Made by a program: the position numbers and the translations under genes
In this document: one piece after another, positions 1 through 64,000 of the stretch
Numbering within the stretch: position 1 is the first letter of the stretch
Layout of the letters: every line of letters starts with the position of its first letter
Notes under the pieces: generated by a model
The model's input: only the letters and a program-made list of their open reading frames with translations
Database searches by the model: none
Told to the model about the DNA's origin: nothing
From: a virus
Lineage: Duplodnaviria > Caudoviricetes
Reading direction: 5' to 3' (one strand)
Length of the DNA stretch: 64,000 nucleotides
IMG/VR virus record: IMGVR_UViG_3300033076_001048
Span: 1-64,000 of that record

Positions 1-68
1 GACATGACCTCGTCAGAGGTTGATTGATAGGCAACTAAATCGTGCAGGTGCAAGTCCTGCCTCTTGTA
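1..68 (+). tRNA. 3' part of a class II (Leu-like) tRNA with an abnormal anticodon loop; truncated by window start
   Basis: GCAGG-TGCAAGT-CCTGC T-arm, CTCTTGT-A 3' end, long variable arm; ACCTC/GAGGT stem closes only a 4-nt loop (GTCA). Confidence 0.45.
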
Positions 69-77
69 CAAATAAAT

Positions 78-152
78 TGTGGGGTAGAGCAGAGGTAGCT
101 TGCAAGGCTCATAACCTTGAGGTCACAGGTTCGAATCCTGTCCCCGCAACCA
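78..152 (+). tRNA. tRNA-Met (CAT)
   Basis: Full cloverleaf, CAAGG-CTCATAA-CCTTG, TTCGAAT loop, encoded CCA. Confidence 0.9.
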
Positions 153-155
153 AAT

Positions 156-236
156 TGTGATTCAGGTGTAACGTCGGTCTCATGAGCCGAATTGGGTAGC
201 TCCCCGTCAGAGGTTCGAGTCCTCTAATCACAACCA
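156..236 (+). tRNA. Atypical CAT-anticodon tRNA with vestigial D-arm and long variable arm
   Basis: TGTGATT/AATCACA acceptor, TCGGT-CTCATGA-GCCGA, AGAGG-TTCGAGT-CCTCT, CCA; only 11 nt between acceptor and anticodon stems. Confidence 0.75.
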
Positions 237-243
237 AATACAT

Positions 244-314
244 GGCGAGTTGGTGTAATGGTAACATATTGGGCTCATAACCCAAAGTTCTAGGTTCGAG
301 TCCTAGGTTCGCAA
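244..314 (+). tRNA. Initiator-type tRNA-fMet (CAT)
   Basis: TTGGG-CTCATAA-CCCAA (three G-C pairs), 1:72 mismatch; followed by CAA, not CCA. Confidence 0.85.
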
Positions 315-319
315 CAAAG

Positions 320-520
320 TACCACGATGCTTACCATAAGAACAGCACAGTGGTAGATAGAGTTAACGTGAATAACCCAAGGCATAAGCGTTAACAACCC
401 CTCATAAGACTATTTGGCCAATAGAAACTGTGGGGGCTTTTAAAATCGTGTGTCTTGGTACGCTCTGACGAAAGTTAACGACAAGGTCTCGGTGGACAGA
501 ACTAGTCTGATTCCACCCAA
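320..520 (+). ncRNA. Run of hairpins inside the tRNA cluster, function unknown
   Basis: TACCAC/GTGGTA, GTTAACG/CGTTAAC, CCCC.CA/TG.GGGG and GGTGGA/TCCACC stems; no credible ORF. Confidence 0.35.
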
Positions 521-524
521 AAAA

Positions 525-597
525 GCGGGTGTCGTATAGCGGCTTATTATATCAGCCTTCCAAGCTGAGGATGGGAGTTCGATTCTCCCCACCCGCT
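525..597 (+). tRNA. tRNA-Gly (TCC)
   Basis: GCGGGTG/CACCCGC, TCAGC-CTTCCAA-GCTGA, T discriminator. Confidence 0.92.
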
Positions 598-601
598 CAA
601 A

Positions 602-800
602 AAGAACCTTTCCTTACGGAAGTCCGATTAGCGCGGATGAAAGGAACCTTGACTTCGTGGGAGTAGCTACCCAACTGAAGTTTGAATGACTCAAGGTACT
701 CTGTAATGGACCCTGCTCTATGGTGCACACATAACAGGTGATGGGGAACAAACCATCGGTAAAATCTAAACCTACGGTGAGCGTAGAAGGAAAGTTTCTT
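602..800 (+). ncRNA. Candidate ~200-nt multibranched ncRNA
   Basis: 602-615 pairs with 787-800 (13/14), enclosing at least five internal stems; lies between two tRNA-Gly genes. Confidence 0.55.
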
Positions 801-806
801 TTTGTT

Positions 807-878
807 GCGAGAGTCGTATAACGGTTATTACATCGGCTTGCCAAGCCGAGGACGGCAGTTCGATTCTGCCTTCTCGCT
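807..878 (+). tRNA. tRNA-Gly (GCC)
   Basis: GCGAGAG/TTCTCGC, TCGGC-TTGCCAA-GCCGA, TTCGATT loop. Confidence 0.92.
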
Positions 879-881
879 CAA

Positions 882-943
882 ATGTGAATCTTAAAAAGGG
901 CCCTTCCGTCTCGTTGAGCGGCACGCTGAGCCCGGATTCACAT
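882..943 (+). other. tRNA-sized hairpin element
   Basis: ATGTGAATC/GATTCACAT 9-bp stem with inner GGGC/GCCC. Confidence 0.35.
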
Positions 944-948
944 ATTAC

Positions 949-1020
949 GGTCCTGTAGTTAATCGGCTATAATATTGCCCTGTCACGGCAAAGTGCCGGG
1001 TTCGATTCCCGGTGGGACCG
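949..1020 (+). tRNA. tRNA-Asp (GTC)
   Basis: TTGCC-CTGTCAC-GGCAA, CCGGG-TTCGATT-CCCGG, G discriminator. Confidence 0.92.
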
Positions 1021-1240
1021 CAATGAGTTTGAGATGCTCAGCAGTCTTTTATCCAAGACTCATTTAACAATGGATAGGGATAAAAAATTCACACCAACGT
1101 GATTTCGATTCGGATAAAAGGTGACCAGACCAGCGCCTCCGACGTAAAGGTTGACTTTTTTATGGGGGATGCTCCACAGGTTTTTGAAACAGGAAAAACC
1201 GAAACGACTACTCACTCATAATCTCAGGGTGGGGACAAAT

Positions 1241-1315
1241 GGGCTGTCATGTACCAAGGCTTGGCGTTTCTCCCTTGCAAGGAGAGAGTGGTGGGTTCGA
1301 TTCCCACACGGTCCA
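1241..1315 (+). tRNA. tRNA-Ala (TGC)
   Basis: G3.T70 pair, TCTCC-CTTGCAA-GGAGA; D-arm atypical. Confidence 0.82.
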
Positions 1316-1318
1316 CAA

Positions 1319-1392
1319 GATGAGTTTCCCCACACCTTTGGGTTAGTGACTAGTTAAAGGGGGACATTCGGTACACAAGTCCGTGACTCATC
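1319..1392 (+). pseudogene. Degenerate tRNA-like element
   Basis: 7-bp GATGAGT/ACTCATC closing stem, CCTTT/AAAGG inner stem, T-arm-like CGG...CAAGT-CCG. Confidence 0.3.
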
Positions 1393-1397
1393 AATTT

Positions 1398-1471
1398 CGG
1401 AATGTAGCGCAGTCCGGTAGCGCACCTGGTTTGGGACCAGGGGGTCCCAGGTTCGAATCCTGGTATTCCGA
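1398..1471 (+). tRNA. tRNA-Pro (TGG)
   Basis: CGGAATG/TATTCCG, CCTGG-TTTGGGA-CCAGG, TTCGAAT. Confidence 0.93.
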
Positions 1472-1502
1472 CAATTTTCACTACCAACATGTATTTATTA
1501 TT

Positions 1503-3131
1503 ATGATACTTTTAGAAGGTAGAAAAGAAGACATATATAACAAGTACAAAGGTCAAATTGATACTGAAAGAAAACTCAATTCTTCTTTTGAACCTTTGTC
1601 AATTTATGATATATTAATTGATGAGCCGTTTATTCAACAAACAAACTACAAATATTTAGAACCTTTAATACAACAATATTTTTTCTTTAACGAAGTTTAT
1701 CCAAGACAAGGTAAAGAGTTGGAAGAACTTGAACCTAATCACCCCAACACATCGATTGAGTCCATACGTAACAAAAGAAATTTTGTTCAGAATGTTATAC
1801 CTAAAATTGAATTCTTTGATAGAAATAAAGACAAGTATCCAAAAAAAGATTTAAGAGAATATATTGGTGATTGGTTTGACAGGGATTTTTTAGATTTTAC
1901 AGATGATTTGATAAGAAAATCTTCAGTGAAACAAGAAGAAAAGAAAGCGAGAAAAGAAGTTGAAAAAATATATGATAGTGATACCGTTTTAATTGTAAAA
2001 CCAAAAACTCACACTGCTTCATGTTATTATGGTGCTGGTACAAAATGGTGTACCACAATGAAAGGTAATCCAAGTTATTTTGACTCTCACACAAAAAATG
2101 CAAATCTTTATTATGTTATTATAAAAAAGAAAAACGTATCAGACAGGTTTTATAAAATTGCAATTAATATTAAACCTGGTGAAAAATTAATTGATGCACC
2201 ATTTTATGATGTTTTGGATAATACGTTAAATTATAGTGAAAAAGATTTATTCCTTACAATATTACCACAAAACGCAATTGATTCAATCTATGAAGATTTA
2301 AAACAGTTAAAAGATTCTTGGTTTACCGCTGAATTGGTTCCTCAAATCGAAAACACGGGTTTAATGCAAAATGTAATTAAGATTTCCTTAGGTAACAATA
2401 AAACGGTAATTGTTTCTTTGAGATTCTATGATTTTGAATTATTTAATGATTTAGGTGATATTGGGGAAGAAGGTGAATTTCAAAGATTCAATGCCAAATA
2501 TCGACTTTCAGAATATAATCCTGATAGAAATGAAGTAGTTGACCCAGATGTTGATTCTTCTTTTTATGAAGAGGGTATGGTTGATGGGGTTGTATTAGCA
2601 GGTGATACATTGTTCGGAATTATTTTAAATTTTGAACAAACAGATGAATATGGTAACCAATACATTAGTTCACAAAATATTCAAATTGAAAATGATTTTC
2701 GAAAAGAAGCAAAGTTTTCACCATCTATGTCATATATGTTAACTAGAACTTTAGAAAAAGTTGTTAGTTCCACTTATTTCAAAGAAAAACAAAATGAATT
2801 TGCAGGTAAAAAAGGTATTAATAGAAAATATACAATGGCTGGTTACACTTTTACAGGTGGTGGTAAATTAACCAAAGAGTTAATTAAGTATGTTGATTCA
2901 TTACCTGAAGAAAAAATTGGAAATAAGTTAGACTTTTTAACAAAGACAGGTAAAGTTAAATTAAAACCTGACGGTGTTTATAATAAAGACGGATATAAAA
3001 TATCACTTCAAGGATATCTATCATCGTTTTTTTCAGCGGCAAGACAAGCCGGAATTATCGAAAAACCTATGGGTAAAAATGGGTTTGTAAAAGGTCCAAA
3101 ATTTGATTCTTACAAAGAAAAATACCTGTAA
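1503..3131 (+). CDS. Phage protein with a PxTxxASxxYGxxTxWC domain (possibly PcfJ-like)
   Basis: Start moved to ATG 1503 (MILLEG) after TATTTAT at 1492; the ORF-track start overlaps tRNA-Pro; paralog at 12830. Confidence 0.8.
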   Translation: MILLEGRKEDIYNKYKGQIDTERKLNSSFEPLSIYDILIDEPFIQQTNYKYLEPLIQQYFFFNEVYPRQGKELEELEPNHPNTSIESIRNKRNFVQNVIPKIEFFDRNKDKYPKKDLREYIGDWFDRDFLDFTDDLIRKSSVKQEEKKARKEVEKIYDSDTVLIVKPKTHTASCYYGAGTKWCTTMKGNPSYFDSHTKNANLYYVIIKKKNVSDRFYKIAINIKPGEKLIDAPFYDVLDNTLNYSEKDLFLTILPQNAIDSIYEDLKQLKDSWFTAELVPQIENTGLMQNVIKISLGNNKTVIVSLRFYDFELFNDLGDIGEEGEFQRFNAKYRLSEYNPDRNEVVDPDVDSSFYEEGMVDGVVLAGDTLFGIILNFEQTDEYGNQYISSQNIQIENDFRKEAKFSPSMSYMLTRTLEKVVSSTYFKEKQNEFAGKKGINRKYTMAGYTFTGGGKLTKELIKYVDSLPEEKIGNKLDFLTKTGKVKLKPDGVYNKDGYKISLQGYLSSFFSAARQAGIIEKPMGKNGFVKGPKFDSYKEKYL

Positions 3132-3217
3132 AAAAAATATTTAAAAAATTTTAAGTTTTTTTGGGTTGGCAGTGTTGAAATTGCACATTTTTTGATATAT
3201 ATTATTTGACTAATGCC

Positions 3218-3379
3218 ATGGACCCAAAAGAACAAAACATCGAACAAGATTTCAAAATGATTTTAGATAATTTCATATCTAATGATGAACCCGTACAAGA
3301 CGAAACTCACGAGTGCGTTGAGTCTTATTGGGAAGACGAATGGGACAATTGTAATGGTGATATTATTTTGTTCATCTAA
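3218..3379 (+). CDS. Small acidic hypothetical protein (53 aa)
   Basis: Hand-translated MDPKEQNIEQ...IILFI*. Confidence 0.45.
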   Translation: MDPKEQNIEQDFKMILDNFISNDEPVQDETHECVESYWEDEWDNCNGDIILFI

Positions 3380-3519
3380 AATAATACCTGTAAAATTCTA
3401 ATTAAACTTATCCCAATCAAAGTTACAACACACATTAGTGTGCTCCAAAAAATCATTTTATAAGAAAATTCAACATTTTCTTTTTTCTTTCCTTGCCAAT
3501 CAAAATTTTCATCCTCCAT
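3376..3519 (-). CDS. Small single-TM protein (47 aa)
   Basis: Hand-translated MEDENFDWQGKKKENVEFSYKMIFW...; hydrophobic C-terminal half. Confidence 0.5.
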   Translation of the reverse strand: MEDENFDWQGKKKENVEFSYKMIFWSTLMCVVTLIGISLIRILQVLF

Positions 3520-3955
3520 AATATAATATCATTTGTTTTGCATGATTTATTAACCAAAGTTCAACGTTAGGTATTTTTCTTAAAAACTCCAGTTCGGTGT
3601 AATAACATAATACCTCTTCGTCAATTGGGTTATATTTTATTTTTTTATTTAAGATTCTCAAATGGTGTGATTCGTGTACTAAAATAGCGGCAATGTTGTT
3701 TAAACAACTGTAATTAATATCTTTTCTTGTTATAACAACAGTTTGGCTATCTTCAATCGTAGAAAAATTACCATTCCAAAACGAAACTTTCTTACAATAC
3801 TCTAAAATTATGCCGTAATTTGTGGTATCATATTTCTTTACAATTTGTAGAGCCGAATCAACTCTCAACCTCCAATTATCACCAACGTCATCAATTTTTA
3901 TTTGTGAGTATCCAAAAATTGGTGTAAAAAAAAGAATTAAAAATAACCATTTCAT
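3509..3955 (-). CDS. Secreted putative Zn metallopeptidase
   Basis: Signal peptide MKWLFLILFF; LVHESHH...EE motif. Confidence 0.65.
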   Translation of the reverse strand: MKWLFLILFFTPIFGYSQIKIDDVGDNWRLRVDSALQIVKKYDTTNYGIILEYCKKVSFWNGNFSTIEDSQTVVITRKDINYSCLNNIAAILVHESHHLRILNKKIKYNPIDEEVLCYYTELEFLRKIPNVELWLINHAKQMILYYGG

Positions 3956-4023
3956 CTTAATGTTAAATATACACTTATAAGACACTAATGTCCACATAGT
4001 CATATTTATAGTTAATTACCAAG

Positions 4024-5922
4024 ATGCAAATGAAAAAAATTCTTTTATCATTAACACTGTTTTGCGCTTCGCTGGTGAGTTACGCGCAAACATGTCCGAC
4101 ACCGACCACAACGGCCGCTCACGTGACATTAGATTCAACTTACCAAACAGGTACCTATAGGTCTGGAAAAACAAATATAGGATTGTGTTGGTATAACAAC
4201 ACCTCAACAAACATTACCGCAACACAGTTTAGAGTATTCTACGATAAAACTGCGTTCTCTAAAGTTGATACTGTTACTTCGTTAAATACGTCGTTCTCAC
4301 AGTATCTTCAGTATGTGGACAATCCAAGTGGTGGTTATGTGACAATTACTTTAACTTACACAGGTACAAACAGTAGTTTCACATTACCTAATGGAAAGAT
4401 GTTTCAAGTAACTTTAAAACATTCATCGGCACTTGCGACAACATACTTTTCCCCTACCGATATGACATTTGGTGGAACACCTACGTTCCCTCAGTTAGCA
4501 ACAACTCAGGCAGGTGCTGACTACTCGTTAACACTTAAAAACTTTGGTGGTGTTTTCAAACCACAAGTTATGTCATTCAAGGGTAAATTTGTAAACGTTA
4601 CTGGTACACCGTCAAAGAACTTAACAGTTTCATTAGAGAAGAAACTTAAAACGTCTTCTACGTGGACTTATGTTCAAGATACCTTTACTAACAGTTTAGG
4701 TAAATTCTTCTTTACTAATGTTGCAATTGATACAACAGCTTGGGATGTAAGAATTGCAGTTAAAGGTGATACTATGGGCATTGGAGCAATTGTATCTACA
4801 TCAGATGCACAAAGAATCAACCAATATGTTTTGGGAACACAAACAATGACTGGTTTTGATTTCTATTCTTCAGATGTAAACGGTGACAATTCAGTTTCAA
4901 TCTCTGACGTTTATGGTGTTTACGCAAGAGTATCAGGTAGATTCACAACTTGGTCAAATAGTGTTAAAGATATCAAATTCTTTACAGCGTCTGAATACGC
5001 AACTATTAACGGTTCAAGTACAAACTACACAAGTACAATTGCTGGTGTAACAAACTTCACTTACCAAATCATTGCAGGTCAACCTGACTCTGTAACTTAT
5101 TATGTTGTGTGTCCTGGTGATGCAAACGGAACTGGTTACAACAGAGCTCGTTTGACACCAATTCAAATTGTTAATCCTAACAATGCTAACAAACACATCA
5201 TTGATGTAACAACAGCATACGATAACATTTTGGAAACTATTGAAGTTAACTACCCTAAATTAGGTGTTGATGCTGGTGACATGGTTAACATCCCTGTAAA
5301 ATTAAAAACAGGTGGTATTAATTTGGGTTCATTACAAGTTTGTATGAAATATGACTCAACTCTTTTAACTTTCAAAGGTGTTAAAAATGAATTGAAAACT
5401 TCTTATTGGATTTCATTCATCAATACTACCAACAACATGGTTGAATGGGGTGGATATGACCCATCTAATAACCAACACTTGGTTAATGATGGTGATTTAT
5501 TTTTCACATTACAATTTGAATCTAAGAAACCGCAAAATGAATGGGGTAAAAGTCCTTTATACGTTCAAAGAAAATTTGCAGGTAACTCATTAGCAACTGA
5601 TTTAAATATTAGTCCAACTGATGGTATTATTCAGGTTTTCAGAATGGGTGGAACAACAAACAATTTCAAAGATATGATTTTATATCCTAACCCATTCGAG
5701 GGTGATGTAACAATTGGTTTTAAAATTTACAACGAAGGTAAAAACATTATTGGTATCTACGATGTAAATGGAAAACAACAAATGGAAATTGTACCAAACG
5801 AAACAAAAATTGGAATTTATTCAAACACAGTTGATTTAAGTTTTTTACCACCAGGAACTTACTTGGCGGTTTTAAGAAACGAAGAAAAAACAACAACCAA
5901 AAAAGCAGTTAAAACTAACTAA
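4024..5922 (+). CDS. T9SS-sorted protein: cohesin-like, dockerin-like and cohesin domains plus type A CTD
   Basis: Signal peptide; DVNGDNSVSISDV dockerin loop; VNIPV...KYDSTLLTFKGV cohesin; YPNPF...YDVNGK...LPPGTYL CTD. Confidence 0.85.
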   Translation: MQMKKILLSLTLFCASLVSYAQTCPTPTTTAAHVTLDSTYQTGTYRSGKTNIGLCWYNNTSTNITATQFRVFYDKTAFSKVDTVTSLNTSFSQYLQYVDNPSGGYVTITLTYTGTNSSFTLPNGKMFQVTLKHSSALATTYFSPTDMTFGGTPTFPQLATTQAGADYSLTLKNFGGVFKPQVMSFKGKFVNVTGTPSKNLTVSLEKKLKTSSTWTYVQDTFTNSLGKFFFTNVAIDTTAWDVRIAVKGDTMGIGAIVSTSDAQRINQYVLGTQTMTGFDFYSSDVNGDNSVSISDVYGVYARVSGRFTTWSNSVKDIKFFTASEYATINGSSTNYTSTIAGVTNFTYQIIAGQPDSVTYYVVCPGDANGTGYNRARLTPIQIVNPNNANKHIIDVTTAYDNILETIEVNYPKLGVDAGDMVNIPVKLKTGGINLGSLQVCMKYDSTLLTFKGVKNELKTSYWISFINTTNNMVEWGGYDPSNNQHLVNDGDLFFTLQFESKKPQNEWGKSPLYVQRKFAGNSLATDLNISPTDGIIQVFRMGGTTNNFKDMILYPNPFEGDVTIGFKIYNEGKNIIGIYDVNGKQQMEIVPNETKIGIYSNTVDLSFLPPGTYLAVLRNEEKTTTKKAVKTN

Positions 5923-5990
5923 TAAACTTGGGGGTCACTGACCCCCATAAGCCTAAAAATAAAATAAACCAAAAATTAAATTAAAACAAA

Positions 5991-6323
5991 ATGAGTGAAG
6001 AAACACAAGAATCAAATGACGGTACTTGGTCAGGTTTAAAGAAAACCATAATCGGTACAATTGCAACAGCAGTAACAGCTGGTGGAGCATGGTTCACTAC
6101 AACATTATTTGGTGGTGGTGATGAAGAAAAACCTAAAACAGAACAAGCGGCACCTGCCCCTGTTATCAACTTAAATGTTGACAACTCTTCAAAGAACACA
6201 TCAAGTAGCGGTGGTGGTGGAACTACTACGGTTATCAAAGAGAAAACTGTTGTAGAAAAACAAGCGGCACCTGCAGAATCTAAACCAGCAAAGAAAAGCG
6301 AAACTGAAGATGCGCCTTGGTAA
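5991..6323 (+). CDS. Single-TM protein with a Pro/Ala/Lys-rich tail
   Basis: TM segment IIGTIATAVTAGGAWF; operon position. Confidence 0.75.
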   Translation: MSEETQESNDGTWSGLKKTIIGTIATAVTAGGAWFTTTLFGGGDEEKPKTEQAAPAPVINLNVDNSSKNTSSSGGGGTTTVIKEKTVVEKQAAPAESKPAKKSETEDAPW

Positions 6324-7038
6324 TATATTAGTAGGATTAACTTTGTTATTTGCCAGTTGTGTTTCAACACAACCATTAAAAGCGCAAATAGGTTCTGTTA
6401 AAACTGAAGAATATACCGCAGGCTTCGAAAAAAAGAAATCTTTAGATTCATTACCTCCGTACACTGATACAATTCAGATTCCAATTCAGATATTAAAGAT
6501 TGGTATTAGTGAAGAAGTTTATGAGATGTATCCTGAGTTAAAAGATGCAAGAGTTGGTATGGGTGTTACAAATATCGTATTAGAATATTTGGAACAAACA
6601 GGAAGATTTGTTTTTACTGAAGACAAATTGGAAATAAAAGAAAGAATGGTTAACCAATTCAAAGCATCAAACAAAGGTTTTACTGAAAACAAAGTTGACG
6701 GTAAAGGTAAAATTAAGTTAGCTAAATATTTTGTTTACATTGAGGTTTATGACTTCTCTGTAGGTGAAGATGAAGTGGTTGAAACTTCAGGTGTTACAAT
6801 CAAACAAAACACACAACTTGGTTTACAAGTTAGATTTGTGGACGCAGAATCAGGTGAGGTCATCACAGGTAGTGGACAAGGAAAGGCGGTTACAACAAAA
6901 ACATCATCAACTCTTGGTGATATTGATGGACCAAAATTCAACAAGTCGACTGTTGGTGTATCAACCAAAAAAGCATTAGAAACATCTACCGTAAGAGTGG
7001 TGGAAAAGTTGATAAAAAAAGGAGTATTCAAAAATTAA
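6310..7038 (+). CDS. CsgG/HfaB-like outer-membrane lipoprotein
   Basis: Lipobox-like FASC; LGLQVRFVDAESGEVITGSGQGKA strand pattern typical of the CsgG family. Confidence 0.7.
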   Translation: MRLGNILVGLTLLFASCVSTQPLKAQIGSVKTEEYTAGFEKKKSLDSLPPYTDTIQIPIQILKIGISEEVYEMYPELKDARVGMGVTNIVLEYLEQTGRFVFTEDKLEIKERMVNQFKASNKGFTENKVDGKGKIKLAKYFVYIEVYDFSVGEDEVVETSGVTIKQNTQLGLQVRFVDAESGEVITGSGQGKAVTTKTSSTLGDIDGPKFNKSTVGVSTKKALETSTVRVVEKLIKKGVFKN

Positions 7039-7039
7039 A

Positions 7040-7405
7040 ATGGCAATTAAAGAAAAAATCAAAAGTACATTAGGTTTAGGTAAACCTGATTTTGTTAAAG
7101 TAGAAGACAAAAATAGATTCTACTACATGTTGCAACAAATGCAAAATAACAGATGGAAAATCACATTAGTGGTTTTATTCTTATTCTTCTTCATTATCGC
7201 AGGAATTAATTCAGCGGTATTTTTCGGTGTAACAATCGGTGAAGATTGGAAAGAATTGTTATTAATCTTGTTAGGTGCATTCGTTGGTAACTTAAACAAA
7301 GTTGTTGACTATTGGTTCAACTCTGAAGACAGAGACAAAATGTTAATTCAGAAAGTTGATGAAGAAGATGGTCAATCATTATCTAACGTAACATCAGTAG
7401 ATTAA
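7040..7405 (+). CDS. Two-TM inner membrane protein
   Basis: Two hydrophobic helices; VVDYWF motif. Confidence 0.75.
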   Translation: MAIKEKIKSTLGLGKPDFVKVEDKNRFYYMLQQMQNNRWKITLVVLFLFFFIIAGINSAVFFGVTIGEDWKELLLILLGAFVGNLNKVVDYWFNSEDRDKMLIQKVDEEDGQSLSNVTSVD

Positions 7406-9168
7406 TGAAATGGATATTCTCAATATTATTATTGTTAGTATCCTCTACTAGTTTTGGTCAGGGGTTTTCATATTCGTATGTAGACCCCTGCTCAAAAAAA
7501 ACAAACACAGTTTATATACCTTCGGGTCAAAATTCAGTAACAGTAAGTTATTATGGAGTGGCAAATACGTTCACTCAAGCCGATTTTCAAAACGGAACAT
7601 TCTCAGCGTGGATGTATTCAGTATCCGCAGCATCAACACAACCTTGTCAAGGGTTAAAAACAGAAACTCAAACAAAACAAAACACAATTATTACTAATAA
7701 CATTATTTCAACACTAACAAGTGTAACCGCAGCGGCAACCATGTCCGTAACGAGTTCGATTAGTACTGTTAGTTCTCAAAGTGCGGGAAATGCGTTAGGA
7801 AATAGTGTGAATAACTCATCAGATAACAGTAATGGTGGGGGAAGTTCAAAAGAAAACAAAGATGGACAGAATAATTCAGGAAGTAAATCAAATAATCAAG
7901 AAAGTGGAACCTCAGGACAGTCTCAAGGAGGTGGAACAACAACTAATTCATCTCAAGGGTCTAATAAGACAGAAGGAGGAAGCACATCAGGTACAAATCA
8001 ACCATCTGAAGGAGGAAATCAACCGTCTGGCTCGTCTGTAGGGGGAAATACGGCTCAAAATGGGCAAAATACAGGTCAAAATCAACCAAATACGAGCTTA
8101 AATACAAACAAAACTGAGCCAAATACAGGAAATTCAGGGTCAAATACAACAAATCCAAGTAATACCCCAAAAACAGGTACAAATTCAGGGTCAAATGGGG
8201 GTAATAACACCCAATCTGGTACAAATTCAGGGTCAAATACAAATAATTCAGGAGGTTCTAATAGTTCGGGGAATAGTTCGGGGAATAATTCGGGAAATTC
8301 AGGGTCAAATACAAATAATTCAGGAGGTTCTAATGGTTCTGGTGGTGGAAATGGTGGAACTGACCAAAAAACTAATACAAATGACCCAACAACAACACCA
8401 ACAGACTCAAAATCAGGTGGAAATGGTGGAACAACTAACTCTGTGGCAAACGCTGCTGAAGCTTCTTCAGGTGGTTCAACATCAAATGCCTCTGAAGGAA
8501 GTGGAGGAGGAAGTTCAAAAGGTGGTGCTAAGTCAAATGTAAGGGTAGGTTCAATTATTGGTACAGGTGATATAGTTGCAATTAGAAGTGCTGAGGATAA
8601 TTCCAACTCATTTAAGGCAACTATGTCAGTAACTAAGTCAAATACTGATAATTCAAGAGCTAAAGGAGCTCTATTAAATTTTACAACAGCAATTAATAAC
8701 TCAAATCTTACTTTTTACGGTGCATTTACAAATAAAGCTAAATCAAACACATTAATTTGTGCAAATTCAACAATGATTAATTTCGATTATGATTTATTTA
8801 ATACTTCAACAGTTTTAGAGTCTCATAGATGGAATAAATTATCATTAATGGGTGGTTTAAATTATACAGTAGGTTCAATGGCCGGAACATCATTTAATAA
8901 TATTTCAGCGGTAGGTGGTGGTTTCTATATGTTTAAGGTTAGTAAAAATTTATCAGGCAATATGTTATTGTTGGCTGTGTATTCACCTTTTACAAAATTC
9001 TATGAAGGTACTTGGTGGCAATCAGGGACACTATTAGTCCCATTTAGTTCTTGGGATTATTCAATATCAAAAAACTTTAAATATAATGTCAGCTTTTCAG
9101 GAACATGGGAAGTTGGAAAATCTGTATTACAATATCAGATATTAACAGGTGGTAAAATAATGTTATAA
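7405..9168 (+). CDS. Secreted protein with a long G/S/N/T linker and a C-terminal beta-barrel-like domain
   Basis: Signal peptide; low-complexity region ~7800-8540; amphipathic strands in the last ~200 aa. Confidence 0.75.
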   Translation: MKWIFSILLLLVSSTSFGQGFSYSYVDPCSKKTNTVYIPSGQNSVTVSYYGVANTFTQADFQNGTFSAWMYSVSAASTQPCQGLKTETQTKQNTIITNNIISTLTSVTAAATMSVTSSISTVSSQSAGNALGNSVNNSSDNSNGGGSSKENKDGQNNSGSKSNNQESGTSGQSQGGGTTTNSSQGSNKTEGGSTSGTNQPSEGGNQPSGSSVGGNTAQNGQNTGQNQPNTSLNTNKTEPNTGNSGSNTTNPSNTPKTGTNSGSNGGNNTQSGTNSGSNTNNSGGSNSSGNSSGNNSGNSGSNTNNSGGSNGSGGGNGGTDQKTNTNDPTTTPTDSKSGGNGGTTNSVANAAEASSGGSTSNASEGSGGGSSKGGAKSNVRVGSIIGTGDIVAIRSAEDNSNSFKATMSVTKSNTDNSRAKGALLNFTTAINNSNLTFYGAFTNKAKSNTLICANSTMINFDYDLFNTSTVLESHRWNKLSLMGGLNYTVGSMAGTSFNNISAVGGGFYMFKVSKNLSGNMLLLAVYSPFTKFYEGTWWQSGTLLVPFSSWDYSISKNFKYNVSFSGTWEVGKSVLQYQILTGGKIML

Positions 9169-9172
9169 GAAT

Positions 9173-9628
9173 ATGAAAAACACAATTATACTATTAGGTA
9201 TTATACTCACAAGTATATTTAGCCTAAACGCACAAGACTGTTATACAGTCAAAGAAGTTAACAATAAAACTGAAAATCCTGACCTTTCATCAAAGAGATT
9301 TACTTTCGGTATAAAACAAATGACTGAAGAGTTATTAGGAAACAAATTTACAATCTGTGTTGATGGTAAACCTGTTGTTGTTAATATCACTTCTATTGAA
9401 GCACCTACAGTTGGAATTAATATTGGTCCTTTTATGATTAGAAAAAAAATGACTATAGTTAAAACTGAAATATTAATAAATGATAAGGTTTATATTGGTG
9501 AGGGTTCGGCAAAACTTTCAGTTAAAGCGTCTTTTGCAGAATTAAAAGATGAAAACTTACCATTTGAAAAAAGTGTGTTTGCATCGGCAGTTAAAAAATC
9601 ACTACAGGACGGAATTTCAAAAATGTAA
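9173..9628 (+). CDS. Secreted protein, possibly a CsgG/LptE-like alpha/beta domain
   Basis: Signal peptide; overlapping stop/start with the next gene. Confidence 0.65.
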   Translation: MKNTIILLGIILTSIFSLNAQDCYTVKEVNNKTENPDLSSKRFTFGIKQMTEELLGNKFTICVDGKPVVVNITSIEAPTVGINIGPFMIRKKMTIVKTEILINDKVYIGEGSAKLSVKASFAELKDENLPFEKSVFASAVKKSLQDGISKM

Positions 9629-10704
9629 TGAGGTGGATAATATTCATATTGACTTTTTTAATATCTCTGAAGACGTATTCACAATCACCGTTGTGCTCAA
9701 GTAGACCAACGAGTTTTTGTTGTGAATATGTATCAAGTGTAACAATTAACGGAAAAACCTTTGCTGGAAGTACTGGATTTAGTAATACTTCAGGTGGAAG
9801 TCCCGCAGGTTATTATGATTATACTTACACAAAAGATACGGTTCCAAGAATTACTGCAGGACAAAATATTTCAATTTCCTATACTGCGGTTACTAATGGT
9901 AACTATATGGAATATTTCAAACTATGGATTGATTTTAATGGTAATGGAGTTTTAACAGATGCCGGTGAATTGGTCCATAGTTCAAATTATTCTTGGTTAG
10001 GAACAAAAACAATAACCGCCACATTTACCGTACCAACCTCAGTATATAATGGTGAAGTTTACATGAGATTTGTAATGCAATATTCAGGTTCACCAGTAAT
10101 ATGTGGTACATATCCTTATGGTAATACATTCGATTTTAAAACAAGAATTGTGGGTGCTACTGACCCATTTAGTTATACAGGTTATATCTATGATTCGGAA
10201 GGAAGTGGAATTCAAAATGTTCCTGTGGAATTATATAGTAAATTAAAAACTGACGTTACCTATACATCATTAACCAGTGTTACAACTGATGCTAATGGTA
10301 AGTTTAGTTTAAGTTCAACAAGAGATGCTACTTTGTATGACTTCCAATTAAAAATTAACACTTTAACTATTTCATCACCAATTGTTAATGATGCTAAATC
10401 ATTCAATACTAAAGTATTACAACAATCTTTTAATTCACGAGATTATTATAGGATGGATGTTAATAATGATGATAATTTATCAATAACTGATGTATATCTG
10501 ATATATATGAAAATAATTGGCGTGAATTGGAAATCAGGTGTTTACAGTTATAGAATATTTACACCCACTGAATGGAGTACAATTAGTACCTCAAACAGTA
10601 ATCTAAAGTCAACATATTCAGGAAGTCAAACAGTAACCATAACTGGTTTAACAAATAAGGGCAGTTCTAATTTTTACTTAGTTAGGACAGGATTCAGATA
10701 TTAA
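9628..10704 (+). CDS. Secreted GEVED-domain and dockerin-like protein
   Basis: LWIDFNGNGVLTDAGE...MRFVMQY (GEVED); MDVNNDDNLSITDVY (dockerin loop). Confidence 0.8.
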   Translation: MRWIIFILTFLISLKTYSQSPLCSSRPTSFCCEYVSSVTINGKTFAGSTGFSNTSGGSPAGYYDYTYTKDTVPRITAGQNISISYTAVTNGNYMEYFKLWIDFNGNGVLTDAGELVHSSNYSWLGTKTITATFTVPTSVYNGEVYMRFVMQYSGSPVICGTYPYGNTFDFKTRIVGATDPFSYTGYIYDSEGSGIQNVPVELYSKLKTDVTYTSLTSVTTDANGKFSLSSTRDATLYDFQLKINTLTISSPIVNDAKSFNTKVLQQSFNSRDYYRMDVNNDDNLSITDVYLIYMKIIGVNWKSGVYSYRIFTPTEWSTISTSNSNLKSTYSGSQTVTITGLTNKGSSNFYLVRTGFRY

Positions 10705-10744
10705 AATATTTTCCAATTCATTTGTTTTTAAGAAAGTTTGTTAT

Positions 10745-10752
10745 TACCTTTG
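10745..10752 (+). promoter_or_regulatory. Bacteroidota sigma-type promoter (-7 TAnnTTTG, -33 TTTG)
   Basis: TACCTTTG with TTTG at 10721-24 (20-nt spacer); ATG 7 nt downstream. Confidence 0.75.
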
Positions 10753-10759
10753 TTCCAAT

Positions 10760-11167
10760 ATGGAATATAAACACACCTTTAAAAGGTTTTTACAACGTAT
10801 AGCAATTGATATAACACGTAAGTTAGATTATCGTTCTATGGATAAATCAACTCACGGTAAAGAGTGTTTTTCAATTTGTCAGAAACTAATCGGTAATCCC
10901 GAGTCGGAACTTATTGTATCACCGTTGACAGCAAAAAGATACATCAAAAATGATGAATCAAATATCTTTGTAATTATACAAGGGCGAACGGTTCAAATCA
11001 TTAACCATATTTATAGTTACTCAATACACCTTGATGAAAAGACATATGAAAGGGTAATGGCAACATTTAACCATGAGCAAGAAAAAAGATGTCTTAAATT
11101 GGAATCAGAAGTAGAAGTAAACATTAAACACTCACTCAAAAATATAATTAATAATTTACAAAATTAA
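10760..11167 (+). CDS. Hypothetical protein
   Basis: ORF directly after a host-type promoter. Confidence 0.75.
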   Translation: MEYKHTFKRFLQRIAIDITRKLDYRSMDKSTHGKECFSICQKLIGNPESELIVSPLTAKRYIKNDESNIFVIIQGRTVQIINHIYSYSIHLDEKTYERVMATFNHEQEKRCLKLESEVEVNIKHSLKNIINNLQN

Positions 11168-11168
11168 T

Positions 11169-11444
11169 ATGAACAAGTCATTTAAAAATACGTACAGATT
11201 AGGAATGTTGGTCTTTATAATTACAACATTATTCGCCAGCATGATTTTTGGTGCATTATTTCGTTCTTGTAATTCGGAACCCGTTGTTAATGTTAACGTA
11301 ATGGACAACAAAAAAGAATCTGTTCATGACACATTCTATATGGACAGAGAAGTCACAAAAGTAATACGTGATACAGTTAGAATACCCATTAGACCTGTTA
11401 CAAAACCAACAGTACTACCGAAGACTGATACGGTATCTAAATAA
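11169..11444 (+). CDS. Single-TM membrane protein
   Basis: N-terminal hydrophobic helix. Confidence 0.65.
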   Translation: MNKSFKNTYRLGMLVFIITTLFASMIFGALFRSCNSEPVVNVNVMDNKKESVHDTFYMDREVTKVIRDTVRIPIRPVTKPTVLPKTDTVSK

Positions 11445-11449
11445 TTTTT

Positions 11450-11526
11450 GGACCCTTAGCTCAGTTGGTTAGAGCGGCTGACTCATAATCAGTAGGTCGC
11501 AGGTTCAAGCCCTGCAGGGTCCACCA
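11450..11526 (+). tRNA. tRNA-Ile2 (CAT, lysidine type)
   Basis: GGACCCT/AGGGTCC acceptor and GCTGA-CTCATAA-TCAGT, typical of Ile2; encoded CCA. Confidence 0.85.
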
Positions 11527-11879
11527 TGAATATAAATTTAAAAAACTTTTTATTTTGTTTTGGAATATTTGCACTTAGTCAAATTTTAGTTTGGTTTCAA
11601 TTAAACGGTCAATTTTTTAATGAGTGGTTTAAAAAGAATACCTTCTTATTATCCCTTATTGGTATTCCAATCAGTTATCTTTATATCTACGGTACAAATT
11701 ATGGTGTAAAAGCATTTGATGGGTTACTTTGGCCACAAAGATTTTTAGGATTTTCAATTGGTATAATTATATTCGCAATTTTGAGTTATACAATCATGAA
11801 TGAAACAATTAATTTTAAAACAATGTTGTCTTTATTTCTTTCTTTTCTTATAATCTTAGTACAAATATTTATTAAATAA
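11526..11879 (+). CDS. 4-TM small membrane protein (SMR/DMT-like size)
   Basis: Four hydrophobic segments. Confidence 0.7.
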   Translation: MNINLKNFLFCFGIFALSQILVWFQLNGQFFNEWFKKNTFLLSLIGIPISYLYIYGTNYGVKAFDGLLWPQRFLGFSIGIIIFAILSYTIMNETINFKTMLSLFLSFLIILVQIFIK

Positions 11880-11883
11880 GGAC

Positions 11884-12060
11884 ATGTATTGTATTATTAA
11901 GTTAATGAAAAATAGTAACGGTATTGAATTACCTGTTGTGTTATTAGATAACCAAGATGAAGTTTGGGAATTCCAAAATGCTGATGAAGCAATTAAAATT
12001 GCGGAAATTTTAACAAAAAATTCTGATTCGGGTTATAGATATTACGTAAAAAAGGTTTAA
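11884..12060 (+). CDS. Hypothetical protein (58 aa)
   Basis: Hand-translated MYCIIKLMKN...YYVKKV*. Confidence 0.6.
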   Translation: MYCIIKLMKNSNGIELPVVLLDNQDEVWEFQNADEAIKIAEILTKNSDSGYRYYVKKV

Positions 12061-12078
12061 CTTTGTAATTATAAACAT

Positions 12079-12150
12079 GGCCTTATAGGTAAACGGATAT
12101 ACCAACTCTCTTCTAAAGAGTAATTCGTGGTTCGATTCCACGTGGGGCTA
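12079..12150 (+). tRNA. tRNA-Arg (TCT)
   Basis: ACTCT-CTTCTAA-AGAGT; CGTGG-TTCGATT-CCACG. Confidence 0.9.
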
Positions 12151-12510
12151 CAAAAAATGAATTTTTCTATGACAATTTGAACATAGTAAATCACATTTAT
12201 CAAGTTCTTTTTTTATTTTTTCAAGTGATTGAAGTTTTAATTTACTCCAGTCGTAATCTTTTAATTCAGGATTTCTATGATGAAAATCAAAAATTACATA
12301 AGGTTCTTCAGGATATTTTAAACCACAATTAATACACTCAGACCCTTTATAGATTATTGCTGAAATTTTTTTATCAATCCATCTGTCTGAACAGTATTTA
12401 TTGAAACAACTTTTACATCTATCATATGGTTTATTACCACGTGATGACCTACTGTAAAAATCAAATAGTGGTTTAATTTCATTACATTGACTACAAATTT
12501 TATTTTCCAT
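12148..12510 (-). CDS. HNH-type endonuclease with an N-terminal Zn finger
   Basis: CxxC pairs, FDFHHRNP, LLCSNCHRKIH. Confidence 0.8.
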   Translation of the reverse strand: MENKICSQCNEIKPLFDFYSRSSRGNKPYDRCKSCFNKYCSDRWIDKKISAIIYKGSECINCGLKYPEEPYVIFDFHHRNPELKDYDWSKLKLQSLEKIKKELDKCDLLCSNCHRKIHFL

Positions 12511-12559
12511 ATATTATAAATATATGGATAGATTATAAAATTCTAATCACTTAATACTT

Positions 12560-12647
12560 GGAAGTTTGGCAGAGTTGGTCGATTGCGTCAGTCTTGAAAA
12601 CTGAAGATGTCGTGAGGCATCCGGGGGTTCGAATCCCTCAGCTTCCG
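12560..12647 (+). tRNA. tRNA-Ser (TGA)
   Basis: TCAGT-CTTGAAA-ACTGA, long variable arm, G discriminator. Confidence 0.92.
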
Positions 12648-12684
12648 CAAAATCTTGGGACACCGACCCAAGATTTTTTTTTTT

Positions 12685-12772
12685 GGAAGATTACCCAAGT
12701 CGGTGAAGGGGGCAGTTTGCTAAACTGTTAGGCTGAGAAATCGGCGCGGGGGTTCGAGTCCCTCATCTTCCG
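12685..12772 (+). tRNA. tRNA-Ser (GCT)
   Basis: GCAGT-TTGCTAA-ACTGT, long variable arm. Confidence 0.92.
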
Positions 12773-12783
12773 CAAAAAAAAAG

Positions 12784-12811
12784 AACCGAGTTGTTTGACT
12801 CGGTTTTTTTT
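12784..12811 (+). terminator. Intrinsic terminator after the tRNA cluster
   Basis: AACCGAGT-TGTTTG-ACTCGGTT followed by a T tract. Confidence 0.75.
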
Positions 12812-12829
12812 ATTTCATATATTTTAACC

Positions 12830-13798
12830 ATGACAAAATTAAGAGAATTTAGAGAAACAGTACCATCTTGGATGAAAATGTCTTTTTTTGATGTTTTACA
12901 AACAATTGACCCATCAAAAACTAATAAATTTTTACCAATGTTATCAAATATGGTAATTAATCATTTTGAAAAAAAGGATGTTCGTCATAATAATGAACTA
13001 AGACATGAATTGGAAATAAGGTTACCAATTATTAAAAATCAGATTCAAAATTTTGACACGGCTACATTATGGATGGTTTATCACCTATCACAAATATTGT
13101 CATTAGGTGATTTGGAAACAATATTTGAATTTATTCAAATGTACGAAAACCATCAAATACCAAATGTAGATATTAATAAATTAAAAAGTTTTAATGAGTT
13201 AGAAACAATTATTACTTTAGTAGGTATTAAGAATCTTGGTAAAGAATACGCAAAACAAATACATGTTGACTTGGAAAATGAAAAATGGTTGATTGTTAGG
13301 CCATTAACTCATGAAGCGTCTTTAAAATACGGTGCAAACACCAGATGGTGTACAGCATCTAAGAGTAATCCATATCAATATTTTAGATATACTGAAAATG
13401 GCGTTTTGGTGTATTGTATAAATAAAGAAAATGGATACAAACTTGCGTTTCATATGTATAAAGAAAATGATGGATTTTATGAAATTTCATTTTGGAACAG
13501 TGCTGATGATAGGATTGATTCTTTAACCGCTGAAATTGATTATGATGTTTTTAATTTAATTAGGAATATGTATTCAAATAATAATACAAAAACTAATAAA
13601 GAATTGGGTGGTGAATATTGGACTAAGTCTTATGAGGCTTATCTTGATAGCGATAAGAAATCAATTGAGGATGGACCTGTCGCAGAAGCGCCTCTAACAA
13701 GAGCTATACGACTAATTCAAAATAACGATGTGGTTCAAGAACCTGAAATGGAACAGGAAGCTATGGTTGAGTATGATGGACCAACCGCAAGTTATTAA
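12830..13798 (+). CDS. Paralog of 1503-3131 (PLTHEASLKYGANTRWC domain)
   Basis: Shared motif; ATG at 12830. Confidence 0.8.
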   Translation: MTKLREFRETVPSWMKMSFFDVLQTIDPSKTNKFLPMLSNMVINHFEKKDVRHNNELRHELEIRLPIIKNQIQNFDTATLWMVYHLSQILSLGDLETIFEFIQMYENHQIPNVDINKLKSFNELETIITLVGIKNLGKEYAKQIHVDLENEKWLIVRPLTHEASLKYGANTRWCTASKSNPYQYFRYTENGVLVYCINKENGYKLAFHMYKENDGFYEISFWNSADDRIDSLTAEIDYDVFNLIRNMYSNNNTKTNKELGGEYWTKSYEAYLDSDKKSIEDGPVAEAPLTRAIRLIQNNDVVQEPEMEQEAMVEYDGPTASY

Positions 13799-13864
13799 AA
13801 AATTTATTAAAATACTAATTTAGTTTGCAATTTGTAATATTTATAAATTAGTATACTTTAAAAA

Positions 13865-14485
13865 ATGGATTGGTCAAAAATAATTGAGGTTCTTTTAACG
13901 TCATCATCTTCGATAATAATCGCCCTGATAACGGCTGGGTTCTTTAGAAGAAGAATTGAAAAAGGAAAAGAACAGTTCTCTAAAAAACAATTAATGAAAC
14001 AAATTCAACACGATGAAATTGTTCATTACGCTTTACGAGAATTAAGAAGGAAGTATAATGCTGATAGAGTATATGTTTGGCAATTCCACAATGGTGGAAA
14101 TTTTTATACGTCATCTCCAATGCAAAGAACCTCAATTACATATGAAAGATGTTCTGAAGGATTAGAAAGAAAAGCCGAAAAATATCAAGGAGTTTTAATT
14201 AGTAACTTTACGGGATACATTAGAGATACAATGGATAATAAAATGTTTTATCATGATGTAGAAAAACTCCCTGATTTTGCAATTCGTTCATTGATTTTGA
14301 GTAATGGTACATTTGCTCACGCCGCAGTTCCAATTTTTGATAAGGAAAACCACTTAACAGGTATTATGGCTCTTGATTGGGTTTTTAGTGAAATACCTGA
14401 TGAATATTTAACTGATGGAGAATTTAGCGAAGAATTTAAAAAACAATATATCTTAGAAAGTGGTTCGCTAACACAATATCTATGA
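13865..14485 (+). CDS. Putative holin (N-terminal TM plus GAF-like domain, T4 gpT-like)
   Basis: TM helix then ADRVYVWQFHNGG GAF-like core; TATTTATA at 13838. Confidence 0.55.
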   Translation: MDWSKIIEVLLTSSSSIIIALITAGFFRRRIEKGKEQFSKKQLMKQIQHDEIVHYALRELRRKYNADRVYVWQFHNGGNFYTSSPMQRTSITYERCSEGLERKAEKYQGVLISNFTGYIRDTMDNKMFYHDVEKLPDFAIRSLILSNGTFAHAAVPIFDKENHLTGIMALDWVFSEIPDEYLTDGEFSEEFKKQYILESGSLTQYL

Positions 14486-14931
14486 GAAAAATACGTCAAA
14501 TATTAAAAGAAGAAGTTTCGGACCCATTTACATCAGTCCCAAATGATATTTTATTTGATTTTTTACAAGAATTTGAGGGTGAGTATGATAGAGCCAAAGC
14601 AATTCAATTTTGTAAGTATTTGAATATATCCGCTTATGAAGAAAATTTATCATTTTTTGATGAGTTGATTAATTTGAATCCCCATGTAAAATCACCCGAT
14701 GATATTATTAAACCAAAAAGAAAAGAATTTGAAGTTATATTTGAAGTCAAAGAAAAACTATGGGTTAAATATGAAACTAAAAATTACACTTATGGTTATA
14801 ATGAAAATTCTGTTCGTGAACAAGTATATAATGGTGAGATAAGTGCGTATGATGGTGATGAAATACCAAATAGTCGTGAAGTCTATGATTCTGATTTTAT
14901 AGATGAAAATGTTTTTATTAGTGAAATTTGA
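14482..14931 (+). CDS. Leader-family protein (MRKIRQILKEE)
   Basis: Shared N-terminal ILKEE leader. Confidence 0.75.
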   Translation: MRKIRQILKEEVSDPFTSVPNDILFDFLQEFEGEYDRAKAIQFCKYLNISAYEENLSFFDELINLNPHVKSPDDIIKPKRKEFEVIFEVKEKLWVKYETKNYTYGYNENSVREQVYNGEISAYDGDEIPNSREVYDSDFIDENVFISEI

Positions 14932-14968
14932 TTATATAATTCTTAATAATTATTCTTATTAACTTCAT

Positions 14969-15517
14969 ATGAAATACAACGTAGTAATTTCGGGTATTAG
15001 TCAAAAAATTTCATTGGGTTCAATCACCAATGACGAAAGAAAAAAAATTACCGAGTTTTCCAAAGAAACTGGAATCTCATTATCAGAAACAATCTTTAAT
15101 GAACTAATTGATGTTTTAAATTGTGAATGGCAAGACATTTGCGACATTGATATTGTTGATGGTGCAATTCCTGAAGAATCAAAAATCACAATTTATGATG
15201 AATTTGATAAAATAGTTTTTGACCGAAAACTTTCAGAATTAAAAACAATAATTGATTTTGAGGAACACGAAGAAAATGCAATTCCCGATAACATGCATCT
15301 TTTAGCAGTAAATAAAGAAAAAGGTTCACTATTAGATGAAATTCTTTATTTGGATGAAAAGTTTGATTCATCCAAATTAGAGTTAGTTTGTGATACATTC
15401 ACACTAACTGATGGTACTGTTTATAGTTGTATTCAGGGATTTAACTATGGAGATGATTTTTATGGGCTGAATCCATTAGACGTTAGTTATTACCAATTTC
15501 AATCAAAATTTATTTAA
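14969..15517 (+). CDS. Acidic hypothetical protein
   Basis: 182-aa ORF. Confidence 0.75.
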   Translation: MKYNVVISGISQKISLGSITNDERKKITEFSKETGISLSETIFNELIDVLNCEWQDICDIDIVDGAIPEESKITIYDEFDKIVFDRKLSELKTIIDFEEHEENAIPDNMHLLAVNKEKGSLLDEILYLDEKFDSSKLELVCDTFTLTDGTVYSCIQGFNYGDDFYGLNPLDVSYYQFQSKFI

Positions 15518-15575
15518 TTGTCTTATTGACAATTACCATATATTTATGTATAATCTTATAGAAAATCAAAAAAAA

Positions 15576-15773
15576 ATGAAAAAAGTATTATTTATCCTCG
15601 CTATCGTTGCTTTAGCATCTTGTTCATCAAATGAAACATCTACCTCTGGTTCTGACTCATTAAATTGTAAAGACTCTGCTTGTTGTGATTCAACATGTGT
15701 TGATTCATTATCTAAGAGTGTAGAAGCTCATTCAGATTCTTTGGAAGCAGAAGTAAAAGAATTAAAAAAGTAA
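15576..15773 (+). CDS. Small lipoprotein
   Basis: MKKVLFILAIVALASC lipobox. Confidence 0.75.
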   Translation: MKKVLFILAIVALASCSSNETSTSGSDSLNCKDSACCDSTCVDSLSKSVEAHSDSLEAEVKELKK

Positions 15774-15790
15774 TTTTTTAATTACTTTAT

Positions 15791-15821
15791 AAAAAACCCC
15801 CTTCACAAGAGGGGTTTTTTT
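15791..15821. terminator. Bidirectional intrinsic terminator
   Basis: AAAAAACCCC...GGGGTTTTTTT. Confidence 0.75.
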
Positions 15822-15842
15822 ATGCTCTCAGTATTTATCCAC

Positions 15843-16049
15843 ATGAGAGATGCTAATTTCGTTAAAGGTACCGTTATCAACTATATGGGTGAAGAATGGA
15901 CGGTAGGTGATTTTTATTTTATACCGGGTAATCCAAGAATATATGTTGGACTAAAAAAAGGTAGTGTTCAAATGAATGTTGACTTGGAAACGATAAAATT
16001 AATTATCATTAATTCAAACTATAGTTTAGACCTACAAGAAAGTTTTTAA
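15843..16049 (+). CDS. Hypothetical protein
   Basis: ATG after TATTTAT at 15832. Confidence 0.6.
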   Translation: MRDANFVKGTVINYMGEEWTVGDFYFIPGNPRIYVGLKKGSVQMNVDLETIKLIIINSNYSLDLQESF

Positions 16050-16728
16050 TATCATTTGTGGCACCTTTAGCGAAGAATGATTCGTATGCTGTGTTGTATT
16101 GTAATTTAATACCTAATAACTTATTTAAATCGAATTTAATCCACGATTTTGTCGTAAGTATATAATCTGATGTATTAGTTACTTTTGGTTGATACAAACA
16201 CTCCGTAAAGTATTTTAACTTATAATTTTTTATCTCACCAAAGAACTGAACTCTTGGTGAATGACGTACACCTGAATTTATAATTGTCGGGTCAACATAA
16301 GCATTGTCATAATATAAAACACCATAAGATAATGTATTCTCCAAATACTTTGTTCTGAATGTTGTAATACCTCCACCAACACCAGTTTCAACACGTTGGT
16401 TAATCTTTTTTGATGTTAACTGTGATATCTGACCAAAAGTAAAAACTGAATAGTTTTTGTCTACAATTCTTGGTTGAACCCTTAACGTAAAATCATTGAT
16501 TAGGATGTTTCCGTTGGTTGTCATCAACTGATAATTGGTTGACATACCTGTCTCAAACTTTTTCCAATTAACACTGTTAAACGTTGATAAAACAATATTA
16601 TTTTGTTGGTTGTTATTTGCATTATTTATTGAACCTGTTAAGTCTACATTGTATTTGTACGTAATTGAATCTTGTCCCAAAACAAAATTGGACAATATAA
16701 GTAGGGGGATTAAAATGTATTTTTTCAT
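16009..16728 (-). CDS. Outer-membrane beta-barrel (DUF481-like)
   Basis: Signal peptide MKKYILIPLL; amphipathic strands; terminal LGLNYSLN-type strand. Confidence 0.65.
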   Translation of the reverse strand: MKKYILIPLLILSNFVLGQDSITYKYNVDLTGSINNANNNQQNNIVLSTFNSVNWKKFETGMSTNYQLMTTNGNILINDFTLRVQPRIVDKNYSVFTFGQISQLTSKKINQRVETGVGGGITTFRTKYLENTLSYGVLYYDNAYVDPTIINSGVRHSPRVQFFGEIKNYKLKYFTECLYQPKVTNTSDYILTTKSWIKFDLNKLLGIKLQYNTAYESFFAKGATNDIKNFLVGLNYSLN

Positions 16729-16769
16729 ATAATAAAAAAGGGGGTTCAAGACCCCCTTAGTAAGGTTTA

Positions 16770-17597
16770 TTATGCTAATAAGTGATAATACTCTTTAAAG
16801 TGTTTAATTCTATCAGGAAGTCCGATAGTACCACCGTTTACTCTTTTTGTAACTGCGGTTACCGTAGCATCGTCAGCTCCTTTATCCGCAATTGCGTTCA
16901 ATCCGTTCTTACTGAAGAACCAACCTGCAGATGCTAATGCGTATTTGGTAGCAACCAAATCAGGATTTGCAACTGTATCTTCACCAATTGATTTTGCAAA
17001 AGATGCGTAGTTGTCTTTACCTGTCAATTGGATATATCCTCTACCTCTGAATTTGTAACCTTCTTTTGTTTCCTCACCACCGTTACCCATTCTTCCACCA
17101 TAAACTTTTGATGCAATTTTTTCAGGGTTTCTTGCGTATGATTCAGCGATGTTACCAGGGAAATATTTAGGGAAAATCTTTTTAAGACCATCCGCAGAGT
17201 AATTCAAGTTTTCTTGAGTTGCTTTGAATCCTCCTGATTCGTGACCACATTGTGCCAAGAAATGTGCCAATCTTAAAGGTGTGTTAATTTGGAATTTTTC
17301 CATTACAGTTGGAATCTGTGCAATTACTGCTTCAGGAATATGTCCTTTTAATTTCTCCAAATTAATTGGACCACCTTTAGGGATAATAACAACATCTTCT
17401 TTAATAACTGATGCTGATAATCCTAATTTTTCCATTGATGCTGGACCGATAATACCGTCAGCGGTTAAACCATTTTTTGTTTGCCATTCCTTAACAATTT
17501 TTTCAGTGCCAGGACCGAAATCACCGTCAGCGGCAATTCCCAATTTTGCTTGAAGAGCTTTTACCTCTTCTCCTTTTGAACCTAATTTTAAAATCAT
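16770..17597 (-). CDS. Endolysin: PG-binding domain plus GH19 chitinase-like lysozyme
   Basis: DGDFGPGT/DGIIGP PG-binding repeats; HFLAQCGHESGGF, FRGRGYIQLTG, VTKRVNGG. Confidence 0.93.
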   Translation of the reverse strand: MILKLGSKGEEVKALQAKLGIAADGDFGPGTEKIVKEWQTKNGLTADGIIGPASMEKLGLSASVIKEDVVIIPKGGPINLEKLKGHIPEAVIAQIPTVMEKFQINTPLRLAHFLAQCGHESGGFKATQENLNYSADGLKKIFPKYFPGNIAESYARNPEKIASKVYGGRMGNGGEETKEGYKFRGRGYIQLTGKDNYASFAKSIGEDTVANPDLVATKYALASAGWFFSKNGLNAIADKGADDATVTAVTKRVNGGTIGLPDRIKHFKEYYHLLA

Positions 17598-17673
17598 ATT
17601 TTTCTTTGTTTATTAACTATAAATATTTATAACATTCTAAACATTAAAAAATTAACCTAATATTTATATTATT

Positions 17674-19230
17674 ATGATTAGTAAAAAGCTAATAATCTCA
17701 GAAGAAGAAAGAAAAGAAATTAAAACATTGTATGGTTTAATTAGAGAACAGGAAGCAACACAAAAAAATCCTGAAATTACATTAGATTTAGCAGGTACAT
17801 TTGGTTCAGGAAAATATAAATTACCTGAAAAAGCCGACAAGATAGATGATTTAATAACTAAAATTAGAGAATTTAAAAAACAGAATGCCGGTAGTGTGAT
17901 TGAAATTTCAATTAATTCAGGAGAGTCTCAGGTACCAAATTATGATAGAGAAAAATATCCTGTTACCGGAAATGACAAAGTTGATTATACTAAAGAAAAA
18001 AGATTACCTGTAGGTGCCATTGCTAAGTACAGGGCAAATGCTTTAAAGGCGTATATTGAAAAGGTTGCACCTGATTTACTTAAAGATACAAAATTAGTAA
18101 TAAATGAACCTGTTATTGGTCCAACAAAATGGAATCCTGATGGTGGGGACAAATCAGGGGATGAAAAGTTTACTAAAGAACAATTTGCCAATTTTAAAAT
18201 TAAAGCCATTGGTAAAAAAAATGAAGACAGTACACTTCCTGGTGGTGGTTCATCTGGTTGTGCAACTGGTTTAAGAATTAAAGTTTGGGTTCCAAAACAT
18301 AATTGTAACAACGCTGAATTTTTTATTGTTCTAAATAATACAGTACTATACAACATTGATGGTGGTTATACCGCTAATCTTAATAATTCTGACACAACTA
18401 AAACTATTGCTGGTACAGAATTAGTACCTCAGTTATTAAATCCGGCGTATGGTTATATAAGTAAAAAATATGGTGTACAAAAAAAGGGTGATATAGGTGG
18501 TTCAAGATTAGAAGAATTTGTTGTCACACCTGAACAATCAAAAACAATTGTTGAATCGGGTAAAGGTTACATTTACATTTGGATGATTGGTACAACTAAA
18601 GAAATTCACAAGGACATTCCAAGAGTATTTATTACAAAAAATAATCAAGAGGTCTATAATGGTTCCCCTAAAATTGCATCAGGATTATTATTGGTACTAG
18701 ATGCATGCGGTAATAAAGTGACACAAATTCCTGAAGGAACAACAAGTCAAGAACCAAATGTTGATTCATATATCAATAAATTAGTTTCAGATAGAAGTAA
18801 AATTAACGTTAAAGAGAAACTTCCTAAAAAAACTGATGATAAAGAAGTTTTATTGGCAAGTTCAGGTAAATTAGTAAATTTAATAAGTACATTAGAAACT
18901 TACCTAAAAGATAAAATTTTAGCAAGTGGTATTAGAGCAACAGATAATGGATTGTTATTGGCATTAAAAAAGAATAAAGCAAATATTATAAATCAAACAT
19001 ATAGTGATGTTTATCAAATATTACAATCAAACAATTGGATGAGAAAAAATCCACTTGAAAACAAATATTCTAACAAGTTTGTTGAGAGTGATATGGGGGG
19101 TGACATTAAATTAGATTTGGATAATTTTTACGATAAATTTAATAAAATTTATTATTCTAACTCCAATGAAAAATATTTTCCTGACGGTGTAGGTTATGAT
19201 TCCTTAAGAAAGAATTTAAAAACAACCTAA
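17674..19230 (+). CDS. Leader-family protein with a degenerate OmpA-like domain
   Basis: KLIISEEE leader; FGSGKY...AKYRANALKAYI; TATTTATA at 17661. Confidence 0.7.
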   Translation: MISKKLIISEEERKEIKTLYGLIREQEATQKNPEITLDLAGTFGSGKYKLPEKADKIDDLITKIREFKKQNAGSVIEISINSGESQVPNYDREKYPVTGNDKVDYTKEKRLPVGAIAKYRANALKAYIEKVAPDLLKDTKLVINEPVIGPTKWNPDGGDKSGDEKFTKEQFANFKIKAIGKKNEDSTLPGGGSSGCATGLRIKVWVPKHNCNNAEFFIVLNNTVLYNIDGGYTANLNNSDTTKTIAGTELVPQLLNPAYGYISKKYGVQKKGDIGGSRLEEFVVTPEQSKTIVESGKGYIYIWMIGTTKEIHKDIPRVFITKNNQEVYNGSPKIASGLLLVLDACGNKVTQIPEGTTSQEPNVDSYINKLVSDRSKINVKEKLPKKTDDKEVLLASSGKLVNLISTLETYLKDKILASGIRATDNGLLLALKKNKANIINQTYSDVYQILQSNNWMRKNPLENKYSNKFVESDMGGDIKLDLDNFYDKFNKIYYSNSNEKYFPDGVGYDSLRKNLKTT

Positions 19231-19289
19231 TTATTTTTTTGTGGTTTAGTATAATATTTGTATCTTTGTATTGTAAAGGAGATACAAAT

Positions 19290-19865
19290 ATGAAAAACAT
19301 CATCATCACAATCGGAATCTTACTCTCAACTTTGAGTGTTAAATCTCAAACTGTAATTGGACCTGTGTTTAATGAGTCATTTGCGGATTCTTTAATCTTT
19401 GTTAAAATCAACCAAGTACGTGTTGATAGTGGATTAAGAAAAGTTTACCCATCAGGTAAATTAAGAAAATTCGTATCACAAAAAAACTCAGCAATCATGG
19501 TTAAAGAAAACAGATTGTTCCACCCTGGAAATGTTGAAACTCCTGAATTTGTTAAACAACTTAATATTTTAGCTAAAGAGTATTTAAAAATTAATAATAA
19601 TTTTAGAGTAGTTTACGGTTCTGATAGTATTCCTGCGTATTCTATTGATGAAATTGCCGCAAAAATTAATAGTCAACCAAAAACTTATGAAGAACTCGCT
19701 GAAAAATGTGTCAATGGTTGGTTAAACTCACCACCGCACAAAGGTCTTATGTTTAATAGTGGATATGACGGAAGTCTACACAAATACCAAAATCTTTTGT
19801 GTGGCGTATCAATTAAAAAAAGTGGTAACGTTTATTACGCTTGTGTTAACTACATTGAATTCTAA
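19290..19865 (+). CDS. Secreted CAP/SCP-domain protein
   Basis: Signal peptide; GWLNSPPH motif; TATCTTTG at 19261. Confidence 0.8.
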   Translation: MKNIIITIGILLSTLSVKSQTVIGPVFNESFADSLIFVKINQVRVDSGLRKVYPSGKLRKFVSQKNSAIMVKENRLFHPGNVETPEFVKQLNILAKEYLKINNNFRVVYGSDSIPAYSIDEIAAKINSQPKTYEELAEKCVNGWLNSPPHKGLMFNSGYDGSLHKYQNLLCGVSIKKSGNVYYACVNYIEF

Positions 19866-19878
19866 TCCCCCCTTATTT

Positions 19879-21069
19879 TTAATTACCTGATACGGTAATA
19901 ATAGGGGGAGTCATTTCAACCCTTCTATCAAGAGCGGTTTGACTTGAGTCGTGTGGTTTTTTCCAATCAATACCTGATTTACTTGAGTCTTGTCCCATTC
20001 CTTTAGCGTTTACCCAATTTTCAACAGCGGTTGGGAAAATAGTTTTAATTAATTCGGGTTTTCCACCACGAACAATTTCAAACGAATTTAAAAAATTATC
20101 AAAATTTTCTTTAACTCTATTTGCTCTTTGTTGACTTAAACATAAATCATAATTTTTTCTTGGTCCTTTACCCTTACCATATTGACTACATGCTTGTAAA
20201 TTACCACCATCCATAGCTGATGGGTCGGCATCGGACGATGCATAACCTAATAAGGTTATTGGTCTATCTAAAATATTTTTTAATCTACCCAATCTAAATG
20301 CACCGGTTAAAAATTTATTTAATTTTTTCAATTGTTCTTCTAAATCTTTCTTACCTTTTTCTGTTAATATATCTGAATCAAATTCAAATGGGTCCTGAAG
20401 TAAAAAAGTAAATTTTTCAGGTACAAATGTATCATCTTTTGGTTGTGGTTTACTAGATATTGGTTGTTTTCCAAAACCTATTTCACTAACCAACGCATTT
20501 CTACCTTTAATAGGTATATATGATTCTTTATAATTAGCATAAAAATATCCATCTTCATTTTTAGCCTTCATTAAACCATCTTGTTTTGCCTTAGCTCTTG
20601 AGATAACAACAGGTGCTGTCGCATTTAAAAACATTTTTCCTCCATCACCAAACATTACAACATAATATGTTGGTAGTTTTTGATTTTCCCATTGGTATTG
20701 TAACGGTCCAAAACTTTTAACTAAAAATGTTTTAAATATATTTTGTAAATCTTGTTGGGCATCCATTAATTTACTACTCGTTTCATATTTTTTTCCATTT
20801 ACATCAAAGGCATAACTAACATTTTCATCTTTACTCCATATTTCACGAGCGTTTGTACCGTCAAAAAAATATATTTTATTACCATCATGGTAAATTCTTT
20901 CAGTTTTAGGACCTGGTACTCCAAAATAAAAAACATCTAACTCACCAGATGGTGTCAATGTAGCGTCTTGTTCCCAAATTAATTTAGTACCTGGTTTACT
21001 TTTATATGACTCGTGTAAACCACGAATACTGTTTTTTTCTTCTTGTGACAGTTCAAATAAGTTTTTCAT
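19879..21069 (-). CDS. Leader-family protein with an OmpA C-terminal-like domain
   Basis: FEFDSD...GYAS...LSQQRANRV...AKGMG...DRRVE; no signal peptide. Confidence 0.8.
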   Translation of the reverse strand: MKNLFELSQEEKNSIRGLHESYKSKPGTKLIWEQDATLTPSGELDVFYFGVPGPKTERIYHDGNKIYFFDGTNAREIWSKDENVSYAFDVNGKKYETSSKLMDAQQDLQNIFKTFLVKSFGPLQYQWENQKLPTYYVVMFGDGGKMFLNATAPVVISRAKAKQDGLMKAKNEDGYFYANYKESYIPIKGRNALVSEIGFGKQPISSKPQPKDDTFVPEKFTFLLQDPFEFDSDILTEKGKKDLEEQLKKLNKFLTGAFRLGRLKNILDRPITLLGYASSDADPSAMDGGNLQACSQYGKGKGPRKNYDLCLSQQRANRVKENFDNFLNSFEIVRGGKPELIKTIFPTAVENWVNAKGMGQDSSKSGIDWKKPHDSSQTALDRRVEMTPPIITVSGN

Positions 21070-21127
21070 AAATATTTTCTTATATAAATATCATTAATAA
21101 TATAAAATGTATAGGTATTTATAAACA

Positions 21128-21775
21128 ATGGACAACGACAAGTTAAATAAAATTCAAGACCTTTTAGAGGATGAAGAATTTAAGGTGGATAATTTTGAAT
21201 TTAAGTTATGGTTAGTAAGAAAAAGTTGGGCGGATAGTCTTTTTTTTGATTTTAAAGTTTACAACCCTAATGATGAACCGTTTTGTCGACAATGTTTAGA
21301 ATCTTCATTGTATCAAGAATTAAAACCATATTTAAGATATTTTAATATTGATGAAAATATCACCATCAACATTTACGATAAAGACAGAGTTTTAGAACCC
21401 TATTATATTACTGATGATTTTGTTGATGGATTATTTGATTCAATAAAGGATATTACTGATATTGATTATGATGATAATACTGATTATGATGATTTAAAAA
21501 TCAAAATAAAACAAAAACCTTTAAAAATAAGTGTTGAGATAATACATGACAATACAATTAAATTAACTGTATTTGCAAAATATATTTCACATGAAATAAT
21601 TTTTGATGGTAAAATTGAAGATACTTCACCATTGAATATTGGTAATCATTGGGACGATTTTGTATCAGCATTACATATTGATGAATCTTGGTATCACGAA
21701 AGTATCAATAATTATTTGGAAAAACACCCTTCAATGGAATGTATGGGTGTTTATTTGAATTCGAAATTCATCTAA
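21128..21775 (+). CDS. Acidic hypothetical protein
   Basis: ORF after TATTTATA at 21116. Confidence 0.75.
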   Translation: MDNDKLNKIQDLLEDEEFKVDNFEFKLWLVRKSWADSLFFDFKVYNPNDEPFCRQCLESSLYQELKPYLRYFNIDENITINIYDKDRVLEPYYITDDFVDGLFDSIKDITDIDYDDNTDYDDLKIKIKQKPLKISVEIIHDNTIKLTVFAKYISHEIIFDGKIEDTSPLNIGNHWDDFVSALHIDESWYHESINNYLEKHPSMECMGVYLNSKFI

Positions 21776-22115
21776 GTTCAAACTTGATTGTAATATCTCG
21801 GGCAATTGATTTGTGCCCTGTTAGTTCGGTATAAATCATTTGAATATCTTTTTCAAATCCAATAATATCATAGTTTTTTCCAAAACATTGTATGAATGGC
21901 CAAAACCCTACTACATCACCTTCCTTAAATTTTTCCTTACATTCACTTTTGATTTTTTTGTAAAAACCCTCTTTGGTTGTTAAATGTAAATCACAGATAA
22001 ACATACCCATTTTTATGCCAGGACCTCTTGTAATATCAACACGCTCAACAAAAGCATACTTTCTTGGTAAATAAGAATTCAAAGCTTTTTGATACCCTAT
22101 GCGTGTTATTTCCAT
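21768..22115 (-). CDS. Hypothetical protein
   Basis: ORF, start MEITRIG. Confidence 0.65.
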   Translation of the reverse strand: MEITRIGYQKALNSYLPRKYAFVERVDITRGPGIKMGMFICDLHLTTKEGFYKKIKSECKEKFKEGDVVGFWPFIQCFGKNYDIIGFEKDIQMIYTELTGHKSIARDITIKFELR

Positions 22116-22166
22116 GATAATAAATATCATTTATTAAGAAATAAGATATTTATGTTTAACACTATT

Positions 22167-22901
22167 ATGGAAAACAGAAAATTAAACGAACAGCTTAATA
22201 AAATGAAGTCATTAATGACTGAACAAGAGGTTCAAGAAGATATGTTAGATGACATCAAAGACTACCTTTACGGTAAAGTTCAAGGTGTTAAAACAAAGTT
22301 AACAGGTGCGTTTGATGACTTATTAGATACAGGTGATTCATCTGAAGTAAGTTCATCATTTGTTGTACCTGATGAAAAGCCTGAAGAATTATCACAAGAA
22401 GAAAAAATGGAAGTTTTTTCAAAAGTTAAATCAGATGATGATTTTTACAAAGCAATTTTATTTGGTATTGGTGCACCAACATCAAAACACAATATTGATT
22501 TCTTAAAATTATGGAGAATTGCAGAAATGGGAACTGAAGGTGTTGGTAAAAAAAGATTAACAGCAACTAATAACCCTTTGAATACAACATTAAGTTACCC
22601 AATGGACCATGAAAGTAAAAATTATAATACTATTGGTGTAAAACATTATTCTAAACCAGAATACGGTGTAGATGCAACAATCAAGACATTAAAAAATGGT
22701 TACTACAACTGTATCGTTGAAGGTTTGAGACAAGGTAAAAAATATAACGAAATTGCGGGTTGTAGAACAAGAGATGGTAAAAAGGGTGAGTTAGATGTTT
22801 GGGGGACTGGTTCTAAAAATATGTTATCTATGATTGAGAAGTATCATGGTAAAGAAGATATGGCAAGAAAGATTGACCAAGAAATTCCAAAACAATCTTA
22901 A
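22167..22901 (+). CDS. Leader-family protein with a putative lysozyme-like domain
   Basis: KLNEQLNKMKSLMTE leader; W..AE...NNPLNTT...GVKHY...GVDATIKTL. Confidence 0.65.
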   Translation: MENRKLNEQLNKMKSLMTEQEVQEDMLDDIKDYLYGKVQGVKTKLTGAFDDLLDTGDSSEVSSSFVVPDEKPEELSQEEKMEVFSKVKSDDDFYKAILFGIGAPTSKHNIDFLKLWRIAEMGTEGVGKKRLTATNNPLNTTLSYPMDHESKNYNTIGVKHYSKPEYGVDATIKTLKNGYYNCIVEGLRQGKKYNEIAGCRTRDGKKGELDVWGTGSKNMLSMIEKYHGKEDMARKIDQEIPKQS

Positions 22902-23164
22902 ATACAATCGATATTAATATTAAAATATAATATGAGTCTATCCAACCCCAACAGGTTGGATATTCTTTTTTTAATATCTTCTTTTAATATTTGTAAGTTC
23001 ATTCCCTCTTGATAGTTCCACTCTTCTAATTTTAACGATAACCACATACATTTTTTTTCTTGGTCTTCAAATTCATTTAATTCAACAATGGAAAATTTAT
23101 ATTTTTGGTTTTCTTGGAAGTCGTGTATAATGTCCAACATCAACGTGTTTGTAATCATGGACAA
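22898..23164 (-). CDS. Hypothetical protein
   Basis: ORF track. Confidence 0.6.
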   Translation of the reverse strand: MSMITNTLMLDIIHDFQENQKYKFSIVELNEFEDQEKKCMWLSLKLEEWNYQEGMNLQILKEDIKKRISNLLGLDRLILYFNINIDCI

Positions 23165-23250
23165 TTAATAGTTAATTTAATTTATTGTGTAAATAAAAAA
23201 TCCCCCACCTTGTTTAAGATGAGGGATTTATGAAAATAAAAATGATGTTA

Positions 23251-23586
23251 TTAAAGTTTGTTTACCTCTGGATGTCTACCAAGTTCAGCGTGTAATGCTT
23301 CTACTGCCTTAATTAAATTTGTGTATTTTGTCTTAATCGTTGGGTTTTTAGAGTAGTCAATGTTGTGATAATGTTTTTCAAATTCCGCCTTAGCTTTAGC
23401 TAAACTATCATATAATTTTTGAGCCACAGGTTTTTCTTTCTTTGGCTTAGTTTCTTTTGCTGGTTCTTCAGTGGCTGTTGCTTCTGGCATCGGAGACATT
23501 CCCTGAATACCTACTAATTGGTTTTCATTTACAACTTTATTAATTAGGTCAACTAATTGTGATTCTGATAATCTTATTGTTTTCAT
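23251..23586 (-). CDS. Leader-family protein (IRLSESQL...VNE)
   Basis: Leader plus upstream late motif. Confidence 0.8.
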   Translation of the reverse strand: MKTIRLSESQLVDLINKVVNENQLVGIQGMSPMPEATATEEPAKETKPKKEKPVAQKLYDSLAKAKAEFEKHYHNIDYSKNPTIKTKYTNLIKAVEALHAELGRHPEVNKL

Positions 23587-23625
23587 ATTTGTTTTCTATA
23601 TAAATATATCAATTTATTTGTTTTT

Positions 23626-24597
23626 TCACTTTCTTAATTTTTGAATTAATTTTTCCAATTCTTTCTTTTTCAACTCTAATCTTTCAATCTCCTTTTCTTT
23701 ATCGGTACCGTATGCAAAATGTTGTTTTACTTTTTTGATGTTAGGAGAACCAGTATCTTTCTTTATACCAAAATCAAAATTTGTAATCAATGGTTCTTCA
23801 TAGAATCTTGCGTAGTCTTTACCATCTTTTACAATTCTATTTTTTTCATTTGCAAAAATGATAAAAGTATCACCATCAACAAACATAATGACTTGAACAT
23901 CTTTTGGTTTATATTGTATTGGATTGTATGAAGATGATTTAATTCTATAATAAACGGTTCCTTCAGGGTCCGTCCATCTTCTAGAAAGTTTTGTATCAAA
24001 GGGTTTTACTTGTGCAGAAAAATTTGACCCGTTAGGAAGAGTCACAATTAAATCCTTTCCTTTAGAAAAGTCTTCCAAAGCACCTGAACAAAATTTTTGT
24101 ATTGTAATACCTGGTAATTTATCATTTAAAATTTCAATAGATTTTCTCTCACGTGCCTCACCCTTTAAATAAGTTTCTAAATTTTTTCTTACTAATTCAT
24201 TTATGTATCTACCGTTAGGTGTGAATAAATCTTCTGCGTTTTGTTTAACCCAATTATAAACATTTCCTTTATCACCTGATTGGACATGTAGTTCTTTTAT
24301 TTTATTGTGAACCAATGAGTTGGTATCAAATCTATTTACAATCGACCAATTATATTGTTCTTCACCAGGATGTGCAAGTTCTTTTGGACCAATGATACCT
24401 TCTTTAGTTTGACAAAGGTCTTTAAACTCAGGATAAACATCTTGTACTGTTGACCATTGCGTTCCAGCTGGAATTTTGTAACCATCACCAGTATAAATCT
24501 GTCTTAGTAATGGTCTAATAGTCCTCATCATTTCAGTATCAAAACTGAAACTAGCCTCAACTATAATCTGTTTTAAAGAATCCAAAAAATTCATCAT
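23626..24597 (-). CDS. Leader-family protein with a putative PD-(D/E)xK nuclease domain
   Basis: SLKQIIVE leader; E...D..KGKD...AQVKP pattern. Confidence 0.65.
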   Translation of the reverse strand: MMNFLDSLKQIIVEASFSFDTEMMRTIRPLLRQIYTGDGYKIPAGTQWSTVQDVYPEFKDLCQTKEGIIGPKELAHPGEEQYNWSIVNRFDTNSLVHNKIKELHVQSGDKGNVYNWVKQNAEDLFTPNGRYINELVRKNLETYLKGEARERKSIEILNDKLPGITIQKFCSGALEDFSKGKDLIVTLPNGSNFSAQVKPFDTKLSRRWTDPEGTVYYRIKSSSYNPIQYKPKDVQVIMFVDGDTFIIFANEKNRIVKDGKDYARFYEEPLITNFDFGIKKDTGSPNIKKVKQHFAYGTDKEKEIERLELKKKELEKLIQKLRK

Positions 24598-24778
24598 ATA
24601 TAAATACCTCAAACTTTTTTTTAAGTCTTTGGTCTTTTTACCAAGAGTGTAATAATTATTATCTTATTATAATATAATATATATTAATAATATTAATACT
24701 ATTATATATAATTTATTTTTTATATAACTTCTTATAGAACTTATATGGATTTTTTGGTAAAGTTTTTGTATCGTTTAT

Positions 24779-25045
24779 TTGATGTCTATTCTACTTTTAA
24801 CCTTCATCCAAGTACTTACCATCATTTCAGTATATGAGCTCGTCAGATGGTCTGTAATGAGTTTATTTGATATGTTTTTACATGACACAATAATCAAAGA
24901 AAAACCCGTGAAGGTAAAAACTTGGAAGGACATGACACTTGACCATTATAGAAAACAAATTAAAAAAAATCAAACTGAACTTTATATGGAACAAAAAACC
25001 CCTTCGGGTTGGAAGGGGTTCAAGTGGTTACGTAAAATATTCTAA
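24779..25045 (+). CDS. Membrane-anchored hypothetical protein
   Basis: N-terminal hydrophobic helix. Confidence 0.55.
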   Translation: MMSILLLTFIQVLTIISVYELVRWSVMSLFDMFLHDTIIKEKPVKVKTWKDMTLDHYRKQIKKNQTELYMEQKTPSGWKGFKWLRKIF

Positions 25046-25546
25046 ATCATTGTCGTGGTCTTTATCATCATCGTCACCACTTTTGTATAAGTCGATTAAC
25101 GATTCACCATAAACATCCTTTAAGTATTCATATAGTTCATCCTCAATACTTGTTCCTTCGTATTCAGAAATTAATGACTTCAAAATACTATCAACATATT
25201 CAGATTCATTTTCAAAATCAGATGCGTAAGTACTTTTTAGTATTTCCTCAAAATATTCTGAGTGAATTAATGAATCACCAATATTTTCAACACTTTCATC
25301 TTCCTCCATCATTTCATGAATTGTTACATCACCAACAGGTACAGGAGCAAAACTCTTATCAGTCACATGTGATGGACCGTGTTTTTTTGAGATTTCTTTT
25401 AAAATTCTGTCCAAAACCAACATACCTCTTTCGTGACCAAATTCTTTAAAATATTTATTAATTGCTTTGTATAAAGACAACTCAGGCTTGTGTTCATCTT
25501 CCATTAACGCAATGTTTTTTCTGATAGACTCTTTAATAGATTTCAT
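25028..25546 (-). CDS. Acidic leader-family protein
   Basis: MKSIKESIRKNIALMED. Confidence 0.75.
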   Translation of the reverse strand: MKSIKESIRKNIALMEDEHKPELSLYKAINKYFKEFGHERGMLVLDRILKEISKKHGPSHVTDKSFAPVPVGDVTIHEMMEEDESVENIGDSLIHSEYFEEILKSTYASDFENESEYVDSILKSLISEYEGTSIEDELYEYLKDVYGESLIDLYKSGDDDDKDHDNDLEYFT

Positions 25547-25792
25547 GATTTGTTTTTCATAATAAATATCAGTATATTTGTCTTATGTTTGAATTAATAT
25601 GTTTTGGTTGGAGTTTTTGTTTATATCGGTTGTTAACCTTAAAGAAAATACCGGCTCTTTCATTTGGTAGTGAAATAAAAATGTTACTTGGTTATGGTAT
25701 ATGGTATTCTATAATATCCATAGTCTTTGTAATTGTTTCGTACTTGTTAAAATAATAAGAAATCATAAATCTCGTATATTTATAAAAATATC

Positions 25793-26936
25793 ATGCGTGA
25801 TTTAATTAAAAAAATATTAAAAGAAGAAGTTGGGGTACCTCGTGGGATTACAGATTCTGCACAAAAGTTATATAATGATATTATAACAAGATTAAAAAGA
25901 AAAACAGTAACAGGTAATTCTAACTTTAGTTTATCGTTTAAAAATACAAATAAAAAATATTCTTTTTCTGATTATCAAGATTTTGAAAACATAATAGTTG
26001 AATTTGAGTTTGATGGGTATGATGAGAGTGAAACTCATAAAGGAATTTTAGTCTTGGGATTGGGTCATAACGGTCAATCTCAATTAGATAATGGTTTTAA
26101 ATTGAATAATGTTGACACTGACGAAATAAAACTTTCAATTAATTTAGCAATTCCAACCTCAATTAGTGAGGTTGATAATAAAATTATTATCCAAACTCTA
26201 CAAGATAATAAAAGTCTAATTATGTCATCATTAGCACATGAATTGAAACATGCGTATGATAGTTACAAAAAACCTTCTGAAACTGTAAAACAAAGGTCGT
26301 TATATGGTGCATATTCAGGTACTCGTTTTGGTATTGAAGAACTTTATCACAGCAATTGAAAACTTGGTTAGACCTTCTGAAATTTATAGCTTGATGCAAC
26401 AGGGTGAAATATCTCAAAAAGATTTTTTAAATTTTATTTCAAGTAACAGAACGTATTCAACACTTAAAGACATAAATGAATTTAGTCTTGAAAATATGAT
26501 TAAATCATTAAAACAAAAACCTGAAGAAATTGATAAATTTTTATCAAACGTTGAGGATTATGAAATTCCAGAGTCAATGGATGTGAAAATAAATGATTTA
26601 TTAAAAATAGTTTATTTTGAATTACAGAAAAGAACATTACAGAGAGCACACTCAATGTTAACAAACAATTTCTTTGAGGCTATGTTTGGTTTGTCAGATG
26701 AAAAAATGAAATTTTTAAATTCTTTTGAGAGCGAAATTCTAAAATTTAAAAAAAATCCATTGAAATATTTTGAATTTCAAGAGAAAAAGTTTAAATTTGT
26801 AAGCGAAAAAATGATGAGACGATTATCAAAATTATATTCTTTGGCTAAGCCAAACCCTATTAAATTGGTTCATAAAGACCCAGTAACATATGAAATGAAA
26901 ATGTTAGAGTCTAAACCAAGAAATATAAAATCTTAA
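25793..26936 (+). pseudogene. Frameshifted leader-family HExxH metallopeptidase-like gene
   Basis: 25793-26359 (LAHELKHAYD) continues in another frame near 26341 (FITAIENLVRPSE). Confidence 0.7.
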
Positions 26937-26946
26937 TACCAAAATT

Positions 26947-27396
26947 GTGGACATAATTGGTGATTTATCACGAATACGAACTATTTTATCAGAAAACAAA
27001 AAAGAAAATTCTGATGAAAAAGAAGTTTTAATGGATTTATTAACGTTTTTAATTCCTGACCATAGTGTTTACAATCCTAATGTGATTTATTTGGATAGGA
27101 ATTCGGATGAGTATCAAAAAATTTACATACAATACAGCGTAAATAAAGAACATACTAATATTGAAAAAGAAGAATCTTACGATGATGATGACGTATTAAG
27201 TACAGAATATAGAGGTACAGTCTATCTAACAATAGAAAAACTTAACATTCTTGACGAATATAATAATATTTTGGTTGAAGATGCAGACTGGTACGATGTA
27301 CCTGGATATGTTTTTGAAGAATTTGAGGGTGTGTTAGGTCTTTTGTGCCACAAATACGGTATGGATGTCGATTTTGACTACATAATAGAAGACTAA
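26947..27396 (+). CDS. Acidic leader-family protein
   Basis: GTG start, SRIRTILSE; C-terminal domain resembles 27628-28317. Confidence 0.7.
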   Translation: MDIIGDLSRIRTILSENKKENSDEKEVLMDLLTFLIPDHSVYNPNVIYLDRNSDEYQKIYIQYSVNKEHTNIEKEESYDDDDVLSTEYRGTVYLTIEKLNILDEYNNILVEDADWYDVPGYVFEEFEGVLGLLCHKYGMDVDFDYIIED

Positions 27397-27404
27397 ATGA
27401 GGTA

Positions 27405-27590
27405 TTAGCTCATTAATCTATTGATTTCTCTCATAATTTGATGTTGTTGAGACTCAATAACCTTAATTTGTCTCTCTTGTTCCTCTGTAAGATTTACCTG
27501 TGTTAGTCTGATATCAGCAATTCTGTTTCTTAATTTGTCAAATTCTGACATCAAAAAGGAATATCTTTGGGCTTTTTGTTCGTTGTTCAT
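27405..27590 (-). CDS. Small coiled-coil protein
   Basis: ORF track. Confidence 0.65.
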   Translation of the reverse strand: MNNEQKAQRYSFLMSEFDKLRNRIADIRLTQVNLTEEQERQIKVIESQQHQIMREINRLMS

Positions 27591-27627
27591 AATTTAAAGG
27601 TAATTAGATTATCAAAAATGTATAGAT

Positions 27628-28317
27628 TTAATCTTCATTTTTACAGAGAACATCGTATTCACTCATTAAAGTATCACCATATCTTTCTAACATTATTTCA
27701 TGTAATTCATCAATATATTCTTCAGTTGTTGGTTCAATAATGCTTCGTGATACAGCTCTTGATATTGTATAGTCAATTATTGCTTCGGCAAAATCTAAAT
27801 CATCTTCAAAAAAATCACAACTATCTTTATAATCTTCAATAACATCAAATAGTAGGTCAGACAAACCATCAGGTAGTGTAGACTCATATAATACTGATTC
27901 ATTCATATATTCACCTGACATATAAATATCAAAATCAACATCGGTATCAAAATATTTTTTTACTTGTTCCCAAATTTTCATTTTAAACTCATCCCATATA
28001 TAATCAGGGATGTCATCATATCCATACATTCTCTCCCATGTATCTTGGTCTTTAAAACCAACCAACAATCTATCAACAATAATATAAATGGTACCCTCAT
28101 ATTTTGTAGAACCCCAATTAATATCCCAAATAGAAGATTTTTTTACATGATATTCTATGGATACATCTAATGGTATTTCATCAAAAGTGTTATAATATTC
28201 TGTGTTGTATTCACCAAAATTATTATTAATGAAATCGGTAATTAGTTCACCAATTTCAGTATCACGTTCTTCTTTAAGTATTTTTTTGAATTGTGATTCA
28301 GTAATAATTAATTTCAT
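27628..28317 (-). CDS. Leader-family two-module protein
   Basis: MKLIITESQFKKILKEE; internal MNESVLYE. Confidence 0.8.
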   Translation of the reverse strand: MKLIITESQFKKILKEERDTEIGELITDFINNNFGEYNTEYYNTFDEIPLDVSIEYHVKKSSIWDINWGSTKYEGTIYIIVDRLLVGFKDQDTWERMYGYDDIPDYIWDEFKMKIWEQVKKYFDTDVDFDIYMSGEYMNESVLYESTLPDGLSDLLFDVIEDYKDSCDFFEDDLDFAEAIIDYTISRAVSRSIIEPTTEEYIDELHEIMLERYGDTLMSEYDVLCKNED

Positions 28318-28349
28318 TAATTATAAATACCACAAAAATCACATTTAAA

Positions 28350-28880
28350 TTAATAGTTAACTACAATATTTGGGTTTAAATCAAATTCTTCAAGCAATAT
28401 TTTTTTAATATTATGTGTGATTTCATATCTTGAGGACTCAAAATATACTCGTCTTTTAAATGTAATTTTCATTGTTGGAATTAATTCACTTGAGTTTTCT
28501 TTTCTCTTAAGAGAAATCCCATGTATAGTTCCTTTACCTATTTCACGAATACGTGGTTTGATTTTTTTTTCTAATACTTCTTTATTCCATTTTTTTTCAT
28601 CATCAGATATAAATGTAATACTTTTGTGAACCCATGTCATATCGCCTAAAAAACCATATTCTTTAATTTTATTAATATGATTTACAAGATAATTTCTAAT
28701 CTCATATGAACTTATATATTGTTTTGATGTCATTAAATTTGTGTAATTAAATTTCACATCACAGTATACAGATAAATGACGACCAACTATAATACTATAA
28801 TTTGTTTCCATGTCTTCATGAAAACTTTTAATACTATTAAATCTGTTTAAGAAATCCAATATTAATTCTTGGTCTACCAT
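28350..28880 (-). CDS. Hypothetical protein
   Basis: Minus-strand TATATTTG at 28888-95. Confidence 0.7.
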   Translation of the reverse strand: MVDQELILDFLNRFNSIKSFHEDMETNYSIIVGRHLSVYCDVKFNYTNLMTSKQYISSYEIRNYLVNHINKIKEYGFLGDMTWVHKSITFISDDEKKWNKEVLEKKIKPRIREIGKGTIHGISLKRKENSSELIPTMKITFKRRVYFESSRYEITHNIKKILLEEFDLNPNIVVNY

Positions 28881-28940
28881 AACAATACAAATATACTGAA
28901 ATTATTTGAATTCACAAAAAAAACTTATTATCTTTATAAT

Positions 28941-31088
28941 ATGGATTCTACTTATGAAATTGTAAAAGAACTTATTGACTTTAATTCTGAGGGAGTTGAT
29001 ACGTATAACCACAATGGAAGTACGTGGTTAATTTTTACTGACCAAAAAAAATGGGTCATAGAATTAACAAAAGAAAAAACTCTTTGGTATAACTATTATT
29101 TTTTTACAGGTGTTTTTAAATACCTATCGTTGGATGTTGTTGAAAATCAACATTACATTACTAAATGGGTTGAAGATACAATAATCAATCCCGTGAAACA
29201 CACCTCTCATTTTCATTGGAATAATGATAGTTCTGTTGAAGACACAATTGAAAATGGGGTGAAAGACATCCAAGAAGGGATTGGAATTCAAGACCTTACA
29301 GTTGAAGACACCTTTGAATATTATGGGAGAAAGTGGAATAAAGTTAATGATACCATTCAAAATGGGGTGAAAGACATTCGACAGGGTATTCCACTTCTCG
29401 GATTTCAAGTTGAAGACACCATTCAAAATGGGGTTAAACAAACGAAACGTAGTTATGAGGGTTCAAGAAAACAGAGAACAGAAGACACCATAGAAAATGG
29501 GGTTAGACACACCATAGACACCTCATATCATAGAAACAATTTGGTTGAAGACACCATACAAAATGGGGTGAAACACACCCGGTCAATCCAATATCAATGC
29601 CTTCGAGCAGTTGAAGACACCATACAAAATGGGGTGAAACACACCGAAAAATCTCTACAAATTGATGGTTCTTGTGTAATTGAAGACACCATACAAAATG
29701 GAGTAAAAAAAACCAAAAAGGGTGTTTTAGTACAAGAACTTAGTTTTGAAGGTGTTATTGAAAATGGGGTGAAAGAAACCAAATCATACGTCAATAATGA
29801 TTTTGATATGAACGACGCCATAGAAAATGGTGTTAAACACACACAAGGTAGTATTTTTGATAACCCAACGGCAGTTAAAGAGACCATTCAAAATGGGGTG
29901 AAACATACTGATTGTTTTGGGGAATATGAAGATTATGAGATTGATACCATTATTCAAGATGGAATAAAAAACACCGGAGAAATATTATGGAGACATACAC
30001 AAACGATTGAAGACACCATAGAAAATGGAATAAAAGAAACTCACCGTTTTGGTTTAGGGAATGAAGATGAAATAGAAGACACCATTCAAAATGGGGTGAA
30101 ACACACACAAGGTAGTATTTTTGATAACCCAACGACAGTTAAAGACACCATACAAAATGGTGTAAAAGAAACTTCATTTTGGTCAGGTGTTCAACCTCTT
30201 GTTGAAGATGTAATACAAAATAGAGTTAAAAAAACTTATTCTGATAAGATTCCTCATGAATATGATTGGACTAACCAATTTACAGAAGAGATTGATATTA
30301 TCATTGAAAATGGTGTTAAAGAAACCAAACTTGGAGCACCTGATAATAGAGATTATTTTATTGAAGATGCAATTCAAAATGGTGTGAAAGAAACAACACC
30401 TGGTGGATATTTGGGGTTTGTTGAAAAGAAGGGTAAGAAAATCCATCAATTTGAAACCGCAAAACAACTTTATTATGTTGAAGATGTTATTGAAAGTGGT
30501 ATTAAAAAAACTGAGGCGGCAGCTTTGTTTGACGAAGAATCAAAAATGGATACTGTCATCAGTGAGGGTATTAAAGAAACACATGATGATGTTATGCCAC
30601 ATACAGGTAGGGTTGAAGGTGTAATTAAAAATGGTGTAAAGGAAACCGTAGACGCTTTATCATCAAGATTACCAAACCCTGTTGGAGATGTAATTAAAAA
30701 TGGTGTTAAACAATGTATACCATCACATACTCCCCTATACAACCCAATGGATTTTTCTGTTGAATATCTTGAAAACCATAGATTAGATGATGTTACAAGT
30801 GTTTTAGAAAAAGGTATTAAAGAAGTTCAACCGTTACCAGCACAGGATGGTAATAGGGATTGGGGTATTTACTATCACAGACAAGAAGTCCCAACCAAAC
30901 CTCATACTCAATATGTTGATGATGTAATTACTAATGGAATAAAAGAAACAAAACCGATGGATGAGTGGGTTAATACTGAGAGAATCTTGGATGGTGTTAT
31001 TGATAAAGGTATTAAGGAAACCAAATCATCAGGAAGTAATTTTCCGAAATGGGCGGATGATGTTATTAATAATGGAATTAAATCTTAA
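28941..31088 (+). CDS. Repeat protein: ~75-aa N-terminal domain plus ~26 VEDTIQNGVKHT units with variable linkers
   Basis: Open frame throughout; TTTG-N20-TATCTTTA promoter at 28905-28936. Confidence 0.85.
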   Translation: MDSTYEIVKELIDFNSEGVDTYNHNGSTWLIFTDQKKWVIELTKEKTLWYNYYFFTGVFKYLSLDVVENQHYITKWVEDTIINPVKHTSHFHWNNDSSVEDTIENGVKDIQEGIGIQDLTVEDTFEYYGRKWNKVNDTIQNGVKDIRQGIPLLGFQVEDTIQNGVKQTKRSYEGSRKQRTEDTIENGVRHTIDTSYHRNNLVEDTIQNGVKHTRSIQYQCLRAVEDTIQNGVKHTEKSLQIDGSCVIEDTIQNGVKKTKKGVLVQELSFEGVIENGVKETKSYVNNDFDMNDAIENGVKHTQGSIFDNPTAVKETIQNGVKHTDCFGEYEDYEIDTIIQDGIKNTGEILWRHTQTIEDTIENGIKETHRFGLGNEDEIEDTIQNGVKHTQGSIFDNPTTVKDTIQNGVKETSFWSGVQPLVEDVIQNRVKKTYSDKIPHEYDWTNQFTEEIDIIIENGVKETKLGAPDNRDYFIEDAIQNGVKETTPGGYLGFVEKKGKKIHQFETAKQLYYVEDVIESGIKKTEAAALFDEESKMDTVISEGIKETHDDVMPHTGRVEGVIKNGVKETVDALSSRLPNPVGDVIKNGVKQCIPSHTPLYNPMDFSVEYLENHRLDDVTSVLEKGIKEVQPLPAQDGNRDWGIYYHRQEVPTKPHTQYVDDVITNGIKETKPMDEWVNTERILDGVIDKGIKETKSSGSNFPKWADDVINNGIKS
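29169..31085. repeat. CRISPR-like in-frame array: 36-nt repeats with modal 30-nt spacers
   Basis: Consensus GTTGAAGACACCATACAAAATGGGGTGAAACACACC (exact at 29544 and 29610); spacers 27/30/33 nt up to 30200, mostly longer and degenerate afterwards; no cas genes in window. Confidence 0.9.
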
Positions 31089-31417
31089 TAAGAAGATTTG
31101 AGTGTTCCAAGAACATAAAAATTTATTTCATATTCAGAACCATATTCATCAAAGTCAATTGAAAAGTATTTTTCAACAAATGAACGTATTTGTTTATGCA
31201 AATCATTATCACCGATTTGTGAATTGTTGGTATTTCCTTCTAATACATTGTGATAATCGGTAATAATATCAATAACCTTTCTTTTTATCACTTTCTTGGT
31301 ATTGGCTAACATTACCCCTTTCTCTTTAAATGATATTGCGATTACTTGAGGAAAATTATCTTTGATTGCTTCTCCGATTAATTGTAGTTCTTGTGATTCA
31401 GTGATTAATATTTTCAT
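31085..31417 (-). CDS. Leader-family protein (MKILITESQ)
   Basis: Leader; stop overlaps the stop of the repeat gene. Confidence 0.8.
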   Translation of the reverse strand: MKILITESQELQLIGEAIKDNFPQVIAISFKEKGVMLANTKKVIKRKVIDIITDYHNVLEGNTNNSQIGDNDLHKQIRSFVEKYFSIDFDEYGSEYEINFYVLGTLKSSY

Positions 31418-31430
31418 ACTATATTTGTAA

Positions 31431-32039
31431 TTACCACTTTAATAAAAAATCTTTTATGATTATCCCATAACGGTCTTTAAAGTATTCAGATACTAATGAT
31501 TCAGATTTTTCTCTACTTCCAATAGAAAAGTATTTTGTTAACTCGTCTACAATATCCTCAGTTAAAAACATTCTTCCCCAAGAATTTTTTTGTGCAATTA
31601 TATTTTTATCTAATTCTAAATCATTCTTTCTGTATATACGAATATAACCGTCATCATTAGTAATATTTAAACCACCATAGGACATCTCAATGATATCATC
31701 CATGATTTCAAACATCTTTTCCTCATTGTCATCCTCAGACTCATTTAACGAATCTTGATTTTGTTCTTTCCAAAATTGTCTAATTTTATCACCAACCAAT
31801 TTCTTAAATATTTCCTCATACTCAGCAACATCAGACCAATCAATATCGTAAATTACCTCAGGTAATAATATTTCAATTACATAATCAACATAATCATCTT
31901 CAGGATATTCTTCGGCTTCTTCACCAATGTCGGTATTGTTTAACATTTCATACAAGACATCAGATATTTCTGATAACCTTCTTCTAACTGAATTAGGTAT
32001 GATTTGTTCAAACTGAGATTCTGATATGATAATCTTCAT
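31431..32039 (-). CDS. Leader-family two-module protein (MKIIISESQ)
   Basis: Leader, VRRRL module, internal SLNE. Confidence 0.8.
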   Translation of the reverse strand: MKIIISESQFEQIIPNSVRRRLSEISDVLYEMLNNTDIGEEAEEYPEDDYVDYVIEILLPEVIYDIDWSDVAEYEEIFKKLVGDKIRQFWKEQNQDSLNESEDDNEEKMFEIMDDIIEMSYGGLNITNDDGYIRIYRKNDLELDKNIIAQKNSWGRMFLTEDIVDELTKYFSIGSREKSESLVSEYFKDRYGIIIKDFLLKW

Positions 32040-32857
32040 TACAAATAAATATTACCTCCAACATTAACCATTTGTCTTATTTCTTCTTCAGAATATTTTT
32101 TGGATATTGGAGTTAAAAATATATCCAAATTACCACCAACTGATTGAAGATTTCCAATAGATTCAATTGGAGTATCTTCTAAAAATAAATCACCACCAAC
32201 TGATTGAAGATTTCCAAGAGATTTAATTGGGGTGTTTATTAAATTCAAATTACCACCAACGTAAGTTAAGTTTCCAAGAGATTCGATTGGTGTGTTACGT
32301 AAACGCAAATTACCACCAACATGAGTTAGGTTTCCAAGGGATTTAATTGATGTTTTTCGTAAATCCAAATCATCACCAAGTGAGTATAATGGATTTCCTT
32401 CAGATTCTAAAAATTTTAGAAAAAGGTCCCAATTATTATTAAAATATTTTAATGACGGAATATGAAGAACTTCATCTTCTTCACTTTCCATTATTTTTTT
32501 ATATTGAGATTCGGTAATAATAATTTTTCTTACTGACTCAGTTCTTAATTTTTCACTACAATTTTTTTTATAATAATTAGAAAGATAATCACCAAATAAA
32601 TCAACCATGTGATAATAAAAACTATCTCTATCTTTGGCGGACGCATTTAAATCTTCAAGATAATTGTATGTCATTATATCACAGGCTTCAGCAATAAAAG
32701 CACCAACGTTCTTAAATTCACATGGTAGCATTGCATATTCAACAATGTTATCCATTTCTTGTTTCATATCATCCATAGACATTCTTCTACGAAGATATGT
32801 GGAGATGGTTTCCAATAAAACTGTTTGATGTTGTGATTCAGTAATAATGATTTTCAT
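32039..32857 (-). CDS. Leader-family fusion protein with a second internal leader and leucine-rich repeats
   Basis: MKIIITESQ...RKIIITESQYKKIME; three to four 22-aa TPIxSLGNLxxVGGNLxL repeats. Confidence 0.85.
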   Translation of the reverse strand: MKIIITESQHQTVLLETISTYLRRRMSMDDMKQEMDNIVEYAMLPCEFKNVGAFIAEACDIMTYNYLEDLNASAKDRDSFYYHMVDLFGDYLSNYYKKNCSEKLRTESVRKIIITESQYKKIMESEEDEVLHIPSLKYFNNNWDLFLKFLESEGNPLYSLGDDLDLRKTSIKSLGNLTHVGGNLRLRNTPIESLGNLTYVGGNLNLINTPIKSLGNLQSVGGDLFLEDTPIESIGNLQSVGGNLDIFLTPISKKYSEEEIRQMVNVGGNIYL

Positions 32858-32897
32858 TCATTAATAAATACACAGATATCTATTAACTGTTTCAAAT

Positions 32898-33161
32898 TTA
32901 AAATTTCTTCAGGTCATTAAATGCATCATTATTTACAAACTCCATTTGCAAATAATTCATAATGTCCGTCATGAGTTCACCTTCATTTTCAGATGCTCTA
33001 ATTGCCATGGCAAGTCCACCTGCCAATATTTTAGCATAGTCATCAAAATCAAGTTTTGAATCTGAATCTGATTTTAAAGCAAAATGTGCTTTACCATCTT
33101 CTTTAATCTCAAACACAACCAATACTTGAGATTTTTTTGCATACACTCCTAAGTTTGCCAT
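32898..33161 (-). CDS. Hypothetical protein
   Basis: ORF track. Confidence 0.7.
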   Translation of the reverse strand: MANLGVYAKKSQVLVVFEIKEDGKAHFALKSDSDSKLDFDDYAKILAGGLAMAIRASENEGELMTDIMNYLQMEFVNNDAFNDLKKF

Positions 33162-33400
33162 TATCTATAAATGAATGTGTCAATCTCAACTCTCATGCTA
33201 TCACCATATCTAATGGTGTGAGAATAAACCTCAGTTGTATTTCCATCACGGTGAAATATATTCCCATGACGTTCATGTTTGATAACCATTTTTTTAACTT
33301 TAGTTTCATTTACTTGTTTGATTCCATACGCCGAACCAAAACCAACCATAAATGATATTGCCATCATAAGACCCAATAACGCTGTATTAATTTTTGTCAT
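33161..33400 (-). CDS. Membrane-anchored hypothetical protein
   Basis: MTKINTALLGLMM after TATATTTG (33405-12, minus strand). Confidence 0.7.
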   Translation of the reverse strand: MTKINTALLGLMMAISFMVGFGSAYGIKQVNETKVKKMVIKHERHGNIFHRDGNTTEVYSHTIRYGDSMRVEIDTFIYR

Positions 33401-33465
33401 ACGGCAAATATACAAAAACAATATGAAATAAAAAACCCCCTATTTGAAGTAGGGGGTTAAATGTA

Positions 33466-34137
33466 TTATTTTTTTAAGTAACTATCATGTGGTGGAATTG
33501 GTGTTCCCACAGGATATGGTGCTCCTTCTTTAGCAGCCGTTACTGATGTCATACCTGATTCCACAGGAAGTGCAATACGTAATGGAATTGCTGCCTCATT
33601 CATTGGTCCATAACATTTTGCAAGTACTATTCCATTATCCAATGTATCAATGATGGTACCTGGCATTGCAAACATATTACTTTCACTTGTATTTGGTTGT
33701 TCGGTATCAACAAGGAACATTCTATTGTTAGGTGTCATATATTCCCAACCTTTGGTTGAAGGATTAAATTGTGGAACTTTGGTTGTTGTATCATAATACC
33801 AAAATAATGACCATACGGTTTTATTGGTTCCGTCAGGTGTTTGGAAATTCTTCTCAACATTAAACTCACCCCATGTACCACTAACACCAAACATAGCCAA
33901 GTTGGAAATTGATGGTCCGTTTAACACGGGACAAATTGCACAACCTTCGTTATACTCAACACCCTGCACAATAATTTTACGTCCTGTTGGAACCGCTCCT
34001 GATGCACCACAGAATGCAAAAGACCCCTGGTGAATCTGTAATACTTTTTCAAGTTTTGTTTCTTTTACTTGTTCGGTTTTTTCACCACATCCAAATAACA
34101 TGGTAACCGCAATCATACTTAATAATAAATTTTTCAT
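33466..34137 (-). CDS. Cys-rich lipoprotein
   Basis: MKNLLLSMIAVTMLFGC lipobox; terminator at 33431-33458. Confidence 0.8.
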   Translation of the reverse strand: MKNLLLSMIAVTMLFGCGEKTEQVKETKLEKVLQIHQGSFAFCGASGAVPTGRKIIVQGVEYNEGCAICPVLNGPSISNLAMFGVSGTWGEFNVEKNFQTPDGTNKTVWSLFWYYDTTTKVPQFNPSTKGWEYMTPNNRMFLVDTEQPNTSESNMFAMPGTIIDTLDNGIVLAKCYGPMNEAAIPLRIALPVESGMTSVTAAKEGAPYPVGTPIPPHDSYLKK

Positions 34138-34273
34138 CTTGTTTTTATTTTTAATTTTAAATACCACAAAATCTTTGTAAATAAAAAGGGGGACCGTTTT
34201 TTTTTGGGGGACATTTAATCACACATTATAAAGGGGACTAATATAACGGACGAAGTCCGTCGGACGAAAAATT

Positions 34274-34331
34274 TCCGGCATCAGAAAGAAAAGGGGGTAG
34301 GGGGAATTTTCGGTATCCGGCATCAGAAAGA
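34274..34331 (-). repeat. Dispersed ~42-bp motif (one full and one partial copy)
   Basis: Minus strand TCTTTCTGATGCCGGATACCGAAAATTCCCCCTACCCCCTTTT; matches copies at 41185, 41351, 41853, 43642. Confidence 0.7.
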
Positions 34332-34351
34332 AGAATTCCCCACACCAACAT

Positions 34352-34435
34352 TTACTCCTTGTCTTTTCTTGTGGCAATGAACCAACTTCCACCAAAGATT
34401 AAAACAAGTGCGACCGTAACAATTAAAAAATTCAT
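34352..34435 (-). CDS. Tiny TM peptide (27 aa)
   Basis: MNFLIVTVALVLIFGGSWFIATRKDKE*. Confidence 0.45.
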   Translation of the reverse strand: MNFLIVTVALVLIFGGSWFIATRKDKE

Positions 34436-34484
34436 ATAAACAACATTTAATGGTTTATGGTATAATACACCTTAACCATAAATA

Positions 34485-34694
34485 TCACAGAAGGGGACGA
34501 TGAGATATCAAAGAAAACTCCTCACCCCTCATCACATAAGAACAATCAATTTTATTTTGTGACAGAATATGAACAATATACATATCCTTCAATTTATTTT
34601 CAAACTGAATAACCGTTCCCGGAATAAAACCCAATTCCAATAAACGAAGTGATAGTAGACCATCACCCAAAATTCCTGTTACAATATAATTCAT
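34485..34694 (-). CDS. feoA: FeoA-like SH3 protein
   Basis: LRLLELGFIPGTVI...MRGEE motif. Confidence 0.7.
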   Translation of the reverse strand: MNYIVTGILGDGLLSLRLLELGFIPGTVIQFENKLKDMYIVHILSQNKIDCSYVMRGEEFSLISHRPLL

Positions 34695-34847
34695 TTACTG
34701 AGCAACCTCCTTTTCCATTACAAAATTATAAGAACCACCACGAGTGGCAGTAGACACCAATCTCCACCCTTGTTTTGCCAAGTTAGATACCTCAACCATT
34801 CCTTTAGCAAAATCTTTGTTTCTTACGTATGTATATTCGTATTTCAT
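34695..34847 (-). CDS. DUF4177-like small protein (50 aa)
   Basis: MKYEY...NLAKQGWRLVS; TATCTTTG at 34852-59. Confidence 0.65.
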   Translation of the reverse strand: MKYEYTYVRNKDFAKGMVEVSNLAKQGWRLVSTATRGGSYNFVMEKEVAQ

Positions 34848-34911
34848 TTTACAAAGATACAAAAAATAAATGAAATAAAAAACCCCCTCTAATTAAGAAG
34901 GGGGTGAAGAA

Positions 34912-35025
34912 TTAGTTTTTGGATTCTTTAGCTTGTTTAAGAACCTCATTGTTTTGTTTGATTCTTAAAGCAAATTTCTTACCCATCTTTCTACTCTTAG
35001 AGTAGTTTGCAAATGAACTTTTCAT
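34912..35025 (-). CDS. Small basic peptide (37 aa)
   Basis: Hand-translated; TATTTAT upstream. Confidence 0.45.
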   Translation of the reverse strand: MKSSFANYSKSRKMGKKFALRIKQNNEVLKQAKESKN

Positions 35026-35048
35026 AATGGATAAATATAACCATATTA

Positions 35049-35258
35049 TTATTCATTTTCCAAATATTTCCAATGTGTGGGTTTTGGCCATTTTGGCATA
35101 CCTTCCACCAATTTTACACTCCAAGTTCCACTTTCCAATAACCAACCCTCGCTAACCCAATCATCACATACTGCGGCGCGAGTCCCCAACAATCCATAAG
35201 ATAATTTCACCTTAGTTTTTGGTGGGGGCAATTCCTGTTCAATATCTTTCCAATCCAT
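35049..35258 (-). CDS. DUF551-like protein
   Basis: W.D....LP ... PTHW. Confidence 0.7.
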   Translation of the reverse strand: MDWKDIEQELPPPKTKVKLSYGLLGTRAAVCDDWVSEGWLLESGTWSVKLVEGMPKWPKPTHWKYLENE

Positions 35259-35259
35259 A

Positions 35260-35688
35260 TTATCTATAATCAATTCGTTTATTAGAAATTGTAATATCAC
35301 CAGAGTGTAACAACTTCATGGTTCTACGACCTGAACCCAGTTGTTCACCAATTCTACACTCGTTATAAAAATACTCATCCACAGGAACCTCAAAATCAAA
35401 ACTGATTCGGTCCCAAGACAATTCCATCTTATGTTCCTGAAAATGAAGGGTCACAATATAGACGGGGGTTTTACCTTTACGGTAGATTTCTTTTTTGGCA
35501 GTATAGTTATAAATCTCTTGTGTAAGTGAATCACAAAGTTTGGTGTGTTGTTTAATACTATCTTCAAGTTTGTTAGATTTGTCTTGCAATTCAGAAACAC
35601 GTTTTTCCCAACCCTGTTCCACTTTAGCAGGGGATGGTGGAGTACAAGAAGCAATTAATAGAGCGGAGATTAAGATATAGTATTTCAT
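35260..35688 (-). CDS. Lipoprotein with a coiled coil
   Basis: LLIASC lipobox. Confidence 0.75.
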   Translation of the reverse strand: MKYYILISALLIASCTPPSPAKVEQGWEKRVSELQDKSNKLEDSIKQHTKLCDSLTQEIYNYTAKKEIYRKGKTPVYIVTLHFQEHKMELSWDRISFDFEVPVDEYFYNECRIGEQLGSGRRTMKLLHSGDITISNKRIDYR

Positions 35689-35846
35689 TGTTCTTTATTG
35701 TTACCTTCTTCACAATCACATTGTGTGTCAAACGTGGGGGTAAGAAGACATAAAAGAGTCCACCAGGGGTTTTGTGTCATCCAAACGCACATTCCAACGA
35801 TTGCATAAAATGACAATACAATTACAGTTTGAGATATGTTTTTCAT
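35685..35846 (-). CDS. Small 2-TM protein (53 aa)
   Basis: Hand-translated; ATGA overlaps on both sides. Confidence 0.6.
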   Translation of the reverse strand: MKNISQTVIVLSFYAIVGMCVWMTQNPWWTLLCLLTPTFDTQCDCEEGNNKEQ

Positions 35847-36031
35847 TGTTCGTTATTGTTACCTTCTTTTTTATCTTCAAAATGTGGAATTGATTTATTT
35901 TCATTAATTAACTCAAGCGTCTTTAATTGCTTTTCATAAGCATTAATCTCAGCAATGAGAATCATTCTTTCTTGTTTTAAATTATCAAGATGTAGTTTAA
36001 CATCATAAATCGCTCTTTCAATTTTATTCAT
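35843..36031 (-). CDS. Small coiled-coil protein
   Basis: ORF track. Confidence 0.65.
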   Translation of the reverse strand: MNKIERAIYDVKLHLDNLKQERMILIAEINAYEKQLKTLELINENKSIPHFEDKKEGNNNEQ

Positions 36032-36052
36032 TGTTTAATTATTATATTTTTA

Positions 36053-36235
36053 TTACAATTCAGCGTCCCCCAAATCATCAAACGCATCTTCAGCATCTTC
36101 TTTGGCTGAAGACAATAATTTTTTAGTTGCATCGGCTTCATCACCTGTAACAACATTAACAACATCCTTTACTATGGCAACGGGAGTTAAGGCAGTCTTA
36201 ACCGTTGCGCTGATTATATTTGAAAAAAATCCCAT
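36053..36235 (-). CDS. Small phage protein (MGFFS...TPVAIVKD)
   Basis: TATATTTG at 36240-47. Confidence 0.7.
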   Translation of the reverse strand: MGFFSNIISATVKTALTPVAIVKDVVNVVTGDEADATKKLLSSAKEDAEDAFDDLGDAEL

Positions 36236-36266
36236 ACCACAAATATAACAAACATTTATAATAACA

Positions 36267-36533
36267 TCAAACATTATTCTCCTTTTCCCAGAACAATGTT
36301 AACTTGGTTCTAAACATATAGATAAAACATGTGGTGATTTCCTGATGGGTTAAATTTGATTTGTAAGCATAAGTGTGACCATAAGTCATGTTAAACCAAG
36401 TAGATAAACCATCACAGGTTTTGTGAATGAAATACTCTTTCATTCCATTTCTATAATACGAAATGGGTAATGTTTCATTAAGATGTTTCTCAATATCATT
36501 ATACCTTCTTCTAATCAGTTGGGGAACCTTCAT
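36267..36533 (-). CDS. Hypothetical protein with an IRRR module
   Basis: PQLIRRRY resembles modules in leader-family proteins. Confidence 0.65.
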   Translation of the reverse strand: MKVPQLIRRRYNDIEKHLNETLPISYYRNGMKEYFIHKTCDGLSTWFNMTYGHTYAYKSNLTHQEITTCFIYMFRTKLTLFWEKENNV

Positions 36534-36704
36534 ATATTAATCATGATTATTGTCCCTATAATTAATGGTCTGATAAATAACTCCCCCTACCATTGAAAGT
36601 CCAAAAATAAAATAACCGATACTCCAAAGAATTTCCATATTACAAATATACTAAATTTTTCACATATTGTCATCTAAAATAAAAACCTCTCACATTGAAG
36701 GGGT

Positions 36705-36899
36705 TTATGTATTTGACAAGACAATCTCATCCCCTTCATCATAATCGTCATACTCCTGTTCCGTTATCTTCACAATAACATACCCCTTGTCCAAAAGGGT
36801 ATTAATAATACTCATCTCATTTTGACTACCCACCTCAACCTTACAAACCCCTATGGTTTCCCCACCCTCATTCAGGAATTTAAAATAGTTCGTACTCAT
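36705..36899 (-). CDS. Hypothetical protein
   Basis: TATATTTG at 36904-11. Confidence 0.7.
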   Translation of the reverse strand: MSTNYFKFLNEGGETIGVCKVEVGSQNEMSIINTLLDKGYVIVKITEQEYDDYDEGDEIVLSNT

Positions 36900-37366
36900 T
36901 CCACAAATATACGAATTTCCTGAAAATTTTCCAAAAATTTTTTTTTACATATAGGGGGTCTCTTTTAAGAAGGGGGTCGTGTTTTACCGTTCAGTAATAA
37001 TTTCCCCAAACCCCCATTATATACAACCATATATTCCCGTTCAGGAATATATCCCACTACAGGACTAAGGATAAGGGGTGGGGGAACCCAAACCGACCTT
37101 TCTAAAATTTTTTCCCAAAATTTTTTTTACGGGATTGTCCCCCCTTTTTTTATCCACAACCCCTATATAAGGGGGGATACGGGAGGGGGGACCCCCACCC
37201 ACAGGGGGTAATAGGGGGGGTTTATGGACCATTTTAAGGGGTCCCTCCCCATTTAAGAGGTTTTTTAAAATACCCCTCCTCTAATGGGTTATAAAGGGGG
37301 GTGTCATAGTGTCATGTTAATAACTTTATTTTTTTATTAACTTTTTTTTACAGGTAGGGAAGGGGA

Positions 37367-37528
37367 TTTGGTAATGTCAAAAAAAAGTCGTATCTTTGTA
37401 TTGTAATAATGATTCAGTTCAGTTACGGGCGGGAAACAGTTTGTTTCGTGGGGGGTTCTAAGGGAACCTGCTTTATAAAAAAAATATAAAGATTTATTTG
37501 GTCCCTTCGGGAATTTTTTGTATCTTTG
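37367..37528 (+). promoter_or_regulatory. Tandem consensus Bacteroidota promoters
   Basis: TTTG-N20-TATCTTTG at 37367-98 and 37497-528. Confidence 0.8.
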
Positions 37529-37532
37529 TATT

Positions 37533-37949
37533 ATGATTCGTAGTAGTAGAACATATATAGGTGACCTTAAGCCCCGACACTTAAAGAAGGTGTGCGACAT
37601 GACCCTTGCATGGTGTGTGAAAACTATGGGGTATAAGAAGTACAAAGGAACCCCCACCCTTAGAGTAAGTCTTGCTAAGGTGGAGTCTGAGGACTGTTAT
37701 GGTTACTACTGCCCCTTCCTTAATGAGATTGTTCTATATAAGGAGACCTTGAAGGATTATACCGTCCGTAAACTCATCATGGTTATCATCCATGAATATA
37801 CCCACTCCCTTCAGAAGGTGAGACAGTCATATGGTAAGATGTATGACAAGTTTGGTTATTGGAAACACCCTATGGAAATTGAAGCTCGTAAGTCAGAATC
37901 CACGTGGAACATATGTTACAAGGACATTAAAGGTGACCTCCTAAAGTAG
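37533..37949 (+). CDS. HExxH Zn metallopeptidase-like protein
   Basis: IIHEYTHSLQ...P.EIEA. Confidence 0.75.
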   Translation: MIRSSRTYIGDLKPRHLKKVCDMTLAWCVKTMGYKKYKGTPTLRVSLAKVESEDCYGYYCPFLNEIVLYKETLKDYTVRKLIMVIIHEYTHSLQKVRQSYGKMYDKFGYWKHPMEIEARKSESTWNICYKDIKGDLLK

Positions 37950-38773
37950 GGGGAACATAATAGTGGGGTTATCACACCCATTATTTATCCACCTGACATC
38001 ATGTCATATGTGGATAACAGTATAGTGAGGGGGAAATATGTTGAAAACTTTTCATTAAAATATTTGGAAATGTCAAAATGTCAGTCGCTCTTTCGCCACT
38101 ACACAATCCCTTTGAAGGGTTATGGTTCCCCCACTTTTCCCCACCTTTACTTAATACTGTAGTAACAATTCCCCTTCCTGATATCGCCATAAAGGATATG
38201 GGTAAAAAATCCCCTCTGATGATAGCAATAATAAAGGTTTTTTTACTATAGGTAATTTCCAGCAAATAGTAGGTGCACTAAACACTAGGCGGGTGAGACG
38301 TAGTCCTTTGACCTTTTGTTAATCCCCTTCAACGTATAAGTTGTTATATATGACACAAATACACCATTAATTGTCCCTTATATGACCCATTATACTATGA
38401 CACTTCAACGGTCATTATATATTGTGGGAACATGTGGGACATTATATATAGAACCAACTAAACCTATGGGTTTATTTATGATGAACATATAAGTCCCTGT
38501 TAGAACACCCCTTCACAATGGTCCACAAAACTATATGTATTTACATATGAAATAACATAACCTACGGTTAATACGAGCATATACATATAAACATATCTCA
38601 CATGGACCATAGTATCTAACCATTATATGTCATCTCACATGGTGGGGACATTATTAGGTGGGGGACTTATAATGGGGTATTATTAGGTTGTAGACTTATA
38701 GCCATACAGATTACCGTAATGTAGTTTACAGTAGTTAGTTTATAGTAAACATGGTACTGTAAACAGACAAGGG

Positions 38774-38841
38774 AAATAATTTAGTTGTGAACCGAATGTG
38801 TGAGTGTAACGAACACCCTGAGGTGAACAAATGAATTATTT
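38774..38841. repeat. 68-bp direct repeat, copy 1, with imperfect terminal inverted repeats
   Basis: Identical to 40783-40850. Confidence 0.9.
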
Positions 38842-38843
38842 AC

Positions 38844-39374
38844 CTAACTAACTATTCCTATCTTTACGGGACCTAATAAATTAAGTATCTTAAGTAATGG
38901 TCCTGTTTGGAAATTAGTCTTCTTCCCTTGTTCTATATCACGTACTACTTTTAATCCTACACCCGCTTTCTCAGATAAGTCTACTTGAGTTAGTTTCATT
39001 TTCTTTCGTTTATTAATAATAAACATTCTAATCTCATATAGTGGGTCTTCTTCCACATCCATTTTTACCTCTAATAACAACGCAGGGTCAATTCCTTTCT
39101 GATTTAGTAGTTGGACCCCCTTTGATAGATAGTAGTTAATCCAAAACGTTTCTTTTGCGTCTAAGAACTTATCATCCACATCATGTTCTACTATGTAAAC
39201 CTGTGGTTCTTTATTACGTTGTTTAACAGATTTAACCCATCTATTAACTTTCTCTGAGTGCGACTTTTCATCTATATGTAGAAATGGTCTTTCTACCCCA
39301 TTAACTGATTTACCCACATACACAGGTTTCTTTGTGATAGGACAATTTAATACGTAAATGATATTTGATTTCAT
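38844..39374 (-). CDS. GIY-YIG-like nuclease fused to an XRE HTH
   Basis: IIYVL...YVGKS...R...E.FWI...N; LTQVDLSEKAGVG...IEQGK. Confidence 0.8.
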   Translation of the reverse strand: MKSNIIYVLNCPITKKPVYVGKSVNGVERPFLHIDEKSHSEKVNRWVKSVKQRNKEPQVYIVEHDVDDKFLDAKETFWINYYLSKGVQLLNQKGIDPALLLEVKMDVEEDPLYEIRMFIINKRKKMKLTQVDLSEKAGVGLKVVRDIEQGKKTNFQTGPLLKILNLLGPVKIGIVS

Positions 39375-39486
39375 AGTTATTATATCTTAAAAGGATTATA
39401 CATTATAAATATACGTGTATTTATAAAAAACTATACTTAAAAGATATAATTATTAATGTTTTTAATAATGTTTGTATTTATATAAC

Positions 39487-40011
39487 GTGGGGAAACGTAT
39501 TATTATATCCGAATCAGAAAAAAAGAATATATTATCATTATATGAAACAACTAATGTTATCATTAGACCATTTAATCCTAATACTGATTTTGAATTAATA
39601 TATAATAATTTAAATTTAGTGTATCATATGGTTGGTATGAGTAATGAGGAAATACTTGAAGAAATAAAACCAATTGATACTAATAATAGTATTGTTATTG
39701 AAGTTGGTGGTAATTTAGCCGGCTTTTATTTTTTAAGACCTAAAACTATACCTGAAAAAGTTAACCCTGAATTATATAGTGAATTAAAAAACTTATCAGG
39801 TGTTGAAGGTGTTGCTCTCGGTGTATTTCCTGAATATAAAAATATGGGTATTGGTAAAAAATTAATTGAATACCCTAAAAACATGGGATATGATTATATT
39901 TGGGGTTATCAATACGAATCATTAAAGAACTTAAAAGATTGGTTAAAAAGACGAAAGTATTATGGGTTTGATAATGATGAAAATGCCCATGTAACTTATC
40001 AGGTTTTTTAA
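39487..40011 (+). CDS. Leader-family GNAT acetyltransferase
   Basis: GTG start, KRIIISESE leader; VFPEYKNMGIGKKL acetyl-CoA motif A. Confidence 0.8.
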   Translation: MGKRIIISESEKKNILSLYETTNVIIRPFNPNTDFELIYNNLNLVYHMVGMSNEEILEEIKPIDTNNSIVIEVGGNLAGFYFLRPKTIPEKVNPELYSELKNLSGVEGVALGVFPEYKNMGIGKKLIEYPKNMGYDYIWGYQYESLKNLKDWLKRRKYYGFDNDENAHVTYQVF

Positions 40012-40742
40012 TTGAAATTATACCCAAAACCGATATTGATTCCACCGTTGGAATCATAACCAAGTGAGAATTGACCTTTATCATTAATTGGGAACTCAAC
40101 AGCAAAGTTTACGTTTAATTTAAGAACATATAAATTTACAGGTACTTCTTCTGTATACTCATTAACTTTACCATTTCCAACAACCACAAACACACCACTT
40201 GGTTGTGCAATTACTCCCCACTCATCATAGTATTTTGATACACTGAATTGGTTTGACCAATAATCATGTTTGGTTGTACCAATCTCTTGTTGATTGTATA
40301 CACCCCCACCCAATCTAAATCTTGTATTTTTAATTGGGAAAACAACACCAACGTTAACAACACATTTTGATACAACTTTTTTAGTTTCCCATCTTTCAAC
40401 AGTATTAACACAAGTACCTGTTTCTAACAACCTGTTTCCCCATTCTTTAGTTGTAAACATTTGAGTTGGTGGTGCTTGTTCGTAGTAAGTTCCGTTTTTT
40501 GTATACCAATTAACTGTAGATGTGAAATTACCATCAGTTTTGTAATTGGTTTTGTTATCAAATCCTAATGTTTTCTCAAGTAAATTGGTTCCTGTGTTCA
40601 CATAAACACCAAAACCTTTTTCTGATTTATATTCTAAACCAATTGTGTTCATTCCTCTGAAATTATTTTCCTGAAACACAGTTACTTGTCCTGTCAAATT
40701 TTGTAATAAAAAGAATGAGATGATGATTAATAGGTTTTTCAT
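40008..40742 (-). CDS. Secreted/outer-membrane beta-rich protein
   Basis: Signal peptide; terminal GFGYNF strand; TATATTTG at 40747-54. Confidence 0.7.
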   Translation of the reverse strand: MKNLLIIISFFLLQNLTGQVTVFQENNFRGMNTIGLEYKSEKGFGVYVNTGTNLLEKTLGFDNKTNYKTDGNFTSTVNWYTKNGTYYEQAPPTQMFTTKEWGNRLLETGTCVNTVERWETKKVVSKCVVNVGVVFPIKNTRFRLGGGVYNQQEIGTTKHDYWSNQFSVSKYYDEWGVIAQPSGVFVVVGNGKVNEYTEEVPVNLYVLKLNVNFAVEFPINDKGQFSLGYDSNGGINIGFGYNFN

Positions 40743-40782
40743 AATACAAATATACTAAAAATACTTAACATTGCAATAAGGA

Positions 40783-40850
40783 AAATAATTTAGTTGTGAA
40801 CCGAATGTGTGAGTGTAACGAACACCCTGAGGTGAACAAATGAATTATTT
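40783..40850. repeat. 68-bp direct repeat, copy 2
   Basis: Identical to 38774-38841. Confidence 0.9.
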
Positions 40851-40883
40851 TATATATACAAATTTTATTCTTATCTTTGTAAT

Positions 40884-41183
40884 ATGAAAGAAATGATGTT
40901 TGAGTTTTTGAATAACTTTTATCCTGACGTATTTCTTCTTAGGACTAAGTTTGGTATTATCCCTCGATATGGTATTAAGGGTGATTATGCCATTGGTGAG
41001 GTTAAACGTAAACACATTAAAATGTTATGTAATTTCTTTTCTTCTGATTTGGATTATTGTACAGATGTATATGAAGAATGGTTGAATAATAAACCTGTGT
41101 GTGTTCGTTTGAAGAATTCTACTAATGAAGATACATTTGTGGTTGAATCAGATTTAATGATTACACCAACAACTTTATCTTAA
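40884..41183 (+). CDS. Hypothetical protein
   Basis: TATCTTTG at 40872. Confidence 0.7.
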   Translation: MKEMMFEFLNNFYPDVFLLRTKFGIIPRYGIKGDYAIGEVKRKHIKMLCNFFSSDLDYCTDVYEEWLNNKPVCVRLKNSTNEDTFVVESDLMITPTTLS

Positions 41184-41233
41184 ATCTTTCTGACTTCGGC
41201 TACGGTTTATCTCCTACCCCTTTTTAAGTTATT

Positions 41234-41314
41234 CTATACGGTCAATAAAAATATAATCATCCCCACAAATAGTATAAGTCCTGCAATAAATAAGTTTCTT
41301 AGTGTTTTTTCCAT
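41234..41314 (-). CDS. Tiny TM peptide (26 aa) between repeats
   Basis: MEKTLRNLFIAGLILFVGMIIFLLTV*; TAAATTTG at 41319-26. Confidence 0.5.
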   Translation of the reverse strand: MEKTLRNLFIAGLILFVGMIIFLLTV

Positions 41315-41413
41315 ATTACAAATTTAAGACATTTCTCTGACAATACAAAATCTTTCTGACTTCGGCTACGGTTTATCCCCTACCCCTTTTTAACTATCAT
41401 TGTATTTATATTA

Positions 41414-41851
41414 ATGGCCAAAGAAAAATTATACAATGATGTCCCCAAACTTATATTGGAACACTATGACATGTTCATGGACTCTCGTATAACCGTTAGA
41501 ACAAAAGGGAAATCTCATACTCTTATTATTTATAATTGGATTGTTTTTACACCAAAAGAAATAAATGAATTCACACCAAAAAGGGTTAACTTTTATAGTA
41601 AGTATAAGGTGGACATTTTGGATGATTTGTTTGATTTATCATATGAGGATGCCACGTATATTAGAAGTTCTGAAATGCCGTTATTGAAATACGTTCAGGG
41701 AGAATATTATTTGGATGAATTCTGTGAGAAGTTGTCACATGATAAAGTTGATGAAATTATAGATGATTACTTAAAAGGTAAAGTTACTGTAAAACCAATT
41801 TTTACAATAGGTAATACAATCCATACCAATTATGATAGAAACAACTTCTAA
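41414..41851 (+). CDS. Hypothetical protein
   Basis: TATTTATA at 41403. Confidence 0.7.
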   Translation: MAKEKLYNDVPKLILEHYDMFMDSRITVRTKGKSHTLIIYNWIVFTPKEINEFTPKRVNFYSKYKVDILDDLFDLSYEDATYIRSSEMPLLKYVQGEYYLDEFCEKLSHDKVDEIIDDYLKGKVTVKPIFTIGNTIHTNYDRNNF

Positions 41852-41923
41852 ATCTTTCTGACTTCGGCTACGGTTAATCCCCTACCCCTTTTTTATCCAA
41901 CAAATTATTATTACCTTTGTGGT

Positions 41924-42433
41924 ATGAATTTATCTGATTTATCATTTGACGAACTTCTTGAGTTAAAAAACCGTGTTGACAGTATGGTTCAATCATATAA
42001 GGACGGTTATGTTTATATCTGTAAGGTTCGCTCTTATGGTAGGAATTGGACGGAGAATGTTAATAATATTAACGAACTCCAAGAGTTGTGTTATCGTTAT
42101 GATGGTCAAGATGGTATTGTGGATGTTTATTCTACCAACCCCGATTTAAGTTCCATAGACAACTATGGTGATTTGAGGTATATTGAATCTGTTGAGGATT
42201 ATGAGAAATGGTATAACTATGAACAGTTAACACGTCTTGTACCTAAAATTAAAAATGAATTGGATAAATGGGATAACAGGGACAATGTATCATTTAATCA
42301 ACGTCCATTGTTTTCACCAACATATACTCGTGATGACTTGGCTAAATATGAACGTAAGTTGAGTGAGTGTGATATGTCATTTACTCTTCCTCGCAGTTAT
42401 AGAGGTGTCTCTATATCAGGTTACGATGACTAA
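41924..42433 (+). CDS. Hypothetical protein
   Basis: TACCTTTG at 41912. Confidence 0.75.
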   Translation: MNLSDLSFDELLELKNRVDSMVQSYKDGYVYICKVRSYGRNWTENVNNINELQELCYRYDGQDGIVDVYSTNPDLSSIDNYGDLRYIESVEDYEKWYNYEQLTRLVPKIKNELDKWDNRDNVSFNQRPLFSPTYTRDDLAKYERKLSECDMSFTLPRSYRGVSISGYDD

Positions 42434-42441
42434 CACTAAAA

Positions 42442-43194
42442 CTATTTTTTCTTAATCTTTACACAGTTTGGATATCTTTTACCAAACATTGTCTTCATAC
42501 CTTTTTGTGTGTAACCTGTCCAACATCTTTCAGTTAGTTCACCCTCAGTTTGAATCTCTTTAACCTTATCTAAATTCTCAGATGGAATTGATTTAACAAC
42601 AGAGAAGTTATATCCCCATCTATTTCCTTCTTCACCAATATTACGCAATTTTAATGGTCGGCTTTTATGTCTTCCTGTAAATGTATTATCAGGATAATCA
42701 TTAATATTATCTAATTTCTTTTTAATCTCATCCCAATCAACATCAATCCAATTACCATACTCTGTTATCATATCACTAAAGGAATCAAATCCTTCGGCAA
42801 ATCCTCTCCATCCACTATTGTAATATGGTTTGTCATGTTTAACAAAGATATATTTAATCCCTAATGGATTTTTATCTTCCTCAGCATCTCTTTGTCTCTT
42901 CTCAAAGTATTGCCTTAATTCTTCAGTGTATCTGTTTTTTAGATACTCTTTAATTCCATCCCAAATTTTATAATACTCAACAGTGTCTAAGTCTTCATAT
43001 TCACGTGGCATAATATCATACATTGCGATTTGAATTGTTGCGTCAATGCTATCTTCAATAGGATTGTCTTTTTTAAACTTTCCGATTTTTATTCTGTCAA
43101 TTAGTGTATCAATTTCACCAAAGTTAAGTCTACGTCTTAATTGTGAATTAATCTCTTCCCTCAATATTCTTTTTATGGTTTCCTGTAGTTTCAT
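42442..43194 (-). CDS. Leader-family multi-module protein ending in a CWxGY...PNCV minidomain
   Basis: MKLQETIKRILREE; LRRRL module; ELTE-RCWTGY...KRYPNCV. Confidence 0.8.
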   Translation of the reverse strand: MKLQETIKRILREEINSQLRRRLNFGEIDTLIDRIKIGKFKKDNPIEDSIDATIQIAMYDIMPREYEDLDTVEYYKIWDGIKEYLKNRYTEELRQYFEKRQRDAEEDKNPLGIKYIFVKHDKPYYNSGWRGFAEGFDSFSDMITEYGNWIDVDWDEIKKKLDNINDYPDNTFTGRHKSRPLKLRNIGEEGNRWGYNFSVVKSIPSENLDKVKEIQTEGELTERCWTGYTQKGMKTMFGKRYPNCVKIKKK

Positions 43195-43198
43195 AATA

Positions 43199-43618
43199 TT
43201 AATATCCACCTTTTGAACTTATAAATATTATTCTTTTTCCCTCACCATATTTCCAAGAAAAATAATTCTTAACATAATCTTCTCTTATTCTTATATCAAG
43301 TGGAATGTATTGTGTTAAGTCATCAACAAATTTATTTGAGTCAATATCTTCTTGAATCCATAATGTGTTTATTTCAGGTTTTCTATCATAATAAGCTCTA
43401 CTAATGTCGGCAATTTCATCACCATTAGAATTGTAAAGTACTATCGCATCCAAGTCCCTATCATCATTACCCTGTTTCTCAGTTCTAATCTCACCATATT
43501 TCATACGTATCATATCTTCTATAAGACTGTACATTTCTTCATCAACTTTTGGGCTGATGAATCTTGGTGGATTTGTTTCCTCCCTTAATACTTTTCTTAT
43601 TGACTCTTGTAAACTCAT
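43199..43618 (-). CDS. Leader-family protein (MSLQESIRKVLREE)
   Basis: Leader plus TATTTATT upstream. Confidence 0.8.
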   Translation of the reverse strand: MSLQESIRKVLREETNPPRFISPKVDEEMYSLIEDMIRMKYGEIRTEKQGNDDRDLDAIVLYNSNGDEIADISRAYYDRKPEINTLWIQEDIDSNKFVDDLTQYIPLDIRIREDYVKNYFSWKYGEGKRIIFISSKGGY

Positions 43619-43641
43619 TTATAATAAATACTCAGATATTA

Positions 43642-43681
43642 TCTTTGTGATACCGGCAACTGATAAACCCCTACCCCTTTT
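43642..43681 (+). repeat. Diverged copy of the ~42-bp motif
   Basis: TCTTTGTGATACCGGCAACTGATAAACCCCTACCCCTTTT. Confidence 0.7.
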
Positions 43682-43707
43682 GAAATATTTTTATTATATT
43701 TGCCGTT

Positions 43708-44148
43708 ATGAAAGAATTCACATATGTTGATGAGAATTTTCAACGGTTACAATCAAAAAATGGTGTCATAGAATTTGACCCTCAATTACGTGAAAAATTT
43801 AATTTTATCACTGAAGAGTTGTATGCTAAATATGAAAGAATTATATCACTCAACACGTTTGAGGAAAGAATAAATAAAATGTCCAACTATAGATGGGATT
43901 ACATCAAGGTATATTTGACTTTAGAAATTTTAGATACTTCTGGCAAATATGGAACAAACTCTTTTTTAATATCAAATGAAATTTTTTCATTAATGAAATA
44001 TTGTAGTATCAAATGGTTAGAAACACCAAATTATAGTACAAGTTTTTTACCTCCACACCAACATATTAGTAACATTCGTATCCCATATGTGATGTATTCC
44101 AAAGAAAAAATTATTGAGCCATCATATAAATTTGATTTATTTCTTTAA
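43708..44148 (+). CDS. Hypothetical protein
   Basis: TATATTTG at 43695. Confidence 0.7.
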   Translation: MKEFTYVDENFQRLQSKNGVIEFDPQLREKFNFITEELYAKYERIISLNTFEERINKMSNYRWDYIKVYLTLEILDTSGKYGTNSFLISNEIFSLMKYCSIKWLETPNYSTSFLPPHQHISNIRIPYVMYSKEKIIEPSYKFDLFL

Positions 44149-44167
44149 GATTTCATATTTATCTAAA

Positions 44168-44530
44168 ATGAAAATTATCATAAATGAATCTCAGTATAAT
44201 GAAATCCTTAATGAACATGAATTAAAGTTCAGAAGGATTTATAAAAAGATTCAAGACTATTTCTTACGTAAGATGGAGGATTATATTCCTTGTAATTACA
44301 ACTATGAAGATGGTGTTTATGATTTTTTTGCCGATGTTAGAGGAATAACTATTGAAAGGTTTTTGGATGAGTTGTATGGTATTCAATGGGGTGACAATGA
44401 TGGTAACAATGAAGAGTTTTTTGATTTACATGATTCCTTATCAGATATGTTATATGAAACTGAATTTGAATATGTTAAATCATATTACAATGCTTGGATA
44501 AAAGAACATTGTCCAAAAGAAAAAAATTAA
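44168..44530 (+). CDS. Leader-family protein (MKIIINESQ)
   Basis: Leader plus KFRR module. Confidence 0.8.
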   Translation: MKIIINESQYNEILNEHELKFRRIYKKIQDYFLRKMEDYIPCNYNYEDGVYDFFADVRGITIERFLDELYGIQWGDNDGNNEEFFDLHDSLSDMLYETEFEYVKSYYNAWIKEHCPKEKN

Positions 44531-44615
44531 TATACATGAAAGTTAATAAAGATTTGTTAGGATATTTTATATCGATGATTATATTGTCATCTATAATACT
44601 TTGGGTTATTATATA

Positions 44616-44894
44616 ATGGAAATTACTAAACGTTCAATAGAAGATTTGTTAAACAATTTGGTTAAACCGATGTTTGATGGTATAATTAAAATTGAAGTTG
44701 TTAGTTTATCATTATTTGACGGTATTGGTTCTGAATTATATCCTGTAATTGATGTTATATTTGATAAAGAATCGTTTTTTGCTGTTGACGATACAAATGA
44801 ATTAGAGAATAAAGTTTCTCGAGAAGTTAGACTAACTCTTAGGTATTTTAACATCCACAATTCAATCGTAGATGTTTATGCAATGAGTGACTAA
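44616..44894 (+). CDS. Hypothetical protein
   Basis: ORF track. Confidence 0.65.
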   Translation: MEITKRSIEDLLNNLVKPMFDGIIKIEVVSLSLFDGIGSELYPVIDVIFDKESFFAVDDTNELENKVSREVRLTLRYFNIHNSIVDVYAMSD

Positions 44895-44898
44895 CTAA

Positions 44899-45255
44899 TT
44901 ACTTATTTGGAAAATCCCACTTTACAAAGGTAAAGCTTGAGTTTGGTGATATAGTTAAATTACTGAAATATTTATTGATTTCATGAACAATAAATGAAGT
45001 TATAAACATTTTATTATATTGACTTATGTAACCTTCACCATACACCTTAAAATGTGGATATAAATTACCTGTGTGTTCATTAAAATCTAATCTATCATCC
45101 AAAGTAATTCCATGAATTTTGAATGAATAATAACCATCATCTAAATTTTGTTCAGAATATTTATTCAGTAATTTATCTTGAATGACATCTTCCAAAAACA
45201 TTTTCATTATGGGAATGAATTGTTCTTTTTTAATTAGAATTTCTTTTGGTTCCAT
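44899..45255 (-). CDS. Hypothetical protein
   Basis: ORF track. Confidence 0.65.
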   Translation of the reverse strand: MEPKEILIKKEQFIPIMKMFLEDVIQDKLLNKYSEQNLDDGYYSFKIHGITLDDRLDFNEHTGNLYPHFKVYGEGYISQYNKMFITSFIVHEINKYFSNLTISPNSSFTFVKWDFPNK

Positions 45256-45256
45256 A

Positions 45257-45589
45257 TTAATAGTTTCTATGTGTTTTAGACCATAGTTTTTCTAATTGTT
45301 TAATGTGATTATCAAAAACATAAACTTTAACGTAATCTTCTATGACATAAAACTCATCTGTAAATCTTCGGATATCATTACTTAACCAACCTTGATAAAA
45401 ACGTTCAAACAATTCATGAATAAAATTAAAAATAAACCTTTGTTTGTTTTTATATCTATGAACATATTTTTTAGCCGAGTTAAATTCATAGTCATAATAA
45501 TCATCAAGATGACTAACATATCTTCTAGCTTTAATTGGAATTGTAGTTTCCTCCTTTAATATTCTCTTTATTGATTCCTGTAAACTCAT
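45257..45589 (-). CDS. Leader-family protein (MSLQESIKRILKEE)
   Basis: Leader. Confidence 0.8.
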   Translation of the reverse strand: MSLQESIKRILKEETTIPIKARRYVSHLDDYYDYEFNSAKKYVHRYKNKQRFIFNFIHELFERFYQGWLSNDIRRFTDEFYVIEDYVKVYVFDNHIKQLEKLWSKTHRNY

Positions 45590-45960
45590 TTTAAATGTCT
45601 ATTTGCAATCATTTTTATTGAGTCCATAATGTCTTCGTCGGTTGAAAATGGATTACTACTTCTTGGTTCGTCGTCAGTTGGACTGCTTGATGGTCTATCA
45701 TCAATTACACTACTATCGGTAAATTGTCCTGTTGCATTATCCCCACCATTGTTTCCTCGTCCCCTAACTAATTTAGAAATTATGATGTAATCTTGTAATA
45801 ACTCTTTATTCTCTTTTACAATCTCAGAACAACTGTTGTAGTCAGATGTTAAATATGTTGTAATGATTGATGTTAGTGACGTGAATACCAATAATAAAAT
45901 CAAAACAAATAACTTTTGTTTTGAATTAAACTCTTTTAATATGTTTGTGATAAATTCCAT
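45586..45960 (-). CDS. Single-TM protein with a periplasmic tail
   Basis: MEFITNILKE...FVLILLLVF TM segment. Confidence 0.7.
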   Translation of the reverse strand: MEFITNILKEFNSKQKLFVLILLLVFTSLTSIITTYLTSDYNSCSEIVKENKELLQDYIIISKLVRGRGNNGGDNATGQFTDSSVIDDRPSSSPTDDEPRSSNPFSTDEDIMDSIKMIANRHLK

Positions 45961-45964
45961 TACG

Positions 45965-46081
45965 TTAAAAAGAAAAACACTTATTATGTTTTCTAATTTT
46001 AACAGTATTATAATCTGCCGTGTGTGTTGTCTTACAACCAACAAATAATAATACAATTAAGATTATGAAAAGTTTTCTCAT
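45965..46081 (-). CDS. Tiny lipoprotein (38 aa)
   Basis: MRKLFIILIVLLFVGC lipobox; TATTTATA at 46085-92. Confidence 0.6.
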   Translation of the reverse strand: MRKLFIILIVLLFVGCKTTHTADYNTVKIRKHNKCFSF

Positions 46082-46092
46082 ATCTATAAATA

Positions 46093-46458
46093 CTAATAAT
46101 TGTAATTGAATATCTTACACTCGGGATTTAAATTTGTTAAGTCAGGAAATGTTACATCACCAATCAGATTATTATCTATATGTGATATGTGTAATTCAGT
46201 AAACATGTGACAATATTTTTCATATGTTTTTTTACCACCAATACACCAATCAACATCAAATTTATATTCACCTCGTGTATCAATTATTAGTCCCCTATTT
46301 GGGAGTACAGGTAGTTCACTGAAAGTGTTATACCCCACAAGTAATATTCCACCATCAGTTAGTCTCTTAAAGTGTTTTAAATCTTCTTTATTGTGCCAAA
46401 GGAGAGTATTATTTTTACCTATGAATCCAAGATTATTTACCGCAATTATCGCTTTCAT
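46093..46458 (-). CDS. folA: Dihydrofolate reductase (compact)
   Basis: IIAVNNLGFIGKNNTLLW...EDLKHFKRLT...VG..TF...LPNR, CIGGKK, GDVTFP. Confidence 0.88.
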   Translation of the reverse strand: MKAIIAVNNLGFIGKNNTLLWHNKEDLKHFKRLTDGGILLVGYNTFSELPVLPNRGLIIDTRGEYKFDVDWCIGGKKTYEKYCHMFTELHISHIDNNLIGDVTFPDLTNLNPECKIFNYNY

Positions 46459-46563
46459 GTTGTTCAGATAAAATTTGTCTTCCTCTCCTTGATATAATAC
46501 TGTGCGCGTCATGATTAAATAACGAACCAAACAATGGAAATGGTAATGCCAAGTATAATAGTC

Positions 46564-46812
46564 TTAATAGTCTCCCCATGTTGTATCATCAATTTGTTCA
46601 GATAAAACCTCAATTTTGTTTTCAACGTAATATTTTAGTTTTCTAGTACTTTCCAAATACTCCAATCTTAGTTTATGGAACTCTTCATCTTCAATTTCTT
46701 CAAATGAACTATATTGTTCAAAACAATAATCCATACCCTCATTTCCCATTCGATATTGAACGGAACGGAAATTATCTAAATTCTCTTCTAACTGTTTGAT
46801 ATTCGGTTTCAT
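46564..46812 (-). CDS. Acidic hypothetical protein
   Basis: ORF track. Confidence 0.7.
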   Translation of the reverse strand: MKPNIKQLEENLDNFRSVQYRMGNEGMDYCFEQYSSFEEIEDEEFHKLRLEYLESTRKLKYYVENKIEVLSEQIDDTTWGDY

Positions 46813-46813
46813 A

Positions 46814-47188
46814 TTAGTTAATTATTTCAAAGTAAAATTTAATTTCTTTTGGTGTCTCCTTTAACAAACCATAATCACGAGCCAATCTGAAGTTGGGTGT
46901 GTCACGATTTAATCTCATCAAAGATGTTTCAATTACTTTCCTGAATTGTTCTAAGTTGTAAGTTGATTTCCATTTATTACAACGAGAACATGATGGATTG
47001 AGATTTTCAATATCGTGTGACCCTTTGGTTATGTTATACTTTGTTGCTTCTTGTTCGTTAATTGTATGCCAATGCGGTTTTATATGGTCAACCTGCATCT
47101 TTTTAATATCAATCTCAATACCACAGTATGCACATCTACCATTACATTTTTTATATACGTCTTCTCTATTAACCTTCGTCTTCTTCAC
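46814..47188 (-). CDS. HNH endonuclease
   Basis: RCAYCG...VDHIKP...NLNPSCSRCNKWK; probable GTG start. Confidence 0.85.
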   Translation of the reverse strand: MKKTKVNREDVYKKCNGRCAYCGIEIDIKKMQVDHIKPHWHTINEQEATKYNITKGSHDIENLNPSCSRCNKWKSTYNLEQFRKVIETSLMRLNRDTPNFRLARDYGLLKETPKEIKFYFEIIN

Positions 47189-47441
47189 CTTCTTGAGGAT
47201 TAAATAATGCAAATTTTGTATCATCAGGCATTGATTTAAAACCACCTTCACCATCCATATAAGTAAAAGCCAATGTAACAATACAACTGCGAATACTGTC
47301 TAATTCATGTTGAATGCTATCCACATCAATTAATACATGTGGGTCCCAAGATTCATCTTTAATATTTGAATTCAATTTACTTACGAGGGAATTGTAATTT
47401 CTTACCAATTGATTCCTCAATCCGTCCATACTTACTTCCAT
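47169..47441 (-). CDS. Hypothetical protein
   Basis: ORF track. Confidence 0.7.
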   Translation of the reverse strand: MEVSMDGLRNQLVRNYNSLVSKLNSNIKDESWDPHVLIDVDSIQHELDSIRSCIVTLAFTYMDGEGGFKSMPDDTKFALFNPQEGEEDEG

Positions 47442-47442
47442 G

Positions 47443-47628
47443 TTATTTATTTTTTTTTACAAAAATATAATATTCATACGACTTATCCCAATATTTTCTT
47501 GTACGACATGTTAACACCCATTTTTGTAGTCTATACCATCTTTTTAACTTGACATACCAATGGTCATTGTCCATATCTTTTTCCAATTCTTCAAGTATTG
47601 GACTTGTATATTTTCTTGGTTTGGTCAT
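47443..47628 (-). CDS. Hypothetical protein
   Basis: ORF track. Confidence 0.6.
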   Translation of the reverse strand: MTKPRKYTSPILEELEKDMDNDHWYVKLKRWYRLQKWVLTCRTRKYWDKSYEYYIFVKKNK

Positions 47629-47632
47629 AATT

Positions 47633-48055
47633 TTAATTTGTCACATCAGTCAAATATTGACCAGGTCCTAATTCTACTCTATAACAACCTTTTTGGTTTT
47701 CCATCTCATCCATCCATGTGTCCCAATTAGTATCCAATAATTTCACGAATGCGTCGTTGTTTCCACGTTCTTTATATCTTTGGATGTATTCATCTTTCAA
47801 ACTTCTATGTGGATGAACCAACACAAAATTGATTCCGTTTTTTACTAAAGCGTCTCTTACATCTTTGTGAGATGATACTAATATTTTATCAACCGATTCA
47901 TTGTCAAGACCACTTTTGATATGTTCAATATAGTTCTCAGGAAAATGTTTCTTATCAAACTTTGAACTATCACTATCCCAAACATTTTTGTCTGTGGTGT
48001 TAAAATAAGTTGTTTTCCCAACACCAGGGAATGCCGAATATACTTTTGTTTTCAT
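47633..48055 (-). CDS. P-loop NMP-kinase-like protein
   Basis: SAFPGVGKT Walker A. Confidence 0.8.
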   Translation of the reverse strand: MKTKVYSAFPGVGKTTYFNTTDKNVWDSDSSKFDKKHFPENYIEHIKSGLDNESVDKILVSSHKDVRDALVKNGINFVLVHPHRSLKDEYIQRYKERGNNDAFVKLLDTNWDTWMDEMENQKGCYRVELGPGQYLTDVTN

Positions 48056-48061
48056 ATGTTA

Positions 48062-48358
48062 TTACTTTTTTGGTGGTTTTGGAGTTTTACCTTCTTTAAT
48101 TTTTCTATCTTCAGGAGGTGTTGGTGAATTCGGAACAAGAGTTACTTCTATTTCGTGTGGTACCATTCTTTGAACTATGTATCCATTATTGTCTATTTGA
48201 TATAAACAATCTCCCACATGTAGAATTAACCTCTCAACTCTCATACACTCTTTATCATCAATCACTTTCATTCCAAATGATTTTGATTTCACTGTAACAC
48301 CCGTTGGGTCAACAGATTCTAACTTAACTTCAATTCTTTTTTTATTACATTTCTTCAT
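48062..48358 (-). CDS. Hypothetical protein
   Basis: ORF track. Confidence 0.6.
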   Translation of the reverse strand: MKKCNKKRIEVKLESVDPTGVTVKSKSFGMKVIDDKECMRVERLILHVGDCLYQIDNNGYIVQRMVPHEIEVTLVPNSPTPPEDRKIKEGKTPKPPKK

Positions 48359-48503
48359 CGGTATTGTTCTCCCTTATTGATTTTTCTTGTTGGTATATTG
48401 CTTCCCAATAATCTTCTTCAGTTATCCCTGAACCCCAGATGAATAGTTTCCAACCGATGGTGGCAATAAATTTTCTAATTTCTAATAATATGTTAGTTTC
48501 CAT
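48345..48503 (-). CDS. Hypothetical protein (52 aa)
   Basis: Hand-translated METNILLEIRK... Confidence 0.55.
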   Translation of the reverse strand: METNILLEIRKFIATIGWKLFIWGSGITEEDYWEAIYQQEKSIRENNTDEEM

Positions 48504-48509
48504 TGTATT

Positions 48510-48680
48510 TTATTTTATATAAACTTTAAGTTCATCAATCAAAAGTTTCTCAACCTCTTTTCTAATCTTTTTAGGTATAACTATTTCAGGTGTTCCTTCC
48601 TCAACTACTATTTCAGTTTTTATTGAAATGGTTTCACATTTCAGTTTTTTTGTTTCAAGTTTCAAATTTATTTCTTTCAT
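48510..48680 (-). CDS. Hypothetical protein
   Basis: Start MKEINL. Confidence 0.55.
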   Translation of the reverse strand: MKEINLKLETKKLKCETISIKTEIVVEEGTPEIVIPKKIRKEVEKLLIDELKVYIK

Positions 48681-48681
48681 G

Positions 48682-49119
48682 TCATTTATTACCTCCGTAT
48701 GTTTCCTCAAACCTATCTGTAATGTAGTTACGAGTAAATTCGTCCTCATCCATATCGGTCTTGTCTAATTCTTGGTAGTAGTCTTCATAACATTCAAGAC
48801 CTGTTTCAAAACCTCTTGCAAATCCAATGTGCATTGCGGTTTCTCGGGTTTGTTCACGAAGTTTTGCCCACCCAGCACTTAACTGTTCTAACTCAAGTTT
48901 ATGAATTGATTTGTAACTATTTAACAAATCATTTATCTCATCACCATTTCCTTGCAAAAATCCTTTTTCGTATAAGGCGATGGCAAATAGTTCTACGCTA
49001 TTTTGTGATTTATTGTTACTCATTCTTTTATCTGTTAAAAATTTAGTTAATGTTTCAGTTGTTTCTTTTTTTAATGCTTCATCCAGTTTGTTTGCAAGTT
49101 TGTTTAAGTCAATGCTCAT
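48682..49119 (-). CDS. Hypothetical protein
   Basis: Start MSIDLN. Confidence 0.65.
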   Translation of the reverse strand: MSIDLNKLANKLDEALKKETTETLTKFLTDKRMSNNKSQNSVELFAIALYEKGFLQGNGDEINDLLNSYKSIHKLELEQLSAGWAKLREQTRETAMHIGFARGFETGLECYEDYYQELDKTDMDEDEFTRNYITDRFEETYGGNK

Positions 49120-49312
49120 TGTTACCTCCTTGTATTTGATTCCCACATTTATTACAGTAGTAGTTTTTATTAACAAAAGAATAGTCTTTTGTGAATTGAA
49201 TTCTATCCCACCTTATGTTCGTGGTGTTGCAATAACCTCCTTTTTCACATTTAGGCATATTCATAAACCAACCCCAAAAATTTTTCATGTTAAATTGTTG
49301 TGTATTTGTCAT
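49109..49312 (-). CDS. Small Cys-rich (Zn-finger-like) protein
   Basis: C...C...YCNKCG. Confidence 0.55.
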   Translation of the reverse strand: MTNTQQFNMKNFWGWFMNMPKCEKGGYCNTTNIRWDRIQFTKDYSFVNKNYYCNKCGNQIQGGNNEH

Positions 49313-49361
49313 TGTTACTCATTGTTTTCAATTTTTAGTTATTAATGTTCATGTTTATATT

Positions 49362-49652
49362 TTAATCAATCATTTTATATGTTACGTTACTTGGTTGCTC
49401 ACCATTCTCAACCCTAATTCTTTCTTTGTGACCTTCGATTACTTCTAAAGCCTCTTCTTCGGTTCCCCAAGTTTCACATCCCGTTCTTGTTATATCGTAA
49501 GATGGGTTGGACGGATATCCTCTTAGAATGTTTACCCATACGGTCTCTTCTCGTTTGGTAAGAATACTCCCTCGTGTTTCGGTAATTTCAACTTGAGGTT
49601 GGTATCTCTTTCGTCCGTTTTTTAATTCAGTTATTTCAATTCTATATTTCAT
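49362..49652 (-). CDS. Hypothetical protein
   Basis: Start MKYRIE. Confidence 0.7.
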   Translation of the reverse strand: MKYRIEITELKNGRKRYQPQVEITETRGSILTKREETVWVNILRGYPSNPSYDITRTGCETWGTEEEALEVIEGHKERIRVENGEQPSNVTYKMID

Positions 49653-49659
49653 GATTGTA

Positions 49660-50259
49660 TTAAGATAATGAATTTGGAAGATATAGTAAAGTTGGGTTCT
49701 TTTTTTGAATATCAACGTGTGGAAAAACATTACCAAACATCATAACATCAAATCTACCAGTAATTAAATGGTACCCATTCTTAGTTGAGATAGTAGCGTA
49801 GATTTTATTACCTTCAGGTCTTGCAGTGTTAACACATCTCATAATCCTTAATAGTTCTTCCTCATCTTTGGTATCAACATCGACAATCCATCTTTTTTCA
49901 AGAGTTTTAATTTGACCAACAACAGAATCAAATAATCCTTGTTGGAAGTTATTACCGTCCTGAATACGTTGAGCTAATGCAACCATCATGTTCAATGATA
50001 CGTCCCTGTGGTTTTGTTTTTGGACGTGAATGTAAGCACGTGCCTTGAACATCTCACAGAGTTGTTTAATCTCATCATATCTACGTTCAAGATAATCAAT
50101 ACTGCTAACACAATAACTTTTAATTGTCCTAACAGATTGATGATTATCTCTTTCACCCTCAGGTTGGTCTTTCTTTCGTTTGAAGACGTAAAGCATATAA
50201 AAATCACCCTTTTCCTCAAAGTTTAATAGTTGTTTGATTTGTTCTAAATTATCAATCAT
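49660..50259 (-). CDS. Putative AEP-superfamily (primase-polymerase-like) protein
   Basis: WIVDVD and STKNGYHL resemble AEP motifs I and II. Confidence 0.6.
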   Translation of the reverse strand: MIDNLEQIKQLLNFEEKGDFYMLYVFKRKKDQPEGERDNHQSVRTIKSYCVSSIDYLERRYDEIKQLCEMFKARAYIHVQKQNHRDVSLNMMVALAQRIQDGNNFQQGLFDSVVGQIKTLEKRWIVDVDTKDEEELLRIMRCVNTARPEGNKIYATISTKNGYHLITGRFDVMMFGNVFPHVDIQKKNPTLLYLPNSLS

Positions 50260-50689
50260 ATACGTTAACTTTTTTTAATAGTTTATTAATTTTTCTATCA
50301 CCAACTTTTGTTGGTAATTTTTTCAAATACTTGATGAACTGACCTCGTTCCATTCTTGGAAATTTAGATGGTGGGTATTTACCTGAATCAAAATCCCAAT
50401 TTGTTGTGTCAATATTTTCCCAATAAAGATGTTGAATTGTAGTATCAACAACACTATGTTCATCACTTTCACCCCAATAGTCGGCAGTCCAGAAATGAAC
50501 TTCAGGCATATATAAGGGCCACCTATATCCACCACTACTTCTGTAATGCTTTCTATTGTGCCAATGATATTCAGCCCAATATAAGTCCTTTATCTTGAAA
50601 TCCTCAAGTAATCCTTTTCTATAAAGAAGATAAACAATTTGTTTCTCCTCTTTAATCCAACGTCTTTTAACTTTTGGTGTACGTGCCAT
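50252..50689 (-). CDS. Hypothetical protein
   Basis: Start MARTPK. Confidence 0.7.
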   Translation of the reverse strand: MARTPKVKRRWIKEEKQIVYLLYRKGLLEDFKIKDLYWAEYHWHNRKHYRSSGGYRWPLYMPEVHFWTADYWGESDEHSVVDTTIQHLYWENIDTTNWDFDSGKYPPSKFPRMERGQFIKYLKKLPTKVGDRKINKLLKKVNVYD

Positions 50690-50783
50690 TATAGTCCTGT
50701 TATTAATTTGAATATTACATATGCCAACATCCATCCCATAAAGAAACCTTTGGCAAAATCACTTGGTTGTTTTACTTCTCTTT

Positions 50784-51527
50784 TCATAGTTCTGTTGTTG
50801 GTTTTAACCACATTCCACGACCAAACATGATTTCGATAAGTTTTGGATTTGTGTATTTAATTTTTTCAAACAAGTCTAAAGTTTTGATGGTGTCGTGTTT
50901 CATCATCTTATAAACCTCATCCCTAATACGTTCTTGTGAGACAACCTGTTCAAGTTTTTCCACAACAGAATCCATCAAACATGTTTCCCAAATTCTTGGT
51001 GAAATGTCAAACCCTTTTGTGATTGAGAATCTAAATGCTCTTAATAATCTTAATGGGTCATCCATCATGGTTACACGAGCATCCAATGGTGTTAATAATA
51101 GTTTATTTTCCAATGCCCACATACCGTCAAATAAATCAATGATGTTTCCGTTTTCGTCTTTTGCCATAGCATTTAAGGTAAAATCCCTACGTTCCAAATC
51201 GTCTTTTAACGTGCCAGGAACAACAATAGGTTGTCTTGTACCTTCCACATACCCAACCTCTTTTCTTGCCATTACAAAGTCTGCAACACCCTGATGCGTA
51301 TGTTCTTTTGGGAACTTGGCTCTGATGGTAAAACAATCAGGTGTGACCAAGAATATTTCATACCCTTCAACCTTTAAGTATTCCTCTAAAATACCAAACA
51401 TAGTGTGAGCAGAACTAACATCTTTCAACAGTTCTTCACTTGGAACTGCAACATAATCAATGTCTTTGGATTTGAGTCCAAGAATTTCATCTCGAACACA
51501 ACCACCCACTTCATAGAATTTAAACAT
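50784..51527 (-). CDS. cca: Class II tRNA nucleotidyltransferase (CCA-adding/poly(A) polymerase family)
   Basis: VGGCVRD...DIDY, DLERRDFTLNAMA, DDPLRLLRAFRF, VSQERI. Confidence 0.9.
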   Translation of the reverse strand: MFKFYEVGGCVRDEILGLKSKDIDYVAVPSEELLKDVSSAHTMFGILEEYLKVEGYEIFLVTPDCFTIRAKFPKEHTHQGVADFVMARKEVGYVEGTRQPIVVPGTLKDDLERRDFTLNAMAKDENGNIIDLFDGMWALENKLLLTPLDARVTMMDDPLRLLRAFRFSITKGFDISPRIWETCLMDSVVEKLEQVVSQERIRDEVYKMMKHDTIKTLDLFEKIKYTNPKLIEIMFGRGMWLKPTTEL

Positions 51528-51596
51528 ATTACAAAAATAATAAAAAATCCCCACACTTTCGTATGAGGATTACATTTTTTTTATAATTTTGATTTG

Positions 51597-52130
51597 TTAG
51601 AATGTTTTTACCTTCATATATGGTTCTAAATCATATTTGTCTATAATCTGTTTGAAGATTTGTTGTCTGTATCTTTTACCTAATGTGTTTCGTTGTGTAA
51701 TTCCATAATAACCAAACCCTGAATCACCACTCATACCAATAACTTTATAATATGGTTGTCCATGTATTGTCGTCAGTTTTGCTCGTGCTTCGAATGAATA
51801 TTGCATACCATTTTTGGAACCAAATCTGAATTTACCTAAATATCTTTGAATTTCCCTACCATATTTATAATCCCCCAATTTAAGTTTCTCGACTAAAATT
51901 TCATGTAAGTATAACGACATTCCATCTGCAGACATATAGATAAGTGGTAAGTGACTATCTTCACTAAATTTAATTAGGTCACCATCATACATAATATCTA
52001 AAAAATTATCAATTCCACCAAGATATTTTAAAGTATTCTGAAAACCAAAATCATCAACCATACCTTGAATAATTTCTTTTTGCTCGACCTCTGTTTCTTC
52101 TTTTAATATTTTACGGATTAATTCTTTCAT
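51597..52130 (-). CDS. Leader-family protein (MKELIRKILKEE)
   Basis: Leader plus late motif at 52142-49. Confidence 0.8.
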   Translation of the reverse strand: MKELIRKILKEETEVEQKEIIQGMVDDFGFQNTLKYLGGIDNFLDIMYDGDLIKFSEDSHLPLIYMSADGMSLYLHEILVEKLKLGDYKYGREIQRYLGKFRFGSKNGMQYSFEARAKLTTIHGQPYYKVIGMSGDSGFGYYGITQRNTLGKRYRQQIFKQIIDKYDLEPYMKVKTF

Positions 52131-52177
52131 ATAAGGTTATATATAAATAGTTTGATTTTAATATATTTATAAATTAT

Positions 52178-53656
52178 ATGGCATTTTTACCAATTACCTT
52201 TAACACTGGGTCTACAATATCAGGAACTACGCAATATGGAAATATTGCTGTTGGTTCTGAAAATTTTGATATATCAGCATATTCAAACCGTAATTGGTAT
52301 TATTCACCTACAAATGTTTCAGGATGGACAATATTTTCAGACACAGGAACCATTTGGGGTAACGCAAACCCAATTCCAACATTTTGGGTAGCACCTGATT
52401 TTACAAGTAATTCTTTAATAAATTTAGTCAATCAGTTACCCAATAGAAATGGATTGGTTACACCAATAACTACAAGTGGTGACGCAATTTCATGGTTATC
52501 AACTAACGGTTACTACACCAATAGTCCCGTATCATTTATGCCCTTAATAATGTCGTTCACAACAACTACCTCAAATGAATCAATTGTCTTACCATTTATT
52601 CAAGGTGGTTATTATGAAGGAACAATAAATTGGGGTGATGGTACAACTTCTAATAGTTCATATGATAATAGAACACACGTGTACTCAACTGCAAGTGCTT
52701 ACACAGTAACAATAAGTGGTAGATGTGAAGGATTTACATTTGAACCAGGCTTAGGTAGTAGTTATAATAAAGTTAGTTCTGTTACTCAATGGGGTAGTAT
52801 GTTGTTTGGGTCGAACAGACAAGGTACTGATAGTTATTTTCAAGGTACATCAAATTTAAATTTAACCGCAGTTTCAGATGTTCCATCTACATCGGGATTA
52901 ACAAATTGGTGGGAAATGTTTAGAGATAGAACTCAAGGTAATCCATCTATTAATAGATTAAATGAATGGGATACAAGAAGTGCCACCGCAATGGGTCTTA
53001 TGTATAATAGAAACTTTTCATGGAATCAAAATATTGGGAATTGGGACGTATCAAACGTTAGTTTGTTTACTCAAATGTTCTATAGAGCTAACTCATATAA
53101 TAATGGTGGTTCAGACACAATTAAAAATTGGAATACAAGCGCAGCAACTTCAATGGCTGCGATGTTTTATCAAACTCAATTTAATCAACCAATAACAGGT
53201 TGGAATGTTAGTAATGTAACAAATATGAGTCAGATGTTTCAACAAACACCTTTCAATTATCCAATTAATAGTTGGGATGTTAAAAATGTTACAAATATGG
53301 GTTCTATGTTTTATGGTTGTACTTCATTTAACCAACCATTAAGTAGTTGGACAACATCAGCTTGTACAAATATGTCATATATGTTTTATGGTGCAACATC
53401 ATTTAATCAAGATATTGGTAATTGGAACGTAAGTAATGTTTCAAACTTCACGGGTTTTATGGGAACTAAAACTGATTTAACTTTTTCATCATCTAATTTA
53501 GATTCTATTTATAATGGTTGGTCATCAAGACCTGTACAACCAAACATTTCAATAAGTTTTGGAACCGCAAAATATACGTCAGCTAGCGCCGCTGGTAAAG
53601 CAATATTAACAGGTTCACCAAACAATTGGACAATAACAGACGGAGGACAAATATAA
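52178..53656 (+). CDS. BspA/DUF285-repeat protein with a PKD-like domain; candidate virion adhesin
   Basis: WDVSNVTNMxxMF...FNQ.I..W repeats; INWGDG; late motif. Confidence 0.85.
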   Translation: MAFLPITFNTGSTISGTTQYGNIAVGSENFDISAYSNRNWYYSPTNVSGWTIFSDTGTIWGNANPIPTFWVAPDFTSNSLINLVNQLPNRNGLVTPITTSGDAISWLSTNGYYTNSPVSFMPLIMSFTTTTSNESIVLPFIQGGYYEGTINWGDGTTSNSSYDNRTHVYSTASAYTVTISGRCEGFTFEPGLGSSYNKVSSVTQWGSMLFGSNRQGTDSYFQGTSNLNLTAVSDVPSTSGLTNWWEMFRDRTQGNPSINRLNEWDTRSATAMGLMYNRNFSWNQNIGNWDVSNVSLFTQMFYRANSYNNGGSDTIKNWNTSAATSMAAMFYQTQFNQPITGWNVSNVTNMSQMFQQTPFNYPINSWDVKNVTNMGSMFYGCTSFNQPLSSWTTSACTNMSYMFYGATSFNQDIGNWNVSNVSNFTGFMGTKTDLTFSSSNLDSIYNGWSSRPVQPNISISFGTAKYTSASAAGKAILTGSPNNWTITDGGQI

Positions 53657-54012
53657 TGAGTCAAATAACATTTCCAACACAAACAACATATTATATATGT
53701 TACATTGATAATCAAACATTTAATGCTGGTTTTGTTGAACCAAATCAAGAAATGATAAGTGGTTTACCATATATTTTTGAAACAACATCAAAAGTTGATT
53801 GGTTAAATGAATTAGTTAATTATAATACTTATTTGGGTTATATCTTCAATGACATTGAAGACGCTAATGATGCTAAAATAAGTGTTGATAATTACTATGG
53901 ACCTAATACTTGTATAATTAATTATACTACAAACAATGACCCAAATTTTTGGTATATACTTGGAACATTTACACCAGTTTTAGGTGACCCAATTTTATTT
54001 CAAATAAGTTAA
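53656..54012 (+). CDS. Hypothetical protein translationally coupled to the DUF285 gene
   Basis: TAATG overlap. Confidence 0.65.
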   Translation: MSQITFPTQTTYYICYIDNQTFNAGFVEPNQEMISGLPYIFETTSKVDWLNELVNYNTYLGYIFNDIEDANDAKISVDNYYGPNTCIINYTTNNDPNFWYILGTFTPVLGDPILFQIS

Positions 54013-54028
54013 ACTTTATAATAATCAC

Positions 54029-54370
54029 ATGAATAATCTTATAAACGAATCGTACAATGAACAAGAGATTTTGGATTTGATTGATTTCATTGTTCCAAAT
54101 TTAACAATCCAAGAATCAAAATTGGTTTTTAGAAAAAGGAAAAAAGATAATAATCTTTACTTTGTAGATGAAAACGGTTTGAAATATTTTCAATATAATA
54201 TTGCCAGTAATGAATTAGGATTTTATCATGAAATAATGGAAGATGTAATGAAATACATGCCAGGAACAAAAATAATCTTCTACAAGTTAATTAGAGAGTG
54301 GTTTAAAAACAAATATGATTTACCTGTTAAAGGTATTCCGTTTGCAATGAAATCAAGTTACTTTATTTAA
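54029..54370 (+). CDS. Hypothetical protein of a recurring small domain family
   Basis: ...IREWFKNKY C-terminus resembles 43199 and 31431. Confidence 0.7.
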   Translation: MNNLINESYNEQEILDLIDFIVPNLTIQESKLVFRKRKKDNNLYFVDENGLKYFQYNIASNELGFYHEIMEDVMKYMPGTKIIFYKLIREWFKNKYDLPVKGIPFAMKSSYFI

Positions 54371-54403
54371 CAATTTTCATTACATAAAAATATAATAAAA
54401 TAC

Positions 54404-54829
54404 TTAAAGGTCTAATATTGTGTAGTAGTGATGTTCTTCAGATAAAAATTCTGATGTTGGATGTGGGTCAAAATATGGCACCAACTTATTATTCACATTT
54501 TGATAAACACAACAATGTGGTTTTTTTCTTTGTGATAAACCTCTAACAATAACAAACTCTTGTGTTGGTATTTCATTAAGACCTTTATATTTTAATGTCT
54601 TATTGTATTTCATTTTTAACCACAAATCCATAATCTTAAACCACTGATGTTCACCAGGTCTTAATGTCTTATCTTTGTCTAAACCATAGAACACATATAT
54701 GTTTGGTACCTCGTCAATCGGTAATTCTAATATAGACGCAAAACACGCTATTAAGCAATTACCATAGGTCATTCGCTTACCATCAGAAAAAAACAAAGAA
54801 TACTTTGTTTGATTAACAATTTTTACCAT
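54404..54829 (-). CDS. Putative papain/C39-like peptidase
   Basis: GNCLIACFAS...PHCCV...FDP (Cys-His-Asp order). Confidence 0.55.
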   Translation of the reverse strand: MVKIVNQTKYSLFFSDGKRMTYGNCLIACFASILELPIDEVPNIYVFYGLDKDKTLRPGEHQWFKIMDLWLKMKYNKTLKYKGLNEIPTQEFVIVRGLSQRKKPHCCVYQNVNNKLVPYFDPHPTSEFLSEEHHYYTILDL

Positions 54830-54840
54830 ATTTATAAATA
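54829..54840. promoter_or_regulatory. Palindromic bidirectional late motif TATTTATAAATA
   Basis: Fills the gap between divergent ATGs at 54829(-) and 54842(+). Confidence 0.6.
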
Positions 54841-54841
54841 C

Positions 54842-55594
54842 ATGAACTTACAAGAACAAATATATAGGTCAAGAAAACTTATGATTGAAAATCACCAAGA
54901 ACGATTATCTTTGGTTGAAGATTTATTAAATGATTTTTTGAGTTTTGATGGAAATATTTCATATAAAACAGTTCATGAGGATGTTGATGAGATAATAACA
55001 GGATTTAGTGTTGAAGCAACAATCGATTCGTCAATGTACCACATGGTTTCTCCAAACTACAACCCTGAGTATAATGAATTTTTGAACTATTTAGATGATA
55101 AAATTTATAAATTAGTTAATAACTATTTGGGTGATGATGTTCAGTATGAAGTGGTAGTATTTTTTCATAAGAATGTTGAAAAGGTAATTGAAGTTTCAAA
55201 ACCAATGTTAAAAAAGGCAATGGGTGTATATTCAAGAGATTATCATTATCCAAATTTAAATTTTAAATTTATTTCAAACTTACGTAATCCAGCATTAACT
55301 ATTTTTATTGAAAAGAATGTTGAGAATGGTTTGGCATTTAATCACACATATTTTAAGGAAACGTTAAATGGTTTATTCTATGATAGAATGGGTCATGGAT
55401 TATTTGATGATTTCTACATTACTGCAGTTACCAGTGATTTTGAAAAAACTCAAACAACAAAAATATATGAATCGGTTGTTGACGGTAAAGTAATATGTGA
55501 TAATTGTGATTGGTCTTGGGAATTATCTGATGGTGGAAAAGACCCCTACACTTGTCATAAGTGTGGTCATGAAAACAAAAACCCCCACGATTAA
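54842..55594 (+). CDS. Leader-family protein with a C-terminal Zn ribbon
   Basis: MNLQEQIYRSRKLMIE; KIYE-...CDNC...CHKC. Confidence 0.8.
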   Translation: MNLQEQIYRSRKLMIENHQERLSLVEDLLNDFLSFDGNISYKTVHEDVDEIITGFSVEATIDSSMYHMVSPNYNPEYNEFLNYLDDKIYKLVNNYLGDDVQYEVVVFFHKNVEKVIEVSKPMLKKAMGVYSRDYHYPNLNFKFISNLRNPALTIFIEKNVENGLAFNHTYFKETLNGLFYDRMGHGLFDDFYITAVTSDFEKTQTTKIYESVVDGKVICDNCDWSWELSDGGKDPYTCHKCGHENKNPHD

Positions 55595-55627
55595 GTGAGG
55601 GTTCATATTACCTTGTGATTTTTGTTT

Positions 55628-56545
55628 TTAGTCAATAACAATTGCTCTTAGTCCGTTTGACCTAAGAGAATCTGTTTGTATGTAAATTAGTTTATTTTCA
55701 TTCCTCTTTAGAAAATTATCTAAAGTGTCTCTATAAGTCACCATTGTATAAAGTTTAGTACCAATACTTACTTGATTATCCATTGTATAATGAATCTCAG
55801 TTTTAGTTCTTACCACTTGATTTCCACACTGAGGACAAAACTTATAATTGTCTTTAACTTTGGTGCCACATCCACTACATTTTTTAATCAAATCTTTTGT
55901 GGTTATGTCTTTTGCACTGTATGGTAATATTTTCCACTCTTTTATCCAACTAACATTTGTGTTAAACATTTCGTAACTTGAATCAAAATGTTGGTCACTT
56001 TTATTACCTTTTTCAACTCTACCTGTTTCAATTTTTGCAACAGAGGTGCTTGTGTTTCCTATGATACTTGAATTTCCAAGACCATTTGAGGTTGTAATAG
56101 TTGAGTTTCCATTTACTATTCCGCTCCCATATAACAATGGCATAGAATTGAAATATGTATATCCACCAAGATGACCATAATTAGTGAATACCATTTTATT
56201 GAAGAACTCAACGGTAACTAATCCGTTATTCTCAATAGCCCTCTGATTAGTTTTACTATCAGAAACTTCGTAGGTTTCAAATAAAAACTTTCGGTCTTCG
56301 TCCAAGTATCTTTCCAAGAATACTCTTTGACCAGGTTTTATCACAATACCCGAATTTGAAATGCGACTGCCGTTCAAACTGATTTTTGCTAAAATACTGT
56401 CGTTGGTGGGATTATGGAGTTCAATCTCAAACTCCGTTCTGTCGTGTAGATACACATTTTTACCGTTCTGTTTTTGTCTTTGCTTTCTAACGGTAATGAA
56501 AGCGCTTGGTTCCGCAGAACCAAAATTGTAATTTTGTTGATACAT
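55628..56545 (-). CDS. Phage protein with a Zn ribbon
   Basis: CSGCG...CPQCG; start MYQQNY. Confidence 0.75.
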   Translation of the reverse strand: MYQQNYNFGSAEPSAFITVRKQRQKQNGKNVYLHDRTEFEIELHNPTNDSILAKISLNGSRISNSGIVIKPGQRVFLERYLDEDRKFLFETYEVSDSKTNQRAIENNGLVTVEFFNKMVFTNYGHLGGYTYFNSMPLLYGSGIVNGNSTITTSNGLGNSSIIGNTSTSVAKIETGRVEKGNKSDQHFDSSYEMFNTNVSWIKEWKILPYSAKDITTKDLIKKCSGCGTKVKDNYKFCPQCGNQVVRTKTEIHYTMDNQVSIGTKLYTMVTYRDTLDNFLKRNENKLIYIQTDSLRSNGLRAIVID

Positions 56546-56571
56546 TTTGTTTTTCCTTATTTTTGGTTTAT

Positions 56572-56635
56572 TTGAACTCCACTTCGTTGGGTGTTTATTC
56601 CAACTCAACCGACTCAATGTTCGGGTGGACCTCAA
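56572..56635 (-). promoter_or_regulatory. Candidate three-way-junction RNA in a 5' leader
   Basis: TCCAC/GTGGA encloses GTTGG/CCAAC and CCGA/TCGG hairpins. Confidence 0.4.
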
Positions 56636-56683
56636 TCACAAGGTTTGATAATAAGTATATTTGTTATTAATTATTAATCAATA

Positions 56684-56884
56684 TTATTCTGAATTTTCTT
56701 TTTTGTATCTTTTCCATTCAATCCAAAATCCAATAGCTACTATAATGTTCATACCCAAAGACATTAAAATTTCATGAATGTCTTGATACACATTCATTGT
56801 CAAATGAATATGTCCAACAACCCAAAATGGAATTGATAAGTTACTTGCAATCCATACCAATAGGTAAGTTATAAATTTACGCAT
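56684..56884 (-). CDS. Small 2-TM protein
   Basis: Hydrophobic segments. Confidence 0.65.
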   Translation of the reverse strand: MRKFITYLLVWIASNLSIPFWVVGHIHLTMNVYQDIHEILMSLGMNIIVAIGFWIEWKRYKKENSE

Positions 56885-57245
56885 AGTGTTTAACCAAGAT
56901 GTGTGCACTCTTATAATTAGTTGCAAGTGGTGTATCGTGAACATCACATAACCTTAATAACATTTGAACATCAGGTTCATGTGGATGTCTATCTAATGGG
57001 TCTCTAAAAAATATAACACCTTCAAGTTCTCCTTTTGCAACCATTGAACCAATTTCAGCATCTCCACCCATTGGTCCTGAGTTTACTGTTTGTACTTTTT
57101 CAACACCAGCGTGTTGTATTCTTTTACCTGTTGTTCCTGTTGCAACAATTTCAACATCAGGTCTATTAAAAAAATCTAATCGTTTCATCACAAAAGCAAC
57201 CATATCTGCTTTCTTTCCGTCGTGTGCTATTAATGCAAATTTCAT
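56877..57245 (-). CDS. mgsA: Methylglyoxal synthase
   Basis: ALIAHDGKK, ATGTTG, SGPMGGDAEI, FFRDPL..HPHEPDV..LLRLCDVH...ATN. Confidence 0.95.
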   Translation of the reverse strand: MKFALIAHDGKKADMVAFVMKRLDFFNRPDVEIVATGTTGKRIQHAGVEKVQTVNSGPMGGDAEIGSMVAKGELEGVIFFRDPLDRHPHEPDVQMLLRLCDVHDTPLATNYKSAHILVKHYA

Positions 57246-57307
57246 ACCCAAAATATAGTAATATTATTAAAATAAAAAACCCCCACCAAAGTGAGGGTTT
57301 GTTATGA

Positions 57308-58141
57308 TTAAGCTAATTCCATTTCTTCCTGTCTCATTAACTCATATGCTCTTGCCATACGTGTCATTCCGATTCCACCACCAAATCTTGGGAAGAATTC
57401 AAATGATAAGAATTGTTCCAATTCAGCTTCAACTCTTTCTTTACCAAATAGTTCAAACAACTTGGCACAATAACCACCATCTTCAATTGTATAGAACATC
57501 TCTCTCATTTTTTCAACATCACATGAACGTTCTGCCGAACCAATTGTTTCTTGTCCATAAAGAATAACATCAACCTTATTGAATATCTCACCGTCTTTAT
57601 GTTTCATATTCCAAAATGGATTTGTTCTTCTTGGGAAATGTTGTAATGAAACAACAGGACCTTTTTCGTTCCACATTCTTGATTCGTGTTCATCTTCTAA
57701 AATTGGAACTCCTCCGTATTCTTCACATACGTCATCATAATTAACCTGAACCATCTCATCACTAAATCCAAGATAAGCCAAAAGGTCACCTTCTAATTTA
57801 ATAAGTTCTTTCATTCCACCTTTAGATTCAAATTCAAACATTGGAAAAATTAATTCGTGACGACCTGGTATTGGGTTCTTTTCTTCTCTGTATGATGTTG
57901 AAATACAAAATACTCCTTCCCATTCAGGATTCATTAATAATTCATGTTCTAACCACATTTGTCCTGTTTGTGGTAATGGCCAAATCAATCCACCATATTC
58001 AAATGTTTTCACTGAATGTGGATTTTCACATGCTGCCAAAATTGATAATCTACTTTGTGTAGGAACTTCTTTGAAACCTCTTTGTAAGAAGAAACTTCTC
58101 ATCTTCTGTACTAACTCGTTGTAAATTTGTGTGTTTTTCAT
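57308..58141 (-). CDS. Truncated AsnRS/AspRS-like catalytic domain (asparagine-synthetase-like)
   Basis: LPQTGQMWLE, SYREE...RH..IF.MFEFE, ETIGSAER, GGGIGMTR; no anticodon-binding domain. Confidence 0.8.
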   Translation of the reverse strand: MKNTQIYNELVQKMRSFFLQRGFKEVPTQSRLSILAACENPHSVKTFEYGGLIWPLPQTGQMWLEHELLMNPEWEGVFCISTSYREEKNPIPGRHELIFPMFEFESKGGMKELIKLEGDLLAYLGFSDEMVQVNYDDVCEEYGGVPILEDEHESRMWNEKGPVVSLQHFPRRTNPFWNMKHKDGEIFNKVDVILYGQETIGSAERSCDVEKMREMFYTIEDGGYCAKLFELFGKERVEAELEQFLSFEFFPRFGGGIGMTRMARAYELMRQEEMELA

Positions 58142-58317
58142 ATATGTTTTTTTCTTTTTTTATTTTCGTATGGGCAAAAAAAATCCCTTCATTAGAGAAG
58201 GGATTTAATTAATAATATATAATATTTTTGTTTATTTCGATTCGGACTATATTCGTGATTTCGTAACATTGAAAATAAATATATCAAATCTTTTTAAAGT
58301 ATCAAGTTTTTAAAAAA

Positions 58318-60072
58318 TTATTTTATCACAATTACCTGATATGTAATACTACTGTTTCCGCCTTTGATATGGAAATAATAAGTACCACCACTCAAGTCAG
58401 ACAAATTTACATTAACAGAATTTTCACCTTTGATAACATTTGTCTGAGTCACATTTTTAACAATTCTTCCATTCAAATCAGTCAAATAAACATCAGCATT
58501 GAATGATTGTGTTGATGAGAAGTCAACAGTATATTGACCTTCAGTTGGGTTAGGGTAAGCATTCACCGATGTTACTTTTCCAACAGTCTTTACATGTAAT
58601 ACACCATATAAACCTAAAACACCATATTCAAAGTTTGATGGATATTCTGTTGTTGGTCTAAAATCAGGTTCATTAAAATTGTTTGTATTAACCAATATAC
58701 CTGGTACGAAAGTATTGGTATCAATAAAATTATTGTTTATCGAATTACGAACCCAACTATCTAATAGATTCACATTACCACCTGAACTAACCTCAACCAA
58801 ACCTGTATTGGTTGCTCCAACAGGTGCAGATGCTTTAACACCATAGATGTAGTTGTTTCTAAACAAATTATTTTTGTCGGAAATTGTTTTTGATTTAACA
58901 CCCGAGTTAACTAACACTGAATCACCATCAAACATCACAAAGTTTCTGTAACCCATAAAGATTGAGTTAACAATGCTTAAACGAGAGTTTCTACGAATTC
59001 TTACTCCACGTCTGAACGCACCCTTTTGTGTTGTTGTTAATTGAGACCAAGTCATACCTGCAGGTATTGGACCAACACAAGTAATGTTTGAGAATACTGC
59101 AGATGTTAATGGTAATCTACCTGAACCTGAAGCGTCATTGTCTGACTCAAATGTTTCTGAAGTTGATGCTCCTGATGGTGAGTTCCAAGATAAATCATAT
59201 AATTGCGAATCCTTAAATGCAATACCAAATTGAACCGCACCTGTATATCCAAAGTCGGTATCAAAATCATCATCAGTAGTTTTGAATGAAATTAGATGTT
59301 TACAGTTAACCGTACCACCGAACCACTCATACGAATCATCATTTGAGTATGAAACTTGAACATGGTCAACAGTAGTATTTCTTCCGACTGAAGCCAAAGT
59401 CAACCCATTGATTTCTTTGTTAGGTTCAAACGCCAAACCACAAAATTCAATTCTCGTGTACTTTATAACACCACTATTATCATCATCATTGATACCACCG
59501 TGTTTTGCTAATGTTGAGTTTGTTTTAATGTTATTAAATCCTTCAACTTGGATATCAGTACCTTGGTTATTTCTTGCATTACCACAAATAACAATTCCAC
59601 CCCAATCACCTCTACCTCTATATTGACTACCCTTTGCCGATGTAAACACAACAGGTCTAGCTGAAGTTCCTTCACATGAAATATAACCACCTCTTTCAAC
59701 TACGATTGTTGCATATTGTTTTGGTGTCATACTTAAATTAGCAATACCTCTGATTATAGTTCCAGCAGGGATAATCAATTTACCACCGTTTCTAACAACA
59801 ACAACGCTTCTTAATAAGTAAGTTATTTTTTCATCCAAAGTTACAGTTCCAGTAATCTCAATAATACCTGTTGGGCTATTGAAAGTTGTGGTGTCCCATC
59901 CATAATCAGCCGCCCAATACATGGTTTTAGGGTTCCAATTTGTCCATCCAATAGTCCAATCTTTTGATTTGTCTGCCGATAAGGCACCAACGTAATTTAC
60001 CTTCTCAAAAAATTGAGCATGTCCTGTAATACACAACAAGACCGATAATAATGTAATAATTATTTTTTTCAT
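58318..60072 (-). CDS. T9SS-sorted beta-helix-like surface protein
   Basis: Signal peptide; WGGIVICG, EINGLTL, DDSYEWFGG; AYPNPT...DLNGRIV...GTYYFHI CTD. Confidence 0.85.
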   Translation of the reverse strand: MKKIIITLLSVLLCITGHAQFFEKVNYVGALSADKSKDWTIGWTNWNPKTMYWAADYGWDTTTFNSPTGIIEITGTVTLDEKITYLLRSVVVVRNGGKLIIPAGTIIRGIANLSMTPKQYATIVVERGGYISCEGTSARPVVFTSAKGSQYRGRGDWGGIVICGNARNNQGTDIQVEGFNNIKTNSTLAKHGGINDDDNSGVIKYTRIEFCGLAFEPNKEINGLTLASVGRNTTVDHVQVSYSNDDSYEWFGGTVNCKHLISFKTTDDDFDTDFGYTGAVQFGIAFKDSQLYDLSWNSPSGASTSETFESDNDASGSGRLPLTSAVFSNITCVGPIPAGMTWSQLTTTQKGAFRRGVRIRRNSRLSIVNSIFMGYRNFVMFDGDSVLVNSGVKSKTISDKNNLFRNNYIYGVKASAPVGATNTGLVEVSSGGNVNLLDSWVRNSINNNFIDTNTFVPGILVNTNNFNEPDFRPTTEYPSNFEYGVLGLYGVLHVKTVGKVTSVNAYPNPTEGQYTVDFSSTQSFNADVYLTDLNGRIVKNVTQTNVIKGENSVNVNLSDLSGGTYYFHIKGGNSSITYQVIVIK

Positions 60073-60140
60073 ATTTTTTAATTTAACCAATAAGTAGTAA
60101 AAAAATATCAGATTAACACTAATATAATATTAACATTATG

Positions 60141-60638
60141 TTATGAATTATACCAATGTGGTATATCCCTCATTTTCCAAACCGCAAACCCTGATTTAGC
60201 ACCACAATAGTAGTTTCTATATGATTGAACAACGTCGTCAACTTTATATTCATCAGGCATTGCCTTAGCAGGTTCAGTAAATCCTTCATCAAGAATGTTG
60301 GGTTTATTTGTAATACACCATTCAATAACATCCTGAGATTTGTGACGTTTACCGTAACGGTGTGTATATTCATTACATAACTCCAAACCAAGTTCACACA
60401 AGTACAAATAGTTACTCAAACTTTCACGTGCCCAAATAGCACAAGGGTGATTTTTATGAGACAATTTGTATGGTATTTGGTCGTGACTTGGGGGGTCGAC
60501 TTGAGGGGTGACTTGGGGGGTCATGTGATGAACTCCACATAACAATTGTGCAGTTTCTAATATCATTTTTACCACGTGTTTATCCACGTGATACTGAGCA
60601 CATTTTTTAACATCCCAATCCAATATGAAAATATTCAT
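60141..60638 (-). CDS. Pyrimidine-dimer DNA glycosylase (DenV-like) family protein
   Basis: MNIF.LD...A..H.DKHVVKMILE.AQLL, H.NHPC, EY..RYGK.H. Confidence 0.75.
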   Translation of the reverse strand: MNIFILDWDVKKCAQYHVDKHVVKMILETAQLLCGVHHMTPQVTPQVDPPSHDQIPYKLSHKNHPCAIWARESLSNYLYLCELGLELCNEYTHRYGKRHKSQDVIEWCITNKPNILDEGFTEPAKAMPDEYKVDDVVQSYRNYYCGAKSGFAVWKMRDIPHWYNS

Positions 60639-60699
60639 AATACAAAGATACTACAAATTATTAAAAATAAAAAACCCCCAACTTTCGTTGAGGGTTAAA

Positions 60700-60880
60700 G
60701 TGTCTGTCCGTGTTGTTAAATTCATTAAAATGAGTTTTGACGTTAAAGATGTTTGAACCATTTGACGAGTTGAACTTCTGAATCTGTTGAATGCTAATCA
60801 GTGTCACTTATCTGAGTCTAGTAGAATGTATGGATGTAGGATAACCTACCGAATAAAACCCACTGACAACAAACACAATA
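60700..60880 (-). ncRNA. Candidate structured RNA with a periodic TCAR motif array
   Basis: GTGTTTG/CAGACAC closing stem, GTAGG/CCTAC hairpin, seven TCAR units mostly 8-9 nt apart. Confidence 0.4.
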
Positions 60881-60882
60881 TC

Positions 60883-61317
60883 TTAAATGTTGGTTACCGC
60901 ATTATGTGCGTCCAACTCAGATTGAATTTCATCAATCATTGATTCATATTGGTTAACCATTTGGTCTCTTTCAACTTCAGAAATTACTGTGGTCATATGA
61001 CGGGTTGTTGAATCACCATATCTTTCTTTAACAACAACACCTTCGGTGCAATTCAAACTTCTCAAATACTTAATGGCCGATTTGTATTCTGCCATTCTGA
61101 ATATTTTTTCATACACTGACACATTTGCCATATGAATTTTGGTTTTTAATTCCACCAATTCTTCAACGGCTGTCATTGCTTCACTCAAACTATCTTTAGG
61201 GTTATAACTTCTATGACCGCCCTGGTCCATAGAGTTGAACCTATTTGTTCTGTCCATCAAATCAACAATTTTTTTCGCCAATTTGTTCTTTTCTTTCAAT
61301 GCTTGTTTAATGTTCAT
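60883..61317 (-). CDS. Helical coiled-coil protein (DIP1984-like)
   Basis: M.I..ALK...LK..I..AN...E.D..N pattern. Confidence 0.65.
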   Translation of the reverse strand: MNIKQALKEKNKLAKKIVDLMDRTNRFNSMDQGGHRSYNPKDSLSEAMTAVEELVELKTKIHMANVSVYEKIFRMAEYKSAIKYLRSLNCTEGVVVKERYGDSTTRHMTTVISEVERDQMVNQYESMIDEIQSELDAHNAVTNI

Positions 61318-61330
61318 ATGTGAAATTATA

Positions 61331-61933
61331 TTAAATGTTTTCTGTTATGTCAAGTTCCTGAGTGTAATTTAATTCGATGACGGTTTTTTCCAACATTGAC
61401 TTAGCAATCTCGTAGTAATGCTGGTTAAAACCATCTTTATTACGTGGTGATGGTAATACATGTACAAAGTGATTTCTTTGATTGTATAACATGTCAGAGT
61501 CATCGTCAATGATAATATAGTTTTCAACACCAGACTTATCTATATACTCTTGTTGTATAACCTCATCCCAATTAATATGTTGGAATTGTAAATCGTTATT
61601 TAGGTAATATCCAATTTCCATTCCTCTTGGGATATGAAGTCCTTTGGTTCTTAAACTTGGAGTAATACCAATTATCTCACCTCTCATTTCTTCCATCTCC
61701 CAAACCTTTTTCATAAACTCAATTCCACTATGTCTCCACGTTGAACTAATTACAATCTTGGCACCTGTCTCATCAATTAATTTATTAAGGAGTTCTTTAC
61801 TGCGAACACAGAATCTTTGGTAGTGGTCTTTTCTACCATCCTCCCAAGTCCATTCCTGGTACTGACACTCACCATTACGGTAAGCACTTTCACAGTTTAG
61901 AACCCCATCAATATCTAAAAAAATAATTTTCAT
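61331..61933 (-). CDS. HAD phosphatase, RNA-repair (Swiss Army Knife) type
   Basis: IFLDIDGVLN, IVISSTWR, YIIIDDDSD. Confidence 0.85.
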   Translation of the reverse strand: MKIIFLDIDGVLNCESAYRNGECQYQEWTWEDGRKDHYQRFCVRSKELLNKLIDETGAKIVISSTWRHSGIEFMKKVWEMEEMRGEIIGITPSLRTKGLHIPRGMEIGYYLNNDLQFQHINWDEVIQQEYIDKSGVENYIIIDDDSDMLYNQRNHFVHVLPSPRNKDGFNQHYYEIAKSMLEKTVIELNYTQELDITENI

Positions 61934-61934
61934 T

Positions 61935-62135
61935 TTACCATTCCTCTACATTACTAAAATCTTTTTCTACTTTGGCAGCATGACTATAAACAATTAACCC
62001 TACACCAATTCCGTTTGGTGAGAATGTGTAATCATACGACCCATACTCACCAAAAACTTTTTTAATGGAATCCATCCACTCTTGGATTTCTTTCTGTTGT
62101 CTTTCTGTTAGTTCAAATTTAGTTATCATAATCAC
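61935..62135 (-). CDS. Hypothetical protein
   Basis: ORF track. Confidence 0.7.
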   Translation of the reverse strand: MIMITKFELTERQQKEIQEWMDSIKKVFGEYGSYDYTFSPNGIGVGLIVYSHAAKVEKDFSNVEEW

Positions 62136-62518
62136 TCTGCTTTACACTTATAATACCAAACGGTATCACTAAATTCAACAATAAAGAATATATAACCAGG
62201 CGCATCAGGTACTGGCATTACTAACAAATTACAAAATTGACCCTCACTGTTGGTACATCTGTAACTAATAGCTTCCTCAGTTTTTCTATTAACACCAACC
62301 AAATGATATTCTTGAGTTTCTTGAGAATAAACTATTGCCTTTGTTTCGGTTACTTTAATTAAAACATTAACATATTGAGTTTTACCCCAAGAAATCTCAG
62401 CACCCTGTTCTTGTCGAAACCCAAGTGTGACTGTACTAGCTCTTAAAAATAAATTGGATTGAGCATAAGAGCAAACACTAGTTAATACAAATAACAATAT
62501 ACTTAATAACTTTTTCAT
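62132..62518 (-). CDS. Secreted hypothetical protein
   Basis: Signal peptide MKKLLSILLF. Confidence 0.7.
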   Translation of the reverse strand: MKKLLSILLFVLTSVCSYAQSNLFLRASTVTLGFRQEQGAEISWGKTQYVNVLIKVTETKAIVYSQETQEYHLVGVNRKTEEAISYRCTNSEGQFCNLLVMPVPDAPGYIFFIVEFSDTVWYYKCKAE

Positions 62519-62522
62519 AGTT

Positions 62523-63557
62523 TTATTTTTCATTCAATAAAAATTTATTTGAAATTGCTTTGAATGATATTGTTCCGTCCATAGAACGAACAACGACACC
62601 TTCACGTTCAGTCTTGTCGTTCAAAGCAGATTTACCTTCAGCATATTTCAACATTTCTTCAACTGTGTCAGGTAATAGGAACCCGAAGTCTTGGTTTAAC
62701 ACTGGAACATATTTTAGACCCATGTCAGATAACATAACAACTAACTCAGGGAAAGGAATTCTCTGATATTTGTCAATATCAAACCCTGTAAAAAATCTTA
62801 CAGTGTGTCCTTTAATCCCATATGGGTTTCCTTGAATTCCTTCACCGATTAATTCACCTTGTAAAGAAATGTTTTTTCCTGTTGCTTTCATGTTCTCTTC
62901 TAAATTCAATTCACGAGCAACTTTCCAAAAAGTATTTCCTTCAGTTTCAACCAATTCTAAATTACGAGAACACACACCAAACTCACTATCTTTAATGTAG
63001 TAAGTTGCTGAAGAACCATCCAACTTCTCAGTTACATAAAATTGATGTTTAGATTGGAATTTCCATTCTTCATATTCTTTGGTTAAGTTTTGAACTCTTT
63101 CTTCATCAGTTTTTGGAATAAAAGATGGAAACAATCCTTTAACTTTACCTGAAAGTTCTGCAGGAATTGGTGGTTCGTATTTTACAATATCAAGCATTTC
63201 AGTAACATCCATACCTTCAGGTAATGTGTTTGCACTTGCAAATTGTGTAATTGGAAGAACACTAATAGGTAAGATAAGTCCTTGTGATACTTGTCCACGA
63301 AGTTTAATTGTTTTTAAACGAAAACCTTCTTGGTCACCCATTTTTTTGTATGAAGATTTACGTAAAAACTCAAACTCTTCTTTGATAGGTAAGAAAGAAT
63401 CAATCTCACAATATACAACTTTGTCACCTACCTTGTGTCCCACATTTTTTGCAACAACAACATTCCAACCACCAACGGTTGCAAGTTCAATCATATCCGC
63501 ACCATCAATAGGGCGAATGTCTGTAATTTGTCTAATAGACGCTAACTTTCTTTCCAT
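62523..63557 (-). CDS. ATP-dependent RNA ligase (DRB0094-like) with an N-terminal OB fold
   Basis: TEKLDGSS, GELIG, REGVV, FKAIS motifs. Confidence 0.9.
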   Translation of the reverse strand: MERKLASIRQITDIRPIDGADMIELATVGGWNVVVAKNVGHKVGDKVVYCEIDSFLPIKEEFEFLRKSSYKKMGDQEGFRLKTIKLRGQVSQGLILPISVLPITQFASANTLPEGMDVTEMLDIVKYEPPIPAELSGKVKGLFPSFIPKTDEERVQNLTKEYEEWKFQSKHQFYVTEKLDGSSATYYIKDSEFGVCSRNLELVETEGNTFWKVARELNLEENMKATGKNISLQGELIGEGIQGNPYGIKGHTVRFFTGFDIDKYQRIPFPELVVMLSDMGLKYVPVLNQDFGFLLPDTVEEMLKYAEGKSALNDKTEREGVVVRSMDGTISFKAISNKFLLNEK

Positions 63558-63712
63558 TATTGTTTGATTATTACGGTATCACCTTCGTTATGTTTAACTG
63601 TACTAAAATAAACACCAGTTTGGTCTGTTGTTATATTTTTAGCATCATACTTATATCCATTCTGTTCTTGTGAATTACAGCACAAAATTACTAATACAAT
63701 TATTGTTTTCAT
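63557..63712 (-). CDS. Small hypothetical protein (51 aa)
   Basis: Hand-translated; TATCTTTG at 63717-24; TAATG overlap. Confidence 0.55.
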   Translation of the reverse strand: MKTIIVLVILCCNSQEQNGYKYDAKNITTDQTGVYFSTVKHNEGDTVIIKQ

Positions 63713-63735
63713 ACGACAAAGATACAATAAAGATT

Positions 63736-63999
63736 TTAAATATCAAAAGGTGTTACACTGAAAATTACTTCACTTACAGATGGACATTTACTAAATATTT
63801 CAAATTCGATTGTTTGTCTAAAATCATCTAAACTTGTTGTTGTAATCAAATCATTGTTTAAATAATAGGAAAGTTTTCCCGCTTGTTCCAAAACATCAAG
63901 TTTATTAATAATAAGTTCAGTAACCCCATTAATATTACAAGCCATAACCAAGTCATTAATGTTTAACCAATCGACCTGTCTTTTTCTACCTGTGGTTGC
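63736..63999 (-). CDS. purA: Adenylosuccinate synthetase, C-terminal part (runs off window)
   Basis: ATTGRKRQVDWL...NGVTELIINKLDVL. Confidence 0.85.
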   Translation of the reverse strand, partial: ATTGRKRQVDWLNINDLVMACNINGVTELIINKLDVLEQAGKLSYYLNNDLITTTSLDDFRQTIEFEIFSKCPSVSEVIFSVTPFDI

Positions 64000-64000
64000 A

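Follow-up and report, generated by a model that had tools for sequence, protein, structure and literature searches.

A putatively translated CRISPR-like array in a gene family of large freshwater phages

Can a phage protein-coding gene lengthen by the steps that extend a CRISPR array? The question is raised by a locus in a 64,000-nt stretch of DNA (hereafter the window; positions 1 to 64,000 of the IMG/VR virus record IMGVR_UViG_3300033076_001048, a 73.8-kb record of 31% GC). The initial annotation described a gene with the geometry of a type VI-B array, with about 26 tandem units of a 36-nt repeat separated by mostly 30-nt spacers. A single open frame of 715 codons is present on the + strand at 28941-31088, between genes on the - strand, and a TTG at 28869 is a possible longer start. 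It encodes a 76-residue domain with a predicted fold, followed by about 25 copies of a 12-residue motif (VEDTIQNGVKHT) alternating with inserts, all in frame. The features of this locus are as follows.

28941-31088 (+): 715-aa ORF, N-terminal domain plus repeat-spacer array in one frame.
28941-29168 (+): conserved 76-aa domain (predicted helix, four strands, two helices) whose coding sequence takes the place of the leader; the predicted fold continues through repeat 1, insert 1, and the start of repeat 2 (to 29267).
29140-29150 (+): candidate leader motif, suggestive only, starting exactly 29 nt before the first repeat.
29169-29204 (+): first (growth-end) repeat, degenerate in this copy (8 mismatches, central palindrome broken).
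29169-30200 (+): variable part of 15 units with inserts mostly of 30 nt, a mix of inserts seen only here and inserts shared with relatives at other ranks.
29544-29645 (+): two identical repeats around a 30-nt insert (47% GC) not seen in any other array, the youngest-looking unit.
29844-29873 (+): insert duplicated at 30108-30137 with one change and also present in 8 other arrays.
30201-31088 (+): old, conserved 3' part with decayed repeats and longer inserts shared with up to 60 other arrays.

The observation made in the initial annotation holds, with some corrections of detail. A peptide scan lists 26 repeat hits, one of which (30570) is spurious, and a nucleotide profile finds 24. Of the 15 inserts before 30200, ten are 30 nt, two are 33, two are 27, and one is 72 nt (29271-29342); the last contains a truncated repeat copy and had been omitted from the earlier description. 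The inserts at 29844 and 30108 differ by one base, as described. Mismatches to the repeat consensus rise from 0-8 in units 1-8 to 12-20 in the last units, confirming decay toward the 3' end, but the first repeat (29169) has 8 mismatches and the two perfect copies are units 6 and 7 (29544 and 29610). Repeat conservation by codon position is 0.74/0.89/0.63. Apart from the duplicated pair the inserts are unique within the gene, although 16 of 23 recur in homologous arrays.

This gene belongs to a large family in roughly 300-kb freshwater Bacteroidota phages. There are 385 homologues of similar length, 500 clusters at 50% identity carry the domain, and homologues lie on lake-phage contigs of up to 322 kb. 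Secreted-looking proteins with type IX secretion-like C-terminal tails in the window (4024-5922 (+) and 58318-60090 (-), identified by eye) point to a Bacteroidota host, while 16770-17597 looks like an endolysin. Assignment of a host through a methylglyoxal synthase (PF02142; 56877-57251 (-)) was unsuccessful; its nearest homologues lie on phage-like lake contigs. Elsewhere in the window, an ORF at 32039-32857 (-) has 60-nt tandem repeats (32126-32385) of leucine-rich-repeat look and, like several of its neighbours, begins with an MKxIITESQ-type motif. The ORF at 52178-53656 (+) has 72-nt repeats (53161-53299) resembling surface-protein repeats, and two overlapping ORFs at 25793-26936 (+) look like one gene split by a frameshift.

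To determine whether the family grows like a CRISPR array, we compared 108 distinct homologous arrays. Of 1350 inserts, 1349 are a multiple of three, with a mode of 30 nt, a pattern far beyond chance. Inserts seen in only one array fall from 31% at rank 1 to about 10% deeper in, and shared inserts keep their order in 10542 of 11901 pairs (10542 to 1359). Two homologous arrays, designated L002 and L243, begin with five and at least eight identical repeats, respectively, each followed by an unrelated insert of exactly 30 nt. A related phage genome (G005) holds at least eight further cassettes with another repeat variant that is identical within a cassette (2-4 identical repeats in several of them), and several end in a terminal repeat broken in its 3' half. 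Some of these (L304:18300-20000, L311:15000-17600, and L306) are tandem domain-plus-mini-array cassettes fused in one frame to other domains, one of which looks like a nucleotidyltransferase. Lineage-specific repeat variants are copied into neighbouring units. This is what duplication of the first repeat during integration, established for Cas1-Cas2, produces. Polarised gain with copying of the first repeat is seen in relatives; the window copy itself has a degenerate first repeat.

Some inserts in relatives are of foreign origin. Inserts between identical repeats have 44% GC, flat across codon positions, whereas the phage has 31% and old inserts have 37% with 26% at third positions; 55 inserts have at most one difference between their flanking repeats. 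Insert 6 of L002, read backwards, encodes ILAATNRAD. With the whole 534-nt L002 array as query against 301 genomes of one Bacteroidota order, 9 of 12 hits began on the first base of that insert and ran to its end; all nine carry the FtsH motif, at 26-27 of 30 nt, with every mismatch at a third position. Insert 7 of L243, read backwards, matches an ERF gene of another phage at 28 of 30 nt and 10 of 10 residues. However, the ftsH and ERF leads were first picked by eye from 86 inserts in six frames and so carry a selection effect. A G005 insert matches relA/spoT at 25/30, and two further bacterial genes are matched at 25-26/30; these three hits are weak (E about 0.001 per genome). Insert 5 of L243 (L243:14603-14632) holds a perfect 18-nt palindrome, perhaps from an operator or terminator.

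Other searches for insert sources gave negative results. No exact protospacer and no PAM were found, the matches being near-matches in relatives of the true sources; the flanks of those matches are not the real ones. No source was found for any insert of the window's own gene. No convincing self-derived insert was found in five phage genomes, the best being 26/30 in an AT-rich stretch, and bacterial spacers gave no credible match to the phage genomes. Array searches in INPHARED and PLSDB were empty or at chance level, two spacer patterns retrieved only their own array in IMG/VR, and the L243 array had no match in sets of 401 and 64 genomes. PanB-like and AccA-like inserts reached 22 and 20 of 30 nt against control maxima of 21 and 20, and were therefore not counted.

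The array is under selection as protein. None of 726 distinct 30-nt inserts has a stop in the frame of the gene, against 24-75% in the other five frames and 43-45% in bacterial spacers, of which only 84% are 30 nt. Variants of shared inserts give a dN/dS of 0.31 in frame and 1.1 and 1.4 out of frame. The domain with repeat 1, insert 1, and the start of repeat 2 is confidently predicted to fold (AlphaFold2 pLDDT 93, pTM 0.83 for residues 1-109), with the repeat supplying a helix end and a strand start and the insert a strand end, loop, and helix start. This model matches several uncharacterised proteins of uncultured phages at TM 0.6-0.88 and 14-25% identity, suggesting that the fold is older than the array. 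The repeat region, however, is poorly predicted in the full-length model (mean pLDDT 52). There was no informative match in Pfam, PHROGs, Rfam, PDB sequences, Foldseek PDB, VIA wide (best Z 3.9), or the ESM Atlas, and cultured phages gave only weak tape-measure hits.

The repeat is also constrained as DNA. Young repeats use codons that are rare in these phages (ACC 0.96 against 0.12 genome-wide, GGG 0.83 against 0.11, and GTG 0.69 against 0.11), and old ones relax. All 32 freshly duplicated repeat types in relatives keep C12, G24, and C36 at third positions, and the G005 type changes two pairs of the central palindrome together at the cost of amino-acid changes. Such invariant bases show substrate specificity, not selection for acquisition. 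The first repeat of the window has A12 and C24, so this copy is probably no longer an integration site, and its mix of inserts from other ranks points to recombination. The motif YTGA lies at -29 in 47/58, 15/17, and 8/8 members of three phage subfamilies that have different residues there, and at -29/-28 in 7/20 type II-C leaders; the candidate motif of the window has 10/11 identity to the II-C leader of the array designated L566 at the same offset. This is suggestive only, as a profile test ranks offset 0 second, third, and twelfth of 70.

How does the locus relate to known CRISPR systems? A degenerate pattern built from the phage repeat and Cas13b repeats retrieved arrays of 36-nt repeats and 30-nt spacers beside Cas13b in Flavobacterium, Bergeyella, Riemerella, and others. 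Identity of the phage repeat to 16 Cas13b-type repeats averages 21-22/36, against 10-12 for shuffles and 17-19 for synonymous recodings (P 0.0002-0.023). The set was chosen by that pattern, however, and the likeness is confined to positions that the pattern fixed; positions left free are near chance (3.7-4.8 of 12). Like the type VI-B arrays of Bacteroidota (Smargon et al., 10.1101/092577; for example F. columnare and B. zoohelcum), the phage arrays combine a 36-nt repeat with a 30-nt spacer, show 20-25/36 identity to VI-B repeats, poly-U loop motif included, and have no cas1/cas2 of their own. They differ in that the match is to the strand opposite the crRNA. In VI-B arrays that strand ends at the leader, whereas in the phage it begins at the growing end. 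The loop strand starts with GGTG, has no GTTG/CAAC closure, and does not keep the VI-B inner stem, and the spacers are filtered for frame and evolve as peptide. Searches with two PADLOC-confirmed Cas13b proteins (tblastn) found nothing below E 0.4 in five phage records (G000, G001, G002 over 300 of 318 kb, G004, and G005), a result that does not exclude a host Cas13b. No Cas1 was found in five phage records, four of them near complete, and no Cas2 in two.

Read in its own polarity, the phage repeat ends in CACACC, like the distal CACAAC shared by II-C and VI-B repeats; Bacteroidota II-C arrays have 30-nt spacers and 36- or 46-48-nt repeats. In Flavobacterium columnare, II-C Cas1-Cas2 fills a VI-B array in trans with 28-32-nt spacers, about half from the host chromosome (Hoikkala et al., PMC8092290). 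As there, 30-nt spacers from host and phage DNA would be added at one end of a dissimilar repeat that shares the distal motif, although here the target is a phage coding sequence, the product is inferred to be a protein, and any dependence on Cas1 is inferred. Huge phages carry compact cas-less arrays without acquisition genes, with host-like repeats and spacers from other phages and bacterial chromosomes (Al-Shayeb et al., PMC7162821). Those are described as guide-RNA arrays, whereas the present arrays lie inside an ORF, with the leader position inside a domain predicted to fold, and their spacers are constrained by reading frame and not conserved as nucleotide guides. Diversity-generating retroelements likewise diversify the C-terminal part of a phage protein. 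In the present family, judged on the pattern of variation and not on the presence of a reverse transcriptase, whole foreign 30-nt units are inserted with repeat duplication, with no template/variable pair and no adenine-specific change. No bacterial array with the phage repeat itself was found in GTDB. A Flavobacteriaceae MAG (L140:3589-6400) has a 390-aa Cas12f/Cas12u3-like gene among four mini-arrays with a VI-B-like 36-nt repeat (25/36 to the phage repeat, joint closest), each followed by the same element that holds a partial anti-repeat; this gene has no homologue in the five phage records.

We suggest, with a probability of about 0.68 for the reading as a whole, that the gene is a protein-coding sequence that also serves as a CRISPR leader-repeat target. 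During infection, an integrase of the Cas1-Cas2 kind, most likely the type II-C complex of the host acting in trans, would insert a 30-nt piece of host or co-infecting phage DNA at the junction after the N-terminal domain and duplicate the 36-nt repeat. Because 66 nt is 22 codons, the frame would be kept, and inserts with a stop or a wrong length would truncate the protein and be purged. In this view, survivors add a new 10-residue segment between copies of a helix-turn-strand motif, are then kept under purifying selection as peptide, drift to phage codon usage, and are shuffled and lost by recombination between repeats and between phages. The sequences themselves demonstrate the geometry, the polarity, the copying of the first repeat, the foreign origin of some inserts in relatives, the frame filter, selection at the peptide level, and the lack of a recognisable cas1 in the phages. 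The identity of the integrase, translation of the array, the function of the protein, the adaptive value of its diversity (our guess is a variable binding or decoy surface toward host defence proteins), and the view that the window copy is old and not growing now are inferences. The origin of the repeat can be inferred only loosely. A VI-B spacer is antisense to a phage mRNA, so recombination between such a spacer and its target gene would bring in the neighbouring repeat in exactly the inverted orientation seen; alternatively, the repeat converged in place within an older fold. A full-text literature search, with poor coverage of subscription journals, found no paper describing translated CRISPR arrays. 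The further proposal that these phages have co-opted host CRISPR adaptation as a diversity generator, with Cas1-Cas2 continuing to write random 10-residue peptides from host and rival-phage DNA into the protein and useful ones being selected and traded between phages, is only slightly more likely than not.

The interpretation in the initial annotation, that a captured array was domesticated into a hypervariable protein or that the locus doubles as a CRISPR-mimic RNA, is partly supported. The locus works like a CRISPR array at the acquisition step but is not a type VI-B system; it is a putatively translated array. The likeness to VI-B repeats is real and the array, as inferred from sequence, is a hypervariable protein. 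The family, however, is not a frozen, domesticated array, since relatives are still taking up foreign 30-nt DNA at the 5' end. In-frame, stop-free spacers, cited earlier against an active array, reflect a filter on new insertions and are not evidence against acquisition. A Cas13b crRNA mimic on the minus strand is not supported.

Among the alternatives, the best surviving, though unlikely, is that the integration chemistry is the same but the protein diversity is a tolerated by-product, the site being an accidental off-target or a decoy that draws host Cas1-Cas2 away from host arrays, with selection only keeping the frame open. Many copies, including this one, have a degenerate first repeat, the short arrays of G005 sit between tandem domains and upstream of other domains, which alone would purge stops, and at least eight junctions in one genome would suit a decoy. 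However, inserts evolve at a dN/dS of 0.31 and some are kept in 25-70 arrays, about 640 codons stay open in the window although nothing follows the array, and competent repeats persist in lineages whose domains share only 35-70% identity.

Less likely still, the array may also act as RNA, either with the antisense strand as crRNA or crRNA mimic for host Cas13b or with the mRNA as an antisense sponge against VI-B repeats. Consistent with this, repeat identity to VI-B repeats exceeds that of synonymous recodings, 19 of the first 21 nt of the family consensus match the F. columnare repeat, the central palindrome shows the two compensatory changes in the G005 type, and the flanking genes lie on the opposite strand. 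Against it, the minus strand lacks the 5' GTTG and the VI-B stem, forming other hairpins of -4 to -7 kcal/mol compared with -9 to -11 for three of four VI-B repeats. In addition, inserts change mainly at third positions, unlike guides, the polarity is opposite to that of VI-B, and there is no Rfam match. The second inverted repeat of the repeat plus a T run scores as a terminator-like site on the antisense strand (window 29566-29580 (-)), but a promoter and terminator scan gave counts at chance level.

It is also improbable that a phage-encoded integrase not recognisable as Cas1 performs the insertions. The repeat is inverted relative to VI-B and has no exact bacterial counterpart, and the junction differs between subfamilies. 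Insert size (30), repeat size (36), distal end, and, more tentatively, leader offset match Bacteroidota II-C/VI-B arrays, however, and the gene neighbourhoods of three homologues show no annotated integrase, although the searches of the phage records covered only Cas1, Cas2, Cas13b, and one Cas12f. An ordinary tandem-repeat protein varying by duplication, divergence, and shuffling, which the codon-position pattern of the repeats, the ordinary codon usage of old repeats, the duplicated and re-ordered inserts, and the predicted fold over the first unit might suggest, is very unlikely and already contradicted by the antisense ftsH and ERF matches. In addition, unrelated inserts of foreign GC lie between identical repeats, and window inserts are 8.8/27 alike on average, against 7.4 when shuffled.

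If correct, this would be a natural case of CRISPR adaptation used to build protein rather than guide RNA, and a diversity generator that works by inserting foreign DNA units instead of point mutation, in effect a natural in-frame DNA-to-peptide recorder. It would make de novo peptide evolution traceable, since each module enters as near-random sequence, can be dated by rank, and can be watched coming under selection. The inserts would also record host DNA, which can assign hosts to abundant uncultured lake jumbo phages, and the inverted, coding repeat shows which features Bacteroidota Cas1-Cas2 may need.
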